Source of the DNA: an uncultured Ruminococcus sp.
Lineage (GTDB): Bacteria > Bacillota > Clostridia > Oscillospirales > Ruminococcaceae
Direction of reading: 5' to 3'
Assembly (NCBI GenBank): GCA_900539835.1
Contig: UQDR01000006.1
Location: forward strand, 34,255 to 98,254
Length of the DNA: 64,000 bases
Shown here: positions 1 through 64,000 of the stretch, in pieces
Position numbering within the stretch: position 1 is the stretch's first letter
Layout of the letters: the number at the start of each line of letters is the position of its first letter
Position numbers and translations under genes: made by a program
The notes under the pieces: model-generated
The model's input: the letters and a program-made list of their open reading frames with translations, nothing else
The model's database searches: none
What the model was told of the DNA's origin: nothing

Positions 1-143
1 AATTCGTCCATATTTTAATGCTTCTATCAGATTAATCTTGACAAACAGCCCTCAAAGTGTTATTATACAGTTAAGGACGGAATGTCTGTGTACTATGTCT
101 TACATAATCTCTTTGGTCGGGGTGTTATGTAAGGCTCTTTTTC

Positions 144-425
144 TTATGCAACGGTAAATTTCTTATATTCGGTAGGCTTGCAGTATTGGCTGTATAGTTC
201 TGAATGTGTTTCTTTAAATGCTTTACTGTCAAATCTGCTTGACTTAACCGTCTTGTATCTGATTTTGAAGATGTCAACATTTATTTCGTCAACTTCTCTT
301 GTCAGCATATCAGCTTTTATTTCATTTTCGATAGCGGTTGCTTCTGCTTGCAAGGCTTCAATTTCAGCCCTCAGTTCTTTTAAGGTTCTGACCTTGCTTG
401 TGATTTCGTGTGTACTCATAATCAA
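144..425 (-). CDS. hypothetical coiled-coil protein of the integrated element
   Basis: 93-aa ORF with a heptad-rich N-terminal half. It lies in the block adjoining the tRNA 3' end. No recognisable domain. Confidence 0.35.
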   Translation of the reverse strand: MIMSTHEITSKVRTLKELRAEIEALQAEATAIENEIKADMLTREVDEINVDIFKIRYKTVKSSRFDSKAFKETHSELYSQYCKPTEYKKFTVA

Positions 426-597
426 GTACTCCTTTCAAATAATATTTTGTGTGATGAAGTTTTAAGTCTAAACCCTCATGTAAACCTCAGTTCTTTTCGG
501 TGGCTGAAACCTGTTGCTGTTAGGTAGCTTCGCCCCGTCCGTTTCGTGGTTGCTCCAGTAAGTAAGTTCGTTTCCCTTACTGTGATTATATTATAGC

Positions 598-680
598 ATA
601 TTGCATTCGATATATCAATAGGCAAAATAGACAATATTGCATTCGATATATTGTGCAATATGCATATTGCATTCGATATT
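598..680. repeat. three direct copies of ATATTGCATTCGATAT(A/T) (598-614, 634-650, 664-680) plus an 18-bp perfect palindrome TGCAATATGCATATTGCA (654-671)
   Basis: Read directly from the sequence. Located immediately upstream of the RBS (AGAAAGAGGTGG) of the 712 gene. Iteron/operator-like. Confidence 0.8.
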
Positions 681-711
681 AATATATAGTATAATAAAAA
701 CATAGAAAGAG

Positions 712-978
712 GTGGTACAAATGCCGACAATATCAATGTTTTATGGTATTTTGGTTAGAATGTTTTTCGATGATCACAATCCGCCACATATACATGCCAT
801 ATATGGCAACGAAAAAGCCTGCTATGACTTTAATGGTGAAGTAATAGAGGGTAAATTACCGCTTAAACAGCATAAACTTGTGGTTGCATGGATTGAGATA
901 CACAAAGATGAACTAATAGCTAACTGGAAGCTTGCACATGATAGCGAACCATTATTTAAAATTGAGCCTTTGAAATAA
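712..978 (+). CDS. DUF4160 family protein
   Basis: 88 aa. Motif FFDDHNPPHIHA is characteristic of DUF4160. It is paired with a downstream DUF2442 gene, as is usual. Confidence 0.7.
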   Translation: MVQMPTISMFYGILVRMFFDDHNPPHIHAIYGNEKACYDFNGEVIEGKLPLKQHKLVVAWIEIHKDELIANWKLAHDSEPLFKIEPLK

Positions 979-1013
979 GGCTCTTTCTTGCATTATTTAA
1001 AAGAGGTGATTTC

Positions 1014-1280
1014 ATGCATGAAGTTGTAAAAGTAATGCCTTTAGAAAACTACTGTATTCTTGCAGAATTTGAAAATGGTGAAAAACGTATCGGCGATATT
1101 AAACCGTTACTTGAAAGAGGTGGCGTATTTTCTTCTTTGAGAGATGTTAAAATTTTCAATAATGTGTATATCGAGTTTGGTGCGGTTACATGGAAAGATA
1201 ACAACGGAAATGAAGTTGATATTTGCCCTGATAAACTGTATATGGATAGCATACCCTATACCGAAAGGGGTGTTATGTAA
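1014..1280 (+). CDS. DUF2442 family protein
   Basis: 88 aa. Canonical partner of DUF4160. Good RBS (AAGAGGTG). Confidence 0.65.
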   Translation: MHEVVKVMPLENYCILAEFENGEKRIGDIKPLLERGGVFSSLRDVKIFNNVYIEFGAVTWKDNNGNEVDICPDKLYMDSIPYTERGVM

Positions 1281-1471
1281 TGCCAGCAAGCAAAGCACAG
1301 CAAAAAGCAGTAGCTAAGTATATGAAAGAAAATTACGATAATTTTCAAATAAGAATGCCTAAAGGTAAGAAAGGAAAAATAAAAGCCCATGCCGAAAGCA
1401 AGGGCGAAAGCTTAAATGGTTTTATTAATAAAGCTATTGATGAAAGAATGGAAAGGGAAAACGATAAATGA
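1280..1471 (+). CDS. ribbon-helix-helix (Arc/CopG-like) DNA-binding protein
   Basis: 63 aa with a basic N-terminus typical of RHH proteins. ATGA overlap with the upstream gene. Confidence 0.45.
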   Translation: MPASKAQQKAVAKYMKENYDNFQIRMPKGKKGKIKAHAESKGESLNGFINKAIDERMERENDK

Positions 1472-1758
1472 ACATAATAAAATGTAAATTTACAGCAGGA
1501 GAAGTTGAATATATTTATAATGCTTTAGACGAATATTATCAAAATGCTTTTAAATGTGCTGAGTTTGAAAAGTCAGCTCGAAAGGATCGTATTCAGAGAG
1601 TAATTGGCGATTTTGCTGAGCCATTCACAAATAGAAGTATTGAACTTAATGCCAAAAATTTATCTACTCTGCTAACCGCTTCAAGAGAGTACAGCAAAAA
1701 AGATTATCAAAAACAAAAGGTAATAAATGAATATTACAAAGCAAGTCAAGAAACTTAA
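1468..1758 (+). CDS. hypothetical protein
   Basis: 96-aa ORF translationally coupled to the RHH gene. Confidence 0.4.
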   Translation: MNIIKCKFTAGEVEYIYNALDEYYQNAFKCAEFEKSARKDRIQRVIGDFAEPFTNRSIELNAKNLSTLLTASREYSKKDYQKQKVINEYYKASQET

Positions 1759-1770
1759 TAACACAAAACA

Positions 1771-1807
1771 AGCAGACACGTTCAAAAGAATATGTCTGCT
1801 TTTTTAT
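1771..1807 (+). terminator. rho-independent terminator
   Basis: AGCAGACA..TGTCTGCT hairpin followed by TTTTTT. Confidence 0.7.
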
Positions 1808-1903
1808 TGGTTTTTTTGAAATAGTGGGACAAAAGTGGGACAAAAACTATTTTCAGAGCAAATAAAAACGCACCTTAACAATAGTTAAAGTGCGTAAATA
1901 CGT

Positions 1904-1980
<77 letters not shown>

Positions 1981-2143
1981 ATATGCTCAATTTCTGAGTG
2001 CTTATTAATTATATCACCTTTTCTTTCGATTGTCAATAGATTTTCGTAAAAAATTTGATATTTTTTAATTACTAATTTCGACAATGTTTTTTTGACATAA
2101 TGTACAAAAATTTTGTCTGATGTTACAAAATTTATTATTTGTC

Positions 2144-2172
2144 TTGACAAATAAAATATAGAGATATATAAT
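2144..2172 (+). promoter_or_regulatory. sigma-A-type promoter (TTGACA, 17 bp, TATAAT)
   Basis: TTGACA at 2144-2149 and TATAAT at 2167-2172. Confidence 0.55.
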
Positions 2173-2284
2173 ATAATTGTTTAACAAAGCAAAGCGTAAA
2201 AGCATAAAAGGTTTAAAGTGCTGAACTTTGCTTTTGATTTATAACGAGGGTAGCCTTCGTTAAATTTGTCGGGAGGATATTATA

Positions 2285-3850
2285 ATGATAATGTGGGTAG
2301 TGTTGGTGGCATATCTTGTCATCATGATCGGAATCGGCGTTTATTGCAGAAAGAAAACGTCAAATGTTAATGACTTTGTTCTTGGCGGAAGAAATATAGG
2401 CGGTTGGTTTACTGCTTTTGCTTATGGAACTTCCTATTTCTCTGCTGTTGTTTTTATAGGATATGCCGGACAGTTTGGATGGCTCTATGGTGTATCGGCA
2501 ACATGGATCGGTATAGGAAATGCATTGATTGGTTCATTGCTTGCATGGATCGTTCTGGGAAGAAGAACAAGAATTATGTCTAAGCATCTTCAGGCTTCAA
2601 CAATGCCTGAGTTCTTTGAGAAAAGATATAATTCTAAGGCTCTGAAAACTTTCTCAGCGCTGATTGTTTTCGTGTTTCTGATTCCATATACAGCTTCAGT
2701 TTATAACGGACTTTCAAGATTGTTCGAGTCTGCCTTCCATATTCCGTATAAGTGGTGTATAATCGGAATGGCTGTATTTACCGCTATTTATGTTATTGTG
2801 GGCGGATATAAGGCAACAGCTATTAACGATTTTGTTCAGGGACTGATCATGCTTGCCGGAATTTCAGCAGTTGTAATCTGTGCTATAAACAATAAAGGCG
2901 GTTTGTCATCAGCATTTGAACAGATGAAGCTTATTCCAAATGATAAGACAGGAGTTTCGGGAGATTACGGTTCGATATTCGGTCCTGACCCGATTAACCT
3001 TATCGGTGTTGTTATTCTGACATCTCTGGGTACATGGGGACTCCCTCAGATGGTACAGAAGTTCTATGCAATTAAAGATGATGCTGCAATTAAAAGAGGA
3101 AGTATAATTTCTACTATATTTGCATTGGTTGTCGCAGGAGGTTCTTATTTCCTCGGCGGATTCGGAAGATTGTTCTCTACGCTTTCAGGAGAAGAGGGAA
3201 AAAATGCAATATCTATTCTTAGCAACGGTAAGCCCGATTATGATTCCATAATTCCGTCAGTTTTAAATACTGCTTTGCCTGAAATCCTTATGGGTATTGT
3301 TATAGTGCTTGTGCTTTCAGCTTCAATGTCAACTCTCTCCTCGCTTGTATTGGCTTCAAGCTCAACATTGACAATCGACCTTGTGAAACCAAGAATGAAA
3401 AATGGCATGGACGAAAAGAAACAGGTTCTCTGGATTAGAATATTCATTGCATTGTTCCTTATTATTTCAGTTGTAATTGCTATGAATAAGAATGCATATA
3501 TCTCTACTCTCATGTCAATTTCATGGGGAGCACTTGCAGGAGCATTCCTTGCACCATTTATGTATGGTCTGTTCTCTAAAAAGATTACTAAAGCCGCAGT
3601 TTGGGCAAGCCTTATCTCAGGTGTTGGCATAACTGTTGTACATATGTGTCTGTTCAGCCTTGGCTGGTTCCCGGAGCTTGTTGAAACGGTTGCTTCAAAG
3701 GACTGGAAGCTAAGCGTTATGTCACCTCTTAATGCAGGAGCATTCGCTATGCTGTTCGGACTTGTTCTCGTTCCAATAGTAAGTCTCTTTACAAAGCAGA
3801 AAGAGGAAGACAAAAAGAATACCGAAGAGGTTTTCACTTGTTTTAATTAA
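2285..3850 (+). CDS. sodium:solute symporter family transporter
   Basis: 521 aa, multi-TM. The GGRNIGGW..AYGTSY signature region matches SSS family (PutP/PanF-like) proteins. Confidence 0.8.
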   Translation: MIMWVVLVAYLVIMIGIGVYCRKKTSNVNDFVLGGRNIGGWFTAFAYGTSYFSAVVFIGYAGQFGWLYGVSATWIGIGNALIGSLLAWIVLGRRTRIMSKHLQASTMPEFFEKRYNSKALKTFSALIVFVFLIPYTASVYNGLSRLFESAFHIPYKWCIIGMAVFTAIYVIVGGYKATAINDFVQGLIMLAGISAVVICAINNKGGLSSAFEQMKLIPNDKTGVSGDYGSIFGPDPINLIGVVILTSLGTWGLPQMVQKFYAIKDDAAIKRGSIISTIFALVVAGGSYFLGGFGRLFSTLSGEEGKNAISILSNGKPDYDSIIPSVLNTALPEILMGIVIVLVLSASMSTLSSLVLASSSTLTIDLVKPRMKNGMDEKKQVLWIRIFIALFLIISVVIAMNKNAYISTLMSISWGALAGAFLAPFMYGLFSKKITKAAVWASLISGVGITVVHMCLFSLGWFPELVETVASKDWKLSVMSPLNAGAFAMLFGLVLVPIVSLFTKQKEEDKKNTEEVFTCFN

Positions 3851-3861
3851 GTATAAGCTAA

Positions 3862-3896
3862 CCGCACGTTTTGATAAGAAGCGTGCGGTTTTTGTG
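3862..3896 (+). terminator. rho-independent terminator
   Basis: AACCGCACG..CGTGCGGTT hairpin followed by TTTTGT. Confidence 0.7.
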
Positions 3897-3997
3897 CATT
3901 TTAACTTAGAAAATTTGCAGGTTGTAGGATTATTGTTGACAGAAATTTGTGCACAGATTATAATAAAATTAATGATGCATAATGGAGATTAAAGCAT

Positions 3998-4435
3998 ATG
4001 ATTTTTAAGCTTGTAAAGGATGAATCATGTCAGGAAGCAGAAGTTACACTGAAATGTGCCGTGATTGATGAACACATACGTCAGCTTGCTGAGAATATAA
4101 AGAACCTTGATTTTACTATTAAGTGCAAAGATAAAAATGGGTATATAAATCTTAATTTAAATGATATATATTATTTTGAATCTGTTGATGATAAAACTTT
4201 TGTTTATCTTAAAGATAAGATATATGAGTGTAGTTATAAGCTGTATGAAATTGAGCAATATTGTGCCGTTACAGGTCTTGTAAGAATAAGCAGAAGCACA
4301 GTCGTAAACATATACAAAATACGTAGTGTTAAATCTTCTTTTAACGGAAGATTTTCAGCAAAGCTTATAAACGACGAGGTATTGATTATAAACAGGCACT
4401 ATGTTTCGGATTTTAAAAAGAAATTCGGTATCTGA
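3998..4435 (+). CDS. LytTR family DNA-binding protein
   Basis: 145 aa. The C-terminal LytTR fold pattern (YFES..TFVY..LYE.E..FVRISRS..VN) is present. Confidence 0.75.
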   Translation: MIFKLVKDESCQEAEVTLKCAVIDEHIRQLAENIKNLDFTIKCKDKNGYINLNLNDIYYFESVDDKTFVYLKDKIYECSYKLYEIEQYCAVTGLVRISRSTVVNIYKIRSVKSSFNGRFSAKLINDEVLIINRHYVSDFKKKFGI

Positions 4436-4447
4436 TATATCTGAGAG

Positions 4448-4876
4448 GTGAAAGTTTTGAAAACTTTTAAATATTACTTTACTATATCATGCATATCCTT
4501 TACTTTTATAATATTGATTAATGTATTATTGAATTTGGATTTATTAAATGCAGAGTTTAGCCTTAGAGAACTTGCACAGCTTTTCATATGTACATCATTA
4601 ATTGCAATATTAATGTATTTTACTGATAAGCTTAATATTAAAACACGCCCTGTATCTATGCTTGTGGATTTATTAGATATTTGTGCAGTAATGTATATAG
4701 TCGGTATGGGACTGTTTAAAATGTTTGCTCCAAGTCTGCAAAACGTGATAATTAATCTTGTGGTAATTGTTTCTGTCTATTTTCTCACCTTTGCGGTAAT
4801 GGTGTTTGATGACAGAAATGCTGTAAGATTTATAAATAAAAAGCTTGAAAAAATGAACGGAGATGAAATTAAATGA
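4448..4876 (+). CDS. DUF3021-like membrane protein
   Basis: 142 aa with 4 predicted TM segments. Canonical partner of LytTR regulators upstream of ABC-2 exporters. Confidence 0.55.
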   Translation: MKVLKTFKYYFTISCISFTFIILINVLLNLDLLNAEFSLRELAQLFICTSLIAILMYFTDKLNIKTRPVSMLVDLLDICAVMYIVGMGLFKMFAPSLQNVIINLVVIVSVYFLTFAVMVFDDRNAVRFINKKLEKMNGDEIK

Positions 4877-5787
4877 GCCATATTATCCAAGTTAAAAATC
4901 TGAAGAAGTCTTATGGTGCAGTAGAGGCAGTTAAGGGAATAGATTTTTATGTGGAAAAGGGGCAGCTTTTTGCTTTTCTCGGACCAAATGGAGCTGGAAA
5001 ATCTACAACTATTGATATGCTTTGTACATTTTTGAAGCCTGACAGCGGAGAGGTGGTTGTGGACGGCTATGTACTTGGCAAAGACGATAATGGCATTCGT
5101 AATTCTATCGGAGCTGTCTTTCAGGACGGATTGTTAGATAAATTGCTTACTGTAGAGGAAAATCTCAAAATGAGAGGAAGCCTTTACGGTAAAAAAGGTG
5201 CTGAGCTTAAAGAAGCTGTGGATAAAGCTTGTGAGGCAACAGGCATAACTAATATTATGAAACGTCAATATGGTAAATTGTCAGGAGGTCAGCGCAGACG
5301 CTGTGATATTGCAAGAGCGTTGATTAATTCTCCTAAAATTCTTTTCCTTGACGAACCTACAACGGGACTTGATCCTCAAACCAGAAAAAATGTTTGGGAA
5401 ACAATAACACAGCTTCAGAAAAAACTTAATATGACTATTTTTCTTACAACGCACTATATGGAAGAAGCCGCAAACGCAGACTATGTTATCATAATTGATG
5501 ACGGAAAGATTTCTGCACAGGGAACTCCTTTGCAGCTAAAAGAAAAGTATACATCAGATAAAGCGATAATGGAATGCAATCAAGTGGAATCTGTAGAAAA
5601 GATACTCATTGAAAAGAATGCTGATTATAGCCGTCAGGGAAGTGTTATAACTGTAAAATTTGCATACTCAAAGGATGCCATAGATATTCTCTCTCTTTGC
5701 CGTGACTATATAAACAGCTTTGGGGTTCTAAGCGGAACAATGGATGATGTTTTTATTGAAGTAACAGGAAAGGAGATAAGAGAATGA
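4873..5787 (+). CDS. ABC transporter ATP-binding protein
   Basis: Walker A GPNGAGKST, signature LSGGQRRR and Walker B ILFLDEPT. Confidence 0.9.
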   Translation: MSHIIQVKNLKKSYGAVEAVKGIDFYVEKGQLFAFLGPNGAGKSTTIDMLCTFLKPDSGEVVVDGYVLGKDDNGIRNSIGAVFQDGLLDKLLTVEENLKMRGSLYGKKGAELKEAVDKACEATGITNIMKRQYGKLSGGQRRRCDIARALINSPKILFLDEPTTGLDPQTRKNVWETITQLQKKLNMTIFLTTHYMEEAANADYVIIIDDGKISAQGTPLQLKEKYTSDKAIMECNQVESVEKILIEKNADYSRQGSVITVKFAYSKDAIDILSLCRDYINSFGVLSGTMDDVFIEVTGKEIRE

Positions 5788-6638
5788 TAAATTTAGCAAA
5801 ACGAAATCTGAAAATGTTTTTCAGAGATAAAACAGGTGTTTTCTTTTCTCTTTTGGGAGTACTTATTGTAATTGCACTGTTTGCGTTTTTTCTGGGTGAT
5901 ACATATCAAGAATCCATGCAGGACATCAAAGATGCAGATCAGCTTATAAACAGCTGGATAGTAGCAGGAATTTTAGCAATAACTTCAGTAACCACAGCAA
6001 TGGGAGCATTCGGCTCAATGGTTGACGACAAAGCAAAAAATATAACAAAGGATTTTTATTCATCACCGATTAAGAGAAAAAGCCTTGTGATGGGATATAT
6101 CACAAGTTCATTTCTTATTGGTTTGATTATGACACTTATTGCTTTTATTCTTGGCGAGTTGTATATCGTGATGAAAGGCGGAGAGCTGCTTGCACCGTTA
6201 GCTATAATAAAGTCGCTTGTCATAATAACGCTGACATCGCTTTCAAATACAGCTATGGTCTTGTTTATAGTATCGTTCCTAAGCAGCAGTACAGCATATT
6301 CAACTGCAAGCACAGTTGCGGGAACAATGATAGGCTTTGTGACCGGAATATATGTGCCGATAGGAAATTTTGCAGATTCAATTCAGTATTTTATAAAATT
6401 ATTCCCTACATCTCATGGAGCAGCACTTTTAAGGCAAACCATTATGGAGGTACCCATGTCAAATTCGTTTGACAGCGTACCCGACAAATATGTGGAAGAG
6501 TTTAAGGAAGTTCTCGGGGTTACATTTAAATTTGGTGATAGTGAAGTGAGCCAGCTTATCAGTGTGCTGATATTGGTTGCATCAATAGTTCTGTTTTCCT
6601 TACTTTCTGTTGTAAGTCTTTCAAGAAAGAAAAAATAA
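5784..6638 (+). CDS. ABC-2 family transporter permease
   Basis: 284 aa, 6 TM segments, translationally coupled to the ATPase. Confidence 0.75.
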   Translation: MINLAKRNLKMFFRDKTGVFFSLLGVLIVIALFAFFLGDTYQESMQDIKDADQLINSWIVAGILAITSVTTAMGAFGSMVDDKAKNITKDFYSSPIKRKSLVMGYITSSFLIGLIMTLIAFILGELYIVMKGGELLAPLAIIKSLVIITLTSLSNTAMVLFIVSFLSSSTAYSTASTVAGTMIGFVTGIYVPIGNFADSIQYFIKLFPTSHGAALLRQTIMEVPMSNSFDSVPDKYVEEFKEVLGVTFKFGDSEVSQLISVLILVASIVLFSLLSVVSLSRKKK

Positions 6639-6707
6639 ATATAACTTAGGCAAGTCATTATTTTAAAACGCCTTTCAGATTTTATTTTCTGAAAGACGTT
6701 TTTGCAG

Positions 6708-7355
6708 TCATATATGAAAGCATTTTTGTATATCTTTATTTTTTCCCAGAACGAGAAGAGTTCCATCATCAGAAAGAATGGTATCAGTAGAAACATTTAA
6801 ATTAAGCTGACCATTAAATTTAATTCCTAAAATATTAATATTATGCTTTTTTCTTATGTCAAGATTTCCGACAGTTTTTCCTATCCAGTCCTTTGGAATG
6901 GATATCTCAAAAATTGAGTAACTCTCGTTTAGTTCAATATAATCTGAAATATGGTCTGAAGTATATCGTATTGCCGTCCAGGAAGCAAGCTGTTTTTCCG
7001 GATAAATTATTTCGTCAGCGCCGTTGCGGAGAAGAAATTTTTCATGAACATCGCTTGACGCACGAGATACAACTAATTCTGCTCCCAGCTCTTTTAATAA
7101 AGAGGTAGTTTCAAGGGAACTCTGAAAGTTATCGCCTATGGTAACAATACAAACATCAAAATTGCGAACTCCCAAGGTGCTCATAAATTCCTCGTTGGTA
7201 CAGTCGCCGATCTGTGCATCGGTAACATACGGCAAAGCTGAATTTACTCTTTCTTCACATTTGTCTATTGCCAAGACTTCATGTTTAAATTCCTGAAGTT
7301 TTTTTGCAATATGCATTCCGAAGCGGCCAAGCCCTATTAATAGAATGGTTTTCAT
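6708..7355 (-). CDS. ktrA: K+ uptake system NAD-binding subunit KtrA/TrkA
   Basis: GLGRFG Rossmann motif, TrkA-N plus TrkA-C organisation, 215 aa. Confidence 0.8.
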   Translation of the reverse strand: MKTILLIGLGRFGMHIAKKLQEFKHEVLAIDKCEERVNSALPYVTDAQIGDCTNEEFMSTLGVRNFDVCIVTIGDNFQSSLETTSLLKELGAELVVSRASSDVHEKFLLRNGADEIIYPEKQLASWTAIRYTSDHISDYIELNESYSIFEISIPKDWIGKTVGNLDIRKKHNINILGIKFNGQLNLNVSTDTILSDDGTLLVLGKNKDIQKCFHI

Positions 7356-7368
7356 GTTTGATACTCCT

Positions 7369-8733
7369 TTATCCTACTGTGATTTTATCAAGAGGCAATT
7401 TGGATATGTTTGAATTAAGCCGTGAGCTTACTGCAAATATTACTGTTAGCCCTCCCACACGGCCAAGATACATAAGAATGATAAGCACAATTTTAGAAAG
7501 GCCGCATAAAGTTGAGGTGACGCCTAAAGATAATCCTACGGTTCCGACAGCAGATGCGGCTTCAAAAAAGGCTGTCTGAATAGGAAGTCCGTCAACTGTG
7601 CTTATAAAAATTCCTCCAAACAGAAAAAGAATAATATACATCATAAGAATCGTTGCCGCATTTCTAATGGTTTCCGGAGGAAAACGTCTTCCGAAGCATT
7701 GAGCGCTTTCACGACACCTGAATACAGCAATCATTGTCACAATCAAAACCGCAATAGTTGTTGTCTTCATGCCTCCGGCAGTTGAACCGGGTGAGCCTCC
7801 GATAAGCATGAGTATTACTATAATTGCCTGTCCAGCCTGTGAAAATTCGTTCAAATCTACAGTGTTAAAGCCTGCGGTTCTCGGAGTGACCGCCTGAAAT
7901 AGTGAGCATAAAATTTTGTCACCCACAGAAAGGTGCTCCCACTTCTCATTTGAAAACTCACAGAAGAAAAAGTATATCGCAGGAAGCAAAATTAAAATAG
8001 CTGTAACTGTTATGATAATCTTGCTTTGCATGCGGTATTTTTTTATATGAAATTTGTTTACTTTAATGTCGTTCCATGTTAGAAAGCCTAAACCGCCTAT
8101 AATTATAAGAAAGATTATCGCCAAATTAACTATTGGATTTGATTGGTATGTCGTTAAAGATGATAGCGGTTCCTTTACGCCCATTAGGTCAAATCCTGCG
8201 TTGCAGAATGCTGAAACAGAGTGGAAAATTGAATACCACAATCCCTTGCCTATTCCGAAATCACGGCAAAAAACAGGAGCCATAACAGCCGCACCGATTG
8301 CCTCAATTATAAGAGTACCTTTTAAAATGAAACCTGTCAGTCTGACAATACCGCCGACCTGCGGAGCAGATATTGCTTCCTGCATTGTACTTCGCTGAAC
8401 AAGGCCTATTTTCTTTCCTGAAAATATTGTGATTGAAATTGCCACAGTAATAACGCCGATTCCGCCGATTTGAATAAGCGCCATTATAACAAACTGTCCG
8501 AATTCGCTCCAATAAGTGGCAGTATCGTGAACAATCAATCCCGTAACGCAAACGGCTGAAGTAGCTGTGAATAAAGCGTCCATAAAAGATGAACTTCCGG
8601 ATTCATTTCTTGAAACTGGAAGCATAAGAATAAAAGAGCCGATTAATATTACAGCCATAAATCCAAATATTATTAATTGAAAAGAAGAAAGCTTTTTGAA
8701 TTTACCGAAAAGTTCCATAGATTCACTCCGCAA
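7369..8733 (-). CDS. ktrB: K+ transporter membrane subunit KtrB/TrkH
   Basis: 454 aa polytopic protein with repeated MPM/selectivity-like GxGxxG segments, adjacent to ktrA. Confidence 0.8.
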   Translation of the reverse strand: MRSESMELFGKFKKLSSFQLIIFGFMAVILIGSFILMLPVSRNESGSSSFMDALFTATSAVCVTGLIVHDTATYWSEFGQFVIMALIQIGGIGVITVAISITIFSGKKIGLVQRSTMQEAISAPQVGGIVRLTGFILKGTLIIEAIGAAVMAPVFCRDFGIGKGLWYSIFHSVSAFCNAGFDLMGVKEPLSSLTTYQSNPIVNLAIIFLIIIGGLGFLTWNDIKVNKFHIKKYRMQSKIIITVTAILILLPAIYFFFCEFSNEKWEHLSVGDKILCSLFQAVTPRTAGFNTVDLNEFSQAGQAIIVILMLIGGSPGSTAGGMKTTTIAVLIVTMIAVFRCRESAQCFGRRFPPETIRNAATILMMYIILFLFGGIFISTVDGLPIQTAFFEAASAVGTVGLSLGVTSTLCGLSKIVLIILMYLGRVGGLTVIFAVSSRLNSNISKLPLDKITVG

Positions 8734-8889
8734 TCAGATATATTAACAAGTTAACATAAATTAAAATCCGGCAATTTTTAAACTGCTTAAAATAATATTA
8801 TTATCACATTTTATGAGATTATATTTCTTATTGTGACATTATAAGAGAAAAAAACAAAAATAGCTAAACTTCAATAATGCAATAGTAAG

Positions 8890-8966
8890 TGGCGTCCCCG
8901 GCGGGATTCGAACCCACGGCCTTTCGCTTAGGAGGCGAACGCTCTATCCTGCTGAGCTACGGAGAC
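8890..8966 (-). tRNA. tRNA-Arg (anticodon CCT)
   Basis: The reverse complement reads GTCTCCGTAGCTCAGCAGGATAGAGCG TTCGC CTCCTAA GCGAA AGGCCGTGGGTTCGAATCCCGCCGGGGACGCCA. The anticodon loop is CTCCTAA. Confidence 0.85.
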
Positions 8967-9122
8967 ATTATGTTAATTATATCAAAATTAATTTATAAAA
9001 TCAAGGGCATAGAAATATTTTTTTATCGATTAAGGTTTCAGAATCAGTTTTTTAGCGGAAGTTGACGAAAATATTCAAAAGTATTATAATATTAGAAAAA
9101 GAAATGAAAGGTTAGTGGTTTA

Positions 9123-10316
9123 ATGACCTGCTATAGAAAATTAATAAGACAGGCCAAAAGTCTTGTTATATTCAGAAGCCTGCATGAAAATAAAGTCTTT
9201 GAAAGCTTTCTTGATACGCTTTGTTCTATAGAAAAAGAAAATACTGACGAAGCAATCGAGAAATACTGTGAGTTTGCGTCACAGCTTTATATCTATTCGG
9301 ATAATCTCACTGAGTATTTTCTTAAAATAATCCTTGAAAATGTGAATCTTTATATGCTGAAAAAAGGCGAGGGAAAGGAAACAGGATTTCTTCTTGACCA
9401 GTGTCTTGCAAATGAGCTTGCCGTTGTAGAATCTTTAGCTGAAATCCCTGCAAAAGAGCTTATATCAAAAATAGACTATGACGAATTCCTCCCTGAATAT
9501 AAAACGGAAAACCTTGATTTTTCTCAGATTTATGCCGATAGGATACACCATATAAAACAGTATGGCTATGGAATCTATTCAAAATATCATGTCTTTGTAA
9601 TAAAAGACGGAAAAATCGTTCCTGTGGAATTTCCTGATGATATTTCACTGGACAGGCTTTCAGGCTATGAGCGTGAACGTCAGGAGGTAATTGACAATAC
9701 CCTTGCACTGCTGAAAGGCAAGCCTGCAAATAATGTATTGCTTTACGGCGACTGCGGAACAGGAAAGTCCTCAACAGTCAAAGCAATTGCAAATGAATAT
9801 TACACACAGGGTTTAAGACTTATTGAGCTCAAGAAAAAACAGCTTCATGAGATTCCTGCAATAGTTGAAACTATCAGCAAAAATCCTCTCAAGTTTATAA
9901 TCTTTATTGATGACTTGTCCTTTACTGAAGATGACGATGATTTTGCCGCGCTTAAAGCTATTCTTGAGGGAAGCGTTTCATCAACTGCGTCCAATCTTGC
10001 AATATATGCAACGTCCAACCGCCGTCACCTTGTCAGGGAAACTTTCTCTGCAAGAGAGGGAGATGAAATACACTTTAAGGATACTATGCAGGAGCTTTTG
10101 TCCCTGTCCGACAGATTCGGTCTAACTGTCACTTTTCAAAAGCCTGATAAAAAGCTTTATCTGTCTGTTGTCGAGGGACTTGCAAAACAATACGGCATAA
10201 AAATGCCGATAGACGAGGTAAAAGCAAAAGCCGAAGCGTTCGCCCTCAGCCGTGCAGGCAGATCGCCGAGAGTTGCAAAACAGTTTATTGAATATCTGAA
10301 AGGCAGTGAAGATTAA
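9123..10316 (+). CDS. DUF815 family AAA-type ATPase
   Basis: Walker A LYGDCGTGKSS, 397 aa. Confidence 0.65.
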   Translation: MTCYRKLIRQAKSLVIFRSLHENKVFESFLDTLCSIEKENTDEAIEKYCEFASQLYIYSDNLTEYFLKIILENVNLYMLKKGEGKETGFLLDQCLANELAVVESLAEIPAKELISKIDYDEFLPEYKTENLDFSQIYADRIHHIKQYGYGIYSKYHVFVIKDGKIVPVEFPDDISLDRLSGYERERQEVIDNTLALLKGKPANNVLLYGDCGTGKSSTVKAIANEYYTQGLRLIELKKKQLHEIPAIVETISKNPLKFIIFIDDLSFTEDDDDFAALKAILEGSVSSTASNLAIYATSNRRHLVRETFSAREGDEIHFKDTMQELLSLSDRFGLTVTFQKPDKKLYLSVVEGLAKQYGIKMPIDEVKAKAEAFALSRAGRSPRVAKQFIEYLKGSED

Positions 10317-10810
10317 TGTTGACATTTGAAAAGGTAAATACACAGGAAAGTATCAGAAAAACAGCCGAGCTTGCAAAAGAAATCTGGAATAATTATTTTA
10401 TTACTATTATAACCCAAAGTCAGATAGATTATATGATTGATAAATTCCAGTCTGAAATGTCTATGACTGAGCAGATAAAATCAGGCTATGAGTATTATAA
10501 TTTTGTGCTTGATAATGAGATAATAGGATATTTTGCGGTGTGTCCAAAAGAGGACAATACATTATTTCTTTCAAAGCTGTATTTGAAAAAGGCATACCGT
10601 GGCAATGGCTATGCCCGAAAGGCTTTTGAGTTTATCAAACAGCTTGCAAAGGAAAAGGGCTGTAATATGATTTGGCTGACTGTCAATAAGCGCAACGATG
10701 ACAGCATTGCCATATATAAAAAGTTTGGAATGGAAATAATCCGAAGCGAAGTGACCGATATCGGAAACGGATATGTTATGGACGACTTTGTTTTTGGGTT
10801 GAAAATTTAG
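10316..10810 (+). CDS. GNAT family N-acetyltransferase
   Basis: Acetyl-CoA binding motif RGNGYARKAF. TAATG start/stop overlap with the upstream gene. Confidence 0.75.
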   Translation: MLTFEKVNTQESIRKTAELAKEIWNNYFITIITQSQIDYMIDKFQSEMSMTEQIKSGYEYYNFVLDNEIIGYFAVCPKEDNTLFLSKLYLKKAYRGNGYARKAFEFIKQLAKEKGCNMIWLTVNKRNDDSIAIYKKFGMEIIRSEVTDIGNGYVMDDFVFGLKI

Positions 10811-10890
10811 GGGCTATTAAAGTTTCTTCTACTAAATAATGTGGGTACACAAAAACAGGTAAGTAATTGATAAAATTACTTACCTGTTTT

Positions 10891-11106
10891 TTATTTTTTG
10901 TGGTTTGTCCTGCCAAGGATATAGTCTGTTGAAACATCATAAAAGTCCGCTAAAATAAGCAGATGTTCAACAGGGATTGTTCTCACACCACGTTCATATC
11001 TTGAATATACCGTTTGGCTTGTATATAACAAATCAGCAATTTGCGTCTGATTCATATCCATATCTTCTCGCAAATCCTTTAATCGTTGAAAATACATAAA
11101 AATCAC
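10891..11106 (-). CDS. XRE family HTH transcriptional regulator
   Basis: 71 aa with an HTH_3 signature (QTQIADLLYTSQTVYSRYERG). Confidence 0.75.
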   Translation of the reverse strand: MIFMYFQRLKDLREDMDMNQTQIADLLYTSQTVYSRYERGVRTIPVEHLLILADFYDVSTDYILGRTNHKK

Positions 11107-11339
11107 CTCAAAATTTTGGTTAATATGTAGAAAAATATTTTAGTATCAAACGGTACTATTGACAAACTTTGTACATTAATGTATAATTGTTAGTGTTAAG
11201 ACCATTTGATACTATTAACTGTAACATATAATCGATATATGTCGTGTTGGTTAAGACCGCTTGGCACTATTGTCAAAACAATTTATAAAAGTTTTTGTAT
11301 TAAATGGTTTTAGTAATTATTTTAATGGAGGGTATAAAA

Positions 11340-11603
11340 ATGGAGGAAAAAAATAGCGTGGGTTTATCTGTTGCGTCAATGGTGTTAGGAATATGCTCAT
11401 TAGTATTAGGTTGCTGTTTTTGGTATGTTTCAATTCCATGCGCAATAGTAGGGGTTATCCTTGGAGGAATTAGCTTATCTAAGAAAAAGGGCGGAAAAGG
11501 AATGGCTGTTGCTGGTGTGGTAACAAGTATAATCGGTCTTGTTCCTGCAATTATAGGCATTGCACTGGGCGGTTCCATTTTTGCATCTTTAGGTTTATTC
11601 TAA
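11340..11603 (+). CDS. DUF4190-like small membrane protein
   Basis: Gly-rich two-TM protein. Start moved to the internal ATG carrying a GGAGGG RBS. Confidence 0.5.
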   Translation: MEEKNSVGLSVASMVLGICSLVLGCCFWYVSIPCAIVGVILGGISLSKKKGGKGMAVAGVVTSIIGLVPAIIGIALGGSIFASLGLF

Positions 11604-11604
11604 T

Positions 11605-12021
11605 TTGAGGGTATACAACAAAAAATCTGTAATGCATAAAACAACTAAATTTACTGCGCTTATTGTACCGTTTATACTTTTAAGCGCAGTTTTCTTTCGC
11701 AGTTATTTAATTGCTATTACAGAGTATTTCCCTAAATGCTGGTTTCATGAGGTGACTGGATGGCTTTGTCCTGCTTGCGGAAATACAAGAAGCGTAAAAG
11801 CGTTATTAAAAGGGGATTTAATAACTTCATTTAGATACAATATTGTTCCGCTTTTATGTTGTATTATTGCCGCAATATTTTACGTTGAATTATTGACTTT
11901 TTGCTTTGGAGAGCATAAAGCTATTTTCCCAAGAAGTTGCAAATTTATAATCGTTTTAAGCCTTTTATTAAGTTTATATTTTATATTAAGAAATTTTGTT
12001 CCTTTTTTGTCCATGTGCTAA
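11605..12021 (+). CDS. DUF2752-like membrane protein
   Basis: Contains the CPxCGxTR motif. Confidence 0.5.
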   Translation: MRVYNKKSVMHKTTKFTALIVPFILLSAVFFRSYLIAITEYFPKCWFHEVTGWLCPACGNTRSVKALLKGDLITSFRYNIVPLLCCIIAAIFYVELLTFCFGEHKAIFPRSCKFIIVLSLLLSLYFILRNFVPFLSMC

Positions 12022-12172
12022 ATATTTTTAAGGAGGTAATTTTGTGAAGAAACGTAATTTAATTATAGTAAGTTTATCTGTGTTAGCTGTTACTTTGATT
12101 TCGAGTTTTATTATTTCTGTCATTAAAAATATCTCAATTATTAAAAACAGAGATAAAAAACAGTAATTATTT

Positions 12173-12661
12173 TTGAAAAGATATGTGAATAGAGGAAATG
12201 AGATAATGAAACGCTGTATATCCATTATGCTAATTTGTGTGTTTGCAACATTTTTTCTTTATGGCTGTAATGTCGGAAAAAGCGATGAGGAACTTATAAA
12301 TGACCGTATAGACGTATTTTTAACTGCTTATAACTCAGGAGATTATGAAGAAGTATTAAATTGCTTTACAGGTAAATTGAAAAATACGTTAAAAGCCGCC
12401 ACAGGAATCGGTAATGCCTTAATGGGCGGAATAACAGGTTTCGACATTAATATGGCAGACCTTTTTGGGTTAGGGGCAGGTATCTTATCAGAGGGAGATA
12501 TATTAACCGTGTCCAATATAGAAATTATGTTTCAGGATGACACAACCGCTAACGCAGAAACTATACTTAATTTTAATGTAAATGGAACAGAAACTTCTGA
12601 AACTACTACTTTTATAATGTCTAAAGAAAATAATGATTGGTTTATAAAAAACATTAAATAA
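12173..12661 (+). CDS. lipoprotein (DUF4878-like)
   Basis: Signal peptide plus lipobox LYGC. The true start is probably 12206. Confidence 0.5.
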   Translation: MKRYVNRGNEIMKRCISIMLICVFATFFLYGCNVGKSDEELINDRIDVFLTAYNSGDYEEVLNCFTGKLKNTLKAATGIGNALMGGITGFDINMADLFGLGAGILSEGDILTVSNIEIMFQDDTTANAETILNFNVNGTETSETTTFIMSKENNDWFIKNIK

Positions 12662-12682
12662 AATAATAGGAGGAACAAACTT

Positions 12683-13528
12683 ATGAAAAAAGTAATTATA
12701 TATTTATTAGCATTATTAAATATTTTAATGTTTTCTGCTTGTGAGTCAAATGATAAAGATAAGAATCCATTTTTGGAATATGCCGAAAAAGAGGAAAACT
12801 CACAGGAAACAGAAGAATCTCAATATGAAACTATTGACCCATTTGAGGGACTTGAAGTGCAATTTGACGGAGCTTCACCATATCTGACTATCGGATTTAA
12901 CAATAGCAAATGCCGTCAGGAAGTTCAGGATTATGTTATATTCACTTGTGAACAAGAATTTTTTGCGAATGGTGATGTGGTGACTGTCAAAGCAGAATAT
13001 AATATTAATAATTTAAATGAATTAGGACTTACTATTGAAATAGACGAAAAAACTTATGAAGTTTCAGGATTCCCGGAATATGTAAACGACATCAGTAAAA
13101 TTGACACATCTGTACTGGATAAAGAGATTCAGGAGTATATGGATGCACATTATTTGGACATGTCTGGTGGATTTGGAATGGTTATGGATATTATGGGAGC
13201 AGGCATCTCTGGAGCATATGGATTTGATAAATTTATAAATAGTGAAGTGGAAGAAACATATTTATGCGTTAGAAAACCTAATAAACTTGATAAAGATGAG
13301 GACTATAATTTCTATTATAAAGTATATAAAAACACATATTCATTAGAAGGAGATCATACTGAAGAAATTTATGTTTGTATATATGTGAAAAATATAGTTT
13401 CTTATACAGACGGAACTTTAAAATATGAATCTGAACTGAGGCATAATGCAGATGAATCAAAAGAAGATGCTTTTTATGACGGTATCTCGTCCAAAAAAGA
13501 AGATTATAATGTAAGTAAAGTAGAATAA
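12683..13528 (+). CDS. lipoprotein, hypothetical
   Basis: Lipobox FSAC. 281 aa with an acidic mature domain. Confidence 0.5.
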   Translation: MKKVIIYLLALLNILMFSACESNDKDKNPFLEYAEKEENSQETEESQYETIDPFEGLEVQFDGASPYLTIGFNNSKCRQEVQDYVIFTCEQEFFANGDVVTVKAEYNINNLNELGLTIEIDEKTYEVSGFPEYVNDISKIDTSVLDKEIQEYMDAHYLDMSGGFGMVMDIMGAGISGAYGFDKFINSEVEETYLCVRKPNKLDKDEDYNFYYKVYKNTYSLEGDHTEEIYVCIYVKNIVSYTDGTLKYESELRHNADESKEDAFYDGISSKKEDYNVSKVE

Positions 13529-13654
13529 AGCAACAAGAGCCGCTGAAATCTGTTCAGTGGCTCATTTAATTATTTAGCATTTGTTAAATGGAAAAACATC
13601 GTAGGGGCGACCTTAGATCGCCCTTTGTCTTTTTAACAAAAATAAAAAACAGCA

Positions 13655-13690
13655 TAAAAACGGGCGTACAAAGTACGCCCCGTTTTCACG
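13655..13690. terminator. bidirectional rho-independent terminator
   Basis: AAAACGGGCGTAC..GTACGCCCCGTTTT, a hairpin flanked by an A-run and a T-run. It serves the 12683 gene and prfC. Confidence 0.7.
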
Positions 13691-13742
13691 CAACCATTGT
13701 GATTAATATTCTGTCATTGTATATGCCCCGTGCGGCTGAGCA

Positions 13743-15353
13743 CTATTGCAAATCCCCTCTATTGAATTCCGAAAGCTCAAGTCCCTCGTTTCTCTCCAAT
13801 GCCCAGCGTATGTTCCATTCGCTGGTGAATAAGAGAAGATAATTTCCTTTTAAATCCTGTACGAGCTTTGTGTCACTGCTCAGCTTCAAAGACTTGGGGT
13901 CAATGTCTTTGTTGTCTATCCATCGAATGTATGAGAAAGGAAGTCCCTCTTTTACCATTTCAACATTGTATTCATTCTTCATTCGATAGTCAAATACATC
14001 AAATTGAAGTACACCTACAACGCCGACAATAACCTCTTCCATTCCCGTGAAAGGCTCTTGGAATATCTGAATCGCACCCTCCTGTGCAATTTGAGAAATG
14101 CCCTTGACAAATTGTTTTCTCTTCATGGTGTCCTTAGCCCTTACTCGTTCAAAATGCTCCGGTGCAAAGGTTGGTATGCCCTCAAATTCAAATTTCTTTT
14201 TCGGCGAACAAACCGTGTCGCCTATTGAGAAAATTCCCGGGTCAAATACTCCGATAATATCTCCCGCATAAGCCTCGTCAATAATCTCTCTTTCCTGAGC
14301 CATGATCTGCTGAGGCTGAGAAAGCCTCATCTTTTTGTTTCCCTGAACGTGGAGCACATCCATATCCCTGTCAAACTTTCCTGAACAGATTCTCATGAAT
14401 GTGATTCTGTCACGGTGAGCCTTGTTCATGTTAGCTTGAATCTTGAATACAAATGCGGAAAAATCTTCGCTGAATGGGTCGACAAGTCCCTCAGTAGAGT
14501 TTCTTGCGGTAGGAGAAGACGTCATTTCAAGGAAGTTTTCAAGAAAAGGCTCAACGCCGAAGTTTGTCAAAGCCGATCCAAAGAAAACAGGTGAAAGTTC
14601 ACCCCTGTGAACTGCTTCTAAATCAAATTCATCGCTTGCACCGTCAAGAAGCTCAATGTCATCCATAATGGTGCTTCGGTTTTCCTCTCCGATTAGATCA
14701 GACAGTGACGGATCGCTTAAATCCACCTCGGTTGCCGCAACTCTGTGCTGACCATTGTTAGCTTCAAATGAAATAATGTGCTTTTTGTCACGGTCATAAA
14801 CACCCCTGAAATCCTTTCCGGAGCTTATAGGCCAGTTTACAGGATATGTGCGAATGCCCAGTTCGCTTTCAATTTGCTCAAGTAAATCAAAAGGATTTCT
14901 TGATTCCCTGTCCATCTTGTTGATAAAAGTAAAAATCGGAATGTGGCGCATTACGCATACCTTAAAAAGCTTTCTTGTCTGGTTTTCAACACCCTTTGAA
15001 GCATCAATAACCATGACCGCCGAATCAGCAGCCATAAGCGTGCGGTATGTGTCCTCGGAAAAGTCCTGATGTCCTGGAGTATCCAGAATGTTAATGCAAA
15101 AGCCCTTGTATTGAAACTGCATTACCGAAGAAGTAACTGAAATTCCCCTCTGTTTTTCGATTTCCATCCAGTCAGATACAGCGTGACGTGCAGATTTCTT
15201 GCCCTTTACTGCTCCTGCCTGTGCAATAGCGCCGCCGTAAAGCAGAAACTTTTCAGTAAGCGTTGTTTTACCAGCGTCAGGGTGAGATATAATAGCAAAT
15301 GTGCGTCTGCGTTTTATTTCCTTTTCTAACTCGCTCAAAATTCTTTCCTCCAA
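13743..15353 (-). CDS. prfC: peptide chain release factor 3
   Basis: G-domain motifs AIISHPDAGKTT, DTPGH and NKMD. 536 aa. Confidence 0.9.
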   Translation of the reverse strand: MEERILSELEKEIKRRRTFAIISHPDAGKTTLTEKFLLYGGAIAQAGAVKGKKSARHAVSDWMEIEKQRGISVTSSVMQFQYKGFCINILDTPGHQDFSEDTYRTLMAADSAVMVIDASKGVENQTRKLFKVCVMRHIPIFTFINKMDRESRNPFDLLEQIESELGIRTYPVNWPISSGKDFRGVYDRDKKHIISFEANNGQHRVAATEVDLSDPSLSDLIGEENRSTIMDDIELLDGASDEFDLEAVHRGELSPVFFGSALTNFGVEPFLENFLEMTSSPTARNSTEGLVDPFSEDFSAFVFKIQANMNKAHRDRITFMRICSGKFDRDMDVLHVQGNKKMRLSQPQQIMAQEREIIDEAYAGDIIGVFDPGIFSIGDTVCSPKKKFEFEGIPTFAPEHFERVRAKDTMKRKQFVKGISQIAQEGAIQIFQEPFTGMEEVIVGVVGVLQFDVFDYRMKNEYNVEMVKEGLPFSYIRWIDNKDIDPKSLKLSSDTKLVQDLKGNYLLLFTSEWNIRWALERNEGLELSEFNRGDLQ

Positions 15354-15596
15354 AATAAAAAATCAATATCCTTAATATTATACAACAACAGCAAAACATA
15401 GTCAAGATATTACCTGCAATAATATAAAAACAGTAAAAATAATGGCGAAAAATAGATGCAGGAAAAATTAAATATTCCATATAATAAATTCACCGTTTTT
15501 TTACCTTATAAAACCTTTACTTTTAAGCCGTGTTATGATATGATAAAAAACAGACATTGCATTAAATATTAAGTTAAAATCAGAAAGGATAAAAAT

Positions 15597-16100
15597 ATGA
15601 CAGATTCACTTATAAACTGGTTTACAACCAACCTTGACGGACTGCCGAAAGAACTTATAGTTTTTATAATTTCAATGGTGCCGATTCTTGAATTAAGAGG
15701 CGGTTTTGTCGCCGCAGCATTGCTTAAAATCCCTTATCTTCAAGCTGTGCCGATCTGTATAATCGGAAATATCATACCTATTCCATTTATACTTTTGTTT
15801 ATAAAAAAGATATTTGCTTGGATGAAAACGAGAAAAACCTTTAAAGGAATGGTGGAAAAGCTTGAAACAAAATCTCTCTCAAAAGCCGATACTATACGGA
15901 AATATGAGTTTTTAGGACTGCTGCTCTTTGTAGGAATCCCATTGCCGGGAACAGGTGCATGGACGGGTTCGTTAATTGCTTGTCTGCTGGATGTTAAAAT
16001 GAAAAAAGCAGTTCCGGCTATCTTCTTGGGACTTATTCTTGCAACACTTATCATGAGCTTTATTACATATGTTATGCCATACTTAATTTCTTTGATTTAA
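15597..16100 (+). CDS. COG2426 small multidrug-export family membrane protein
   Basis: 167 aa, 4 TM segments. Confidence 0.5.
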   Translation: MTDSLINWFTTNLDGLPKELIVFIISMVPILELRGGFVAAALLKIPYLQAVPICIIGNIIPIPFILLFIKKIFAWMKTRKTFKGMVEKLETKSLSKADTIRKYEFLGLLLFVGIPLPGTGAWTGSLIACLLDVKMKKAVPAIFLGLILATLIMSFITYVMPYLISLI

Positions 16101-16167
16101 TTAGGCACTTGATTATGCATATAAGCCATTAAAAATAAGTGTAAAGGGAATGTGAAGGTAAATAAAA

Positions 16168-16701
16168 ATGCAGTATACAACTACATATCAGTCACCTCTT
16201 GGCGGAATCCTTTTAGCGGCTGACGACCTTGGCTTGACCGGACTCTGGTTTGAGGGACAAAAGTATTTTGCTCTGTATTTGGATAAAGAACATCAAGAAA
16301 AAGAATTACCTGTGCTTATTGAGGCAAAAAGATGGCTGGATATCTATTTTTCAGGACACGAGCCGAATTTTAAGCTGCCGCTTCATTTTAAGGGAACAAG
16401 CTTTCAGAATGAGGTGTGGGAAGTTCTTTATTCGATTCCATATGGTGAAACGATGACTTATGGTGAAATTGCCAAACAGCTTGCACAAAAGCGGGGAATT
16501 TCTCATATGTCAGCACAGGCTGTGGGAGGAGCAGTCGGTCGTAACGAAATTTCAATAATCGTGCCCTGCCACCGTGTAGTCGGTTCTAACGGAAGCCTGA
16601 CGGGATATGCAGGAGGTATTTCTAAAAAAATAAAGCTTCTGAAGTTAGAGGGAGCATTAAAAGATAGTTTTTATGTGCCGAAAAGGAGCACAGCACCATG
16701 A
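16168..16701 (+). CDS. ogt: methylated-DNA-protein-cysteine methyltransferase
   Basis: Active-site PCHRV motif. 177 aa. Confidence 0.85.
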   Translation: MQYTTTYQSPLGGILLAADDLGLTGLWFEGQKYFALYLDKEHQEKELPVLIEAKRWLDIYFSGHEPNFKLPLHFKGTSFQNEVWEVLYSIPYGETMTYGEIAKQLAQKRGISHMSAQAVGGAVGRNEISIIVPCHRVVGSNGSLTGYAGGISKKIKLLKLEGALKDSFYVPKRSTAP

Positions 16702-17006
16702 AACGAATTCTGCAAGAAGATTTAATTTATGAGATTCTCTCTGTTGTAGAAGAAATCCCGAAAGGCAGCGTTGCTACTTATGGACAGATTGCTAAACTGA
16801 TAGGAAGAGATAAAAATTCACGTTTAGTAGGAAAAGTGCTTAGTATGTCACAGTATTACGGAAACTATCCCTGCCACAGAGTTGTCAATCATGCAGGACG
16901 GTTAGCACCGGGGTGGACAGAACAGCGATTTCTGTTGGAAAATGAGGGCGTAACCTTGAAAAATGGAAATCATGTGGATTTGAAACGTTTTCAATGGCAG
17001 TGTTAA
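16698..17006 (+). CDS. MGMT family DNA-binding domain protein (second, short Ogt-like)
   Basis: 102 aa. Contains YPCHRVV. The ATGA overlap suggests translational coupling to ogt. Confidence 0.75.
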   Translation: MKRILQEDLIYEILSVVEEIPKGSVATYGQIAKLIGRDKNSRLVGKVLSMSQYYGNYPCHRVVNHAGRLAPGWTEQRFLLENEGVTLKNGNHVDLKRFQWQC

Positions 17007-17081
17007 AAAGTATGGCTTGAATTTCCATTTTAACAAAAAGTATTACGTTTAATAGTTTATAGATTGAAAAAGAACACCGCA

Positions 17082-17573
17082 TTAATCAGCGGTGTTTTTT
17101 TGTTTTCTGAAATTTAAAAATAGCTTTGTAATACCAAAAGCAATAAGTGCTCCCAACATTGCCCCTGCCGTGTCGATTAAAATATCACGGATTTCATTGC
17201 TTCGTCCCGGTACGAAATATTGGTGAATTTCGTCTGAACAAGCGTATAAAAAAGAAAATCCTACAGCAATAGAATAACGAAGCTTTGCCTTGATATCAAA
17301 AAGCGCAAACCAGCTTAAGAATCCTAAAATACCATAAGCCGTAAAGTGAGCACATTTTCTTACAGCAAATTGAAGATGTTCAATAAATTCTTCACGCTGT
17401 AAACCGCTGAAATCGCCGAATTCGGGTATGATAAAATTGCAGAAGGCTTCTATTAATCCTCCGCTTGTTTTTGAAGATTCACTTGCCGATTGTGAAGAAA
17501 AACTGAATATAACAGCGCACCACCCAATAACAAGCGCTGTGGTTATTAATCTTTTATAGTTTAAATTGATCAT
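17082..17573 (-). CDS. VanZ family membrane protein
   Basis: 163 aa, 4 TM segments, VanZ-like hydropathy. Confidence 0.5.
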   Translation of the reverse strand: MINLNYKRLITTALVIGWCAVIFSFSSQSASESSKTSGGLIEAFCNFIIPEFGDFSGLQREEFIEHLQFAVRKCAHFTAYGILGFLSWFALFDIKAKLRYSIAVGFSFLYACSDEIHQYFVPGRSNEIRDILIDTAGAMLGALIAFGITKLFLNFRKQKNTAD

Positions 17574-18901
17574 TTTATATTGTCCTTAATGTATTCTAAA
17601 AGTGCGGTTTTGTCATTTTTGATTTTGTCCTCAATTACCAATTCAAGCAGCTTTTCAAGCCAAATTCCAATATTTCTTCCGTCTAACCCCAGTGCAATCA
17701 AATCATTTCCGTTAACGGCAAGATCAGATATCTTAAGACATGTATCCTGATCGGCAAGTTCAATCGTAAGCCTTGCAATTTCGTCTAATTCAGCTAATTT
17801 TTCAGCACGGCGATAATCTGATTGAGCATATGTGTCACCACGTCTGACTTCAAGATAATCAAGCATAAATTGAAAATCATATTTTGAGATAAATCGCTTT
17901 ACACTGTGCATATCCGCAGGGATTCTGTTGTCATGCTCCCATATAAGGTCATGTATATATGAAATTGACCGGCTGTCAAATCTGAGGCGTTTTAATATTT
18001 CATCAGCCATTTTTGCACTGACAAATTGATGCTTTTTGAAGTGTGAAACGCCGTTTTCATCTTTCGTTGCCATTGAAGGCTTCCCTATGTCATGCAAAAG
18101 CATGGCAGTTCTTATAACAGGCTCAGGGCGTACAAATGAAACGCTTTTTATAATGTGTTCCCATATGTCATAGCAATGATGAGGATTGTTTTGAGCGAAT
18201 CCGAAGCAAGGTCTTATTTCGGGTATTATAACGGCGATTATTTCCTTATATTCAGATAAAACCTTTTCTGCCGCTTTTCCGCATAACAGCTTTTTTAGTT
18301 CTTCGGAAATTCTCTCCGAGGAAATGCATTCAAGAAGCTGTTTTTTTTCAAACATTGCCCTTTTAGTTCCGTCATGTATTTTAAAATCAAGAACTGAAGC
18401 AAAACGCAAACCTCTCAGAATCCGTAAGGCGTCCTCTTCAAAACGCTGAGAAGCATTCCCTACGCATCTTAATATTCCGTTGTGTAAGTCCTTTTGACTT
18501 CCGAAAAGATCAATGACCTCATCAGACTTACAGCAGCACATTGCGTTTATTGTGAAGTCACGCCGCTCAAGATCAAGATAAAGATCGTCTACAAATTTGA
18601 CTTGAGCGGGCTTGCGATGATTTTCATATTCACCGTCACTGCGAAAGGTGGTTATCTCAATCAATTCATTTTCTATCATAATCGTAACAGTTCCGTGCTT
18701 TAAACCCGTGTCAATGGTTCTGAAGCCTTCAAAAACTTCTTTCATTTTTTCAGGGCGGCAGTTAGTGCATATGTCCCAGTCATGAGGTGTTTTGCCTAAA
18801 AGAGAATCACGAATACAGCCTCCGACTGCATAAGCAGTGTAACCGTTATGTTCAAGTATGTCAATTGCTTGTCTTGCGTGTTCGGGAATAAATATTTCCA
18901 T
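17570..18901 (-). CDS. cca: CCA-adding tRNA nucleotidyltransferase
   Basis: Pol-beta NTase head motif GGCIRDSLLG..DWD plus an HD domain. Confidence 0.8.
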   Translation of the reverse strand: MEIFIPEHARQAIDILEHNGYTAYAVGGCIRDSLLGKTPHDWDICTNCRPEKMKEVFEGFRTIDTGLKHGTVTIMIENELIEITTFRSDGEYENHRKPAQVKFVDDLYLDLERRDFTINAMCCCKSDEVIDLFGSQKDLHNGILRCVGNASQRFEEDALRILRGLRFASVLDFKIHDGTKRAMFEKKQLLECISSERISEELKKLLCGKAAEKVLSEYKEIIAVIIPEIRPCFGFAQNNPHHCYDIWEHIIKSVSFVRPEPVIRTAMLLHDIGKPSMATKDENGVSHFKKHQFVSAKMADEILKRLRFDSRSISYIHDLIWEHDNRIPADMHSVKRFISKYDFQFMLDYLEVRRGDTYAQSDYRRAEKLAELDEIARLTIELADQDTCLKISDLAVNGNDLIALGLDGRNIGIWLEKLLELVIEDKIKNDKTALLEYIKDNIK

Positions 18902-18955
18902 GTGATTTCTCCTTTCGGTAATATTTTCTCATTTTTGGTGCAAAATAATCCTGTT

Positions 18956-20494
18956 ATGGATAAGAATAAATTAAAGCAAACTGTTCCGCTGATAGTTTCA
19001 GGATTACTTACAGGTGCACTTCAGGTAAGCTTTTCTGTTCCCATGCTTGCTTTTGTAAGTATTGTTCCTCTTATTTCGTCAGTGTATAAATTCAAGTCTG
19101 AAAAAGACTATTACTTTAAAATAATTACTTTTTTACTGCCTTATTATTTGGTTCAAACAGCTTTTCTTATTACTGTTTTTGAACTTATTGAGGTACCGCT
19201 GATCCTTGGTATATTGATTTCAGCGCTGTTAGTTGCGGCTTTAACGTTATGGCTGACTTTACTGATGTTTATACCGCTGTGTCTTTATCCTTTTATACGA
19301 AGGGGTAAAGGATCAGATATGCTGTTTTTTATTTTGCTTTTTATTTTCGGAGAGTGTATAGCTGAATATGTGCCGTTTCTGTCTTTCCCATGGTCGGGAC
19401 TTTGGCTTTCGGTAATATCCGAACCATTGTTGACCCAGCCTGCCGCTTTATTAGGCTGCCGTTTTGTCAGCTTTATAATTCTTGCAGGAAATTGTTTTGT
19501 GGCAGCAGCTTTATACAATAAAAGCAAAAAAACAATTATAAAAAACGCTGCCTCATTTACTTTGATTTTGTTATTGACTGTCAGTTACAGCGCTGTCCAT
19601 ATTTCAGAGATAAAAAAGACTTGTGTAAATGCTGATACTATAAAAGCTATGGCGGCTCAGGATAATGTTGAGGGAAGAGATAAGGACGATGTAAGTCTTT
19701 CCGGAGCCGTAGACACTTATGTTTCTATTATGAAAGATAACTGGAAGGATGATATAAAGCTTGTAGTTCTCCCTGAAACTGCTGTACCCACAAGCTATGA
19801 TGAAAAGTCTGAGGAGTTTCAAAAGCTCTGCAATTTTGCCAAGGAAAAAAATACGACCGTTCTCACCGGATGCTTTCTTTCTAATAACCAAAAGAAATAT
19901 AATGCAATGTATTCTGTGACGTATGATGGCTTTTGCAAAACTCCTTATTTAAAACAAGTGCTTGTGCCCTTTGGCGAAAAAATACCGCTTGCTTCCTTTT
20001 GGGGGATTAGCACTTTGTCCTGCGGAGAAAAAACTGATAGCCACTGTCTTTTAACAGCTGATAAGATTAAAACTGCAAATGTGATCTGCATAGAGTCAAT
20101 TTATCCGTCGCTGACCCGTTGTCAGATAAAAGAGGGCGGAGAGATCCTCTGCATATCCACCAATGATTCATGGTTCGGCAGCAGCTATGCAAGATTTGCA
20201 CATTTTCGGCATAGCATTATGCGTTGCGTGGAGTCAGGAAGATACACCATAAGAGCGGGGAACTGCGGAATTTCCGCAATAATTTCCCCTTGGGGCGAGA
20301 TTATTGCGTCTGAGATACGTCCCATAAAAACTGCAATAACCGCTGATGTGAAATTGCTTAAAAACAAAAACCTATATACTCTTGTGGGAGATATAATCAT
20401 TTTGCCGGGAATGATTTTGTTCCTGATTTGTTTATTTAAACTTGTTGTTAAATACTTTAAAAGATTAAAATTCAAGCTTAAAAAGTCTTGCTGA
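18956..20494 (+). CDS. apolipoprotein N-acyltransferase-like CN-hydrolase membrane protein
   Basis: N-terminal polytopic domain plus a C-terminal nitrilase/CN-hydrolase domain. Start moved to the internal ATG at 18956 to avoid overlap with cca. Confidence 0.6.
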   Translation: MDKNKLKQTVPLIVSGLLTGALQVSFSVPMLAFVSIVPLISSVYKFKSEKDYYFKIITFLLPYYLVQTAFLITVFELIEVPLILGILISALLVAALTLWLTLLMFIPLCLYPFIRRGKGSDMLFFILLFIFGECIAEYVPFLSFPWSGLWLSVISEPLLTQPAALLGCRFVSFIILAGNCFVAAALYNKSKKTIIKNAASFTLILLLTVSYSAVHISEIKKTCVNADTIKAMAAQDNVEGRDKDDVSLSGAVDTYVSIMKDNWKDDIKLVVLPETAVPTSYDEKSEEFQKLCNFAKEKNTTVLTGCFLSNNQKKYNAMYSVTYDGFCKTPYLKQVLVPFGEKIPLASFWGISTLSCGEKTDSHCLLTADKIKTANVICIESIYPSLTRCQIKEGGEILCISTNDSWFGSSYARFAHFRHSIMRCVESGRYTIRAGNCGISAIISPWGEIIASEIRPIKTAITADVKLLKNKNLYTLVGDIIILPGMILFLICLFKLVVKYFKRLKFKLKKSC

Positions 20495-22576
20495 ATAATT
20501 TTTTGATAGCTTTACTGAAACCGTTCCTGCTTCTTTGTTAAATGAAAAGCTTTCTTCATTATAAGAGGGATAAATACAGGAAATTTCAGCATTTTTGCCT
20601 TTTAGAAATTCAACAGGCAAAACGCAGGTGTCCTTTGAGCTTTCACGTTTCCAAACTGCGAGATATGCAGTATTATCTGTTTTTAGTCCAAGTGATACCC
20701 ACTCGTCTGAAAATTCAGATGTGCCAAGACTCCAGAACGGCAAAGCGCTCTTTATATCTTTTCGCATTTGTTTGTAAATGTCTATAGCTTCTTTTACCAA
20801 AGCCTTGCGTTCAGGTTCTATGTTTACTAAATGACCGCTTTGATGTATTCTCAGCATCATTGCGTTTATCATGTTGAAAACGACTTCTTCCTTATCGCCG
20901 CTGACCATTGGATAAGACCAGACAGCAGCCTGTTCAGGACAAAGGGCAGAAGGTGCGTTTGCTGAAATCGTGCAGTATCTTTTATAATCGTCCTGATCTG
21001 ACGTGGACTGTATGGAATATCTTGAAAGCAAAGCATAATCCATTCTCAAACCACCGCTTGAACAGTTTTCTATAATCAGCTTCGGATATTTTTTAAAAAT
21101 ACTGTCAAGCCATGCAAGATAAGCCCTTTCATGTCCTAAAAGTCCATCTCCCACGCTGTCAGAATTATATTCCGTGCCGATCCCCGGTTCAATGTTGTAG
21201 TCCATTTTAATATATCCCACGCCGTATTGTGATACAAGCCTGTCAATAACTTCATTGGCATGAGCGATAACCTTTGGATTTCTGAAATCAAGCTGATAGC
21301 GGGAACGATCGTGTACACGCTTTCCATGTCTTGTGAAAAACCATGTGTCATCACAAACATCATTAACCATAGGACATTTTATACCCATAACCTCAAGTTC
21401 AAGCCAGACTCCGGGTACCATACCCTTTGAGCGGATATAGTCTGTTACTTCTTTTAAACCATTGGGGAAGCGCTCTTTTGATTCCTGCCACCTCCCTACG
21501 CCGTCCCACCAAAAGCCTTTGTCATACCAGCCTGCGTCAATGCAGAAATATTCACAGCCTGCTTCAGTGGCATCGTCAATAAGAGGTATTTCTTTTTCTG
21601 TTGTGGGATCACCCCAAAGACAGTTCATATAATCATTAAAAATAACGGCAAGAGTTTCATTGTCACGGTTTTTACGGCGTATTTTTCTGCGGTATTTTGT
21701 CAGCTCGCCCATAGCGTTGTCAAATCCGCCTGTGCATACCCCTACAGCACAGGGAACCGATTCAAAAGTTTCACCGTTTCGCAGGTTTTTGCTCCAATGA
21801 GATTCAATTTCCGACGGTCCTGAAAGCTGTAGGTATAAGTGACCCTCTTGGTCGGAAATTTCCCAATGCCATGAACCGTTGTGTTCAATCTGCCAGAAAA
21901 GAGAAGAGTTCGTTTCTTTGTTTTCCAAATATCCCATTGGGATATATTCCTTTGCTGACCAGTTGCCTACATTAGTGAAAGCAATAGCTTTTGATGAGTG
22001 CTGTTCTTTAAGGGGCTGGCAAAGTTCAATACCAAGCTGAGGAAGGGTATATTCCTGCCATTGCAGTTCTCTCTGCCAGGAGTTGTGACATACACGCAAA
22101 GCCATTTTCTCGTCCTGAGAAAGCAGTCCCTCTTTTTCGATTCCTGTAAGAGCGAAAGATGAAACATATTCAAGGGTAACGTCATCTTTACCGTTGTTTG
22201 TAACAGTAGTCCATGTTCTTGCAACGGAAATGCCGTTGTAAAACTGGAAATGAGAAACGACTTCAATCCCAGTTTCATCATCAAATGTAACAATTTCAAG
22301 CTTGCGTCCCAACTGATTTCCCGTGTCCCTAAAATCTTTGAATTTCAGTTTGTATCCGGGAGCGGTGACAATATATTTATTGCCGTGACGTTCTAAGGGG
22401 CGGTCAAGTCCTGAAATATTCACCTCAACAAGTCTGAATCCGAGCGTTCCGGAACGGGAAGTAATATCATTTTCATTAAAGGGAAGTGCGGAGAAATGCA
22501 GTAATTTTGCTTCATTGTTATCGTCAATTTCCAGCACTAAATTAATGCCGTTCTCATTTATGTGAATTCGGTTCAT
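20465..22576 (-). CDS. alpha-galactosidase, glycoside hydrolase family 36
   Basis: 703 aa. The KMDYN and CSSGG segments are typical of GH36 melibiases. Confidence 0.8.
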   Translation of the reverse strand: MNRIHINENGINLVLEIDDNNEAKLLHFSALPFNENDITSRSGTLGFRLVEVNISGLDRPLERHGNKYIVTAPGYKLKFKDFRDTGNQLGRKLEIVTFDDETGIEVVSHFQFYNGISVARTWTTVTNNGKDDVTLEYVSSFALTGIEKEGLLSQDEKMALRVCHNSWQRELQWQEYTLPQLGIELCQPLKEQHSSKAIAFTNVGNWSAKEYIPMGYLENKETNSSLFWQIEHNGSWHWEISDQEGHLYLQLSGPSEIESHWSKNLRNGETFESVPCAVGVCTGGFDNAMGELTKYRRKIRRKNRDNETLAVIFNDYMNCLWGDPTTEKEIPLIDDATEAGCEYFCIDAGWYDKGFWWDGVGRWQESKERFPNGLKEVTDYIRSKGMVPGVWLELEVMGIKCPMVNDVCDDTWFFTRHGKRVHDRSRYQLDFRNPKVIAHANEVIDRLVSQYGVGYIKMDYNIEPGIGTEYNSDSVGDGLLGHERAYLAWLDSIFKKYPKLIIENCSSGGLRMDYALLSRYSIQSTSDQDDYKRYCTISANAPSALCPEQAAVWSYPMVSGDKEEVVFNMINAMMLRIHQSGHLVNIEPERKALVKEAIDIYKQMRKDIKSALPFWSLGTSEFSDEWVSLGLKTDNTAYLAVWKRESSKDTCVLPVEFLKGKNAEISCIYPSYNEESFSFNKEAGTVSVKLSKNYSARLFKLEF

Positions 22577-22578
22577 GT

Positions 22579-23766
22579 TTAAAGCTCCTTTAAAATTTCG
22601 TCTAATATTCTTGATGCCGCCTGAGATTTTGACATCTTTTCAAGGCAGATTTCCTTATTCTTGGTTATTATTGTTACAACATTGGTATCAACGCCGAATC
22701 CGGCGCCTTCTGTAAGAAGATTATTTGCTGCGATCATATCAAGGTTTTTACGTTCAAGTTTTCTTCTTGAATTTTCTATCATATTTTCTGTTTCCATAGA
22801 AAAGCCGCATAGGAACTGATTTTTTTTCATTTGCCCCAGCTGAGCAAGAATATCTTTTGTCCGTTCAAGTTCAATAGACATATCTTCATCATTCTTTTTA
22901 ATTTTGTTTTCTGCAATGTGTGCAGGGCGGTAATCTGCGACAGCCGCTGCTTTTATACAGATATCGCAGTCATCAAAGCGTTTTGTTACCTCATCAAACA
23001 TTTCCTGAGCTGATTTTATTTTAACAGCTTCAACAAACATTGGCGGATCAATTTCTGTATGACCGTGGACAAGTGTAACCTGAGCCCCTCTCAGCATAGC
23101 GTTTTCAGCAAGTGCAAAACCCATTTTTCCTGTGGAATGATTAGTAATATATCTTACCGGGTCGATTGCTTCTTGTGTTGCACCTGCGGTAATAAGAATT
23201 CTTTTGCCTGCAAGGTCTTTTTCAAAGGCAATTTCTTTTAAAATATAGTTAAGCAGGACTTCCTCCGACGGCATTTTTCCGTCGCCTATATCTCCGTTTG
23301 CAAGCATACCTCTGTCGGGTTCAACGATTTCATAGCCGTAATGTCTGAGCTTTTCAATATTATCCTTTACGATCGGATTATGGAACATATTGTGGTTCAT
23401 TGCAGGTGATATGATTTTTTTGCATGGACAAGCCATTACGGTAGTTGTAAGCATATCATCCGCAATTCCGTTTGCAATTTTTCCTATAACATTTGCGCTT
23501 GCGGGAGCAATCATTACAACATCAGCTTGTTTAGCAAGAGCGACATGCTCTACGCTGTATTGAAAATTTCTGTCGAATGTATCAATAAGGCACTTGTTGC
23601 CTGTAAGAGTTTCAAAGGTAATGGGATTTATAAACTGGGTTGCGTTCTGTGTCATCAGCACATGGACATTACAGTGAAGCTTTTTCAGCATTCTTGCAAG
23701 GTTAGCAATTTTATATGCGGCAATACTGCCGGTTACTCCTAAAACTACAGTTTTTCCTTTAAGCAT
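22579..23766 (-). CDS. coaBC: bifunctional phosphopantothenoylcysteine decarboxylase/phosphopantothenate-cysteine ligase
   Basis: N-terminal flavoprotein domain (VLGVTGSIAAYK) plus C-terminal DFP domain. 395 aa. Confidence 0.9.
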   Translation of the reverse strand: MLKGKTVVLGVTGSIAAYKIANLARMLKKLHCNVHVLMTQNATQFINPITFETLTGNKCLIDTFDRNFQYSVEHVALAKQADVVMIAPASANVIGKIANGIADDMLTTTVMACPCKKIISPAMNHNMFHNPIVKDNIEKLRHYGYEIVEPDRGMLANGDIGDGKMPSEEVLLNYILKEIAFEKDLAGKRILITAGATQEAIDPVRYITNHSTGKMGFALAENAMLRGAQVTLVHGHTEIDPPMFVEAVKIKSAQEMFDEVTKRFDDCDICIKAAAVADYRPAHIAENKIKKNDEDMSIELERTKDILAQLGQMKKNQFLCGFSMETENMIENSRRKLERKNLDMIAANNLLTEGAGFGVDTNVVTIITKNKEICLEKMSKSQAASRILDEILKEL

Positions 23767-24227
23767 AATAATTCCTCCGATTTAAAATTTCAGATGTTTA
23801 TAACTTAGGCGGCGGGTTCCATCTTGTCATCAGTAGGAGATACAATCTCCTACTGATGACCGCATTGCTTTGCAATGCGCTTGCCACGTTAAATGACGGG
23901 GCAAGCCCCTTATTGAAAATACCCCTTCACTTATAGCCCCAAATGGGGTGTTTTTTGCACGCAAACGTGCAACTATGAACAAAAAAGTTTTTAATTAAAA
24001 TATTTTTTGTATTAATGAACAATAATCAAACTGAATAATTGTATAAAATATACAAAATAATTTATCAGTCTTTAACACATTATATCATAAAAAAATTCCA
24101 AAAGCTATAGCAATTTTAAAAAAAGTATGATATAATAACTTAGTATTGTATTGTATCCCGAAAGCAAAAAGAAATAAGCTGGATTTCTTTTTGTAAGCAG
24201 GGAATAATAACAAGGAGGAAATTTGAT

Positions 24228-24863
24228 ATGAAAACAACAATCAAGACAAAGCAGCTTGTAATTTTAGGACTTATGACCGCAATTTTGCTGCTAATGGCAT
24301 TTACGCCGCTGGGGTATCTGAATATCGGACCTTTAGCAATTACATTTAATGTTATTCCAGTTGCAATATCTGCAATAGTTTTAGGACCTGTAGGCGGAGC
24401 AGTCGCAGGAGCCGTGTTTGGATTAACAAGCTTTTTGCAGTGTATCGGTGTAGGCGGAACGAGCGCAATGGGTGTGATTTTATTTGATATCAATCCAATT
24501 TTTGCGTTTATCCAGCGTTTTATACCACGTGTTTTGGACGGAGTACTTATAGGATTTATCTTCCGAGGTGTAAGAAAGCATACTAATACTTATGCGGCAA
24601 GTGCAGTAACAGGATTCTTTTCTGCATTTTTAAATACTCTTTTCTTTATGACATTTCTTGTTGCACTTTATGGCAACACAGATTATATTCAGAGTCTTAT
24701 TAACGGAAGAAACATAATAGTGTTTATTTGCACTTTTGTAGGAATAAATGCCGTATGCGAAATGATTTCTTCAACGATTATTACAGGTGCTGTGGGAGCG
24801 GCGCTGTATAAAGCCAAGCTTATTCCGTCGTTTTCAAAAAAGAATAGTGAAACGAAAGAATAA
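24228..24863 (+). CDS. ECF transporter S component (probably pantothenate-specific)
   Basis: 211 aa, 6 TM segments. Immediately upstream of coaX and divergent from coaBC. Confidence 0.6.
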   Translation: MKTTIKTKQLVILGLMTAILLLMAFTPLGYLNIGPLAITFNVIPVAISAIVLGPVGGAVAGAVFGLTSFLQCIGVGGTSAMGVILFDINPIFAFIQRFIPRVLDGVLIGFIFRGVRKHTNTYAASAVTGFFSAFLNTLFFMTFLVALYGNTDYIQSLINGRNIIVFICTFVGINAVCEMISSTIITGAVGAALYKAKLIPSFSKKNSETKE

Positions 24864-24882
24864 ATTTTTCGGAGGTCAATAA

Positions 24883-25647
24883 ATGATACTGGCGGTAGAT
24901 ATCGGCAACTCCAATATTGTTATGGGGTGTTTTGAAGACGAGAAAATTCTTTTTACTGAAAGACTTTCTACAAATCTTCAGGCAACAACTTTAGAATATA
25001 CAATAATGATAAAGAACATACTTGAGCTTAACGGTTTTAACGATTGCAGCTTTCAGGGAGGGATAATTTCTTCTGTAGTACCTTCGGTAACGCTTGCTGT
25101 TAAAGCTGCTATGGAAAGATTGACTGACCATAGGGTTATGGTTGTGGGACCGGGAATAAAAACCGGCTTAAAAATACTTCTTGACAATCCTGCTCAGCTT
25201 GGAAGCGACAGGGTCGCAGACGCTGTTGCGGCTATAAATAATTATCCTGTCCCGATAATAATAGTAGACATGGGAACTGCAACTACCATATCGGTAATTG
25301 ATCATGATAAGAATTTCTTGGGAGGAATGATTCTTCCGGGCTTGAGGGCTTCGCTTGATTCTCTTACAAACAGAACCTCACAGCTGCCTAATATAAGTCT
25401 TGTTCCGCCGAAAAAGATTATTGGTTCTAACACAATAGACTGCATGAAAAGCGGTGTAATAAACGGTACAGCTTCAAGTATAGACGGGATCATTGATCGT
25501 ATAGAGGACGAGTTGGGAGAGAAATGTACAGTTATTTCTACCGGCGGAGTATCACAGACTATAATACCCTTTTGCAAGAAAGATATTATTCTTGACGATC
25601 AGCTTCTTTTAAAAGGATTAATGATAATTTATAATAAAAACAAATAA
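24883..25647 (+). CDS. coaX: type III pantothenate kinase
   Basis: N-terminal LAVDIGNSN ASKHA motif. 254 aa. Confidence 0.85.
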   Translation: MILAVDIGNSNIVMGCFEDEKILFTERLSTNLQATTLEYTIMIKNILELNGFNDCSFQGGIISSVVPSVTLAVKAAMERLTDHRVMVVGPGIKTGLKILLDNPAQLGSDRVADAVAAINNYPVPIIIVDMGTATTISVIDHDKNFLGGMILPGLRASLDSLTNRTSQLPNISLVPPKKIIGSNTIDCMKSGVINGTASSIDGIIDRIEDELGEKCTVISTGGVSQTIIPFCKKDIILDDQLLLKGLMIIYNKNK

Positions 25648-25669
25648 ATTTATAATACAATACAAAATA

Positions 25670-25700
25670 AAAACAGTCCTGAAATTCAGGGCTGTTTTTT
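25670..25700. terminator. bidirectional terminator
   Basis: AAAAACAGTCCTGAAATTCAGGGCTGTTTTTT. Confidence 0.7.
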
Positions 25701-25718
25701 CAATGGGCAAATCTTTGG

Positions 25719-26414
25719 TTATATAAATTCATTCAGTTCTTTTCTTATTTTTTTTCTGTCAGGGCAATATTTTTCCACAAGCGCCCAGAAGTCTTTGCTG
25801 TGATTCATATGCTTTAAATGACAAAGCTCATGGATAATAACATATTCAAGACATTCACGAGAATGATATATGATATCACGATTTATAGATATGTTTCCAT
25901 CTGACGAGCATCTGCCCCAGCTGCTTTTCATGCTTTTAACTGTAATTTTTTCAGGATAAAGCCCCGTGATTTCAGCATATTTGAAAACGGTATCTTGGAT
26001 TTGTTTTACGGTAAATTCATTTATAAGCTTTTCAATTGACAGCTTCAGTCTATCTTCCGGCAAACCTTTGTTTGTTGCTGTAATGATAGTTTTATCTGAA
26101 AAATAGGGCTTAAAATATTTGTCAGCATATATAAGCTTTAAGGTATATTTTTCTCCTAAAAGCATGATGCTTTCGCCGTTTTTGAATTGAGTAAAACCAA
26201 CTGTTTTCGGTTTTGATTTAGATAAATTATCTTTTATCCATTGTTCTTTGGATATCAAAAAGCTTATGTATTTATCCTCAGGCAAATTCAAAGGTGTTTT
26301 AAGAGTGACCTTTCCCTCACGGATACATAGGTATATATTTTTGCGTTTCCCTGTATCGAGCATGTAATCAAGCGTGTATCCATCGCTGAAAGTGAATTGC
26401 TTTTTTGCTTGCAT
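25719..26414 (-). CDS. YgjP-like metal-dependent hydrolase (DUF45/M48 superfamily)
   Basis: HELCHLKH zincin motif. Confidence 0.65.
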   Translation of the reverse strand: MQAKKQFTFSDGYTLDYMLDTGKRKNIYLCIREGKVTLKTPLNLPEDKYISFLISKEQWIKDNLSKSKPKTVGFTQFKNGESIMLLGEKYTLKLIYADKYFKPYFSDKTIITATNKGLPEDRLKLSIEKLINEFTVKQIQDTVFKYAEITGLYPEKITVKSMKSSWGRCSSDGNISINRDIIYHSRECLEYVIIHELCHLKHMNHSKDFWALVEKYCPDRKKIRKELNEFI

Positions 26415-26422
26415 TTTTTCAG

Positions 26423-26995
26423 TTATGATATGGGAGAGGATTGAAGATATTCATTCCACACATATCCTGTTTTTTGACCGTCAATGTTCATAAATGTTAC
26501 TTTCCAATATCCGCTTTCCAGTTTTTCAAGTACAGTTACTTCAATGTTAGGTGACATGCACACAATATTTTCTGCATCTTTGTCAGGTTCTGTATGAAGA
26601 TATGCATATTGATTTACAAAGGCTGTTTCTGTACTTTCAGCAATGCTGCTGTCCTCTGTTTCAGATGATTCATTTTCTTTTTCAGTATTTGAACTGTCAT
26701 TATTATCTTTAGTTTTTTTAGAATCTGATAAATCGGCATTGGCTTCTGCTGCGGGTGTGGTACGGTTAGTGTTTATAGTTCCTGTATCAATGCCGGCAGG
26801 AAGTCCGTTGTCACTGTTTGAAAAAAGTCCTTTTGCCATAAATATAACAATACAAACTGCAAAAATACCGATTACAACAATTCCGCCTGCACGCAAGGAC
26901 ATACTCTGTTTAGGCTTTGTGTCTTTGCTTCCGGATATTTTTGAAGAATTGGGAGATCGATTTTGGTTATTCATTTTTTCTTTTTCTCCTCTCAT
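26423..26995 (-). CDS. membrane-anchored bacterial SH3 domain protein
   Basis: N-terminal TM segment, low-complexity linker and a C-terminal SH3b-like domain. Confidence 0.5.
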   Translation of the reverse strand: MRGEKEKMNNQNRSPNSSKISGSKDTKPKQSMSLRAGGIVVIGIFAVCIVIFMAKGLFSNSDNGLPAGIDTGTINTNRTTPAAEANADLSDSKKTKDNNDSSNTEKENESSETEDSSIAESTETAFVNQYAYLHTEPDKDAENIVCMSPNIEVTVLEKLESGYWKVTFMNIDGQKTGYVWNEYLQSSPIS

Positions 26996-27282
26996 TTTAG
27001 AATAGAATTGTTATCATTAATTATATCTTTATTTTATTTTTTTGTCAAGCAATGTAAATTTTTGCATAATAAAAGCTTATCTTTTTGGCTTTTCTGAAAA
27101 TATACTGAAAAAGTGCACAAAACGCTGTCTTATAATTTGTGCAATATTCAGTGCAAAATATCTGAAAAACTATTGACAAGCACAATATGTAGTGGTATAA
27201 TGATAAGCACAGTACAAGTTATACTATAAATTGCAGGAAGAAAATAATAAATATATATTAATTAAGAAAGAGGTCTTAAATT

Positions 27283-27555
27283 ATGGTAGATGTAAAAGTA
27301 ACAAACGGTGAGCTTTCAAAGGCTGAAATTGATGCATATATCGCAAGAGCACATGAGCTTTATCCAAACAAAACTATTGAAGGAATGGACATAGCTGTTG
27401 ACGGCGATTATGTAGATATACAGTATCGCTTTGCTGACGTTCCATTCCAGAGAATCCGCAGAATCACAGGTTATCTTGTTGGTACTGTTGACAGATTCAA
27501 CAATGCAAAAAGAGCAGAGGTTGAGGACAGAGTTAAGCATAATGTTTGCTGTTAG
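27283..27555 (+). CDS. small glycyl-radical-domain-like protein
   Basis: 90 aa. Its C-terminal IRRITGYLV(G) fits the glycyl-radical signature and is followed by a ..EVEDRVKH tail resembling NrdD/GrcA ends. Strong upstream promoter and downstream terminator. Confidence 0.4.
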   Translation: MVDVKVTNGELSKAEIDAYIARAHELYPNKTIEGMDIAVDGDYVDIQYRFADVPFQRIRRITGYLVGTVDRFNNAKRAEVEDRVKHNVCC

Positions 27556-27615
27556 TAAAGCCTTTTAAACTAATAATATTTTAGGGTGAACTCATTTGAG
27601 CTCACCCTTTTTGTT

Positions 27616-28986
27616 TTAATCAATAACTGAAATAACCTTTTTGTAAATCATCCTTAAAAATATTACAGAGCATAAGAAAGATGCAATTTCGGCAATGGGG
27701 AATGCCCACCAGACATAATCGACATTTGAATAATTTGTTGCTTTTGCAATTATAAGAGCCGCAGGAAGAAGTACGACAAGCTGTCTTGCAATGGAAATAA
27801 ACATTGAGAAAACTCCGTGTCCCAGCGCTTGAAGAGACGAGCTGACTATAATTCCGAAGCCTGCAAAAATAAAGCTTAGGCTTATGATTCTCATTGCCGT
27901 TGAGCCCATATTAAGCATAGTGTCCGACGCTTTAAACATTTTCAATAAAACATCAGGTATGAGCTGCATTATTATAATGCCGACTGTCATGATCGTGCAG
28001 GCATAAATGACGCCGTATTTTATTGTTGAGGTCATCCTCTTTCTTTTGCGTGCACCGTAGTTGTAAGAAAGAATAGGAATAAGTCCGTTGTTCAGACCGA
28101 ATACAGGCATAAATATAAAGCTTTGCAGTTTAAAATATGCTCCGAGAACCGCTTGTGCAGTATCTGAATAGCTGTTGAGAACCTTATTCATGCCAAAGGT
28201 CATAACTGAGGTTATGGATTGCATTATAATTGAGGGAATTCCGACAGCATAAATTCTTTTTATTGTCTTAAAATCAGGACGGAAACCAATCATGTTAATG
28301 CTGATTTCCTTATTCTTTGCAACATTAAGATATACACCTAAAATCAAGGCGATTATCTGGCCTATTACAGTTGCGGCTGCTGCGCCTGTAACTCCCATTT
28401 TCGGGAATGGACCGATTCCGAAAATTAGAATAGGGTCTAAAATTATGTTTATAATAGCTCCCAGTCCCTGAGTGAACATAGAATATATTGTTTTTCCGGT
28501 AGCCTGAAGAAGCCGTTCACAGGTTATCTGTCCTAACACGCCAATGCTCAGAAGAGTAATGATTCTCATATATTGTACGCCATAGTTTATGATTTCCTGA
28601 TTATTTGATTGTGCATTAAAAAACATTTCAGTGAAAAATAAACCGAAAATAATGAAAATAATATAATTTATAAAGGTCAGAAAAATTCCGTTGCGTGCCG
28701 CCTTGTTTGCACGCTCAAAATTCTTTTCCCCTAAAGATTTTGAAAGCAGTGCATTGATTCCGACGCCTGTGCCTGCGCCCAAAGCAATCATAAGGTTTTG
28801 AACGGGAAACGCGAGAGATACTGCTGTAAAAGCGTTCTCGCTGATTTTTGATACAAAAATGCTGTCAACTATGTTATATAAAGCCTGAATGATCATTGAA
28901 ATCATAATCGGCAAAGACATAGACAGCAAAAGCTTATTAATAGGCTTAACACCCATTTTGTTTTCTGTTGCTGTACTTGCGCTCAT
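27616..28986 (-). CDS. MATE family efflux transporter
   Basis: 456 aa, 12 TM segments, MatE repeats. Confidence 0.8.
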   Translation of the reverse strand: MSASTATENKMGVKPINKLLLSMSLPIMISMIIQALYNIVDSIFVSKISENAFTAVSLAFPVQNLMIALGAGTGVGINALLSKSLGEKNFERANKAARNGIFLTFINYIIFIIFGLFFTEMFFNAQSNNQEIINYGVQYMRIITLLSIGVLGQITCERLLQATGKTIYSMFTQGLGAIINIILDPILIFGIGPFPKMGVTGAAAATVIGQIIALILGVYLNVAKNKEISINMIGFRPDFKTIKRIYAVGIPSIIMQSITSVMTFGMNKVLNSYSDTAQAVLGAYFKLQSFIFMPVFGLNNGLIPILSYNYGARKRKRMTSTIKYGVIYACTIMTVGIIIMQLIPDVLLKMFKASDTMLNMGSTAMRIISLSFIFAGFGIIVSSSLQALGHGVFSMFISIARQLVVLLPAALIIAKATNYSNVDYVWWAFPIAEIASFLCSVIFLRMIYKKVISVID

Positions 28987-29080
28987 CTGCTGTAAACATT
29001 CCTTTCATCTTAAAACATCTTTTTTCGTCAATATGTCCTATATTATAGCATAAATCATTTTATATTACAACACCCGGTTA

Positions 29081-29848
29081 TCAAGAATTTCTAAAGAACT
29101 TTTTAATTAATAAAACAGTAATTGCGATCCACTCACGAACCCAGTAGATAAAGATATATCTCGGTTCAGTGTGCGCTGAAACGGAAAAGGAATTAATGTT
29201 TTGTTCTTTGGCAATTAAATTTGCTCTGAATTGATGAAAGCCGTCGGTAACGATAGCGATTTGTGATTCAATTTCAAGACTTTTTATAATGTTCATTGAG
29301 AATTCTAAGTTTTCTTTTGTGGAAGTGGATTTGTCCTCCTTAATGAGCTTGTCCGAGTTTATGCCTTTGTTCAATAAATATCTGTACATTGCTTCAGCCT
29401 CTGAAATAATTTCATCCTCGCCTTTGCCTCCTGATAAAATACAGAAACTATCAGGATATTTATTTAAATATTCAAATGCAGAATCCAAACGCTTTCTAAG
29501 CATTCGGGTGGGCAGACCGTTTTTTACACGGCATCCGAGAACTATCGCTGTACAAGAAATTTTAGGATAATTTTTCTGTGCTTTTATCATAAGAAACGTA
29601 ATAGCAGACAAATATATTAAAATAGCCATTATAATAAAGAATAGTGTAATTACCAAAAGCCTTCCTGACAGGCTTTCCCATAAGTCTTTGATAAGAACGC
29701 TTATTTGATTGCGGTATCCTGTAACTAACAGGAGCAAGGCTGACATAAATGCTCCCGCAATATTTCCGCTGCAAATACGAGGAAGAGAAACAAAAAAGTA
29801 TGACATAAGTATTACTTCCAATGCCAATAATATGTTAATAATCGTCAT
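29081..29848 (-). CDS. DUF218 (YdcF/SanA-like) membrane protein
   Basis: N-terminal TM segments plus a DUF218 core. Confidence 0.5.
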   Translation of the reverse strand: MTIINILLALEVILMSYFFVSLPRICSGNIAGAFMSALLLLVTGYRNQISVLIKDLWESLSGRLLVITLFFIIMAILIYLSAITFLMIKAQKNYPKISCTAIVLGCRVKNGLPTRMLRKRLDSAFEYLNKYPDSFCILSGGKGEDEIISEAEAMYRYLLNKGINSDKLIKEDKSTSTKENLEFSMNIIKSLEIESQIAIVTDGFHQFRANLIAKEQNINSFSVSAHTEPRYIFIYWVREWIAITVLLIKKFFRNS

Positions 29849-30013
29849 TCTGATCCGCCCCCTGTTATCAGCATTATGCTTATTATATCAAAAAATTCAT
29901 GCTTATAAATGAATATTTGCTTAATTCTGATAAAAAATATATTCTTCGTTGACAAAAATATACTACGGTGGTATAATAATTTTAAAATTATTTTAAATAG
30001 GAGGATACTGATT

Positions 30014-31180
30014 ATGAAAGATGTGAAAATTTCTGATTCAGTAATTTATATTGGTGCAGACGATAAGAATATTGATTTATTTGAAAGTCAGTATGTTGTG
30101 CCTAATGGTATGGCTTATAATTCTTATGTGATTCTTGATGAAAAGGTTGCAGTAATGGATACTGTGGACAACAGAGTAACAGATATCTGGCTTGAAAACC
30201 TGGAAAAAGCGCTTGCCGGACGTACAGTTGATTATCTCGTTGTTCAGCATATGGAGCCTGACCATTCTTCAAATATTCAAAGACTTGCTGAAAAATATCC
30301 TGATATGAAAATTGTCGGCAATGCAAAAACCTTTGTTATGATGTCACAATTTTTTGACTTTGATTTCTCCGAACGTACAGTTGTCGTAAAAGAGGGTGAT
30401 ACACTTTCGCTTGGTTCACATACCTTGCAGTTTATAATGGCTCCTATGATTCACTGGCCTGAGGTTATGGTTACTTATGAACAGAGCGAAAAGATTTTGT
30501 TCTCTGCCGATGGATTCGGAAAGTTTGGTACATTGGATACTGACGAGGATTGGGCCTGTGAAGCAAGACGTTATTATTTCAATATTGTCGGCAAATATGG
30601 TGCGCAGGTTCAGGGACTGCTTAAAAAAGCGGCAGCACTTGATATAAAAATGATATTGCCTCTCCATTGTCCGCTTTTGAAAGAAAATCTGGGATATTAT
30701 ATTGACAAGTACAATACATGGTCAAGCTATGAGCCTGAAAATAAAGGTGTGCTTGTAGCTTATGCTTCAATTCACGGCAATACTGCTAAGGCGGCAGAAA
30801 AGTTAGGCGAAATGCTCACAGCTAAGGGTGCGGAAAAGGTTGTTGTAAGCGACTTGTCCCGTGAAGATATGGCAGAAGTTATTGAGGATGCATTCCGTTA
30901 TGACAGACTTGTCGTTGCTTCAGCGTCTTATGACGGCGGAGTTTTCCCTGTTATGGAGGATTTTCTGAATCATCTGAAGTCTAAGGGCTATCAGAATAGA
31001 ACTATTGCCATAGTGGAAAACGGTTCTTGGGCGCCGACAGCAGGCAGAACAATGAAAGCGATTATTGATTCATATAAAAATATCAATCTTATTGACGGAA
31101 TTGTTACAATTAAATCAACTCTTAAGCCTGATACAGAAAAAGCACTTGAAGAGCTTGCAGAGAAATTGACGGCTAAGTAA
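30014..31180 (+). CDS. FprA-family A-type flavoprotein (metallo-beta-lactamase plus flavodoxin)
   Basis: HMEPDHS di-iron motif and a C-terminal flavodoxin domain. Start moved to 30014 (RBS AGGAGG at 30001). Confidence 0.8.
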   Translation: MKDVKISDSVIYIGADDKNIDLFESQYVVPNGMAYNSYVILDEKVAVMDTVDNRVTDIWLENLEKALAGRTVDYLVVQHMEPDHSSNIQRLAEKYPDMKIVGNAKTFVMMSQFFDFDFSERTVVVKEGDTLSLGSHTLQFIMAPMIHWPEVMVTYEQSEKILFSADGFGKFGTLDTDEDWACEARRYYFNIVGKYGAQVQGLLKKAAALDIKMILPLHCPLLKENLGYYIDKYNTWSSYEPENKGVLVAYASIHGNTAKAAEKLGEMLTAKGAEKVVVSDLSREDMAEVIEDAFRYDRLVVASASYDGGVFPVMEDFLNHLKSKGYQNRTIAIVENGSWAPTAGRTMKAIIDSYKNINLIDGIVTIKSTLKPDTEKALEELAEKLTAK

Positions 31181-31222
31181 GTACACAAATAAAAAGGGCG
31201 AACTGAAAAGTTCGTCCTTTTA

Positions 31223-31804
31223 TTATATTGTTAATATGGGCTGAAGCTGTTTTCCTTCCATAGCAGCTTCTATGGTTTCGGGAATTTTGCTGAAATCAGC
31301 CACTATTGAGTTGGGCTTGCTTTGAAAATTATCCTGTGAATATGGCACAAAAAAGTAATTTTTATAATTCTGAAGCATACCGATGTTTTTAGCACATCCG
31401 GCAAGTGCATCGTTAGTGGAAACAGCTATAACAACAGGTCTGCTGTTTCTGAGATGTGACTTAACAGCCATGGTGACCGGAGTATCGGTGATACCTAATG
31501 CCAGCTTTGCAAGAGTGTTTGCGGTGCAGGGGGCAACAACAAGTATGTCAAGCATTTTATTAGGGCCGATTGGCTCAGCCGATTCTATGGAATCTATAAT
31601 GTCATGGCCGCAGATGTCTTTAATCTTACTGCGGTTTTCTTCAGAAGTTCCGAAACGAGTCGAAATGTTTGATGCGTTGAAAGACATTATCGGAATAACC
31701 TCTGCACCCGTTTTGGATAGGGCTTCGGCAGATTGAAAAGCTTTTTCAAAGGTACAGAACGAGCCGCACATGCCAAAACCTATTTTCAGTCCTGAAAGCG
31801 ACAT
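31223..31804 (-). CDS. dpaB: dipicolinate synthase subunit B
   Basis: 193-aa flavoprotein-like sequence (GMCGSFCT..VVAPCTANTLAK) typical of SpoVFB. Confidence 0.8.
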   Translation of the reverse strand: MSLSGLKIGFGMCGSFCTFEKAFQSAEALSKTGAEVIPIMSFNASNISTRFGTSEENRSKIKDICGHDIIDSIESAEPIGPNKMLDILVVAPCTANTLAKLALGITDTPVTMAVKSHLRNSRPVVIAVSTNDALAGCAKNIGMLQNYKNYFFVPYSQDNFQSKPNSIVADFSKIPETIEAAMEGKQLQPILTI

Positions 31805-31899
31805 TTAACCACCCCTTTCTGTGAGAAACAGATATAAGGGTATATAATGCCTATTTAGCTATGTTTTCAAATAAGTATACACGTTTTTTACACGATAAA

Positions 31900-33033
31900 T
31901 TATATACTGATACAATTTAAAACTGCTGTTGCTCTGTCTTTTTCGCTCGGATATAAGTGAGAGTATGTGCTTAGTGTAATAGAGATATCAGAATGACCTA
32001 ACCGTCTTGCTACCTCTTGTATATTAATACCATTGTGCACAAGCATACTTGCATGGCTATGCCGGAAATCATGCAATCGTATACGTTTCAAGCATGCTAA
32101 ATTAGCGAATTTTTCGTTTGCAGCTCTCACAGCGCTATCTCGGATGGGATGTATACCACCGCATATATATTCTGTATGATGATAAACCCCTTGTTCTTTG
32201 ATTCGGTTTCTATGAGTTTCTATAACAGTTTTTAAAGGTGTTGGAATAGTAATATCACGGATTGACTGTGCATTTTTGGGAGGTGTAATTCTATCACTTC
32301 CCTGAAGTTTCTGATTAAGGGATTTTGTAATATAAATAGTATCATCCTTTAAATCATCCCATGTCAAGGCATAAATTTCACCTTTACGCATACCACAAAA
32401 AAATGCTATGCAAAAAAAGACATAATAATTCCATGCATATGCATTTCCACAAGATTCCTGTTCAACACACCATTTTTTAGCGGCTAAAATATATAATTTA
32501 AACTCATCAAGAGTGTAGAAATCCATCTTTTTTGGTGGTTCTAATGGTGCTCTAAACGTACCGATTTTATCAAGTGGGTTTGTAGCGATATACTCCATTT
32601 TTACACCGAAGTTTAGCAATGCGTGAAATTTTTTATAAATAGCTCGTTCTGTGTTAATCGAATAACCTTTAGCAGCAATGTTGTTTTTCCATTCTTGCAA
32701 GATTGCGGGATTTAACTTATCAAGTCGATATTCACCTAAATCCGGTAAGATATGTTGAGTAATAATTTGATTAGTATTGTTGAGTGTACTCTCTCTTATC
32801 TCATGACTTTTGGCCTTAATGAATTCATTATATAATGTCTGTATGGTTAAACGCTGTGAAGGCTTTTGCTGTTTAATCTGATAACTTAATTCACGCTCCA
32901 GTTGTTTGGCTTCTTCGTTGCCATAAGCAACACGGTCAATTTGTTTTGAGTTACCATAGCTGTCAACGTAATTAATACGCACACGGTATTTTTGCTTGCC
33001 GTTTTTCTTGCCTTGCATTTTATAAATCGGCAT
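31900..33033 (-). CDS. int: tyrosine-type site-specific integrase
   Basis: C-terminal catalytic motifs HDFRHS..LGHSDISITLSTYSH..Y. Confidence 0.9.
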   Translation of the reverse strand: MPIYKMQGKKNGKQKYRVRINYVDSYGNSKQIDRVAYGNEEAKQLERELSYQIKQQKPSQRLTIQTLYNEFIKAKSHEIRESTLNNTNQIITQHILPDLGEYRLDKLNPAILQEWKNNIAAKGYSINTERAIYKKFHALLNFGVKMEYIATNPLDKIGTFRAPLEPPKKMDFYTLDEFKLYILAAKKWCVEQESCGNAYAWNYYVFFCIAFFCGMRKGEIYALTWDDLKDDTIYITKSLNQKLQGSDRITPPKNAQSIRDITIPTPLKTVIETHRNRIKEQGVYHHTEYICGGIHPIRDSAVRAANEKFANLACLKRIRLHDFRHSHASMLVHNGINIQEVARRLGHSDISITLSTYSHLYPSEKDRATAVLNCISI

Positions 33034-33166
33034 AATTTCCTCCTATTTCTTGACATCTTAATCTTAATGTGCTACAATAAAAGGGCAGAATTCACCCTTT
33101 GTAGTGATTGGGTCAGTTCGTTTTGCCGTCTGTTTTTTGTGGTGATTAACAGACGGTGATTTTTTA

Positions 33167-34099
33167 TTATTTTAACAACTCTTCCCAATCATCGGGGAAC
33201 CCCATTTCTTTTAATATTTGGTGCCGATAATAATCGTTTAAGTGGTTAAATGAGGTAGTTACAATAGTAGATAAATCGGTTGTAAAATTAGAAAAATCTC
33301 TTTGTGGCAATAAATATTTTAAACAAATACAAACATTAAAGAGATCATTTTTGCTTTTGCTGCAATAATCAGGAAGTGTTTTGTGTATAGGTAAATCAAT
33401 TATTGAACTTTTAGTTTTAAAGTTATAAAGTCGCTCGCCATGAGCACATACATTTCTAAATTTAGAAAGAACATTTAACATAGAAGATAGTTGATTACCA
33501 TATACATCTTTAAAATTTCGAGCAATTTTACTTTGTAATTCTTGTCTTGAAAAAGAAAACAATTTAGATAAGTTTCCGAAGGTTAATGTTTGAATTATTA
33601 CCCATAGAGGAATAGTGTCATGCTTCTTCTTATAATGTTCTATATATTTATATTTGGATGAATTATCAATGTTATTTTTGATTATAGATACGCAAGTATT
33701 AATTTCACATTGGTATTTTTTATAATTATAGTTAGTTACATTTAGGTAGTCATTTTGTTTGTCACCATATGTTTCGCAGAAATGATATGAATATAGTGAT
33801 TTTATATGTTTCTCAATTGAGATTATTCTATGTAAGAAAATATTACGTAAATAATCATCTAAATAATAAAGATTAACCATGTCTTCAAAGCAAGAGTCTG
33901 ATCTGTAGTTTCCGTTTCGTTCTATTTTAAATATGTCTTTATAGCCAGAAACAAGAGAATAGTAACTGAATTCCTTTAAAAAAACAATAGCCTTTTCTTC
34001 ATTAATAAATGATAATTTTTTCTCTTTTAACAGTGCTATTTGTTCATCATAAGTCATAAAAATTTTATCTGGTTTCATAAAACAAAAAACCCCCTGCAT
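33167..34099 (-). CDS. Abi_2 (AbiD/AbiF-like) abortive-infection family protein
   Basis: 310 aa. The FGNLSKLFS and RNVCAHGERLYN motifs match the Abi_2 family. Confidence 0.65.
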   Translation of the reverse strand: MQGVFCFMKPDKIFMTYDEQIALLKEKKLSFINEEKAIVFLKEFSYYSLVSGYKDIFKIERNGNYRSDSCFEDMVNLYYLDDYLRNIFLHRIISIEKHIKSLYSYHFCETYGDKQNDYLNVTNYNYKKYQCEINTCVSIIKNNIDNSSKYKYIEHYKKKHDTIPLWVIIQTLTFGNLSKLFSFSRQELQSKIARNFKDVYGNQLSSMLNVLSKFRNVCAHGERLYNFKTKSSIIDLPIHKTLPDYCSKSKNDLFNVCICLKYLLPQRDFSNFTTDLSTIVTTSFNHLNDYYRHQILKEMGFPDDWEELLK

Positions 34100-34321
34100 A
34101 AAGCAGAAGGTTCTTTGAGGTCACGGTCCCACAGGATCCCGCAACGCGATCACTAATATTAGGATAACAAATTTTTTTCAATTTGTCAATACCCTAAGAT
34201 AGCTACGCTATTATTTTTATGCACTTCTGCTAATTTTATTCATGTTTTTTAAGCAATTTTTATAAATCTCTATTTCTTGACCCTCACTGTTTGCCGCCGG
34301 TAAGGGGCGTTTTTGTTTATA

Positions 34322-34801
34322 TTAGTGCGTATTTATTTCGTTTAATTCGTGAATTAATGTTGATGTTCTTTCCAAGTACTCAGGCAAAGGTATCTTTATA
34401 CCTATAGTGTAAGGTGTGGTAGTCGGATAAAAATATTCAGCATATTTTACTCCTGCATATTTAGCAATAGATTTTAAGTGCTTCTTCAATTTAGATACCT
34501 TCGTTTGTTCATGCAGGCTACATTCAAAAATAGCTGTATTTGTTTCATAATGTATGACAATTTTCTCAACTGTTACATATAGATCGTTTAAATAAAAATA
34601 AGATGCAAAACTCGTCCCCACTGAAGTTAGATAATTCTGATATATTTCTTTGTTTTTTTCTAAGTCATTCAAAAGTGTTGATTTTATACTGTATTTTTCA
34701 AGGTTTTCTCTATCGTTTTCCTTAGATTGTGTCACATTCAAAAAATCTTGATTAGGCTCTTTATTTGATGAATACATTAAAAATCTTAATTTATTTTCCA
34801 T
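34322..34801 (-). CDS. hypothetical protein (prophage accessory)
   Basis: 159 aa with no recognisable domain. Confidence 0.4.
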   Translation of the reverse strand: MENKLRFLMYSSNKEPNQDFLNVTQSKENDRENLEKYSIKSTLLNDLEKNKEIYQNYLTSVGTSFASYFYLNDLYVTVEKIVIHYETNTAIFECSLHEQTKVSKLKKHLKSIAKYAGVKYAEYFYPTTTPYTIGIKIPLPEYLERTSTLIHELNEINTH

Positions 34802-34971
34802 TTTTATTTTTCCTTATCATCTCCATATCAGTATTAACGGTACTGGTGGGGATTTTTTATTATATATTTGTTAACAAATTTTTCAATGCTTATTTCTTTC
34901 ATGATAATACTTCATTTTTTAATTCTGATTATTTATGTAGTTTCAATTACTTAATGGAGGGTATTTATATT

Positions 34972-36591
34972 TTAATTAGCAGGACTTATCGACCAATCTC
35001 CATCTGAAGTAATTTCAAAAAACATACTTCCTGAATCATCAGAACGTACAACACCGTTATAATTACCAATTTCGTTTACAAGAAGATCATAGTCGCCTTC
35101 GTTTTCTGTATAATGAGCTTTAACAGAAAAGTAAGCCTCTGAATTATTATTGGTTATTTTCCAATTGTGATTTGTTGTTAAAAATACGCTTGTTACGGAG
35201 TCACCATGTCCATTGAAAGATGAACCGTCTGTTATACCTATAGCAAATGCATTAATAGACCAGTTGCCGTCTGAACTAATTTCAATGTCATAATTACCGC
35301 CCTCTGGAATTAAAACAGTTCCATTATAAGGGCCTATTTCGTTTACTAATAATTCGTAATCACCTGTGTCGTTGTTGTGTGCTTTTACAGAAAAATAACG
35401 AGAACCATCATGTGATATAGATAATACTCCATAATGTTCTACAATTAATCCTTGTGCCACATAGTCACCTGTTCCGTTTGCACTCCAGCCATTTACTGCT
35501 GAGGGATTATAAAGTGTTTTCACTGGTTTAGTAGTTGGTCGTTTAGTCGTAGTTGTTGGTTTTGGCATTGTAGTCGTTGCGGTGCTTGTATTTGTATTAG
35601 TTTCATAATATTCAGCTTTTAGGGTTGGTACATAATCAGTTACACCTGTCAAAGCACGTTCAAGTTTTGATGTACCGTCATACGTGCCGTAAAAAGTTAC
35701 TATATCATCTTCTAATATTCTGGACTCATCTTCACTTAAATAGTATTCAACATACCATTCTTTATCTAAATAAGTATCTCCTGAATGAATATCGTAGTCC
35801 TCATAACAACGGTAAGCATTCGTTGAAAAGCCACTTGACATAACTTGTTGTACTTCAACAGTAATTTTTAATTTTTTTCCTACATATGTATTTGGATTTC
35901 TCGCTAAATCTTTATATGAAACCTCAATACAACTTGCTATAAAGTTCTCTTTATCTTTTTTAGCTTGTTCTTGTTTTTTCTGTTCCTCTAATTTTTGTTT
36001 TTGCTGTTCAACTTGTTCCTTTTTTCGCCTAACTGCTTCTTGTGCTACACGATCAGCTTCCGCTGTATCTTTCTCTGATTGAGCATCTTCATAGTAAATC
36101 TTTTCACTATTAGCAGCTGTTGTTTTTGGAACTGTTGTAGACACATTTGCATCACTATTCTCTTTTTCACTTGGCGGTGCAACAAAGACAGTAATAAAAA
36201 CTATAGCGATAAAAATAAGTAAACTAATTAAAATAATTTTGGCAGTGTTATTTCTGAAAACGTAATCTAAACTTTTGTTTGCATTTTCATTTATAGGTTT
36301 AGGAGTTAAACATTTTGAACATATCTCATCTGCACCTTTATTTTCTTGATTACAAATCGGACAAGTCCAAGAAGATGAAGAATCAACATTTTTGCTATTG
36401 CTATAATCCATTTTGAAATCACTATCTTTATGAAAAATTTCTCTTTTAATTTCATCAATAGTCATTGTTTTGATTTTTTCTTCAGGCAACTGTGCTTGAA
36501 GATAGCATGATTCGCATATAAACCCGTCAAGGCAACGATATTTTTTCTCTAATAAGCCTAATTCTGTTCTGCAAACTTTACATTCTCTCAT
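34972..36591 (-). CDS. zinc-ribbon membrane-anchored protein with a coiled coil, T/P-rich linker and two tandem ~75-aa beta-rich repeats
   Basis: Two CxxC..CxxC ribbons, one TM segment, a KKEQVEQQKQKLEEQKKQEQ coiled coil, linker TNTNTSTATTTMPKPTTTTKRPTTKP, and an internal repeat YFSVKAH..GDY(E/D)LLVNEIG.YNG.. Confidence 0.6.
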   Translation of the reverse strand: MRECKVCRTELGLLEKKYRCLDGFICESCYLQAQLPEEKIKTMTIDEIKREIFHKDSDFKMDYSNSKNVDSSSSWTCPICNQENKGADEICSKCLTPKPINENANKSLDYVFRNNTAKIILISLLIFIAIVFITVFVAPPSEKENSDANVSTTVPKTTAANSEKIYYEDAQSEKDTAEADRVAQEAVRRKKEQVEQQKQKLEEQKKQEQAKKDKENFIASCIEVSYKDLARNPNTYVGKKLKITVEVQQVMSSGFSTNAYRCYEDYDIHSGDTYLDKEWYVEYYLSEDESRILEDDIVTFYGTYDGTSKLERALTGVTDYVPTLKAEYYETNTNTSTATTTMPKPTTTTKRPTTKPVKTLYNPSAVNGWSANGTGDYVAQGLIVEHYGVLSISHDGSRYFSVKAHNNDTGDYELLVNEIGPYNGTVLIPEGGNYDIEISSDGNWSINAFAIGITDGSSFNGHGDSVTSVFLTTNHNWKITNNNSEAYFSVKAHYTENEGDYDLLVNEIGNYNGVVRSDDSGSMFFEITSDGDWSISPAN

Positions 36592-36645
36592 AATTCTGTC
36601 ACTCCTAAATTATTGCTTTTTTGGCGCTCATATATCCGCTTGAAA

Positions 36646-37134
36646 TTAATCACTTGTTTTAACGAACAAATCTTCAAAATAGTGTAAATCATCAAAAAAT
36701 TGATCTATCTCTGATTGAGTAGGAGCTTTTTCTTTCATTTTTTCGAAGAAAGATTCCATACTGTTTGTTAAATCTTTTAATTCATCTAATAACTGATCAT
36801 TAAAATCATTTAGAGTGTTATTGCTGTAGTATTTTGAAAGTGTATTTGTATTGTCTAATATGTTACGTTGAACTTCATCATGAAGAATATATAATTTTAA
36901 AGTTAAATCATGAGCTTGTTCTTGAGTCAAAGTACTATTGGTAATATATAAATCACACATATCAGAAAAAAGGGAATAACATTTCTGAGCTTGTGTTAAT
37001 TCTGTATATGAACTGTTATATATCGCTTCGTCTGAGTTGTCGTTGTAATTTGCTTTGCAGGAAGCAAGACCCAATATAAAAGTAAGACATAACACAAAAT
37101 ATATTATTTGTTTCATAATTCTGTCACTCTCCAA
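36646..37134 (-). CDS. lipoprotein, hypothetical
   Basis: Lipobox LASC. 162 aa. Confidence 0.5.
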   Translation of the reverse strand: MESDRIMKQIIYFVLCLTFILGLASCKANYNDNSDEAIYNSSYTELTQAQKCYSLFSDMCDLYITNSTLTQEQAHDLTLKLYILHDEVQRNILDNTNTLSKYYSNNTLNDFNDQLLDELKDLTNSMESFFEKMKEKAPTQSEIDQFFDDLHYFEDLFVKTSD

Positions 37135-37614
37135 TAATAAGTTAATGCTTACATTTTACCACATATAAATCCAAAAATCAACAACATTTAATAATTTAAT
37201 ATAATTAACTTATTGTTTCAATTTATTATATGAAAAACCATATACTTAACAGGATTTCAAAGTGTCGAATATTGTCGCTTTGCACAATTTTTCGACTCTT
37301 ATTTGTAAAATGTCATAAAATTTTAAAAGTGCTCGAATTATTTGCACAAGTCTTTTTGCGTATTGATTATAAATAATAGCAACGTCAGATAAAAATAAAA
37401 TGTAATTTTTGCTGTACGTTTATTCGGACATATATCTATTGACAAAACAAAACATTTGTTCTATAATAAGAATGTAGTAAAAAAATAATTAGAAAGGATA
37501 ACTCGCCCATGAAAAACTTGCCAAACACAACCGACAAAGAAATCTTAAAAGAATACTTAATCCAAAGAATGGAATACTTATGTGAACTTAAGAAAAAGAA
37601 AAGGAGCAAAGTCG

Positions 37615-37956
37615 CTAACTCTGCTCCTCCAACCAAATTAAGTACTCTACATAACTGATAAGACCTTTTAGAGTTTCCACGTCATCAATAGACTCTACAA
37701 GGGCAATCATACTTTCCTTGAACTCTTCGATGTTTTCATCGGAGGGTTCTTTTTGTATGCAGTAATCTTGAAAAATAAAATTTGGTTCGCAGTCAAGAAC
37801 TTCAAATAGTTTATGAAAATTAGCCTCTTTAGGAGAGGTTAATTCTACTTCCCAACTGCCAATAGCGCCAGCAGATACGCCCATTAAATCGGCAAGTTCT
37901 TTTTGAGATAGTCCTAACTGTTCCCTACGTTCTTTTATACGTTTGCCTGCCGCCAT
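37615..37956 (-). CDS. XRE-family phage repressor (cI-like)
   Basis: HTH LSQKELADLMGVSAGAIGSWE. Divergent from the cro-like gene. Confidence 0.8.
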   Translation of the reverse strand: MAAGKRIKERREQLGLSQKELADLMGVSAGAIGSWEVELTSPKEANFHKLFEVLDCEPNFIFQDYCIQKEPSDENIEEFKESMIALVESIDDVETLKGLISYVEYLIWLEEQS

Positions 37957-38104
37957 TTATATATTCACCTCTTTTCTTTCTTAATATTATACATTATTTT
38001 ACTTAGTTTTTCAATAGTTTTTTTGTAAAAATATTGCACACATGATGCACAAAATTTCAGCAAATCTTTGTGCATTTTTACTCAGAAAAACTAATTAAAA
38101 ATGC

Positions 38105-38157
38105 TTGACAAATTAGAAAAAATGAGTATAATATAAATATACTTAGTAAAACTAAGT
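38105..38157 (+). promoter_or_regulatory. PR-like promoter (TTGACA 38105-38110, TATAAT 38127-38132) with palindromic operator ACTTAGTAAAACTAAGT (38141-38157)
   Basis: Read from the sequence. A half-site TTACTTAGT also occurs at 37998-38006 next to the cI start. Confidence 0.65.
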
Positions 38158-38174
38158 GAAAAGAAAGGCGGTGA

Positions 38175-38390
38175 TTGATTATGAAAGTGACACCTATCTC
38201 AGAAAATCTAAGAAAGATTCTATCTGAAAGAGGTCTTAAACAAAAGTATTTAGCTGTAAGAGTTGGACTTAATGAAGCACAAATTAGTAATATGCTAAAT
38301 GGTAGGCGAGTAATTGACGAACCCACCATAGTAAGTCTTGCTGAAGCCTTAGACGTAGACTTTAATACGCTTTTTGGATACCACAAGTAA
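38175..38390 (+). CDS. Cro-like XRE HTH protein
   Basis: 71 aa. HTH LKQKYLAVRVGLNEAQISNMLNG. Confidence 0.8.
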   Translation: MIMKVTPISENLRKILSERGLKQKYLAVRVGLNEAQISNMLNGRRVIDEPTIVSLAEALDVDFNTLFGYHK

Positions 38391-38544
38391 TTTTTTAACA
38401 CGGAAAGCGGGGTGAGGGGAATGAAACTGATTAAAAAAATTTTTGGTTTTAAATTGGAATTTTCGCCCAAAGAATTGGCGGAGCTTGTATCATTATTTCA
38501 AAATCAGCCAGAGAGTTTTTTAGGAAAAGTAAAAGACCTTAAAA

Positions 38545-38892
38545 CTACTGAAAAAAAGAAATGATTGATTTGACAATGGGCTTAAATTTCTCATACAAAT
38601 CAGCACTGGCCGCAAGAAGTTTAATAATTTCTGAGATTTTATCTACTGCTTGTTTAAATGTCGTTTTTTTAGAGATTTGATTTGAGATGTCTGATATAAC
38701 TTTATGATTTATTTGTGGTTCTAACTCCAAACTCTTGCATAATTCACTTAGTTTTTCAAAAACAGATATTGAAATAGGTTTATTGTCCTCTTTAACTTTG
38801 GCGAGTAATTCTGGAACACCTAATTCAAGTTCTTCATAAGTGAAGTTGTCAAGTTCCTGATATGTGAAGTTAGATAATTCATCGTATGTCAC
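38545..38892 (-). CDS. hypothetical protein
   Basis: 115 aa with an N-terminal NFTY(Q/E)ELD triple repeat. Confidence 0.4.
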   Translation of the reverse strand: MTYDELSNFTYQELDNFTYEELELGVPELLAKVKEDNKPISISVFEKLSELCKSLELEPQINHKVISDISNQISKKTTFKQAVDKISEIIKLLAASADLYEKFKPIVKSIISFFQ

Positions 38893-38985
38893 GTGTTTTT
38901 CCTCCTTTCAATATTAATTTTCTACATTATACTATAAAGTGAGGGGATATGCAACAACTTGATAAAGAAAAAGGAGGTGAGGGAA

Positions 38986-39315
38986 GTGGAGCGTAATAAA
39001 GAGAATTTATTAGAAGAAGCGGAGAACGCTTTAATTGAGTTTATCATAAGAGTTTCTAAAGGAAATGCGACCTGCGAAACAGAAGTTGCAGTTCTGCCAC
39101 AGGTCGCAAATGCTTTGTTAGAGTACGAGATTAATAAAGGGAAGCCTAAAGAAATAGTTGACCTTGCGTTACAGTGTCAGCTATCACAAAAAAAATCTGA
39201 GGCTATTGAATCAATGCGACTTGCTACTAAACAAGTTTTCTCAAAGTTCTGTGATGATTTTAATATGCACAACGAGAAAATAGATGCAGCTCTTGAAAAA
39301 TTGTCTAAGGAATGA
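38986..39315 (+). CDS. hypothetical protein
   Basis: Probable GTG start behind RBS AAGGAGGTGA. The ORF track shows a TTG start at 38959. Confidence 0.45.
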   Translation: MERNKENLLEEAENALIEFIIRVSKGNATCETEVAVLPQVANALLEYEINKGKPKEIVDLALQCQLSQKKSEAIESMRLATKQVFSKFCDDFNMHNEKIDAALEKLSKE

Positions 39316-39420
39316 ACTTAGTTAAAAAATCTGATAATTCTATAAAGCCCATTTGTGTGTTTAGACGTGGCAGTATAGGACAAAATTCAATTAGCATAAA
39401 ATAAAAAAGGAGGTGGTTAC

Positions 39421-39687
39421 GTGAAACAGCCGGACATCGAAAAAGCAGTAACAATGTACTACAACATGACCGAAATAGGAACAGCGGAAATAAAAGAGCT
39501 TTTTAGCATTGGAAATACAAGTGCTGCAAATTTAAAACGCAAGGTGTATGACGAAATGGCTAAGAGGGGAGTACGAAATTATTATCCTCACTGTGTAAAA
39601 ACAGATATAGCTTTTGAGGTTTTTGGATTGGATATTGAGGACCTGGAAAGACGTTTAAAAGCTAAAAGACGGCTGAAATTAGTATAA
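39421..39687 (+). CDS. hypothetical early protein
   Basis: 88 aa, GTG start with RBS AAGGAGGTGG. Confidence 0.45.
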   Translation: MKQPDIEKAVTMYYNMTEIGTAEIKELFSIGNTSAANLKRKVYDEMAKRGVRNYYPHCVKTDIAFEVFGLDIEDLERRLKAKRRLKLV

Positions 39688-39705
39688 AAAAATAGGATGT
39701 AAAAA

Positions 39706-39978
39706 TTGTGGACAAGCCTAAAACTTGTGAAAGGAGCGGCTAACCCCATGAGTGACACAGCAAAAATAATTTTGTTAGCAATGCTTTGGACAGGGATAAT
39801 GTTCGGCTGTGCAAAAATCGGCGGAGGCTTTGGATTTACGGTATTGATGTTAGTGACAGCAGTGCTTGCAGCTCTGATTTACGCTGAGGATTGCAAAGAG
39901 CGGGCAAGTAACTCAAAGCAACGTAAATTGCTAAATGAGAGATTTAAGCAGGAGCTGCGTGAAGCAGAAAAGTATTAA
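39706..39978 (+). CDS. small membrane protein
   Basis: 90 aa, 2 TM segments. Confidence 0.4.
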   Translation: MWTSLKLVKGAANPMSDTAKIILLAMLWTGIMFGCAKIGGGFGFTVLMLVTAVLAALIYAEDCKERASNSKQRKLLNERFKQELREAEKY

Positions 39979-40091
39979 GGAGAGAAAAAACATGAAAATC
40001 GCATTACTGATAGCGGCAACGATTATGCTTGCACCGACAATGGCAGCGATAGTGCTGTGCCTGATAAGTAAAAATGATAGGGAGGATCACA

Positions 40092-40322
40092 ATGAACAAA
40101 TTAAGACGCAAGGCTTTAGAAAAATTAAATGAGGTTATTGCGGAGGCAAAAGAAAGATTAGAGGAAATTTATAACGAAGAAAACGATTATCTTGAAAATA
40201 TACCCGAAAACTTGCAAGGATCGGAAAGATACGAAAAAGCCGAGAGTGCAACATATGCGATCGGAGAGGCGATAGAAGCACTTGATAGCACAATAGATTA
40301 CATAGAAGAAGCTATGGAATGA
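40092..40322 (+). CDS. hypothetical early protein
   Basis: Start at the ATG following GGAGGATCACA. Confidence 0.45.
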   Translation: MNKLRRKALEKLNEVIAEAKERLEEIYNEENDYLENIPENLQGSERYEKAESATYAIGEAIEALDSTIDYIEEAME

Positions 40323-40336
40323 TAAGGAGGATCACA

Positions 40337-40609
40337 ATGGATAACAAAATAAAAGAGCCTGCACAGTCTGCCAACTGTACAAGCTCAGAAAATAATTTAC
40401 CTAAGTATGATGATACATCATGTTGCAGGATTTGTCAAGAGAATCTGTTAAAAAAATTAGAAGCGATAGAACATACATTAAGTCCGGAGGTATTTGAGGA
40501 CGTTGAGTTATTAAACATCGCATTGTTAAGTGGGATTATCGGTGAGGCTCACGGTATGATACGGATGTTAAAAATGGATTTAGAAACGGCAGGTGACCGC
40601 AATGAGTAA
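40337..40609 (+). CDS. hypothetical early protein
   Basis: The same duplicated AGGAGGATCACAATG initiation context. Confidence 0.45.
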   Translation: MDNKIKEPAQSANCTSSENNLPKYDDTSCCRICQENLLKKLEAIEHTLSPEVFEDVELLNIALLSGIIGEAHGMIRMLKMDLETAGDRNE

Positions 40610-40692
40610 TTGCAAATGTCAGAAGTGCGGACGAAAAGCGCATAAGAGCGGATATGGATTTGCGTATTGCCTGAGGTGCTATTTAAGGATTT

Positions 40693-40902
40693 ATGGGGTG
40701 CAGTTTGATGATTAAATATGAAAACGAGTGTGTTGATTGCGGTAAACCATGTTTAGGTCAGAGCTGTCCTAATTACAGTGTTCCTCACTTTTATTGTGAT
40801 GAGTGTGGAGATGAAGCAGACGAACTCAGAGAAATTGACGGCGAGCAGCTTTGTAATGAGTGTCTGTGTGTAAGATTTCCGTTGGTGGAGGTTACAGCAT
40901 GA
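40693..40902 (+). CDS. zinc-finger protein
   Basis: CxxC..C..C..CDEC..CNEC cysteine clusters. Confidence 0.45.
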   Translation: MGCSLMIKYENECVDCGKPCLGQSCPNYSVPHFYCDECGDEADELREIDGEQLCNECLCVRFPLVEVTA

Positions 40903-41831
40903 TATCAAAAATTGCAACTAACAATATGAGCCATAGTGATTGGCTTGATCAGCGCAGAAAATCTATAGGCGGTTCGGATGCAGCCACTATAGTAGGATTA
41001 AATCCATATTCATCACCGTATGAATTATGGGCGGACAAACTCGGAAAAATACCGCCTAAGGAAGAAAATGAGGCTATGAGATTGGGACATGACCTTGAAG
41101 ATTACGTTGCAAAGCGGTTTTGTGAAGCAACAGGAAAAAGAGTAAGACGTGAAAACGCTATCCTGTATAACGATGAACTCCCCTTTGCCCATGCAAATGT
41201 TGACAGATTGGTAATAGGAGAAAAGGCAGGTCTTGAATGTAAAACTACAAATGTGCTTAATTTGAAAAAGTTTAAGGAAGGAAATTTTCCTCCTGTATAT
41301 TACGTTCAGTGTCAGCACTACATGATGATAACCGAACTGCCTAAATGGTATCTTGCAGTGTTGATTCTTGGAAAGGATTTTCTATGGTTTGAGATAAACC
41401 GAAATGAAGATGATATACAAGCCTTGAGAGAATCAGAGCAGCAATTTTGGGAATGTATCAAAACTAATGACTCACCGCCTGTTGACGGATCGGCTTCTTG
41501 TTCTGATACTCTTTCTGAAATATATCAGGAAAGCAATGATTCAGAAATTGACCTTACTCCTTTGCATATCGCTCTGAAAACAAGACAAAATCTGAATGAT
41601 CAGATAAAGGAACTTAATGAGTTAAAAAACGAGCAGGACAATAAAATCAAAGCGTATATGCAAACCGCTGAAAAGGGTTCATGCGACGGGTTTAAGGTTT
41701 CATGGAAACCGGCAGTCAGAAATACTTTTGACAGTAAAAAATATATGAAGGATCATCCCAATGAAGACTTTTCGCCATATATAAAAAAGTCAAACTACAG
41801 AACGTTTAAGGTAACAGAAAATGAAGCCTGA
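40899..41831 (+). CDS. YqaJ-like viral recombinase-domain exonuclease
   Basis: GGSDAATIVGLNPYSSPYELW motif of the YqaJ/lambda-exo PD-(D/E)xK family, upstream of recT. Confidence 0.75.
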   Translation: MISKIATNNMSHSDWLDQRRKSIGGSDAATIVGLNPYSSPYELWADKLGKIPPKEENEAMRLGHDLEDYVAKRFCEATGKRVRRENAILYNDELPFAHANVDRLVIGEKAGLECKTTNVLNLKKFKEGNFPPVYYVQCQHYMMITELPKWYLAVLILGKDFLWFEINRNEDDIQALRESEQQFWECIKTNDSPPVDGSASCSDTLSEIYQESNDSEIDLTPLHIALKTRQNLNDQIKELNELKNEQDNKIKAYMQTAEKGSCDGFKVSWKPAVRNTFDSKKYMKDHPNEDFSPYIKKSNYRTFKVTENEA

Positions 41832-42027
41832 GGATATTCGTAAAAATCTTAACAAACCGGTAAAGTATAAAAATCCAAGGCTGTATATGGACGGCACATT
41901 TATTCTTAAGGCAGGAATATTCAGAAAATCCGATAAAGGATTTTTTATCAGGCGGAACTTGCAGATACTCATAACTGCAACAGCGTAATAATATGCAATT
42001 TAGAAGATATAACGGAGGTAAATTAAA

Positions 42028-42846
42028 ATGAGCACAAATGAGGGAATTATTAAAAAGAACACCGGAATGGCAGCAAAGCAAGGCAAAACTCTTAATGACT
42101 ACATAAAGAGCATGGAAAGTGAAATAAAAAAAGCATTGCCAAGTGTGATAACATCTGAAAGATTTACAAGAATGACATTAACAGCAATAAGAACAACACC
42201 TGGACTTGCCAATTGTGAACCAATGAGTTTTCTTGCTGCTATGATGTCAGCGGCTCAGCTTGGACTTGAACCTAATACTCCGCTTGGGCAGGCGTATCTA
42301 TTGCCATTTAAGAATAATAAGAAAGGCATTACTGAGGTGCAATTTCAAATAGGCTATAAAGGTCTGATAGATCTTGCCTACAGAAGCGGTGAAGTTGAGC
42401 TTGTTCAGGCACAATGCGTTTACGAAAATGATACTTTTGAATGTGAATACGGCATTGAACCAAAACTCAAGCATATTCCTGCAGATAAGGATAGAGGAGA
42501 TCTCATTAAGGTTTATGCCATGTTTAGAACTAAATCCGGAGGGTACGGTTTTGAAGTCATGAGCGTGGACGATATAAGGAATCACGCATCCAAACACTCA
42601 AAGGCTTACAATAGCAATTACAGTCCGTGGAAAACATCATTTGAAGAGATGGCAAAGAAAACTGTATTAAAAAAGGTCCTCAAATATGCTCCTTTGAAAA
42701 GTGATTTTGTCAGAAGCTTTACACAGGATGAAACAATTAAAAACGAGATATCAGATGATATGTATTCAGTTCCTTCCGAACAAATTGATTTTATCAATAT
42801 TGACGACGTTGAAGTTGATTCTGAAACCGGAGAAGTAATTGAATAA
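42028..42846 (+). CDS. recT: RecT family single-strand annealing protein
   Basis: 272 aa, contains LGQAYLLPF. Confidence 0.8.
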   Translation: MSTNEGIIKKNTGMAAKQGKTLNDYIKSMESEIKKALPSVITSERFTRMTLTAIRTTPGLANCEPMSFLAAMMSAAQLGLEPNTPLGQAYLLPFKNNKKGITEVQFQIGYKGLIDLAYRSGEVELVQAQCVYENDTFECEYGIEPKLKHIPADKDRGDLIKVYAMFRTKSGGYGFEVMSVDDIRNHASKHSKAYNSNYSPWKTSFEEMAKKTVLKKVLKYAPLKSDFVRSFTQDETIKNEISDDMYSVPSEQIDFINIDDVEVDSETGEVIE

Positions 42847-43076
42847 TGACTGAAAAAGACATAACAAACGCATACGAGTGGTTTAGAAAACGAACAGAGG
42901 ATATGCGTGAGCAGAGAAAAGCAATAACCTCCAGCGGTGTTAAGCCGTCGGAGCATTGGGAATTGGTACAAATGAATAATTACGTTGCTTTCAAGATAAT
43001 TGAGGCATACGCAAGCAGGAAAGGACTGATAGAAATTGCTGAACAAAGTAATACTAATGGGCAGGATAGCCAATGA
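42846..43076 (+). CDS. hypothetical protein
   Basis: 76-aa ORF coupled to recT. Confidence 0.4.
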   Translation: MTEKDITNAYEWFRKRTEDMREQRKAITSSGVKPSEHWELVQMNNYVAFKIIEAYASRKGLIEIAEQSNTNGQDSQ

Positions 43077-43476
43077 TTTAGAGATAAAACAAACACAAAA
43101 CGGAGTAGCCGTAATGCAGTTTTCCCTTGCCGTTGAAAGACGGTACAAGGGTGCGGATGGAGAACGTGAAACAGATTTCATCAACTGCGTTGCATGGCGT
43201 CAGCAGGCTGAATTTATCGGCAAGTATTTCCGCAAGGGCAGAATGATTGCTGTTGAGGGAAATCTGCGTACAAGAACATACGATGACAAGAACGGTACAA
43301 AGCATTATGTCACTGAGGTTTACGTTGACAATGTTTCTTTCACTGGTGAAAAGGCAGAAAATGAAAACCAAAACAGCAGCGTTCAGCCGTCACAGCCGAA
43401 CAACACATCTTCAAGTGATGATTTGTCTATAGACGAAGATTTTGAAGTGATATCGGATGACGGTGTACCGTTTTAA
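43036..43476 (+). CDS. ssb: single-stranded DNA-binding protein
   Basis: OB-fold N-terminus MLNKVILMGR and an acidic DDGVPF tail. Confidence 0.85.
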   Translation: MLNKVILMGRIANDLEIKQTQNGVAVMQFSLAVERRYKGADGERETDFINCVAWRQQAEFIGKYFRKGRMIAVEGNLRTRTYDDKNGTKHYVTEVYVDNVSFTGEKAENENQNSSVQPSQPNNTSSSDDLSIDEDFEVISDDGVPF

Positions 43477-43488
43477 AGGAGAAGATTA

Positions 43489-44304
43489 ATGGCTCGTCCA
43501 AAGAAAAAAGGTCTTGATTACTTTCCTTTGGATGTTGACATTTTCGAGGATGATAAACTGTTTGATGTGCAGAACGAATATGGTCCCTTAGGTGAAGTGA
43601 TATATATACGGCTGCTGTGTCTTGTATATAAGAACGGATATTATTATCAGTTTGACAGCCTTGACAAGCTGGCAGCGTTGATGATCAGGTCTATCGGAAA
43701 CAGATGGACGAGGGACAAAAAGACTGTTAAAGATGTCATTTCTTATCTTGCTAAGATTAATCTCTTTTCATCAGAGCTTATGCAAAGAAACATATTGACC
43801 TCTCGAAGTATTCAGGAGCGATACCTATTAGCGGTGGAACGAAGACAGTCAAAAATTACTGATTTTAACCTTCTCGAAAAAAATCAAGCAAAAGAGGGTT
43901 TAATAAATGCACCCAAAAATCAAATTAATGTAACAGAAACACCGATTAATGAAACAGAAATCCTCGTTAATGCTGACAATAATGATACAAAGGAAAGTAA
44001 AGAAAATAAAAGAAAAGTAAATGAAAGAAAAGAAGAGAGTATTTTTTCTGATTTGAATATTTTGCAAAGTCAGTATAACAGTCTTGTTTCAATGTCTGAC
44101 TCATCGTCTGTCAATAAATATATTGATAAAATCATTTCATGGCAAAATGAAAATCACAAGAAAATGAGAAACCCTTATGAAACGATAAAGACTTGGATCG
44201 AACAGGACAAGAAATCTCACAGCAATAAAGATACATCTTACGATCTTGATAAATGGGGAGATTTCGCTTTGAATTTTGATCCGACAAAGGGAGGGTGTAA
44301 ATGA
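43489..44304 (+). CDS. phage replisome organizer (Lin1244/Lin1753-like N-terminal domain)
   Basis: KGLDYFPLDVDIFEDDKL signature. Confidence 0.65.
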   Translation: MARPKKKGLDYFPLDVDIFEDDKLFDVQNEYGPLGEVIYIRLLCLVYKNGYYYQFDSLDKLAALMIRSIGNRWTRDKKTVKDVISYLAKINLFSSELMQRNILTSRSIQERYLLAVERRQSKITDFNLLEKNQAKEGLINAPKNQINVTETPINETEILVNADNNDTKESKENKRKVNERKEESIFSDLNILQSQYNSLVSMSDSSSVNKYIDKIISWQNENHKKMRNPYETIKTWIEQDKKSHSNKDTSYDLDKWGDFALNFDPTKGGCK

Positions 44305-44660
44305 TTAGTTTTAAAATACCTTTTCGGTTACCGTCACTGAATGAGTACATAGACAAATGCAGAGGCAACAGATACGGAGGAGCAAACCTAAAAAAATCCG
44401 TAGAAAGTAATATAATGCTCATCCTTAACACAAGACGTTTTATGATAGCCTCTCCTGTGCATATCACGTTTGTTTGGCACGAGCCAAATAAACGGCGTGA
44501 CAAGGACAATGTTGCATTTGCAAAAAAGTTTATACTTGATGCACTGCAAAAGGCAGGACGGCTCAAAAACGATAATAACAAATACGTTAAAGGCTTTACA
44601 GACAAGTTTGTATATGACGGTACAGAGGGCGTGGAGGTACATATTGAATTGGAGGACTAA
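44301..44660 (+). CDS. rusA: RusA family Holliday junction resolvase
   Basis: 119 aa, contains PSLNEY..RRDKDNV..ILDALQKAG. Confidence 0.7.
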   Translation: MISFKIPFRLPSLNEYIDKCRGNRYGGANLKKSVESNIMLILNTRRFMIASPVHITFVWHEPNKRRDKDNVAFAKKFILDALQKAGRLKNDNNKYVKGFTDKFVYDGTEGVEVHIELED

Positions 44661-44662
44661 CA

Positions 44663-45013
44663 ATGGTTCGCAAACGGTTAAGTCAAAAGCAAAGGAAACA
44701 AATCTATAATATGTTTGATGGGCATTGTGCTTATTGTGGATGTACTATTACAATGTCGGAAATGCAAGTAGATCATATATTATCATTACACAGAGGTGGT
44801 ACAGATGATATATCAAATATGTATCCTGCTTGCAGGAGTTGCAACAAGTATAAAGATACTTATACCATAGAGGGGCTTAGAAAAGCAATTGAACATATAC
44901 CCGATGTATTAAAAAGAGATAGTTCTACTTATAGAATAGCAGTTAGATTTGGATTGATTAAACTGAATAAAGATAAAGTAAAATTTTACTTTGAGGAGTG
45001 TAAAAATGTATGA
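44663..45013 (+). CDS. HNH endonuclease
   Basis: CAYCGC..HILSLHRGG..CRSCN zinc/HNH motif. Confidence 0.8.
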   Translation: MVRKRLSQKQRKQIYNMFDGHCAYCGCTITMSEMQVDHILSLHRGGTDDISNMYPACRSCNKYKDTYTIEGLRKAIEHIPDVLKRDSSTYRIAVRFGLIKLNKDKVKFYFEECKNV

Positions 45014-45411
45014 AACCAATGATTTACAAAAGCAAACCAGAATTTGATGTATTGGACGAGGGAATATGTGATGGATATCACTACATAATTGTTTCTTACG
45101 GCACACACCCTTGTGCATACGTTGAAATTCCTGAAAGTCATAAATACTATGGATGTGAATATATAAACTTTCCTGATATAAACTGCCATGGTGGATTAAC
45201 TTATTCTTCTAAAGGCTTTGTAAGAGAAATAGAAGAATCAGGTGAAATATTTTCACGAAACGGTCACTATCTCGGTTGGGATTATAACCATTATGGTGAT
45301 TATAATGGCTCAATGGGCTCACTTAGAATGCTTGGCGAGAAACGATGGACAACGGAAGAAATCTACGAAGAAGTAGTTAGTGTTATAAAGCAGTTGAGGG
45401 AGGCGTGCTAA
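45010..45411 (+). CDS. hypothetical protein
   Basis: 133 aa. Confidence 0.4.
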   Translation: MKPMIYKSKPEFDVLDEGICDGYHYIIVSYGTHPCAYVEIPESHKYYGCEYINFPDINCHGGLTYSSKGFVREIEESGEIFSRNGHYLGWDYNHYGDYNGSMGSLRMLGEKRWTTEEIYEEVVSVIKQLREAC

Positions 45412-45716
45412 TAATGGAAAGTGAAAATAAAACTTTTATGTTGTGGTGTAATACCAATAAAGACTCATCTCGGTGGGGATTAATAAAAGACCACAGCACA
45501 AAAGAAGAAATAATACATATCACTGACTGTCTGTTAGAAAGCTTTGGGCACACCTCCCTATCAAATCGGCTTAACGATTTACAAACTGTTGTACAAGCCG
45601 CCGAACAAGAACATTATGAGGGAAGTTGTTTTGAAAATAAAAGCACTATACCACGTGCAATAATTAATTTAATTCTGAGTCCATACGGGCTCAGGATTGA
45701 GGGAAAGGAAGTGTAA
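45405..45716 (+). CDS. hypothetical protein
   Basis: 103 aa. Confidence 0.4.
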   Translation: MLIMESENKTFMLWCNTNKDSSRWGLIKDHSTKEEIIHITDCLLESFGHTSLSNRLNDLQTVVQAAEQEHYEGSCFENKSTIPRAIINLILSPYGLRIEGKEV

Positions 45717-45718
45717 TA

Positions 45719-45961
45719 ATGTCTAAAAAATATATTGATGTTGCTTATGCTCCCATATATCTTAACAAAGAGGCTTGTGAGCAGATAAAAGAGGTGCCTG
45801 CCGCAGAAGTGCAGGAGGTTAGGCATGGGAAATGGGAACAAGAAAATGAAATCTTTAAATGCTCAGAGTGTGCATATGCATTTGAAAACGAAGGATATCA
45901 GCATTTTTTTAATTATTGCCCCAACTGCGGCGCAAGAATGGATGGTGAAGAAAATGGCTAA
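45719..45961 (+). CDS. zinc-ribbon protein
   Basis: CSEC..CPNC. Confidence 0.45.
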   Translation: MSKKYIDVAYAPIYLNKEACEQIKEVPAAEVQEVRHGKWEQENEIFKCSECAYAFENEGYQHFFNYCPNCGARMDGEENG

Positions 45962-46061
45962 ACGAGATAACGTACCAGTAATACTCTTGCTTGGCAAAAT
46001 CCTCCGTTTACAGCGTATCAAATATTACCGATAGGGCATACTCTAAGCGGAGGCGATAAGT

Positions 46062-46253
46062 ATGGAAATCATTTTGTTAAACGGAAAGACGATAGAGATC
46101 AACAGCAAAGAAGAACTTTACAAACATTTTGACAACTGCCGATATCCTGTCTCCGATGCTGTTAATGCACGGAGCGAGGGAATAATCAATGAAGATGAGT
46201 ACTATGAAACAATGAGAAGCGTTTTTAAGAGAGGGGATAGGAATGACCATTAA
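46062..46253 (+). CDS. hypothetical protein
   Basis: 63 aa. Confidence 0.35.
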   Translation: MEIILLNGKTIEINSKEELYKHFDNCRYPVSDAVNARSEGIINEDEYYETMRSVFKRGDRNDH

Positions 46254-46692
46254 AGAGTATTTAAGTCAGCTGACTGATATAAGGTTGAGGATTGAGGCAA
46301 TAGAACGTTCAATTGAAAAGTGCTATTCAAATGCAGAAAAAACAACATCTACGACATCGGAAGTACCGAATCATACTTTGGGTACGACTTCAAACAAGGT
46401 TGAGGAGAATGTGCTGAAAGTAGTTGAATACAAACAACAACTTGAATCACTTGAAAATCAATTTGAAGAATTTGCATTTCGTGCTACTTGTGAGATTAAT
46501 AAGATACAAGACAATGTGCTTGTTGCATTACTAATAAATAAATATGTATGCGGATTAACATGGGAAGAAGTTTCGGAAATAATTGATAAAAATCTTGATT
46601 ATACAAAAAAGGAGTTACATACTAAAGCATTGAAAGAGTTTGAAAAAATGAATCCCAATTATCCCTCGAAATCCCCTTGTATTCCTGCTTAA
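46243..46692 (+). CDS. putative late-gene transcriptional activator (ArpU/RinA-like, sigma region-4-like HTH)
   Basis: C-terminal VLVALLINKYVCGLTWEEVSEI..KKELHTKALKEFEK resembles a sigma-70 region 4 HTH. It sits just upstream of the packaging module. Confidence 0.5.
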   Translation: MTIKEYLSQLTDIRLRIEAIERSIEKCYSNAEKTTSTTSEVPNHTLGTTSNKVEENVLKVVEYKQQLESLENQFEEFAFRATCEINKIQDNVLVALLINKYVCGLTWEEVSEIIDKNLDYTKKELHTKALKEFEKMNPNYPSKSPCIPA

Positions 46693-46739
46693 ATAATTTA
46701 TAATGATAATTGGAGATAGTGTAAAAGCTATTCCGATGT

Positions 46740-46960
46740 GATCTTCATTTTTTTGTCATTGGGTCTCAACGGGGCGAAAGCTCCGTATGTCAGTATAGCA
46801 TAAGCAGTGCGGCTCTGTCCGGGTGCGTATGGGTGCAAATCCCATTGCTGACAACATAGCTGTTTACCAGCAGTATAAAGATAGGTCGCATGATTTCCAC
46901 CTTTGAGTGCGATTTAAAAGGTGCAGGTTTGAGGTTATCCTTGCTCATAAGAAAACCTCA
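46740..46960 (+). ncRNA. candidate structured RNA of unknown class
   Basis: Several clean hairpins are present: GGGGC-GAAA-GCTCC with a GNRA loop, ATGGG-TGCAAAT-CCCAT, and TTGAGGTT..AACCTCAA. There is no ORF of 60 aa or more. Confidence 0.35.
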
Positions 46961-46964
46961 ATAC

Positions 46965-47050
46965 GTCTCGTTAGCTTAATAGGTAAAAGCGTTGTTCGAA
47001 CACTACAACAAGATTTGGGTATGCAGGTTCGACTCCTGCACGAGACACCA
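46965..47050 (+). tRNA. tRNA-like gene with aberrant anticodon/variable region (86 nt including CCA)
   Basis: 7-bp acceptor GTCTCGT/ACGAGAC, D arm GCTT/AAGC, T arm GCAGG-TTCGACT-CCTGC, discriminator A and CCA. However, there are 31 nt between the D and T arms, with TTGTT..(T)ACAA around a 9-10 nt loop. Confidence 0.45.
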
Positions 47051-47093
47051 CCAGTGAGGACTTCCCATCCTCCTCAATAATATTTTTGGCATT

Positions 47094-47120
47094 CAGCAGT
47101 CGTTAGGCTGCTGTTTTGCT
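47094..47120 (+). terminator. rho-independent terminator
   Basis: CAGCAG-TCGTTAGG-CTGCTG followed by TTTTGCT. Confidence 0.65.
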
Positions 47121-47193
47121 ACTATTAAAATTTATTTGTACATATTGAAAATTCTAAATGTTTGTGGTATCATAAAATAGGGGTTGAGTTAAG

Positions 47194-47607
47194 ATGCCAT
47201 TTGAGGAAGTAAGATATACTAATTTTGATCATTTAATTATTCCAAAAGATTATGCTGAAGCAAGTGGATGCGGAGAAAAGCACTGGCTTTATGATACAGC
47301 AGCTAAAGAAATTGTTGGTTTATTCAAATATCCCAAGAAAAATACTTATGAGCACATAGCTGAACACATGGCATCAAGTCTAGGAAATTATATTGGCATT
47401 CCATGTGCAAAAATTGATTTAGGAACGTATTATAATAGACAGGGGTGCTTAAGCTATCTTGTTTATGATAAGAAAAGTCATCCCGAATTAGAACTTATTG
47501 AGGGTGTTAATCTATTAAAAATTCAATATCCAAATTATGATGAAAATAGATTGATTGATATAAGCACTGGAGAAAGATATTCCAGACTTTTTTCAAGATT
47601 TAAATAG
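47194..47607 (+). CDS. HipA-C-like protein fragment (kinase N-lobe-like region)
   Basis: 137 aa. The stretch GEKHWLY..IVGLFKYP..EHIAEHMASSLGNYIGIP..YLVYD..LIEGVNLL aligns by motif with the first half of the HipA_C domain (QxKF..KFP..NE..MxLAxxxGI..RFDR..EDFCQL). AT-rich. Confidence 0.4.
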   Translation: MPFEEVRYTNFDHLIIPKDYAEASGCGEKHWLYDTAAKEIVGLFKYPKKNTYEHIAEHMASSLGNYIGIPCAKIDLGTYYNRQGCLSYLVYDKKSHPELELIEGVNLLKIQYPNYDENRLIDISTGERYSRLFSRFK

Positions 47608-47608
47608 A

Positions 47609-47881
47609 ATGAAAGCCCTTGTAAACAGTAAGTCAAGATCATGTATAAAAATAAATAATAATAAGAATACTCGTCATGTAGATGTCATAAAATATGCTAT
47701 ACAAAAAAATTATATACCGATAGATCTAATAATGTTTATTGTTGAGATTGTTAGTCATAGTATAGATGATTTAATAAATAGCTATTCAAAGGTTATTTCA
47801 GACCAAAGGCAACAACTTATATCATATTTTCTAAAATCAAAGATAGCATTATTAAGATCCATTTGTGAAAGGAGGATATAA
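47609..47881 (+). CDS. small protein with a degenerate HipA catalytic-loop-like segment
   Basis: 90 aa. IVEIVSHSIDDLINSYS resembles vFNvligNtDDHlKNfS with the His and Lys lost. Separated from the upstream ORF by TAG-A-ATG and overlaps the next ORF in TAATG. Confidence 0.3.
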   Translation: MKALVNSKSRSCIKINNNKNTRHVDVIKYAIQKNYIPIDLIMFIVEIVSHSIDDLINSYSKVISDQRQQLISYFLKSKIALLRSICERRI

Positions 47882-48558
47882 TGAATACTCTAGAAATTTA
47901 TTGGCAAAATCCTGAAACCCGAGAAAGAAGCCTTGTAGGCTTTTTAGAAGACAACGAAAATGAATATATATTTAAATATTCACAAAACGTTATTCAAGGA
48001 AAGGTAACAGGATTTAAACCTATTTATCCTTTTTTAAATTATGAAAAAGAATATAGATCTATGTCCATGTTTTCAAATTTTTTAAATAGAATACCCAGTC
48101 CTAAAAGAAATGATATAAATGATATATTAAAAAAATATGGGTTAGAAGAATATGATGAGTTTAATTTATTAGTTAAAAGTGGAGGACGTACACCAGCAGA
48201 CAACTTAGAATTTATATCACCGATTGATACAACAGCAAATAAAATTATAAGAAGTTTTTATATTGCTGGTGTATCACATGGTGAATTTTGCTTAGGTCAA
48301 TGTGATGATTCTTGTTTATCAGAAGTTACTGATTATGAAATTAAACTTTGTAAAGAACCGGATAATATACATGATCAATATGCTATTAAATTGTTAGTTG
48401 AAGGCAAAAAAATTGGTTACATTCCAAAATACTATTCTAAAAGTGTAACAGAGTTGATTAATAATAATTATAAGATAAATATATTTATTGAAAATATAAA
48501 TAATGATGAAAAAAATTGTAGAGAATGTGTTAAAGTAATACTAAAAGCAGAAAAATAA
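47881..48558 (+). CDS. HipA-N-subdomain-1-like (HipS-like) plus C-terminal HIRAN domain fusion protein
   Basis: The N-terminus FSNFLNRIPSPK..ILKKYGL..DEFNLLVKSGGRTPADNLEF follows the HipA_N pattern F.NLLPEG..R..GL..D.F.LL...G.DcaGAl.F. The C-terminus IAGVSHGEF..EPDNIHDQYAIKLL..GKKIGYIPKYY matches the HIRAN fold signature. Confidence 0.5.
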   Translation: MNTLEIYWQNPETRERSLVGFLEDNENEYIFKYSQNVIQGKVTGFKPIYPFLNYEKEYRSMSMFSNFLNRIPSPKRNDINDILKKYGLEEYDEFNLLVKSGGRTPADNLEFISPIDTTANKIIRSFYIAGVSHGEFCLGQCDDSCLSEVTDYEIKLCKEPDNIHDQYAIKLLVEGKKIGYIPKYYSKSVTELINNNYKINIFIENINNDEKNCRECVKVILKAEK

Positions 48559-48570
48559 ATATTAAACAAA

Positions 48571-48597
48571 ACAGCCCCCCGGGGCTGTTTTTGTTTT
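48571..48597 (+). terminator. rho-independent terminator
   Basis: ACAGCCCC-CC-GGGGCTGT followed by TTTTGTTTT. Confidence 0.8.
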
Positions 48598-48620
48598 GCA
48601 TAAAAAGAGAGGTGGTGAAA

Positions 48621-49070
48621 GTGGCAAAAGGAAAATATCAAAGATGGCTTGAGCCTGAGGGTCTGCAATTACTTGAAGGGTGGGCAAGAGATGGACTGAC
48701 AGATGAGCAGATAGCTGACAATATGGGGATAAGCACTTCTACTTTATACGATTGGAAAAATAAATATTCGGAGATTTCGGAGGCCCTAAAAAAAGGTAAA
48801 GAAATTGTAGATATCCAAGTTGAGAATGCTTTATTAAAACGTGCTCTTGGATACAGCTACAGTGAAGTGACAACCGAAAAAGACGGAAATAAAATCAAGC
48901 AAAAAATCACCAAAAAACAAGTTATTCCCGATACTACAGCACAAATCTTTTGGCTGAAAAACAGACGTCCTGATAAATGGAGAGATAAACCACCGATTGA
49001 TGATTCTAATGCCACAGAAGCAGAACTTCCGAAACTGTTTGATACACTTGAAAGTGAGGATATCGAATGA
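48621..49070 (+). CDS. terS: terminase small subunit
   Basis: HTH LTDEQIADNMGISTSTLYDW. GTG start behind RBS GAGAGGTGGTG; the ORF track shows a TTG start at 48591. Confidence 0.8.
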   Translation: MAKGKYQRWLEPEGLQLLEGWARDGLTDEQIADNMGISTSTLYDWKNKYSEISEALKKGKEIVDIQVENALLKRALGYSYSEVTTEKDGNKIKQKITKKQVIPDTTAQIFWLKNRRPDKWRDKPPIDDSNATEAELPKLFDTLESEDIE

Positions 49071-50317
49071 CATTTGAGAAACTATCGCCAAAACAAAGAA
49101 TGTTGATGAAATGGTGTCATGTTCCGTCAATGCGTGATAAGTATGACGCAGTTATTTGCGATGGAGCTGTACGTTCGGGTAAAACAGTTGTAATGATTAC
49201 ATCTTACATATTGTGGGCAATGAAAAATTTCAATAACGCTAACTTTGCAATCTGCGGAAAGACAGTGCAGTCAGCAGAGAGAAATATTATCACACCACTG
49301 CAAAGCATTATTGATATAACACATTATTTCCGTTTGTCGTATACAAGGTCGCTTCATATGCTGACCGTTGAAAACAAAGACATACGGAATTATTTTTACA
49401 TATTCGGCGGTCGTGACGAGAGTTCGGCGGCGCTTATTCAAGGCTTGACTTTGTCAGGCATACTGCTTGATGAGGTCGCCTTAATGCCACAGTCTTTTGT
49501 GGAACAGGCAGTAGCAAGAACACTTTCAGTTCCAACCGCTAAGCTTTGGTTTAACTGCAACCCGGAAAATCCTAATCATTATTTCTATAAAGAATGGATA
49601 TTAAAAGCTAATGAAAAGAAAGCATTGCATTTGCATTTTCTTATGCAGGATAATCCTATATTGACTCCTGAGGCTATAGCGAAAGCGGAAAGCAGATTTT
49701 CCGGTACTTTTTATGACCGCTTTGTCAAGGGACTATGGGTGGCAGCTGAGGGACTCATATATCCTGATCAAGCACAGGGTAAAGGCATTGTTCCTACGGT
49801 TGACAGGGATTATATCGCTTATTATGTATCATTAGATTATGGTACGCTTAATCCCTTTTCTGCCGGCCTTTGGGGTAAGTGTGACGGGGTTTGGTATCGT
49901 ATAAGGGAATATTACTATAACGGAAGAGAAAAAGGAGTACTGCTTACAGATGAGGAGTATTATCGAAACTTAGTGAAGTTTATAGGCGATATAAGAATTA
50001 ATTCAATAATAATTGACCCATCAGCAGCTTCTTTTATCGAATGCATTCGGCATCACGGAAGATTTGCAGTAACAAAGGCTAAAAATGATGTAGTTAGTGG
50101 CATAAGGCGAACAGCAGAAGCTTTTAAGTTAGGCAATATCAAAATAAATGATTGCTGTTCAAATTCAATTAATGAGTTTTCTCTATACCGTTGGGATGAA
50201 AAATCAACTGAGGATAAACCGATTAAGGAAAATGACCATGCTATGGACGAGATAAGATACTTTGTTAATACGATAAAAACCAATAAAGTTAGGGCAATAC
50301 AAGGATTTAGAATTTAG
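49067..50317 (+). CDS. terL: terminase large subunit (PBSX-type)
   Basis: Walker A CDGAVRSGKT plus a nuclease half. 416 aa. Confidence 0.85.
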   Translation: MTFEKLSPKQRMLMKWCHVPSMRDKYDAVICDGAVRSGKTVVMITSYILWAMKNFNNANFAICGKTVQSAERNIITPLQSIIDITHYFRLSYTRSLHMLTVENKDIRNYFYIFGGRDESSAALIQGLTLSGILLDEVALMPQSFVEQAVARTLSVPTAKLWFNCNPENPNHYFYKEWILKANEKKALHLHFLMQDNPILTPEAIAKAESRFSGTFYDRFVKGLWVAAEGLIYPDQAQGKGIVPTVDRDYIAYYVSLDYGTLNPFSAGLWGKCDGVWYRIREYYYNGREKGVLLTDEEYYRNLVKFIGDIRINSIIIDPSAASFIECIRHHGRFAVTKAKNDVVSGIRRTAEAFKLGNIKINDCCSNSINEFSLYRWDEKSTEDKPIKENDHAMDEIRYFVNTIKTNKVRAIQGFRI

Positions 50318-50328
50318 GAGGTGGAAAT

Positions 50329-51684
50329 TTGTTTACTATATCACGGGAAAAAGAGATAAACATACAGCTTGCTGCTAAGTTTATAAAAAAGCATACTGGT
50401 ATGCATGTGCATTTAAATAAACTCGAAAGTTACTACAGAGGACAGCACGAGATATTAAACAGGAAGCGCAGAGATGATTTACCAAATAACAAAGTCGTGG
50501 TAAATCGTGCAAAGTATATAGCAGATATTTCAGCAGGGTATCTTGCCGGAACTCCTGTAAATTATAAATCAGAAGAAAATATTGAAGCTCTTACGGATTT
50601 GCTGAAAATTGCTGACAGTGCCACACAGGACAGTGACCTTGCTCTTGACGGTGCGATTTACGGTCGCTCATTTGAGTTGGTGTATATGTCAGATGATGAA
50701 GTGCCGGTGCCAATGCTTGCAAAAATAGCTCCTCAAAGTGCATTTGTTGTGTATGACGATACAGTGGCGCATAAGCCTGTTTTTGGAGTTGTTTATTATA
50801 CGATATTTGATGATAATGATAGAACTACTGGATATAATTGTACTCTGTATACAGAGATGTTTACTCAAAACTTTGTTGTTGGAACATCTTATGATATTAT
50901 TTCACAAGACGAACCTACACGAAATATTTTTGGCATGGTACAACTGAATGAGATATGGAATAACCCTACTTGTCAAGGGGATTTTGAGCAGGTAATATCC
51001 TTAATTGATGCATATAACAGTCTAATGTCTAACAGGCTGAACGATAAAGACCAGTTTATTGATGCACTTCTTGCTATATATGGTGCGACACTTGGTGATA
51101 GCCATACTGAAAAAATTGAAAATTACAAATCTATAAAAGAAACTGGTACAGTTGAACTTCCGGAGGAGGCAAAGGCAGAATATCTGACAAGACAGTTAGA
51201 TGAAGCTTCAGTAGAAATATTGAGGAAATCTCTTAAAGAAGATATACATACAATTTCATTCGTGCCGGATATGTCAGACGAGAATTTTTGCGGAAATTCT
51301 TCAGGTGTTGCAATGTCATACAAGATACTCGCTTTTGAGCTTATGACAAAAACGAAAGAACGTTTTTTCAAGGAGGGATTAAAATACCGTTTAAAGCTAT
51401 TTTATAATATTTTAGAGTTGAGAAATCAAGCTAATTTCGACTTGAACAATATTGAAATAAACATGACAAGAAGCTTGCCTTCAAATACGCAGGAAACTGC
51501 TAATATAGTAGCAACACTGCAAGGGATTTGTTCAAAAGAAACGCTTATTTCTCAGCTGCCCTTTGTTGACGATCCAGCCGATGAAATGCAAAAGCTAAAA
51601 AATGAGCAGAATGAATCTTTAGAGTATCAGCAGTCCATATTTGCAGTACATGACGGTGATGACAATGCAGATGATGAGAAGTGA
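50329..51684 (+). CDS. portal protein (SPP1 gp6-like)
   Basis: 451 aa, located immediately after terL. Confidence 0.7.
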   Translation: MFTISREKEINIQLAAKFIKKHTGMHVHLNKLESYYRGQHEILNRKRRDDLPNNKVVVNRAKYIADISAGYLAGTPVNYKSEENIEALTDLLKIADSATQDSDLALDGAIYGRSFELVYMSDDEVPVPMLAKIAPQSAFVVYDDTVAHKPVFGVVYYTIFDDNDRTTGYNCTLYTEMFTQNFVVGTSYDIISQDEPTRNIFGMVQLNEIWNNPTCQGDFEQVISLIDAYNSLMSNRLNDKDQFIDALLAIYGATLGDSHTEKIENYKSIKETGTVELPEEAKAEYLTRQLDEASVEILRKSLKEDIHTISFVPDMSDENFCGNSSGVAMSYKILAFELMTKTKERFFKEGLKYRLKLFYNILELRNQANFDLNNIEINMTRSLPSNTQETANIVATLQGICSKETLISQLPFVDDPADEMQKLKNEQNESLEYQQSIFAVHDGDDNADDEK

Positions 51685-53158
51685 TGAATATCTCATCAAG
51701 TGTGCCGAAAAGCGTATGGAAAGTTATATGCATACTGCTGATAAGACAGCACATAAGATAAGTGACGTTTATCAAAATGCTCTTAGAGAACTAAAGAGAC
51801 CGCTTGAAAGCATATTCAAGGGCTTGTCGGTCGGCATATCAAATGCAGAGGTAAAGAGAATACTGAACGTTGTTGACAACACGGATATTGATGAGCTTTT
51901 CAAAAAAGCTGTTGAGAATATATCTGATCCTGATACTAAGCAGATTATGCAAAACGAGTTTAAAAGACCTGCAATAAAAGCAAAGGTCAATCAGATTAAG
52001 TCGCTTTCTGAGAAGATAAAAGCTACCTGCAAGGCTGTTATTGAAAGTACAACCAAGCTTACAGATGATTGTCTTAGTGAGCTTATACCTTATGCCTATT
52101 ATCACAGTGCTTATGACAAACAGCACAGCAGCGGCATGGGAATGTTCCTGCCTTTGCTTACAGAAGAACGTATAGATGAAATACGTCTTACAAACTGGAG
52201 CGGTATTCGTTATCCTGAACGTATCAGAAACAACAGTACAAGACTTGCAGATTTGCTCACAGCAGAGGTGTTGACTGGTTTTCTTACGAAGAAAAATCAG
52301 ATACGAATGGCTGAAATAATGGCACAACGAATAGCAGAGGCTTTTAACAGGTCATACACGCTGTTAAGGACAGAAGCTTGTTTTGTTACCAATCAAGCCG
52401 AACTTCAGAGCTATGTTGATAATGCTGTGCAGAAATATAGATACGTCGCTGTACTTGATATGCGTACATCAAAGATGTGCAGGCTACTTGACGGACAGGA
52501 GTTTGATGTTGACAAGGCTATAGTTGGTATTAACTTTCCGCCGTTACATCCACATTGCCGGTCAACGACACGTCCGATTATTGACGGAGAGGATTTATCC
52601 GAACAGGAACGCAATGCACTTGACCCTGAAACTGGCGAAACAATGACTGTTCCTGCGGATATGACTTATGGCGAGTGGTATGATAAGTATGTTAATAAGG
52701 CAAAACCAATAGACTTATTCAATGACTATGATGTATCAGAAAATTATGAAATAACATCACAAAAAATAGTTGATGATTTAAGCACCAGTGCTATTGGGCG
52801 TCAAACACTTAGAGATGTAGAAAATCTTCCAAAAAGAATTAAACTTACTACTGAATATAAAGAAAATGGAGTTCGTGGGGATGAACTAAACGGAGAAATT
52901 AGAATATTTCTCCGTAATTGTAAAGATGAAAAATGGGCAGCACGTACTATAATTCATGAATGCACTCACTGGAAATATGGAATAGGCTATAGTCAGTGGT
53001 CAGAAGCTGTATGTGTTGCACAAGAATTAAAACATGCTCGTAACCGTGATTATTTGACAATATCAGAGAAAAGGAGTATAATAAAAGCAGTAAAGGAAAC
53101 ATATCCTGAATTGAATTGGAAAAATGGAGGAATGACTAATGGCAGAAAAAAGCGTTGA
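51641..53158 (+). CDS. MuF-like (SPP1 gp7) minor head morphogenesis protein with a C-terminal HExxH-containing extension
   Basis: The MuF core covers roughly residues 1-330. A C-terminal domain of about 170 aa contains IIHECTHW. Confidence 0.65.
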   Translation: MQYMTVMTMQMMRSDEYLIKCAEKRMESYMHTADKTAHKISDVYQNALRELKRPLESIFKGLSVGISNAEVKRILNVVDNTDIDELFKKAVENISDPDTKQIMQNEFKRPAIKAKVNQIKSLSEKIKATCKAVIESTTKLTDDCLSELIPYAYYHSAYDKQHSSGMGMFLPLLTEERIDEIRLTNWSGIRYPERIRNNSTRLADLLTAEVLTGFLTKKNQIRMAEIMAQRIAEAFNRSYTLLRTEACFVTNQAELQSYVDNAVQKYRYVAVLDMRTSKMCRLLDGQEFDVDKAIVGINFPPLHPHCRSTTRPIIDGEDLSEQERNALDPETGETMTVPADMTYGEWYDKYVNKAKPIDLFNDYDVSENYEITSQKIVDDLSTSAIGRQTLRDVENLPKRIKLTTEYKENGVRGDELNGEIRIFLRNCKDEKWAARTIIHECTHWKYGIGYSQWSEAVCVAQELKHARNRDYLTISEKRSIIKAVKETYPELNWKNGGMTNGRKKR

Positions 53159-53324
53159 TTTATTAACCAAATTGCAAAAAGGCGAAATGGTTGAATGTTT
53201 AAAATGTCATAAAGGTCATTACATTCCTTATAATACGACTCCGGATAAAGCTCATTATTTTAGTTGTTCTAATAAAGAGTGTGATGGCCATTTTCATTGG
53301 GACCCAGTAATTAATATTGAATAA
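53139..53324 (+). CDS. small zinc-ribbon protein
   Basis: CLKCHKG..CSNKECDG. Overlaps the MuF gene end by 20 nt. Confidence 0.45.
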   Translation: MAEKSVDLLTKLQKGEMVECLKCHKGHYIPYNTTPDKAHYFSCSNKECDGHFHWDPVINIE

Positions 53325-53346
53325 AAAGAAGATTGAGGGTGGTTTA

Positions 53347-53724
53347 ATGAAAAGCAAGTCATTGAAGATTATATTTTTTATAACGAGTATAGTCGTTTTA
53401 GTTGGTATAATAACAGGAATTGTGATGTATCGTAGAACGGCTTGGAAAAGAAATTTTGAAATAAAGTATTTAGACTATGATGATGGGGTGTATTCATATT
53501 CAATTACTAACTTGACACAAAATACATATAAAAATGTTAAAGCTGTTATACATGTTGATAATTCTGGATATGATTATTCATTTGAATCATTAGTCGGAAC
53601 GATTCATCAAAACGAAACAGTTGAGTATGAACTTTATTTTAATGAGGCTAAAAAAGTAGCAGAAGAGAAAAATATAAAGTTGCTTATGGCAAATCTTGAT
53701 ATTGAAAGGCTTACATGGTCTTAA
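53347..53724 (+). CDS. single-pass membrane protein (moron)
   Basis: TM IIFFITSIVVLVGIITGIVMY. AT-rich. Confidence 0.4.
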   Translation: MKSKSLKIIFFITSIVVLVGIITGIVMYRRTAWKRNFEIKYLDYDDGVYSYSITNLTQNTYKNVKAVIHVDNSGYDYSFESLVGTIHQNETVEYELYFNEAKKVAEEKNIKLLMANLDIERLTWS

Positions 53725-53791
53725 AATATTTTAAACCGTTCTATAAAATAGGGCGGTTTTTGTATTATAAGCAGCACTTCAAAAAAACGAA

Positions 53792-54043
53792 GTGATATAT
53801 ATTGGAAACAATAAATCTTACGAAGGAGTTGGTGGACATCTCTTTGCAATAGCGGCTCAAACTTCCGTTGATAAAGGATATGGTGGTTTCATTTATTTTG
53901 AAGCAAAAAATATAGAATTAGTTCAACACTATCAAGAAGCATTTGGTGGAAAGCTTATAGGCGGAGTACACCAATATCGAATGATTATTGATGAGGACGC
54001 AGCCAAAGAGTTGTTAAGTAAATATACGCTGAAAGGAGAATAA
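53792..54043 (+). CDS. short GNAT-like C-terminal fragment protein
   Basis: 83 aa with a GTG start. Resembles the acetyl-CoA binding half of a GNAT. Confidence 0.3.
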   Translation: MIYIGNNKSYEGVGGHLFAIAAQTSVDKGYGGFIYFEAKNIELVQHYQEAFGGKLIGGVHQYRMIIDEDAAKELLSKYTLKGE

Positions 54044-54045
54044 CT

Positions 54046-54255
54046 ATGTCTGAGCAAGATATTAGAAACATGAAAAAATTAGACGAGTTAGCTGAAAAGG
54101 CCGGGGGCTATGTCGCACTTCCGAATTCATCAAACCGCAGTAATAAATTTGACGAAGATTTTTCGGTAATGCGTAGATATTGCATAAAAAACAACAAAAA
54201 ATTTTCGGAATTGACAGAAAAAGATTATGAAAGAATGGGAATAAGACCATTTTAA
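54046..54255 (+). CDS. hypothetical protein
   Basis: 69 aa. Confidence 0.3.
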   Translation: MSEQDIRNMKKLDELAEKAGGYVALPNSSNRSNKFDEDFSVMRRYCIKNNKKFSELTEKDYERMGIRPF

Positions 54256-54483
54256 CAGCTTATTAGCTCATAAAGTTACAAACTGAATAATAGCACGTTG
54301 ATTAATTTCAGCGTGCTATTTTTATACCTAAAATCAGACTGGAGGTGATAACATGATAATAGGAGATAAGGAGATAAAAGAAATAATAGTTACCACAAAG
54401 GATGATGAGCTTGTGGCAACTATTACAGATGAAAATATTATTGCGGAGAATAGTTTTAATGTAATACTGAGGGGCGATTAAGA

Positions 54484-54720
54484 TTATCCTAAGTTATTGT
54501 TCCTTGTTTTGTCTGGATTTGAAACGGGTGTATCAACACCATTAATGTTTCTAATGTGGTAATTATCATAGTGACCGTTTTTTATTTCATCAACGAATTG
54601 ACTTCTTGTCATGTCTGCTCCAGTAAAATTATCATGGAAACGTTCATTTCGACCAGAATCAGATTCTTCTGTGACTTTTATTCTTTTAGGCATAAACATA
54701 TCCCCCTTATAAGCAACCAC
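54484..54720 (-). CDS. DUF3892-like small protein (moron, opposite strand)
   Basis: 78 aa. The segment GHYDNYHIRNINGVDTPVSNPD resembles DUF3892. Confidence 0.4.
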   Translation of the reverse strand: MVAYKGDMFMPKRIKVTEESDSGRNERFHDNFTGADMTRSQFVDEIKNGHYDNYHIRNINGVDTPVSNPDKTRNNNLG

Positions 54721-54873
54721 CCCTCAATATTAACCCAAATATATCATATTATTACAATAAAGTCAAATGTCTAAAAGAATGCTACAAAAATTAATTAAAT
54801 ATCGGAACTAAGCACTTTGCTTCGGCAAGGTGCTTTTTTCATACAATTTTTTAAGAAAGAGAGGTAAAAAGTA

Positions 54874-55527
54874 ATGTATCAGTCAAAACTTAATCCCATA
54901 ATGGCAGGGATAAGAATTCCCATGCAGTTTTTTGCAGAGGCAGATCCGCCAAACGGAGGGGCGGGGAACGAACCACCAAATGATTCAACGAACAACATAA
55001 CTCTTGAACAAGTTTTTAGTGCTTTTAAGCCTGAGGATATACTCGGCTCAGAAAGCATGAAACAGGCATTGCAGAGTTATACTCAAACAGCTGTAAACCA
55101 AGCTAAAGAACAATGGGAACAAGAGAACCTTGACAACTTGGATGAAGCCAAGAAGCTTGAAAAGATGTCGGCTGCGGAACGTGAGAAATACAAATTCAAT
55201 AAAGAAAAGCTTGAATTTGAAAAGGAAAAGAAAGCGTTTGAACATAGCCAGCTTGAAGTATCTGTGGGTTCTGAACTTCAGAAAAGAGGACTGCCAGCCG
55301 AGTTTTCAAAGTTTCTCACTGCTGATAATGCAGAAAATTCAAAGGCTCAAATTGATGAGTTTGAAACAGCTTTTAATAATGCTGTATCAAATGCAGTCAA
55401 TGAAAAACTGAGAGGTACTCCGCCAAAGGGCGGCAGTAACAACCCACCAGAAAAGAAAATGTCACTTGCAGAGGCAATGGCATATAAAAATGCTCACCCA
55501 GACGCAGACATTAAAACATTAATTTAA
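54874..55527 (+). CDS. capsid scaffolding protein
   Basis: Coiled-coil, acidic/Lys-rich 217-aa protein directly upstream of the major capsid gene. Confidence 0.65.
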   Translation: MYQSKLNPIMAGIRIPMQFFAEADPPNGGAGNEPPNDSTNNITLEQVFSAFKPEDILGSESMKQALQSYTQTAVNQAKEQWEQENLDNLDEAKKLEKMSAAEREKYKFNKEKLEFEKEKKAFEHSQLEVSVGSELQKRGLPAEFSKFLTADNAENSKAQIDEFETAFNNAVSNAVNEKLRGTPPKGGSNNPPEKKMSLAEAMAYKNAHPDADIKTLI

Positions 55528-55541
55528 GGAGGTAATAAATT

Positions 55542-56606
55542 ATGCCAGGAATTTTTGATTCAAAAAACTTTAATTCAGAGGTGTTCGGAGCTTATGTTGA
55601 AAAGACTCCAAACCTCAACAGAAACGAGCTTATAAAATCAAGAGCTATTAAAACAAGACAGGATATCGCTGATAGTTTTAAGGAACAGGTTGGAGGCAAC
55701 TACATGGTAACTCCGATTTTTGGTCGTATCGGAGGAGAAGCTCTTAACTATGATGGAAAAACTGATATCACTTCAACAAGCAGCAAGACATATACACAAG
55801 GCCGTATTGTTGTCGGAAGATCTAAAGGTTGGGTAGAAAACGATTTTTCATACGACATCACAGGCGGAGCCGATTTTCTTGCTCAGGCTGCTTCACAGGT
55901 CGGAGAGTATTGGGACGAGGTAGACCAGTCGACTATTCTTTCAACACTTAAGGGTATTTTCTCAATGACAGGTGCAGAAAACCTTAAGTTTGTAAACGGT
56001 CATACACTTGATATTTCAGGCAAAACAGATGGAGTATTCGGAGCAACAACTCTGAATACCGCTATGCAGAAAGCTTTGGGTGACAATAAGGCAAAATTCA
56101 GTCTTGCGATTATGCACTCAGCTGTTGCAACAAATCTTGAAAACCTTCAGCTGTTGGATTACATGAAATATACCGATAAGGACGGTGTTCAGCGTAATCT
56201 CGCACTTGCGACACTTAACGGTAGAGTTGTTCTAATTGATGATGGAATGCCGGTTGAGGAAGTTCCTGCGTCCGGTTCAGGAGATTCAGCTGTAGAAGCA
56301 TATACAAAGTATACTACATATGTACTTGGTGACGGTGCAATTGAGTATACAAACTGTGGTGCAAAGGTGCCATATGAAACAGCAAGAGATCCAAAAGTCA
56401 ACGGCGGTCAGGATACACTTTACAGCAGACAGCGTAAAGTATTTGCTCCTTGTGGTATTTCTTGGACTGACAGTTCGATCATTTCTCCTACTGCGTCACA
56501 GTTGGAAACAGGATCAAAGTGGTCGCTTGCTAATTCCAACGGAAGCACAAAGGAATATTTCCCTCACAAAGCTATTCCTATTGCAAGAGTTATTACAAGG
56601 GGATAA
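55542..56606 (+). CDS. major capsid protein
   Basis: 354 aa, strong RBS, position after the scaffold. Confidence 0.7.
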   Translation: MPGIFDSKNFNSEVFGAYVEKTPNLNRNELIKSRAIKTRQDIADSFKEQVGGNYMVTPIFGRIGGEALNYDGKTDITSTSSKTYTQGRIVVGRSKGWVENDFSYDITGGADFLAQAASQVGEYWDEVDQSTILSTLKGIFSMTGAENLKFVNGHTLDISGKTDGVFGATTLNTAMQKALGDNKAKFSLAIMHSAVATNLENLQLLDYMKYTDKDGVQRNLALATLNGRVVLIDDGMPVEEVPASGSGDSAVEAYTKYTTYVLGDGAIEYTNCGAKVPYETARDPKVNGGQDTLYSRQRKVFAPCGISWTDSSIISPTASQLETGSKWSLANSNGSTKEYFPHKAIPIARVITRG

Positions 56607-56611
56607 TTGCT

Positions 56612-56926
56612 ATGGAAATGGACATTCAACAGCTCGAAAGGCTCCAAAAGCGTGTCTGTGATAATAATACGGTATTGCTTAATGAACTCCTTGAATCAGC
56701 GAAAAATATCATATTGTCAAAACGCTATCCCTGCTCTGATTATCCTAATGAACTTGAAAACCGCTATAAGGATTTACAAGTCCGTATAGCGGTTGATTTG
56801 TATAACAAATTAGGTGCTGAGGGTGAGCTTGCACACAGTGAAAACGGTGTTTCTCGTTCGTATGGTGCTGAAAATGTATCAACTGATTTGCTAAAAGAAA
56901 TAGTGCCTAAGGTCGGTGTTATCTAA
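56612..56926 (+). CDS. head-tail connector (gp6-like)
   Basis: 104 aa, positional assignment. Confidence 0.5.
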   Translation: MEMDIQQLERLQKRVCDNNTVLLNELLESAKNIILSKRYPCSDYPNELENRYKDLQVRIAVDLYNKLGAEGELAHSENGVSRSYGAENVSTDLLKEIVPKVGVI

Positions 56927-57285
56927 TGCAAAACCTTAGAAGAAATCAAAGCGTTGTGTATTACAAAAACTATGTCAAAGATATTGAAATTGTTGACGAG
57001 TACGGTAATGTAACAGGCTCTTATGATAAAGAATACGGAAAGTTGAAAAAGATATCAATTTCCGTATCCGGTAATATGGGTACATCTGAGTATCAAACAT
57101 TCGGCAGGAGTCTTGATTATGATCGTACTCTTTCTACGTCTGATATGTCATGTGATATAGATGAAAACAGTATATTGTGGCTTGACGGTGCAGATACTGA
57201 CAAGCCGCATAATTATATTGTTAAAAAGCGTTCTGCTACAATTAATCAAATCCAGTTCGCCGTAAAGCAGGTGAATGTACAGTGA
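56926..57285 (+). CDS. head closure/adaptor protein
   Basis: Positional assignment. Confidence 0.45.
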   Translation: MQNLRRNQSVVYYKNYVKDIEIVDEYGNVTGSYDKEYGKLKKISISVSGNMGTSEYQTFGRSLDYDRTLSTSDMSCDIDENSILWLDGADTDKPHNYIVKKRSATINQIQFAVKQVNVQ

Positions 57286-57797
57286 AAAAGATTACTGTTA
57301 AACTTTCTTCCAAAGGAATTGATGAAGCAATAAAACAGCTTCAGGAATACAAAAAATCCATCAAAGAAAAGTCACAGCTTCTTATACAAAAGCTTGGTGA
57401 CTATGGCTTGGAGATATGCAGAGCTAAAGTAGTGGAAATGGATATACAGGACACAGGACGTTTATTAAGTACAGTTAACGGATATTATAATCCAAGTTTG
57501 AACTCAGGATTTATTACTGTTGACTGTAATTATGCTGTTTTTGTTGAGTTTGGTACAGGCACAAGAGGCATGGGCAAACCTTATCCTGCTGGAGAAATAA
57601 TGGCTGAAGTCGGTTATCAATACATGGGCGGAACAAAGTATGTAACGTTGCTTGACGGTAGAATTGGTTGGTATTATCCAGTCAGTGACGGAACTTGGAG
57701 ATTTACAGAAGGTTTACCGTCAAGACCGTTTATGTATGAAACCGCTTTAGAAATGCGCCGTAAATTAGACAGTTTGATTAAGGAGGTCTTTAAATGA
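57282..57797 (+). CDS. HK97 gp10-like neck/tail-completion protein
   Basis: Positional assignment. Confidence 0.45.
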   Translation: MKKITVKLSSKGIDEAIKQLQEYKKSIKEKSQLLIQKLGDYGLEICRAKVVEMDIQDTGRLLSTVNGYYNPSLNSGFITVDCNYAVFVEFGTGTRGMGKPYPAGEIMAEVGYQYMGGTKYVTLLDGRIGWYYPVSDGTWRFTEGLPSRPFMYETALEMRRKLDSLIKEVFK

Positions 57798-58201
57798 TAG
57801 ACATTGAACCAGAAGTATTTAATAAGATCGCCATTTCCTTACGCAATAAATTTAAAGGGATATATGTTATGGGTGAAATAATTGATACGGTAAATGAAAG
57901 GTTTCCGGCGGTGTCAATTATTGAAAAAAGTAATACAGTAGATCAAACGGCTATAGATAGCGGAAGTATAGAAAACTATGCTGATTTGATGTATGAGGTT
58001 AATATATACAGTAACCTTAAAACGGGAAAGAAACAGCAAGCTAAAAATATTGCAAAACATATTGACAGCATTTTTGCAGATATGGGATTCATACGCACAA
58101 TTTGCTATCCAATCGATAACTTGTCAGCTCCGACTATATACCGCATATTTGCACGGTATGAGGGCAAGGCAGACGAAAATAAAAATATATTTAGAAAGTA
58201 G
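57794..58201 (+). CDS. tail-completion/terminator protein
   Basis: Positional assignment. Confidence 0.45.
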   Translation: MIDIEPEVFNKIAISLRNKFKGIYVMGEIIDTVNERFPAVSIIEKSNTVDQTAIDSGSIENYADLMYEVNIYSNLKTGKKQQAKNIAKHIDSIFADMGFIRTICYPIDNLSAPTIYRIFARYEGKADENKNIFRK

Positions 58202-58210
58202 GTAAAACTT

Positions 58211-58627
58211 ATGGAAAAAACAACAATTAATACTTTTTTATACTCTGGTAATTCGGCAGAAAGTTTGAGTAAGCTTGTTGATATAACAAGCTATCCTGAT
58301 GTTATGTCACCGCCTGAAAAGGTTGACGTTTCCGACCTTTCAAGTAAACAGAAAAAATATACAGACGGAATGGTTGATTTGCCCGACTATGAGTTTGGTG
58401 CAAATTATACCGTTTCGGCTTATAACAAATTGAATAGCATGAAAGACAACGAACAATTTTTTGAATTAAGATTTGGGAAAAATGGTGAATACGGTAAATT
58501 CAAATGGAAGGGTACGTTATTCCCGATCGTTTCAGGCGGAGATGTAGGCGGAAAAAGAGAAATGAAAATTACATGTTACCCTGCGACAGAAGTTGAATTT
58601 GAATATACCGCACCAACAGCAGAATAA
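58211..58627 (+). CDS. major tail protein
   Basis: 138 aa, located upstream of the chaperone pair and the TMP. Confidence 0.55.
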   Translation: MEKTTINTFLYSGNSAESLSKLVDITSYPDVMSPPEKVDVSDLSSKQKKYTDGMVDLPDYEFGANYTVSAYNKLNSMKDNEQFFELRFGKNGEYGKFKWKGTLFPIVSGGDVGGKREMKITCYPATEVEFEYTAPTAE

Positions 58628-58649
58628 TCTAAAAAATTGTAATTAAGGA

Positions 58650-58991
58650 GTGTTTAATATGGCAGTTATAAGATTTAATTTTGAAGGTAAGAATTATGTA
58701 CTTGGTTTTAACAGAAAGACTGTAAAACAGATGGAAAATGAGGGCTTTAATTTTGACGATATGGGGATTAAGCCTTTAACTTGTGTTTCTGATCTGTTTG
58801 CCGGTGCATTTAAAATGAATCACCGTTTCGAGAAAAGAGAAGTGATTGAAAGAATTCACGCAAATATAAGAGATAAAGATAAGATTACAGAAAAGCTTGT
58901 ACAGATGTATTCTGATACTATTAAAAGCTTAATGGCTGATGATGACAGTGAGGAAAATGAAAATTTGATCGACTGGAGCATGGACGAGTAG
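58650..58991 (+). CDS. tail assembly chaperone (G-like)
   Basis: Position between the major tail protein and the TMP, with an acidic C-terminus. Confidence 0.6.
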   Translation: MFNMAVIRFNFEGKNYVLGFNRKTVKQMENEGFNFDDMGIKPLTCVSDLFAGAFKMNHRFEKREVIERIHANIRDKDKITEKLVQMYSDTIKSLMADDDSEENENLIDWSMDE

Positions 58992-59059
58992 AAAGCCATG
59001 CTCCTAAGTCATATACGGAAATATTTAATGAAAACTTTCCGTTTTACTTATCTATAGGG

Positions 59060-59362
59060 ATGACAGCTGAAGAATATTGGGAGGGCGACAGTGCTCTCCC
59101 AATTTTTTATAGAAAATCTTTTGCATTGAAGCAGAAAAGAGATTTAGAAAATATGGATTGCAGGGCATGGCTTAACGGTAGATATATTACAGAAGCTATT
59201 TCCGCATGTTTTGGAAAAGATTTTAATTATCCTGATAAACCATATAGCTATAAGAAAGCAGAAGAAAATGAATTAAATGAAAGTAAAACCGAAGAAGAAA
59301 TAATGATTGAAAATGTTGAACGTTTCCGTATGCTTGTAGAAGCTAAAAATAAACAAAAGTAA
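59060..59362 (+). CDS. tail assembly chaperone frameshift extension (GT-like, -1 frame)
   Basis: The -1 frame is open from at least 58982 through 59362, across the stop of the 58650 ORF. Confidence 0.5.
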   Translation: MTAEEYWEGDSALPIFYRKSFALKQKRDLENMDCRAWLNGRYITEAISACFGKDFNYPDKPYSYKKAEENELNESKTEEEIMIENVERFRMLVEAKNKQK

Positions 59363-59378
59363 AGGCGGTGAAAAAAGA

Positions 59379-62300
59379 ATGGGAGTAGATATTGATAAAC
59401 TGAATATAGAGATTTCAGGCAATTCAGACAAAGCTCAAAAGTCAATAGATCAACTTTGCGAATCTCTTTCTAAGTTAAAAGCAAACTTAGCAAAAAATAC
59501 TGAGTTCCAAAAATTTAACGAACAATTGGCTAAGCTTAGAGAAACAGTTAAAAAGTACAGTGATTTAAGTTCATATACTGAAAAGATTAATAAGTATACC
59601 GAATCTATACATAAGCTTACAAACTTGAAAACACCAAGTGTATCAAAAATGACTGCTCGTGTAAAAGAACTTGTGGATATGAGCAAAGAAATGTCCTCAT
59701 TTACTGGAGCGGATGAATTGGCTGAAAAAGTGAATCAGATTTGTTCTGCCATGAAACCAATGGAGAGTATGGGGAAGAATACACTTGCACCTTTTATCAG
59801 TTCAATGAAGAAAATTCCTGAATTCACTAAGTCAATGGACACGAAAACTATGCAGGATTTTAAAAACATGATAAAGGAAATAACAAGTGCAATACAGCCA
59901 TTAATAACACAAGTATCAAAGTCTGAAAAAGGCTTAGTATCTCTTAACAGAATTATTCAATCTACTGTTTCCAGCAACGGCAACCTTGCTGCAAGCAATG
60001 CCGCTGCCGTGAAAAGCTATACGTCAGTATCCTCAATACTGACGAGTACCAAAGCAAAGCTATTAGCCTACAGCTATGCTGTAATAAGAGTTACAAGGGT
60101 TTTAAAAGATTGGCTTGACCTTAGCAATGACTACATAGAAAACCTTAATCTTTTTGAAGTGGCAATGGGTAAAGGTGCAAAGGAAGCATTAAATTATGCA
60201 GAGTCAGTAAATAAGGCATTGGGAATTGACGTGTCTGACTGGATAAGGAATCAGGGTGTGTTTAAGCAAGTAACTTCCGGCTTTGGTGTACTTAATGATA
60301 CATCTGATATCATGTCCAAGAACTTAACTCAGTTAGGATATGATATTTCATCATTTTTTAACATTGATGTTGATGAGTCTATGCAAAAGTTACAGAGCGG
60401 AATAAGCGGTGAAATTGAGCCGCTTAGACGTTTGGGGTATGCTTTGGATCAGACAACCTTACAGCAGATTGCATATTCAAACGGTATAACTACGAACATA
60501 AACAAAATGACTCAGGCTCAGAAGTCACAGTTAAGGTATATTGCAATTTTACAACAGTCAAAAAATGTAACAGGCGACATGGCAAGAACGGTTACAACTC
60601 CTGCTAATGCTATGAGAATATTAGATCAGCAGATAAATCAACTGAAGCGTTCAATAGGAAATATCATAAGCATTGTAGCACAAAAGCTTTTGCCATATAT
60701 TCAGGCGTTTGTTAGATTGCTTGGAGACGCAGCAGATTATCTTGCTAAGCTTTGGGGCTTTGAGTTACCGACCATTGATTATTCCAATGTAGGAAACGGT
60801 CTTAGCAATATAAGTGATGAGGCAGATAATGCAACTGACAGCGTTAAAAAGACTGCTAAAGAAATGCAAAGACTTGCGGGATTTGATGAATTAAATATTC
60901 TTAGTTCCAAAGATAACAGCAATTCTGATAATAGTAATATATCTAACGGTTTTGATTTGGGCATTCAAATGCCGGAATATGATTTCTTGTCTGGGCTTGA
61001 TAATCAAAGTGATAGCGTTTACAAGAAAATGAAAGAAAAAGCTCTTGAACTAGTTGATTGGATAAAAGAAAATAAGCGTTTGGTCGAGCTGTTAGGTATT
61101 GCTATAGGTGTTGCTTTTGCTGTAAAGAAGATAAAGAAATTCTTTGACCTAATCGGCGGTCTTTCTGTGTTTAAGACTGCTAAAACATGGTTAAAGAATT
61201 TCATAGATGGTTTTAAGGCTACTAAAGCAACTAATTTCTTTAAAAAGCTAAACGGTGGAATTAAAACGTTTAGAGAAAAGTTATCTCCTGCCGCAAGGCT
61301 TTTAGGTACTGTTGCAGGAACGGCCATGTCTTCACTCGGAAGTTATAACCTGTTTAAGAATTTGGCTAAGGATACAGCTGACTGGAAAACTGTTTTAGGT
61401 GATTCGGCATTGATTATAGGTGGACTTGCTACATCTTGGCTCTTTGGTGGTGCTCCTGGTTTAGCTATTGCTACGCTCGGAACAGCTATAGGAGGGTTAT
61501 GTGGTCATTTAAAGGGTCTGCATGAAAAATATTTAGAGATTGATAAAGTAGCGATTGAAAGTAAATTGTTTAATAACGGCGGTACTAAAATTGGAGAATT
61601 AACAGATGCTTTTGGGGAACAGTTTAAAAAGCTATCTGAACTTAATGGAAAATTAAAAGATTATGATGAAAAGATAGGTGATAATAAAACTGATATCGAA
61701 GAGTATAAAAAAACTGTTGATGAATATAAGGAAAAAATAGACGGTACTGGCACGCTTGCTGAACAAGAGTTAGGACCAATGAAAGAAGCGGTTGACGGGT
61801 TAGCCAGCAGCTTGAAAGAAAGCATGAATTTAGACTGCTCTAAGTTTTTTGATATTGTTAAGCAGTCCGTTTCAGGAGTAGCCAAAGGTGTTGGGATAGA
61901 CGTCGATAAAATGACAACAACTATCGAAGAATTTCAAAAAAAATTCTCAAACGAGGTAAGTAAATCTCAGAAGATTGTTGATGATTATATCAATAAATTA
62001 GCTTCTGGAGAAACTGTTACACCCGAAGAAACAAAACAGTATGAAAAAGAACTGGATTACTTAACTAATATGGGAGCTGAAATAACCCAAGCAAAAACAA
62101 ACTTCCAAAATGCTATTAAGAGTATTGATAAAATAGATTTTGGGAATGAAACTGAAACTAAAGAAGCACTTGAAGATCTAAAGAAGTATGCAGAAGATGC
62201 TAAACAAGATGCCAAAGATATTTACCAATCCTCGCTAAATACTTATGATAATCTTATGCAGTCGCTTAAGTATAATTATAAAACCGAAAAAATCGATGAA

Positions 62301-63398
62301 AAAATGTATACCCAAACAAAGAAGCAACTGGAGGACTTTAAGAGGGGTGTAGAAAAAGCTTATCAGGACAACCGAGATGATATAAAGAAGTCTTTATCAA
62401 ACGTTACTCAAAAAATTTATGATTCTGCTAATGACGAAGTATTTAAAAATATTAAGTCTATGCCAAACGTTACTAAAATGTCGCAAAGTTGGGCAAAGGA
62501 ACGTGTTGAAGAACTAAAAGAAAAATTTAACTATGTTTATTCTGGGATAAGTAGCATAACTGAATCTAACGGAATAAAACTAAATGATAAAGCCGAAAAA
62601 GCATTTTTGAAATCCTTTAAAGAGAGTAGCGGAGCAGTTGCCGATGTAATAGAAGGGTTCGCATACGATCAATTTAGAGATTACAATGAATTGATGGAAA
62701 CAGAAATAGATCCTAAACTTAAGGAGTCGGGTAAAAAATCAGGAAAGGCTATCGGCAACGGAATAAAAGATGCTGATCCTTATTTGTCAAAACAATTAGA
62801 AGGTATGAAATCAAATGTTGGTTCTCTTTCAACTTCGATTAAAGATTTTAATTTTTATTTAAATGGTAAAAATGATGTATCTGGCGAGTTTGCAAAAGGT
62901 ATTTTAGATGGATCTAACTCTGTTAAACAATCAATTGATGAAATGCTAACTGGTTTAGCGCTTAAAATTGAACAAAAATCACCTGAATTGAGAGAAAAAA
63001 TACATCAATTATTAAGCATATCAGGTTCATCTTCATCACCTATAGTACAAATAGGTGTTATGGCAGGGATGACGGGCCTAAATGCAATTCCCGGCTACGC
63101 CTCAGGTGGTTTTCCAACGAGCGGACAACTGTTCTACGCACGAGAAAACGGTATACCTGAAATGGTCGGTAAAATCGGTAATCAAACAGCTGTAGCTAAC
63201 AATAACCAAATCGAAAAGGGAATTGCAGACGCTGTTTACAAGGCAGTGACATCAGCAAACGGAAGCAGTGTTGCAAGTAATAATCAACCAATCAATATTA
63301 CCGTACCTGTATATATTGACGGTCAGAAAATGGACGAGCAACAGTATAACTATCGCCAACGACAGCTTGTCAGATCTAACGGCAGACGTGGGTATTAA
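59379..63398 (+). CDS. tape measure protein
   Basis: 1339 aa, coiled-coil rich with Gly-rich TM-like segments. Confidence 0.85.
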   Translation: MGVDIDKLNIEISGNSDKAQKSIDQLCESLSKLKANLAKNTEFQKFNEQLAKLRETVKKYSDLSSYTEKINKYTESIHKLTNLKTPSVSKMTARVKELVDMSKEMSSFTGADELAEKVNQICSAMKPMESMGKNTLAPFISSMKKIPEFTKSMDTKTMQDFKNMIKEITSAIQPLITQVSKSEKGLVSLNRIIQSTVSSNGNLAASNAAAVKSYTSVSSILTSTKAKLLAYSYAVIRVTRVLKDWLDLSNDYIENLNLFEVAMGKGAKEALNYAESVNKALGIDVSDWIRNQGVFKQVTSGFGVLNDTSDIMSKNLTQLGYDISSFFNIDVDESMQKLQSGISGEIEPLRRLGYALDQTTLQQIAYSNGITTNINKMTQAQKSQLRYIAILQQSKNVTGDMARTVTTPANAMRILDQQINQLKRSIGNIISIVAQKLLPYIQAFVRLLGDAADYLAKLWGFELPTIDYSNVGNGLSNISDEADNATDSVKKTAKEMQRLAGFDELNILSSKDNSNSDNSNISNGFDLGIQMPEYDFLSGLDNQSDSVYKKMKEKALELVDWIKENKRLVELLGIAIGVAFAVKKIKKFFDLIGGLSVFKTAKTWLKNFIDGFKATKATNFFKKLNGGIKTFREKLSPAARLLGTVAGTAMSSLGSYNLFKNLAKDTADWKTVLGDSALIIGGLATSWLFGGAPGLAIATLGTAIGGLCGHLKGLHEKYLEIDKVAIESKLFNNGGTKIGELTDAFGEQFKKLSELNGKLKDYDEKIGDNKTDIEEYKKTVDEYKEKIDGTGTLAEQELGPMKEAVDGLASSLKESMNLDCSKFFDIVKQSVSGVAKGVGIDVDKMTTTIEEFQKKFSNEVSKSQKIVDDYINKLASGETVTPEETKQYEKELDYLTNMGAEITQAKTNFQNAIKSIDKIDFGNETETKEALEDLKKYAEDAKQDAKDIYQSSLNTYDNLMQSLKYNYKTEKIDEKMYTQTKKQLEDFKRGVEKAYQDNRDDIKKSLSNVTQKIYDSANDEVFKNIKSMPNVTKMSQSWAKERVEELKEKFNYVYSGISSITESNGIKLNDKAEKAFLKSFKESSGAVADVIEGFAYDQFRDYNELMETEIDPKLKESGKKSGKAIGNGIKDADPYLSKQLEGMKSNVGSLSTSIKDFNFYLNGKNDVSGEFAKGILDGSNSVKQSIDEMLTGLALKIEQKSPELREKIHQLLSISGSSSSPIVQIGVMAGMTGLNAIPGYASGGFPTSGQLFYARENGIPEMVGKIGNQTAVANNNQIEKGIADAVYKAVTSANGSSVASNNQPINITVPVYIDGQKMDEQQYNYRQRQLVRSNGRRGY

Positions 63399-63409
63399 GG
63401 GGTGGTCTT

Positions 63410-63778
63410 ATGGTTACATATTTGAAAATTAATGGGGTAGCAATGCCTACCCCACGAGCTTATTCGATACAGCGTTCTGATTTAGACAGCCAAAATACCA
63501 CTCGAAGCGAGGCAGGAGAGCTACAGCGTGACCGTATAAGGGATAATACATATAAGGTCATGTGCGAATGGAGAGTTAGGGAGCGGGATTTGCAAAAGTT
63601 AAATTCCGCTTTATCTCCTGAAGAGTTTACCGCACAAATATATGACGGTACTACTGGGAAGTATCTGACTATATCACATGCTTATGCTTCCGCTGACAGA
63701 GTCTCCACTTTGGTGCTTCCGGAAAACGACCCAATCCAAAATTGGTGGGATTTTAAGTGCGATATTATTGAATATTAA
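63410..63778 (+). CDS. phage tail family protein (putative distal tail protein)
   Basis: Located directly after the TMP. Confidence 0.4.
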   Translation: MVTYLKINGVAMPTPRAYSIQRSDLDSQNTTRSEAGELQRDRIRDNTYKVMCEWRVRERDLQKLNSALSPEEFTAQIYDGTTGKYLTISHAYASADRVSTLVLPENDPIQNWWDFKCDIIEY

Positions 63779-63792
63779 GGCGGTGAGGTAAA

Positions 63793-64000
63793 ATGTATGA
63801 TGTATCAGGTAATTATAATAATGCTATTAATTCAAATCTAAGAACAGTTAAAATTGATATTCATATCACTCTTTCTGATGAAACTATTCTGTATTTCGGC
63901 GATAAAGATATTTTGCAAGGAAGTTTGTATATTAATAGCCGATGTGTAAGCGGAAATGATTTTGATTTAGGAACAGTATACGCTTCTGAGTTGGGAGTAT
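63793..64000 (+). CDS. tail protein, 5' partial at the window edge
   Basis: An ORF beginning at the ATG at 63793 that runs off the window. Confidence 0.4.
   Translation, partial: MYDVSGNYNNAINSNLRTVKIDIHITLSDETILYFGDKDILQGSLYINSRCVSGNDFDLGTVYASELGV

Follow-up and report, generated by a model that had tools for sequence, protein, structure and literature searches.

What occupies the noncoding gap that separates the late-regulator gene of this Ruminococcus prophage from the next gene, which begins at 47194, and is the tRNA-like sequence within it a tRNA? An earlier note, made from the letters alone, had seen no open reading frame in the gap. This is borne out in the window (the whole stretch of 64,000 nucleotides that was analysed): no ORF of 60 aa or more lies between the regulator gene (46243-46692) and 47194, none is credible, and the gap is overlapped by two short ORFs only, one of 52 aa on the minus strand and one of 57 aa on the plus strand, which are treated as spurious. 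The note had also described multiple perfect hairpins. The outer hairpins stand, and the 443-nt stretch as a whole folds better than 100 of 100 shuffled sequences (z = -3.1), but the middle 177 nt by themselves have ordinary stability (z = -1.1), so that the description does not hold for that part. The features of the region are collected in Table 1.

Table 1. Features of the noncoding gap and its borders (window coordinates)
Feature	Position	Strand	Remarks
Late-regulator gene	46243-46692		phrog_36, Ltr-like, 149-aa product; upstream of the RNA block
Four ATCCC/ATTCC direct repeats	46652..46685	+	spacing about 10 bp; inside the 3' end of the regulator gene
Noncoding gap	46693-47193		between the regulator gene (46243-46692) and the next gene at 47194
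-10 box TATAAT of putative late promoter P1	46699..46704	+	predicted start G46712
5' terminal stem-loop GGAGAUAG-UGUAAAAG-CUAUUCC	46712..46734	+	z = -3.5 against shuffles
Variable U-rich spacer	46735..46768	+	pairwise diversity 0.44, 12 variants
GNRA hairpin and 'AU' junction	46769..46788	+	family signature ACGGRGCGNAAGCUCCGUAU
Degenerate tRNA-like cloverleaf 1	46788..46855	+	68 nt; ARAGORN at relaxed 80% threshold; RNAalifold cloverleaf
Cargo RNA	46856..46964	+	109 nt; between the two tRNA-like elements
Cargo hairpins	46859-46874; 46882-46916; 46929-46961	+	consensus fold
Possible cargo pseudoknot	CACCUUU of hairpin 46882-46916 with AAAGGUG 46917-46923	+	
tRNA-like element 2	46965..47050	+	86 nt; ARAGORN 'tRNA-Val(aac)'; Rfam tRNA
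Anticodon stem of element 2	46991-46995 with 47005-47009	+	5 bp
Anticodon loop of element 2	46996-47004	+	9 nt
Variable region of element 2	47010-47022	+	13 nt, unstructured
Small hairpin GAGGA-CUUCCCA-UCCUC	47056..47072	+	stem kept, loop varies
Conserved AU-rich box CUCAAUAAUAUUUUUGGCAUU	47072..47093	+	CUCCUUAUAAUAUUUU in the larger family
Intrinsic terminator	47094..47120	+	8-bp stem (47094-47113), 4-nt loop, UUUUGC
Promoter of the HipA-like/HIRAN island	47145-47173		
Terminator of the HipA-like/HIRAN island	48573-48595		

The region has little in common with catalogued sequences. A scan of 46500-47300 with the Rfam 15 covariance models returned tRNA as the sole family at E<=10, and GOLLD, ROOL, T-box, tmRNA, riboswitches, ribozymes and the other Rfam 15 families had no match in the window, in the related leaders described below or in their cargo modules. 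ARAGORN detected no tmRNA in the window, and BLAST against 50,697 phage records, with the region and with 24 kb surrounding it, found nothing similar. Two candidate functions were rejected. A cos/pac site is not compatible with the finding that the same block adjoins unrelated terminase types, and a tmRNA-like arrangement, in which 5' GGGUCUC would pair with the 3' end, was abandoned since the 5' sequence is not conserved.

Relatives were sought by other handles. An exact 28-mer from the 3' half of the tRNA-like sequence matched one IMG/VR contig, L001, in which the block corresponding to about 46710-47120 is 90% identical overall and 97-98% identical in the core; its flanking regulator and small-terminase proteins have no BLASTP similarity to those of the window, and terS lies directly after the block. 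Further relatives were obtained by exact look-up of the regulator protein and by using spurious minus-strand ORFs (52 aa and 78 aa) as handles for homologous DNA. Homologs of the 63-aa protein encoded nearby led to others; a Ruminococcus sp. MAG is the annotated source of one such homolog. Between them, the three routes yielded 12 distinct close variants (alignment A2) and several structural variants; alignment A3 contains six distinct variants of tRNA-like element 2. Two loci matched by a T-arm 18-mer (L002 and L003) proved to be false leads, and a pattern of two T loops, run against genome and JGI metagenome collections, returned genuine tRNA arrays only.

The 86-nt element 2 had been described in the earlier note as a tRNA-like gene with canonical arms, a discriminator and CCA, and with an anticodon region that is too long. 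Both descriptions are correct. ARAGORN calls 'tRNA-Val(aac)' at 46965-47050, and the Rfam tRNA model (RF00005) matches with 48.9 bits where the gathering score is 29 (E=2e-7 over the whole window), placing a 10-nt insert in the anticodon loop. The body consists of a 7-bp acceptor stem, a 4-bp D stem and a 5-bp T stem with the T loop UUCGACU, and the 3' end carries discriminator A73 and an encoded CCA, followed by a second CCA; the base at -1 is C in the window and U in L001. Acceptor, D arm with GG, T arm with a UUCRANY-type loop and discriminator are thus those of a tRNA. What element 2 lacks is, first, an anticodon loop of 7 nt in which position 33 is U and positions 31 and 39 form a closed pair, and second, a fixed anticodon together with a variable region of standard type (4-5 nt, or a long arm with a stem). 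Positions 31 and 39 are never complementary among the variants (U.U or C.U), so that the loop is effectively 9 nt long, or 7 nt if the mismatch is counted with the stem; position 33 is G or A in five of the six variants and U in L142 only; three 'anticodons' (AAC, GAC and GUC) are seen on a shared A73 body; and the variable region, 12 to 14 nt among the variants, has no conserved stem. As it departs from a tRNA in these two defining features, element 2 is not a standard tRNA.

The pattern of substitutions shows which parts of it are maintained. All 21 cloverleaf pairs are paired in the six distinct variants, down to 80% identity, and one compensatory change (G:C to A:U) affects the pair closing the anticodon stem, which hints at residual constraint there. 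Variable columns are confined largely to the loops (15/45, as against 2/42 in stems; p = 0.0009). The T loop has a diversity of 0 and the stems one of 0.02, the compensatory change being the only one in the stems; the anticodon loop follows with 0.19 and the variable region with 0.13, and values of 0.44-0.48 are reached in the neutral neighbours, namely the spacer and the terminator loop. Element 2 appears from this pattern to be under selection and not to be a decaying pseudogene. Its anticodon arm appears relaxed rather than hypervariable, because the values of 0.19 and 0.13 sit between that of the T loop and those of neutral sequence. Kissing-loop dimerisation through an anticodon-loop palindrome (GTTCGAAC vs GTCCGGAC) was considered and discarded, since the alleles CCGGUC and CCAGUC break it, and a search of the phage loci for a complementary target of the anticodon loop gave nothing consistent.

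Upstream of element 2, the earlier note had correctly noticed the GNRA-capped stem, ACGGGGC-GAAA-GCUCCGU at 46769-46786, and it had missed a second cloverleaf, the late promoter and the membership of the locus in a large leader family. The 5' terminal stem-loop is preserved in L136 and L138, where its 3' strand has changed. No other element of the leader family is as conserved as the GNRA hairpin, whose loop reads GAAA, GUAA or GGAA across loci and UUUC in one locus, and whose stem shows a change from G.U to A-U. In some leaders the spacer reads UGUUCUUUAAC immediately ahead of the GNRA hairpin. The boxA of the E. coli rrn operons is UGCUCUUUAACAA, which this spacer sequence resembles; the boxA-like motif is present in some spacers only, and neither the window nor the commonest leader type has it.

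Cloverleaf 1, which begins at the exact position where minihelices or full tRNAs begin in other leaders, is composed of an 8-bp acceptor stem, the T arm AUGGG-UGCAAAU-CCCAU, a short D arm and a 6-nt 'anticodon' loop, and it has no CCA. The cargo RNA between the two tRNA-like elements has no Rfam match, and the fold of the middle 177 nt, to which it belongs, is not better than that of shuffles. It is invariant in our sample and thus offers no covariation. This invariance is in part a matter of ascertainment, as L129-L138 were retrieved by exact identity to the 52-aa spurious ORF inside 46790-46948, and the unbiased comparisons of the cargo are those with L001 and L146 only. In L146, the 182 nt of cloverleaf 1 and cargo (46780-46961 in the window) are 100% identical, and the neighbouring 63-aa protein is only 75% identical. 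In L001, there are 5 differences in about 195 nt of the cloverleaf 1/cargo block, and the neighbouring 63-aa gene is only 85% identical.

The position of the block suggests how it may be transcribed. Regulators of the Ltr type are small proteins whose genes lie directly upstream of the late promoter that they activate, and the activated promoter yields one late transcript (PMC13123087). In the window, the direct repeats at the 3' end of the regulator gene are putative binding sites for this regulator allele. Every other allele has a different repeat in the same place: AATGGCGGA twice, ATGTCCG four times, ATGTAACAA four times, TTGTCCGTT twice, and others. The -10 box, TGTTATAAT or TGTTAAAAT, is kept at a constant distance from the 5' hairpin in all variants, 7 nt ahead of it. 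A small regulator gene directly upstream, a location at the early/late junction and allele-specific repeats, the attributes of an Ltr/RinA-type late promoter, are all recognisable in the sequence. Because of the allele-specific repeats and the described arrangement of Ltr genes, we infer that P1 is an Ltr-type late promoter and that transcription from it begins with the RNA block. The earlier proposal that the segment is transcribed as a discrete RNA is supported by the promoter-like -10 box and the terminator at its borders, and the segment carries a conserved structured RNA.

The 3' border is equally regular. The intrinsic terminator reported at 47094-47120 is confirmed: five of its eight stem pairs are G-C, the U tract is only 4 nt long, and stem diversity is 0.01 as against 0.48 in the loop. 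In the 1.5 kb scanned, there were 2 terminator-like sites, compared with 0.7 expected. The small hairpin at 47056-47072 is missing from leaders of the L142 and L148 type. In L130, L007 and L135, terS lies about 30 nt past the terminator with no promoter between. What follows the terminator varies among loci and includes terS, HNH, unrelated inserts, the HipA-like/HIRAN island (in the window) and TIR and SLATT genes (in L142). Because the RNA block is followed by such varied inserts and the island has its own promoter and terminator, the island is an independent and unrelated moron.

The leader of the window belongs to a much larger family. The GNRA 20-mer ACGGRGCGNAAGCTCCGTAT was found in 81 IMG/VR stretches, which together with those fetched earlier makes 106 loci (81 distinct) on phage contigs, mostly from gut metagenomes. 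Across all loci, a tRNA-type acceptor stem begins with the base next to 'UAU', and the element ends in NCCA, except for the CCA-less cloverleaf 1. The smallest form of the element is a 36-nt minihelix and the largest a complete tRNA. Most loci have a stem-loop of 32-33 nt and then N-CCA, L164 and L195 have a 'top half' consisting of acceptor and T arm, and L227 has a tRNA-Ile(TAT). Among 24 distinct minihelices (alignment A4), six of six outer-stem pairs covary and the CCA is invariant (24/24); the minihelices have U at -1 and mostly G at +1. The sequence features of an RNase P substrate, that is, an acceptor-type stem on a T-type hairpin, NCCA and a pyrimidine at -1, are therefore present in these candidate elements.

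The content placed after the GNRA hairpin differs between leaders. In L142, the tRNA-like element follows directly and alone; in L145 and L147, there is a 36-nt hairpin ending in UCCA; in L148 and L143, the 36-nt UCCA hairpin is accompanied by a pseudoknot module; and in L146, cloverleaf 1 and the cargo are followed by a bona fide tRNA-Met (66 bits) and the pseudoknot module. L144 has no cargo and retains the order of promoter, hairpin with U run and first late gene. Long leaders are arrays with the order minihelix or top half, cargo, minihelix, cargo, minihelix, and each contains two to three minihelix-NCCA elements, as compared with one such element in 11 of 375 trials with shuffled leaders. 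Cargo modules recur in differing combinations. After this payload, a TTTTG[CT] run is found in 75 of the 81 distinct leaders; in every leader that was read, an AU-rich box (CUCCUUAUAAUAUUUU) and a hairpin lie ahead of it, and the first late gene begins 25-30 nt on with no promoter between. In L151, for example, the upstream gene is a phrog_36 regulator and the downstream genes are HNH, portal and head genes, with HNH, the first late gene, about 25 nt past the hairpin.

The explanation that we favour, with moderate confidence, treats the 430-bp gap as the 5' leader of the prophage's late operon, which comprises the packaging and structural genes, and sees in it a tRNA-punctuated small-RNA array. 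The predicted start of transcription, at about G46712, would belong to a promoter lying directly after the late-regulator gene and its direct repeats. The RNA would contain, in order, the 5' stem-loop, the spacer, the GNRA hairpin, cloverleaf 1 (2 nt later), the cargo, element 2, the AU-rich box and the terminator. RNase P of the host would cut on the 5' side of each tRNA-like element, and RNase Z would cut after the CCA-less cloverleaf 1, as would be expected in Firmicutes for elements that lack CCA. The RNAs released in this manner would be a 5' RNA of about 77 nt (46712-46788), the 109-nt cargo and the 86-nt tRNA-like RNA, and expression of the late genes farther downstream would require read-through of the terminator. 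Cutting by RNase P at the 5' end of each tRNA-like element would agree with the punctuated arrays and with the order that holds across the family ('GNRA hairpin, UAU, acceptor stem ... NCCA'). In this picture, the anatomy, the pattern of conservation, the architecture common to the family and the covariation of the minihelix are observed; use of the promoter, binding by the regulator, the cleavages, the read-through and any role of the cargo are inferred.

Under the array explanation, what preserves element 2 would mainly be the need for its top half, namely the acceptor stem, T arm and NCCA that RNase P recognises, and such a need matches the constraint pattern of the element. Relaxation of the anticodon arm of element 2 would then account for a loop of 9 nt, for a purine at position 33 and for an 'anticodon' that changes. 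Hairpins that combine an acceptor stem, a T stem-loop and NCCA are described as classical minimal RNase P substrates, and the precursor of the C4 RNA of phages P1 and P7 is an RNase P substrate as well (PMC11143913). Several observations count against the array. Cloverleaf 1 has no CCA; a stable hairpin 2 nt upstream of an RNase P site is unusual for pre-tRNAs; and the cargo has a fold no better than shuffles and no covariation. The extreme sequence conservation of the GNRA hairpin is left unexplained. The complete tRNAs in the same slot of L227 and L146 indicate that the slot can hold decoding tRNAs.

A wider proposal, which we put forward tentatively and consider possible rather than probable, is that the late leaders of phages of gut Clostridia contain an undescribed RNA expression platform. 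After the GNRA hairpin would come an array in which tRNA mimics, from minihelices to full tRNAs, supply the cutting signals for RNase P and RNase Z of the host, the exchangeable cargo small RNAs (the 109-nt RNA and at least three other module types) would serve host takeover or counter-defence, and the GNRA hairpin may couple processing to read-through.

Other explanations of the same data start from the tRNA-like element itself. It could be a working, unusual decoding tRNA (Val GAC/AAC, or Asp GUC in some alleles) used for late translation, the upstream RNA being an unrelated co-transcribed small RNA. The fully canonical body with its encoded CCA speaks for this, as do the canonical tRNA-Ile (L227) and tRNA-Met (L146) in the same slot, the L142 variant with U33 and a normal-looking AUGACAC loop, and the anticodon stem maintained by one compensatory change. 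However, a purine occupies position 33 in five of six variants, positions 31 and 39 are never Watson-Crick paired, the 13-nt variable region has no stem, and bodies that are otherwise identical, with A73, have either a Val or an Asp anticodon. To our knowledge, a Val anticodon with A34 would also be abnormal in bacteria. Val and Asp codons (GUY and GAY) are used equally in host genes and phage late genes, and compensation of codon usage was rejected for that reason. A suppressor or unusual decoding tRNA is thus possible but not favoured, and we judge it rather unlikely. Quite improbable is the view that the element is a functionless pseudo-tRNA decaying from a phage tRNA cluster, an outcome that the earlier note had considered. 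It would explain the aberrant anticodon arm, the degenerate second cloverleaf nearby and the spectrum from full tRNA to minihelix in other leaders; it is disfavoured by stems that stay 100% paired in the six variants, by the exclusion of changes from these stems and by the invariant T loop, in a setting where the neutral sequence alongside shows a diversity of 0.44. That note had further suggested that the sequence is an integration target of the AT-rich island, or that the RNA is a component of the HipA-like/HIRAN module. The argument for both is that the two lie side by side, which they do in this window only, and we hold both to be extremely unlikely. The same block occurs without the island in at least ten loci (L001, L007, L129-L131 and L133-L138), no direct repeat of the tRNA 3' end is found on the far side of the island (a duplicate of this part was sought in 46600-48750 and is absent), and the island lies past the terminator with a promoter and a terminator of its own.

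Two further explanations are live, each as an alternative or as an addition to the array, and each is improbable in our estimate. The tRNA-like RNA, perhaps together with the CCA-ending minihelices, or the cargo, may act in counter-defence, as decoys or nuclease-resistant substitutes against host enzymes whose targets during infection, for cleavage or modification, are tRNA anticodon loops or CCA ends. For phage tRNAs, escape from anticodon nucleases and retron effectors by means of an altered anticodon loop has been either proposed or shown (PMC10264068, PMC11555353), the differences between alleles concentrate in the anticodon loop, and the adjoining insertion site gathers defence-type genes such as HipA-like/HIRAN in the window and TIR and SLATT in L142. 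Against this, the loop diversity of 0.19 is lower than the neutral 0.44-0.48 and looks relaxed rather than diversifying, most family members have a minihelix without any anticodon arm, and no cognate nuclease was identified. Alternatively, the universal 5' part (5' hairpin, spacer and GNRA hairpin) may act on RNA polymerase in the manner of a nut or put site and give it resistance to terminators, with the tRNA-like parts as passengers. In a nut site of the lambda type, boxA is followed by a hairpin of GNRA fold (boxB) to which an N-like protein binds. Such a site would suit the terminators that stand, with no promoter after them, ahead of the late genes, at 47094-47120 and 48573-48595 in the window and in a like arrangement in L130 and L144. 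It would also suit the conservation of the GNRA hairpin above all other elements and the boxA resemblance of the spacer in some leaders. It is at odds with the distribution of the boxA-like motif noted above, no N-like protein was identified, the short U tracts may make plain leakiness sufficient, and the invariant NCCA and the covarying minihelix would be left unexplained.

If the array explanation is correct, temperate phages, mostly from gut-type metagenomes (106 loci), contain an unannotated and fairly widespread RNA architecture in which odd, non-decoding tRNA look-alikes are kept as processing signals instead of adaptors, and exchangeable phage small RNAs are made together with the late genes. 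The layout of the leader also raises the question of how late operons of the Ltr type pass the terminators between the promoter and the first gene.

Several known systems share single traits with these leaders. McClain, Guerrier-Takada and Altman reportedly used a minihelix of acceptor and T arm as a model substrate of RNase P in 1987, and Hartmann is said to have reported the precursor of the P1/P7 C4 antisense RNA as a phage substrate of this enzyme in 1995 (both cited in PMC11143913). The elements described here resemble them in that an acceptor stem is stacked on a T stem-loop with NCCA inside a longer phage transcript, and they differ in being a repeated punctuation of a late-operon leader, preceded by a GNRA hairpin, in which full tRNAs can take the place of the minihelix. 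In viruses, tRNA-punctuated processing is found in the tRNA-miRNA units of the herpesvirus MHV68 and in the T4 tRNA cluster with its stable species 1 and 2 RNAs. By analogy, element 2 may work as a tRNA-punctuated processing unit and resemble the phage RNAs that are processed by RNase P. In mitochondrial tRNA punctuation and in MALAT1-mascRNA, tRNA-like folds, for which decoding is not required, likewise let RNase P or RNase Z excise the neighbouring RNAs (PMC8128908). In contrast to the mitochondrial, MALAT1, MHV68 and T4 cases, the present arrays are carried by temperate phages of bacteria and located in the 5' leader of a late mRNA, minihelices replace cloverleaves in most members, and the cargo belongs to no known family.

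The phage tRNAs with altered loops are similar to element 2 as phage tRNA genes with a non-standard anticodon loop. They are expressed in infection, have a 7-nt loop and a fixed anticodon, and still decode (PMC10264068, PMC11555353), whereas in element 2 the loop is 9 nt long (or else contains a mismatch, with a purine at position 33), the variable region is long and unstructured, and the anticodon varies among alleles. The arrangement in which a regulator gene lies directly upstream of a short leader that ends at a terminator, which has to be passed before the late genes can be expressed, is shared with the PR'-6S RNA-tR' region of lambda and with Ltr/RinA late promoters. Ltr proteins are described as activators and not as antiterminators (PMC13123087), and neither a GNRA element nor a tRNA-like element has been described in Ltr/RinA or lambda leaders. 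As far as Rfam 15 and the searched literature go, the placement in an Ltr-type late leader, the GNRA signature, the series from tRNA to minihelix and the exchangeable cargoes are new.

The core of the 5' hairpin of the late-operon leader (window 46712-46734), GATAGTRTAAAAGCTAT, was also found in unrelated phage contigs, namely L016, L017, L035, L053, L068, L099 and about 20 further IMG/VR loci, where it forms a hairpin with a covarying outer stem and a T run 3' of it. In marine contigs of T4-like appearance, the same AATTTAAACT lies 5' of the GATAGTRTAAAAGCTAT hairpin and a TATAAATA box lies 3' of it. The hairpin and its flanks possibly represent a promoter/stem-loop cassette that these phages have in common. 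Numerous further matches to GATAGTRTAAAAGCTAT were rejected as chance occurrences in coding sequence, in which it specifies the peptide DSVKAI.

Directly 5' of the GNRA hairpin, the spacers of five of the compared phage loci (L136, L137, L131, L138 and L146, e.g., L146 1130-1145) contain UUGUUCUUUAACGG, which agrees at 10 of 13 positions with the boxA of the Escherichia coli rrn operons, UGCUCUUUAACAA. Together, this motif and the GNRA hairpin would look like a boxA-plus-boxB arrangement. In the window, and in the leader type that occurs most often, this boxA-like motif is weak or missing. In the hairpin at L146 1139-1158, the exact reverse complement, GCUUUCGC, takes the place of the GNRA tetraloop and the pairs that close it (GCGAAAGC); the tip of this hairpin looks as if it had been inverted.

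A second cargo module, i.e., an RNA segment associated with the tRNA-like elements of the leaders, has an H-type pseudoknot fold and is found in L146 (1411-1500), L148 (1848-1940) and L143. It pairs ACGGUCU with AGACCGU, and in addition the loop GUAAUUUC with GAAAUUAC; the GUAAUUUC/GAAAUUAC pairing of L146 is replaced by GUAUUUUC/GAAAAUAC in L148, a compensatory change in the pseudoknot. Two more modules recur, one in L160 and L164 and the other in L197 and L212, and none of these three modules is in Rfam. Elsewhere in the window, the minus strand at 1904-2055 matches the Rfam family of the Staphylococcus sRNA S774 (53.5 bits; gathering score, 48). This match overlaps the first 20 nt (5' end) of a tRNA-Met gene and its upstream promoter region, and is probably merely a tRNA leader included in the family model.

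The AT-rich island 3' of the leader terminator (window 47145-48595) has a GC content of 22-30% and forms a self-contained moron, with a promoter and a terminator of its own (see the table). Its ORF 1 (137 aa) matches the N-terminal part of PHROG 8728 and its ORF 2 (90 aa) the C-terminal part of the same PHROG, so the two may be one split or frameshifted gene; ORF 3 has a HIRAN domain and a weak HipA_N match. In L142, a ThsB-type TIR gene and a SLATT-domain gene follow directly after the leader terminator, on the opposite strand (4429-5549). Thus, the site downstream of the leader accumulates defence-type inserts in several phages.

Promoter and terminator features in the window
Feature	Position	Sequence
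Putative late promoter, two tandem -10-like hexamers	46699-46711	TATAAT-GATAAT
Extended -10 promoter of the AT-rich island	47145-47173	
Strong terminator of the AT-rich island	48573-48595	

The alleles of the phrog_36 regulator (125-163 aa) often have no detectable similarity to one another. Comparison of window 46652-46685 with the corresponding positions of L001, L129-L138 and L142-L149 showed that each allele has behind it a set of 2-4 direct repeats of its own, phased at approximately 10 bp and located just 5' of a -10 box that is the same throughout. The alleles with their repeats constitute a ready-made collection of predicted protein/operator specificity pairs. The tandem hexamers of the putative late promoter, which read TAAAAT-TATAAT or TATAAT-TTAAAC at the equivalent positions of other loci, call to mind the sigma-dependent pause elements that Q-type antiterminators use.

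Follow-up and report, generated by a model that had tools for sequence, protein, structure and literature searches.

A prophage-borne hipIN locus with a kinase gene very probably destroyed by a 209-bp deletion

Just upstream of the terminase genes of a prophage in an uncultured Ruminococcus sp. lies a short AT-rich island of three ORFs. Is it a new kind of defence module or the remains of a known one? The original prediction read it as a permuted, split, probably catalytically dead HipA-like module coupled to a DNA-end sensor, in an arrangement not described before, and named a decaying HipA locus as the fallback. We examined the island within the window, that is, the whole 64,000-nucleotide stretch of DNA analysed here.

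The island and its surroundings

The ORF listing of the window shows three packed ORFs at 47194-48558, all on the + strand: ORF1 (47194-47607, 137 aa), ORF2 (47609-47881, 90 aa) and ORF3 (47881-48558, 225 aa). ORF1 and ORF2 meet at TAG-A-ATG and ORF2 and ORF3 share a TAATG overlap, at the coordinates originally given. The island is indeed AT-rich: its GC content is 0.27, whereas the mean over the window is 0.36 (sd 0.032, 1365-nt windows). No segment of the window is lower in GC, and a value this low is reached by only 0.08% of windows of that size.

The island also has its own terminator, as had been proposed: the terminator scan placed an intrinsic terminator at 48568-48591 (+ strand; 10-bp stem with 5 G-C pairs, followed by a T-run), which closes the module. 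Upstream, a consensus scan found a promoter-like site at 47145-47173 (+ strand; TTGAAA, a 17-nt spacer and a TG-extended TATCAT). Its hexamers are kept in a relative, L001, though the upstream DNA around them has diverged, and the site probably acts as the promoter of the module. No ORF encoding an HTH protein lies between promoter and terminator. One flank of the island carries a phrog_36 transcriptional regulator and a tRNA, and the other carries terS, terL and the portal gene, in agreement with the proposed location upstream of terS as phage cargo. When the region was compared with cultured phages by blastn, terS alone was matched.

One kinase gene in two fragments

ORF1 and ORF2 are, to judge from their sequences, two halves of one HipA-family kinase gene. 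Both match the same PHROG family, phrog_8728 (ORF1 over positions 5-108 of 307), and the same PADLOC profile, PDC-M03A. ORF1 matches the latter at 2.5e-34 over positions 3-120 of 293, which upholds the reading of ORF1 as the N-terminal portion of a kinase core of the HipA family, and ORF2 matches at 3.3e-14 over positions 199-289; both matches are partial and span under half of the profile each. Used as a PDB query, the kinase profile matched CtkA, a HipA-type kinase (5e-13), Legionella HipT (1.6e-6) and HipA (2e-4), and the kinase thus belongs to the HipA superfamily. Single-sequence homology searches, limited by word-index sensitivity, returned 2 clusters for ORF1 and 5 for ORF3, and the profile search returned 538. 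A Pfam search of the three ORFs by themselves had no hit in ORF1 or ORF2, and with Pfam as the sole guide the HipA claim would have appeared unsupported; the identity was settled by the profiles of PADLOC and PHROGs together with the intact relatives.

The metagenome contig L039 carries an intact allele of the kinase, the 298-aa protein P0124. P0124 matches PDC-M03A over its full length (2.3e-87) and has a Gly-rich loop, ASGCGEK, at residues 22-28. ORF1, the hipI 5' fragment, is 100% identical to residues 1-130 of P0124. These residues are native kinase N-lobe and include the Gly-rich loop, and the last 7 codons of ORF1 are out-of-frame read-through past the deletion described below. The hipI 3' fragment (47567-47881, + strand) lies in the +1 frame relative to ORF1; a tblastn search of the window with P0124 aligned it, in frame 2, to residues 195-298 of the intact kinase at 100% identity. 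ORF2 is the called ORF inside this fragment. Its start is an internal Met codon, and the upstream sequence has no Shine-Dalgarno sequence.

The sole difference between L039 and the window is 209 nt between two perfect 15-nt direct repeats, TGGAGAAAGATATTC, which L039 carries at 527-541 and 736-750. The window retains a single copy of TGGAGAAAGATATTC at the deletion junction (47568-47582, + strand), and the two sequences show no further mismatch over about 950 nt, save for the first 6 nt at the contig end. In the comparison with L001 the repeat had resembled a 7-nt imperfect microhomology; the perfect 15-nt repeat was visible only with the near-identical L039. A weak terminator-like hairpin at 47567-47585 was dismissed, since the repeat sequence itself gives rise to it. 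The deletion is recent and has the hallmarks of replication slippage or short-homology recombination. As 209 nt equals 2 mod 3, it is out of frame. Thus, ORF1 and ORF2 are separate because a repeat-mediated deletion broke one gene, and the fallback of a decaying HipA locus was essentially correct.

The deleted segment contains the catalytic loop, GNSDRHQSNW, together with the Mg-binding motif YDNGSS; both are present in P0124 and in all intact relatives. The family-invariant residues D161, R162, H163, N166 and Y184-D185-N186-S188-S189 (L001 numbering) all fall inside that segment as well. With the catalytic Asp, His and Asn and the Mg-binding Asp absent, reconstitution of an active kinase from ORF1 and ORF2 is excluded in principle. 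The DD-LIN of ORF2, taken originally for a degenerate catalytic loop, is part of an ordinary C-terminal helix that intact kinases conserve besides their true loop. The putative toxin arm is thus dead in the window: the locus is incapable of action as a kinase toxin or in abortive infection, and an orphan HipN is all that it can produce.

The relatives have a single kinase gene. In L001, L002 and L003/L004, as in L039, the sequences of ORF1 and ORF2 correspond to one frame, a point that the original prediction had proposed to check; in these relatives other than L039, one 296-303 aa HipA_C gene is directly followed by a 224-227 aa partner. L001 carries the pair at the same site, upstream of terS, terL and portal, and its terL is 88% identical. 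The kinase-then-partner order with overlap recurs at the loci of two surveys, one B-seeded (about 21 loci) and one kinase-seeded (about 45). In the intact relatives examined, the kinase and the HipS-HIRAN protein are always encoded by separate, slightly overlapping genes; in P0124 and its relatives the kinase ends in a stop codon and hipN has its own ATG and Shine-Dalgarno sequence. A pseudogene of an ordinary hipA with a hipB partner had been named as one outcome that would overturn the module. Related genomes do show ORF1 and ORF2 to be a broken gene, but the partner is HipN, not HipB.

The partner gene and the pattern of decay

ORF3 (hipN) is intact and is preceded by a strong Shine-Dalgarno sequence, AGGAGG, 7 nt upstream of its start. 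It matches PADLOC PDC-M03B over its full length (1.7e-66) and comprises a HipS-like N-domain (residues ~1-115) and a HIRAN C-domain (~120-225), as the original prediction had it. The Pfam searches suggested at that time were borne out in part: HIRAN scored 36.6 bits (4e-9), above its gathering cut-off of 24.7, but Couple_hipA reached 17.4 bits in ORF3, under its cut-off of 22.5, and the other two ORFs were without a hit. In the L001 orthologue, which is 69% identical to ORF3, Couple_hipA scores 25.7 bits and passes the cut-off. A sequence-profile search of the PDB with ORF3 detected HIRAN alone and no HipS. The HipS-like fold being invisible to that search, structure prediction and Foldseek were needed: the AF2 model (pLDDT 91.2) matched the HLTF HIRAN domain with probability 1.0 and the HipS chain 7vkb_B with a TMt of 0.82 and an rmsd of 2.3. 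ORF3 also matches phrog_26212, a profile of 547 positions, only through the C-terminal part of that profile (positions 329-532); this family could be a fused, HipL-like form.

We then compared decay of the two genes across the relatives. At four loci (L020, L025, L036 and L052) the kinase is broken or lost and the partner is kept, and at L032 both genes are damaged. Neither the B-seeded survey, with about 21 loci, nor the kinase-seeded one, with about 45, turned up an intact kinase next to a broken partner. Seeding on B makes B-broken loci harder to find, a bias that the kinase-seeded survey, covering viral contigs only, partly offsets. This asymmetry of loss, with HipN kept and HipI lost and never the reverse, fits a toxin/antitoxin logic, and lends independent comparative support to HipI as the toxin and HipN as the antitoxin. 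On two viral contigs (L015 and L016) there are HipS-only ORFs and no sign of a kinase.

Neither gene is present in 80 terL-related viral contigs (51-60% terL identity). Four of these share terS and none the upstream regulator; the relatives thus share too little, and a common hotspot upstream of terS can be assessed only as far as L001. In the Clostridioides phage phiCDKH02, hipIN adjoins the integrase. The module is in both settings temperate-phage cargo, as would suit a function in superinfection exclusion or prophage addiction.

Competing explanations and known systems

Taken together, these results identify the island, with a probability that we put at roughly 0.93, as a prophage-borne hipIN locus (PADLOC candidate PDC-M03) whose kinase gene was destroyed by the 209-bp deletion. 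We considered whether the three ORFs might instead form a deliberately split, permuted and catalytically dead HipA-like pseudokinase module with a DNA-end sensor, serving an undescribed defence or anti-defence function. The tight packing with coupled stop/start junctions would suit such a design, as would a layout of 137 + 90 + 225 aa that is kept across many contigs, the conservation that the original prediction had asked about. The layout does recur in about 20 contigs, but all are 100% identical in nucleotide sequence and represent one clone rather than evolutionary conservation. Moreover, an otherwise identical allele has the kinase as a single intact gene, so that one deletion accounts for the split; the more distant relatives all have one uninterrupted kinase gene; ORF2 would start at an internal Met without a ribosome-binding site; and the two-gene architecture is already described. 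We consider a purposely split module very improbable. We give as little credence to a mis-assembly across the 15-nt repeat of a genome that truly has an intact hipI. The deletion endpoints do coincide with a direct repeat, but 15 nt is far below assembler k-mers (contig names k141_…; Logan unitigs), and the same junction is found in ENA, Logan and NCBI contigs from at least 9 sequencing runs.

Might the loss of the kinase have been adaptive? On this account the phage gains from HipN alone, and the deletion allele spread by selection rather than by neutral decay. HipN could then serve in anti-defence or anti-addiction, as an antitoxin against HipI/HipL-type kinases that the host or competing prophages encode, or it could act by binding DNA ends; we hold both the selective spread and these candidate roles to be unlikely. 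The deletion allele is the commoner one: the contigs that carry it number about 20 and come from at least 9 sequencing runs and several assemblers, whereas the intact allele is on a single 1.2-kb contig; but this abundance may reflect one successful host or phage clone. Since the deleted copies are all identical, they carry no evolutionary signal on selection for the fragments or for an orphan hipN, and with zero divergence, persistence under selection is not demonstrable. An intact hipN preceded by a strong Shine-Dalgarno sequence, and the preserved promoter and terminator of the module, are compatible with a benefit from HipN, as are the independent, recurrent kinase losses that spare the partner and the HipS-only ORFs found without a kinase on viral contigs. 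However, losing the antitoxin first would be lethal, so any toxin/antitoxin pair is expected to lose its toxin first, whether by neutral decay or under purifying selection, and the asymmetry needs no new function. In addition, no host-encoded Hip kinase lies within the 64-kb window. A more specific version seems to us improbable: a defence module would have given rise to a phage anti-defence "antitoxin mimic", the orphan HipN, which was retained, and the kinase deletion favoured, because it neutralises HipI/HipL-type abortive-infection kinases of hosts or rival prophages. Were it true, the recurrent kinase losses and the HipS-only ORFs would be the footprint of that conversion.

We therefore return to the decayed hipIN locus. 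The island is a decaying copy of an already described system, not a new one, as its architecture was published in 2021 and is in PADLOC; the original claim of an undescribed arrangement does not hold. As a discovery it carries little weight because the architecture is known and the copy is non-functional as a kinase system. Its value may lie elsewhere: P0124 on L039 and the deletion allele form a natural isogenic pair, a ready-made control for toxicity and defence assays.

How would the intact system work? The aminoacyl-tRNA synthetases GltX and TrpS are the targets of HipA and HipT, respectively. The intact hipI encodes a short Ser/Thr kinase of the HipA/HipT type, and hipN a HipS-like domain joined to a HIRAN DNA-end-binding domain. 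By analogy with HipBST and HipA, and following Gerdes 2021, freed HipI may phosphorylate an essential translation component and thereby cause growth arrest or abortive infection, and the HIRAN domain, predicted to bind DNA 3' ends, could sense incoming or replicating phage DNA or serve autoregulation. The toxicity of HipI, its neutralisation by HipN and the anti-phage role are predicted.

The closest known system is hipIN itself, the pair of HipI kinase and putative antitoxin HipN that stands as clade XI in the tree of Hip kinases (Gerdes, Baerentsen & Brodersen 2021, mBio, PMC8262856); DNA-end sensing and abortive infection were proposed for it in the same paper. The likeness is one of architecture and profiles, the kinase itself being placed as far as the HipA superfamily. 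As in the published system, the genes are bicistronic with the kinase first and the partner second, they occur in Firmicutes, the intact kinase has 298 aa (279-321 aa in PMC8262856), is without the HipA N-subdomain-1 and carries the Gly-rich loop close to its N-terminus, and the partner joins a HipS-like domain to HIRAN. Unlike it, the kinase in the window is split into 137 + 90 aa, and of the four conserved kinase motifs (Gly-rich loop, ATP-binding Lys region, catalytic loop and Mg-binding motif) the last two are deleted, and PMC8262856 does not mention the temperate-phage location seen upstream of terS here and in L001. PDC-M03, a candidate phage defence system of PADLOC-DB v2, likewise agrees in full length with ORF3 (PDC-M03B) and P0124 (PDC-M03A), except that the A component of the window is reduced to two fragments. 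An experimental test of hipIN or PDC-M03 was not found in the searchable literature, and both are predictions.

HipBST of E. coli O127 and Legionella pneumophila, a tricistronic hipB-hipS-hipT operon with a HipB regulator, a stand-alone HipS antitoxin of about 100 aa and a HipT kinase, shares the short kinase without N-subdomain-1 and the transfer of that subdomain to a separate HipS-like polypeptide; the N-domain of ORF3 superposes on Legionella HipS 7vkb_B. It differs in that the island has no HipB/HTH gene, places the kinase first, in reversed order, and fuses the HipS-like domain to HIRAN; the similarity to HipT is remote (E about 1e-6) and limited to the catalytic core. In HipL (Gerdes 2021) the N-to-C succession of domains is likewise kinase core, HipS-like and HIRAN, but all three lie in one polypeptide, whereas the family in the window uses two genes. 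Finally, HipAD/DS-6 (DefensePredictor, Science 2026, PMC13092281) is a validated anti-phage system that requires the catalytic residues of its kinase. Its partner is a DUF3037/DUF1829 protein, not HipS-HIRAN, which makes it a separate family; like hipIN, it pairs a HipA-family kinase with a non-HipB partner, and it sets a precedent for Hip kinases in defence.

The AT-rich island and its surroundings

Three packed forward-strand ORFs make up the island at 47194-48558: ORF1 (47194-47607, 137 aa), ORF2 (47609-47881, 90 aa) and ORF3 (47881-48558, 225 aa), joined by a TAG-A-ATG and then a TAATG junction. Its GC content is 27%, whereas same-length segments of the window average 36% (sd 3.2%); only 0.08% of them have GC as low. 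On the upstream side are a transcriptional regulator of phrog_36 (46243-46692), a terminator-like hairpin between a tRNA gene and the island (47094-47113) and a promoter-like site (47145-47173, + strand) whose hexamers are kept in a diverged relative. A terminator scan found a 10-bp stem closing the island (48568-48591, + strand), and the terS, terL and portal genes follow. The layout in the original prediction, from ORF positions and junctions to low GC, own terminator and site upstream of terS, was thus confirmed.

The neighboring tRNA gene is called as a phage-borne tRNA-Val(AAC) of 86 nt (46965-47050, + strand; ARAGORN; Rfam tRNA, 48.9 bits). Its abnormal anticodon arm can be read either as a stem of 4 bp that contains a T:T mismatch, U33 being replaced by G, or as 5 perfect base pairs closing a 9-nt loop (TCGAACACT); the variable region is ~14 nt. 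The gene is found in the clonal copy L005, is missing from the relatives L001-L003, and could be degenerate or a tRNA of non-canonical decoding. The prophage has a second defence-type gene, for an AbiD/Abi_2 family protein (33167-34099, - strand; PADLOC AbiD, 1.8e-64; Pfam Abi_2, 4e-45), directly adjoining the integrase at the lysogeny end (31900-33033, - strand). Between the AbiD gene and an HTH_3 repressor (37615-37956) lies a second low-GC patch (34972-37134, - strand; ~0.275 GC around 36.1-37.6 kb). Two ORFs lie in it, one of 539 aa whose sole match is an N-terminal DUF4428 and one of 162 aa without any match, and the patch may be further lysogeny-module cargo.

A deletion between direct repeats in the kinase gene

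A Pfam search of ORF1 and ORF2 returned zero matches. Against the 293-position PADLOC profile PDC-M03A, ORF1 aligned to positions 3-120 (2.5e-34) and ORF2 to positions 199-289 (3.3e-14), and the two matched opposite ends of phrog_8728 (PHROGs). Thus, together they represent the start and the end of a single protein that lacks ~80 residues from its middle. Intact relatives (L001, L002, L003/L004) have a single HipA_C gene of 296-303 aa directly upstream of a partner with 49-69% identity to ORF3. In L001, a related phage (terL 88% and portal 79% identical to those of the window phage), the pair has the same position, upstream of terS/terL/portal. Searched against solved structures, the intact-kinase profile matched CtkA, an H. 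pylori HipA-type kinase, over near full length (5e-13), as well as HipT of Legionella (1.6e-6) and HipA (2e-4). The alignment of ORF1 to PDC-M03A and the HipA_C gene of the relatives bear out its proposed identity as the N-terminal part of a HipA-family kinase. The "DD-LIN" of ORF2, taken for a degenerate catalytic loop, actually belongs to a C-terminal IDDLINSYS that intact kinases carry beside the true loop.

At 90% identity, ORF1 clusters with a 298-aa protein, P0124, which begins with the same residues as ORF1 up to …GERYS and ends with the same residues as ORF2. Over ~950 nt, L039 (the P0124 contig) and the window differ only in the first 6 nt, at the contig end, and in one 209-nt segment that the window lacks. 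Two perfect 15-nt direct repeats, TGGAGAAAGATATTC, bound this segment, and a single copy survives in the window (47568-47582). Because 209 is 2 mod 3, the sequence downstream of the deletion is out of frame and ORF1 stops after 7 aberrant codons; ORF2 starts, without a Shine-Dalgarno sequence, where the frame-shifted C-terminal part has its first internal Met. The residues lost with the segment, LDMIFNCLINNKLRWRFMLVPIFDFIIGNSDRHQSNWAILRNNITYNMSLAPLYDNGSSLCSKILEKDI, cover all family-invariant catalytic-loop positions (D, R, H, N), together with the Mg-binding motif YDNxSS, which is invariant as well.

This otherwise identical single-gene allele refutes the idea of a designed split, permuted pseudokinase. 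The intact allele was seen once. An assembly artefact, under which the genome would have an intact hipI, is refuted by the same junction in independent assemblies, at 100% identity in contigs of at least nine sequencing runs (sources ENA, Logan and NCBI). ORF1 and ORF2 are the parts of a broken hipI, whose deletion carries a repeat-mediated signature and removes the catalytic residues.

The partner protein and the pattern of decay

ORF3 matched PADLOC PDC-M03B over its full length (1.7e-66) and phrog_8026 in PHROGs; in Pfam, HIRAN scored above threshold and Couple_hipA below. In Foldseek searches of the PDB, its AlphaFold2 model (66-sequence alignment; pLDDT 91.2, pTM 0.84) resolved into two separate halves. 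The C-terminal half resembles lp_0118 and the HIRAN domain of HLTF (for HLTF, E 7e-5, probability 1.0). The N-terminal half resembles HipS from the HipT complex of Legionella (chain 7vkb_B, 102 residues; TMt 0.82, rmsd 2.3 Å) and, more weakly, the HipA N-terminus. The predicted HipS-like/HIRAN fusion thus stands. The HIRAN motif EPxNxxDxxAI is conserved, and a strong AGGAGG Shine-Dalgarno sequence serves ORF3; with the fold matches, these features mark it as an intact HipS-HIRAN protein that is probably expressed. ORF3 also aligns to positions 329-532 of the 547-position phrog_26212 (2.7e-11), a family that may include fused kinase-HipS-HIRAN (HipL-like) proteins; if so, such fusions occur in phages too.

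At E <= 1e-5, the ORF3 family numbers 538 clusters, most of them clostridial; the names, where given, are "HIRAN domain-containing protein", "DNA-binding protein" or "HipA N-terminal domain-containing protein". The module was present in 0/80 viral contigs related by terL and is thus accessory cargo; in the cultured Clostridioides phage phiCDKH02, an intact pair adjoins the integrase.

We surveyed 25 partner-seeded loci (3 from a viral scan, 22 from a genome scan) together with L001-L003, found earlier. An intact kinase overlapped the partner gene at ~21 loci, L001-L003 included, and five were kinase-defective. L020 retains kinase residues 1-54 only; L025 and L032 retain ~30-40 aa, the L032 partner being truncated as well; L036 has an internal kinase deletion (roughly residues 134-282). 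The IMG/VR viral contigs L015 and L016 have a stand-alone HipS-like ORF of ~122 aa (4974-5342 in each; 40% identity to the ORF3 N-domain) and no Hip kinase detectable within 5 kb upstream; these ORFs could be orphan antitoxin-like phage genes. The reciprocal scan, seeded with the kinase and run on viral contigs, showed a partner gene wherever enough sequence was available downstream, and at one more locus, L052, the kinase was frameshifted and the partner intact. Across the partner-seeded loci and the kinase-seeded viral contigs, a broken partner beside an intact kinase occurred at 0 loci. This asymmetry fits the prediction of a HipI toxin and a HipN antitoxin, which it supports but does not prove; the partner-seeded set is ascertainment-biased.

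Close kinase relatives at L014, L034 and L035 are intact and have a HipS-only partner (~130-146 aa, no HIRAN), a hipJS-like layout. L036 likewise has a HipS-only partner, again retained beside a deleted catalytic core. These loci fit the suggestion of Gerdes et al. that hipJS derived from hipIN through HIRAN loss.

Meaning of the island and relation to known Hip kinase systems

The island is AT-rich prophage cargo, a degraded copy of a Hip kinase module of two genes that has been described before; the function of the intact module is predicted. Going by HipBST/HipA biology and by Gerdes 2021, the HIRAN domain would bind DNA 3' ends as a sensor or regulator, and freed HipI would phosphorylate an essential translation factor, causing growth arrest. 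In the window, the toxin arm is lost and orphan HipN is the sole possible product. It strikes us as improbable that this HipN has been kept because it does something useful, for example by counteracting the HipI/HipL kinases of a host or a competing prophage. The deleted allele predominates and kinase loss recurs across loci, which leaves room for such retention, but ordinary toxin-first decay and clonal spread account for the same facts, and identical copies hold no selection signal. As a degraded module, the island keeps some residual value as a natural intact/deleted allele pair and as comparative support for the toxin/antitoxin assignment.

The arrangement had been thought undescribed; it is exactly that of hipIN, defined by Gerdes, Baerentsen and Brodersen (mBio 2021; PMC8262856), and PADLOC lists the kinase/HipS-HIRAN pair as defence candidate PDC-M03. 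The fallback, a decaying HipA locus, was the right one. [quoted passage not shown] A 2025 NAR paper reports HipA/HIRAN (HipI) clusters adjoining diDNase genes and terms them predicted defence genes. We found no experimental test of hipIN in the searchable literature. Both hipIN and HipAD/DS-6 are Hip-kinase systems, but they are different ones, and the experimental validation of defence, with kinase activity required, belongs to HipAD/DS-6.
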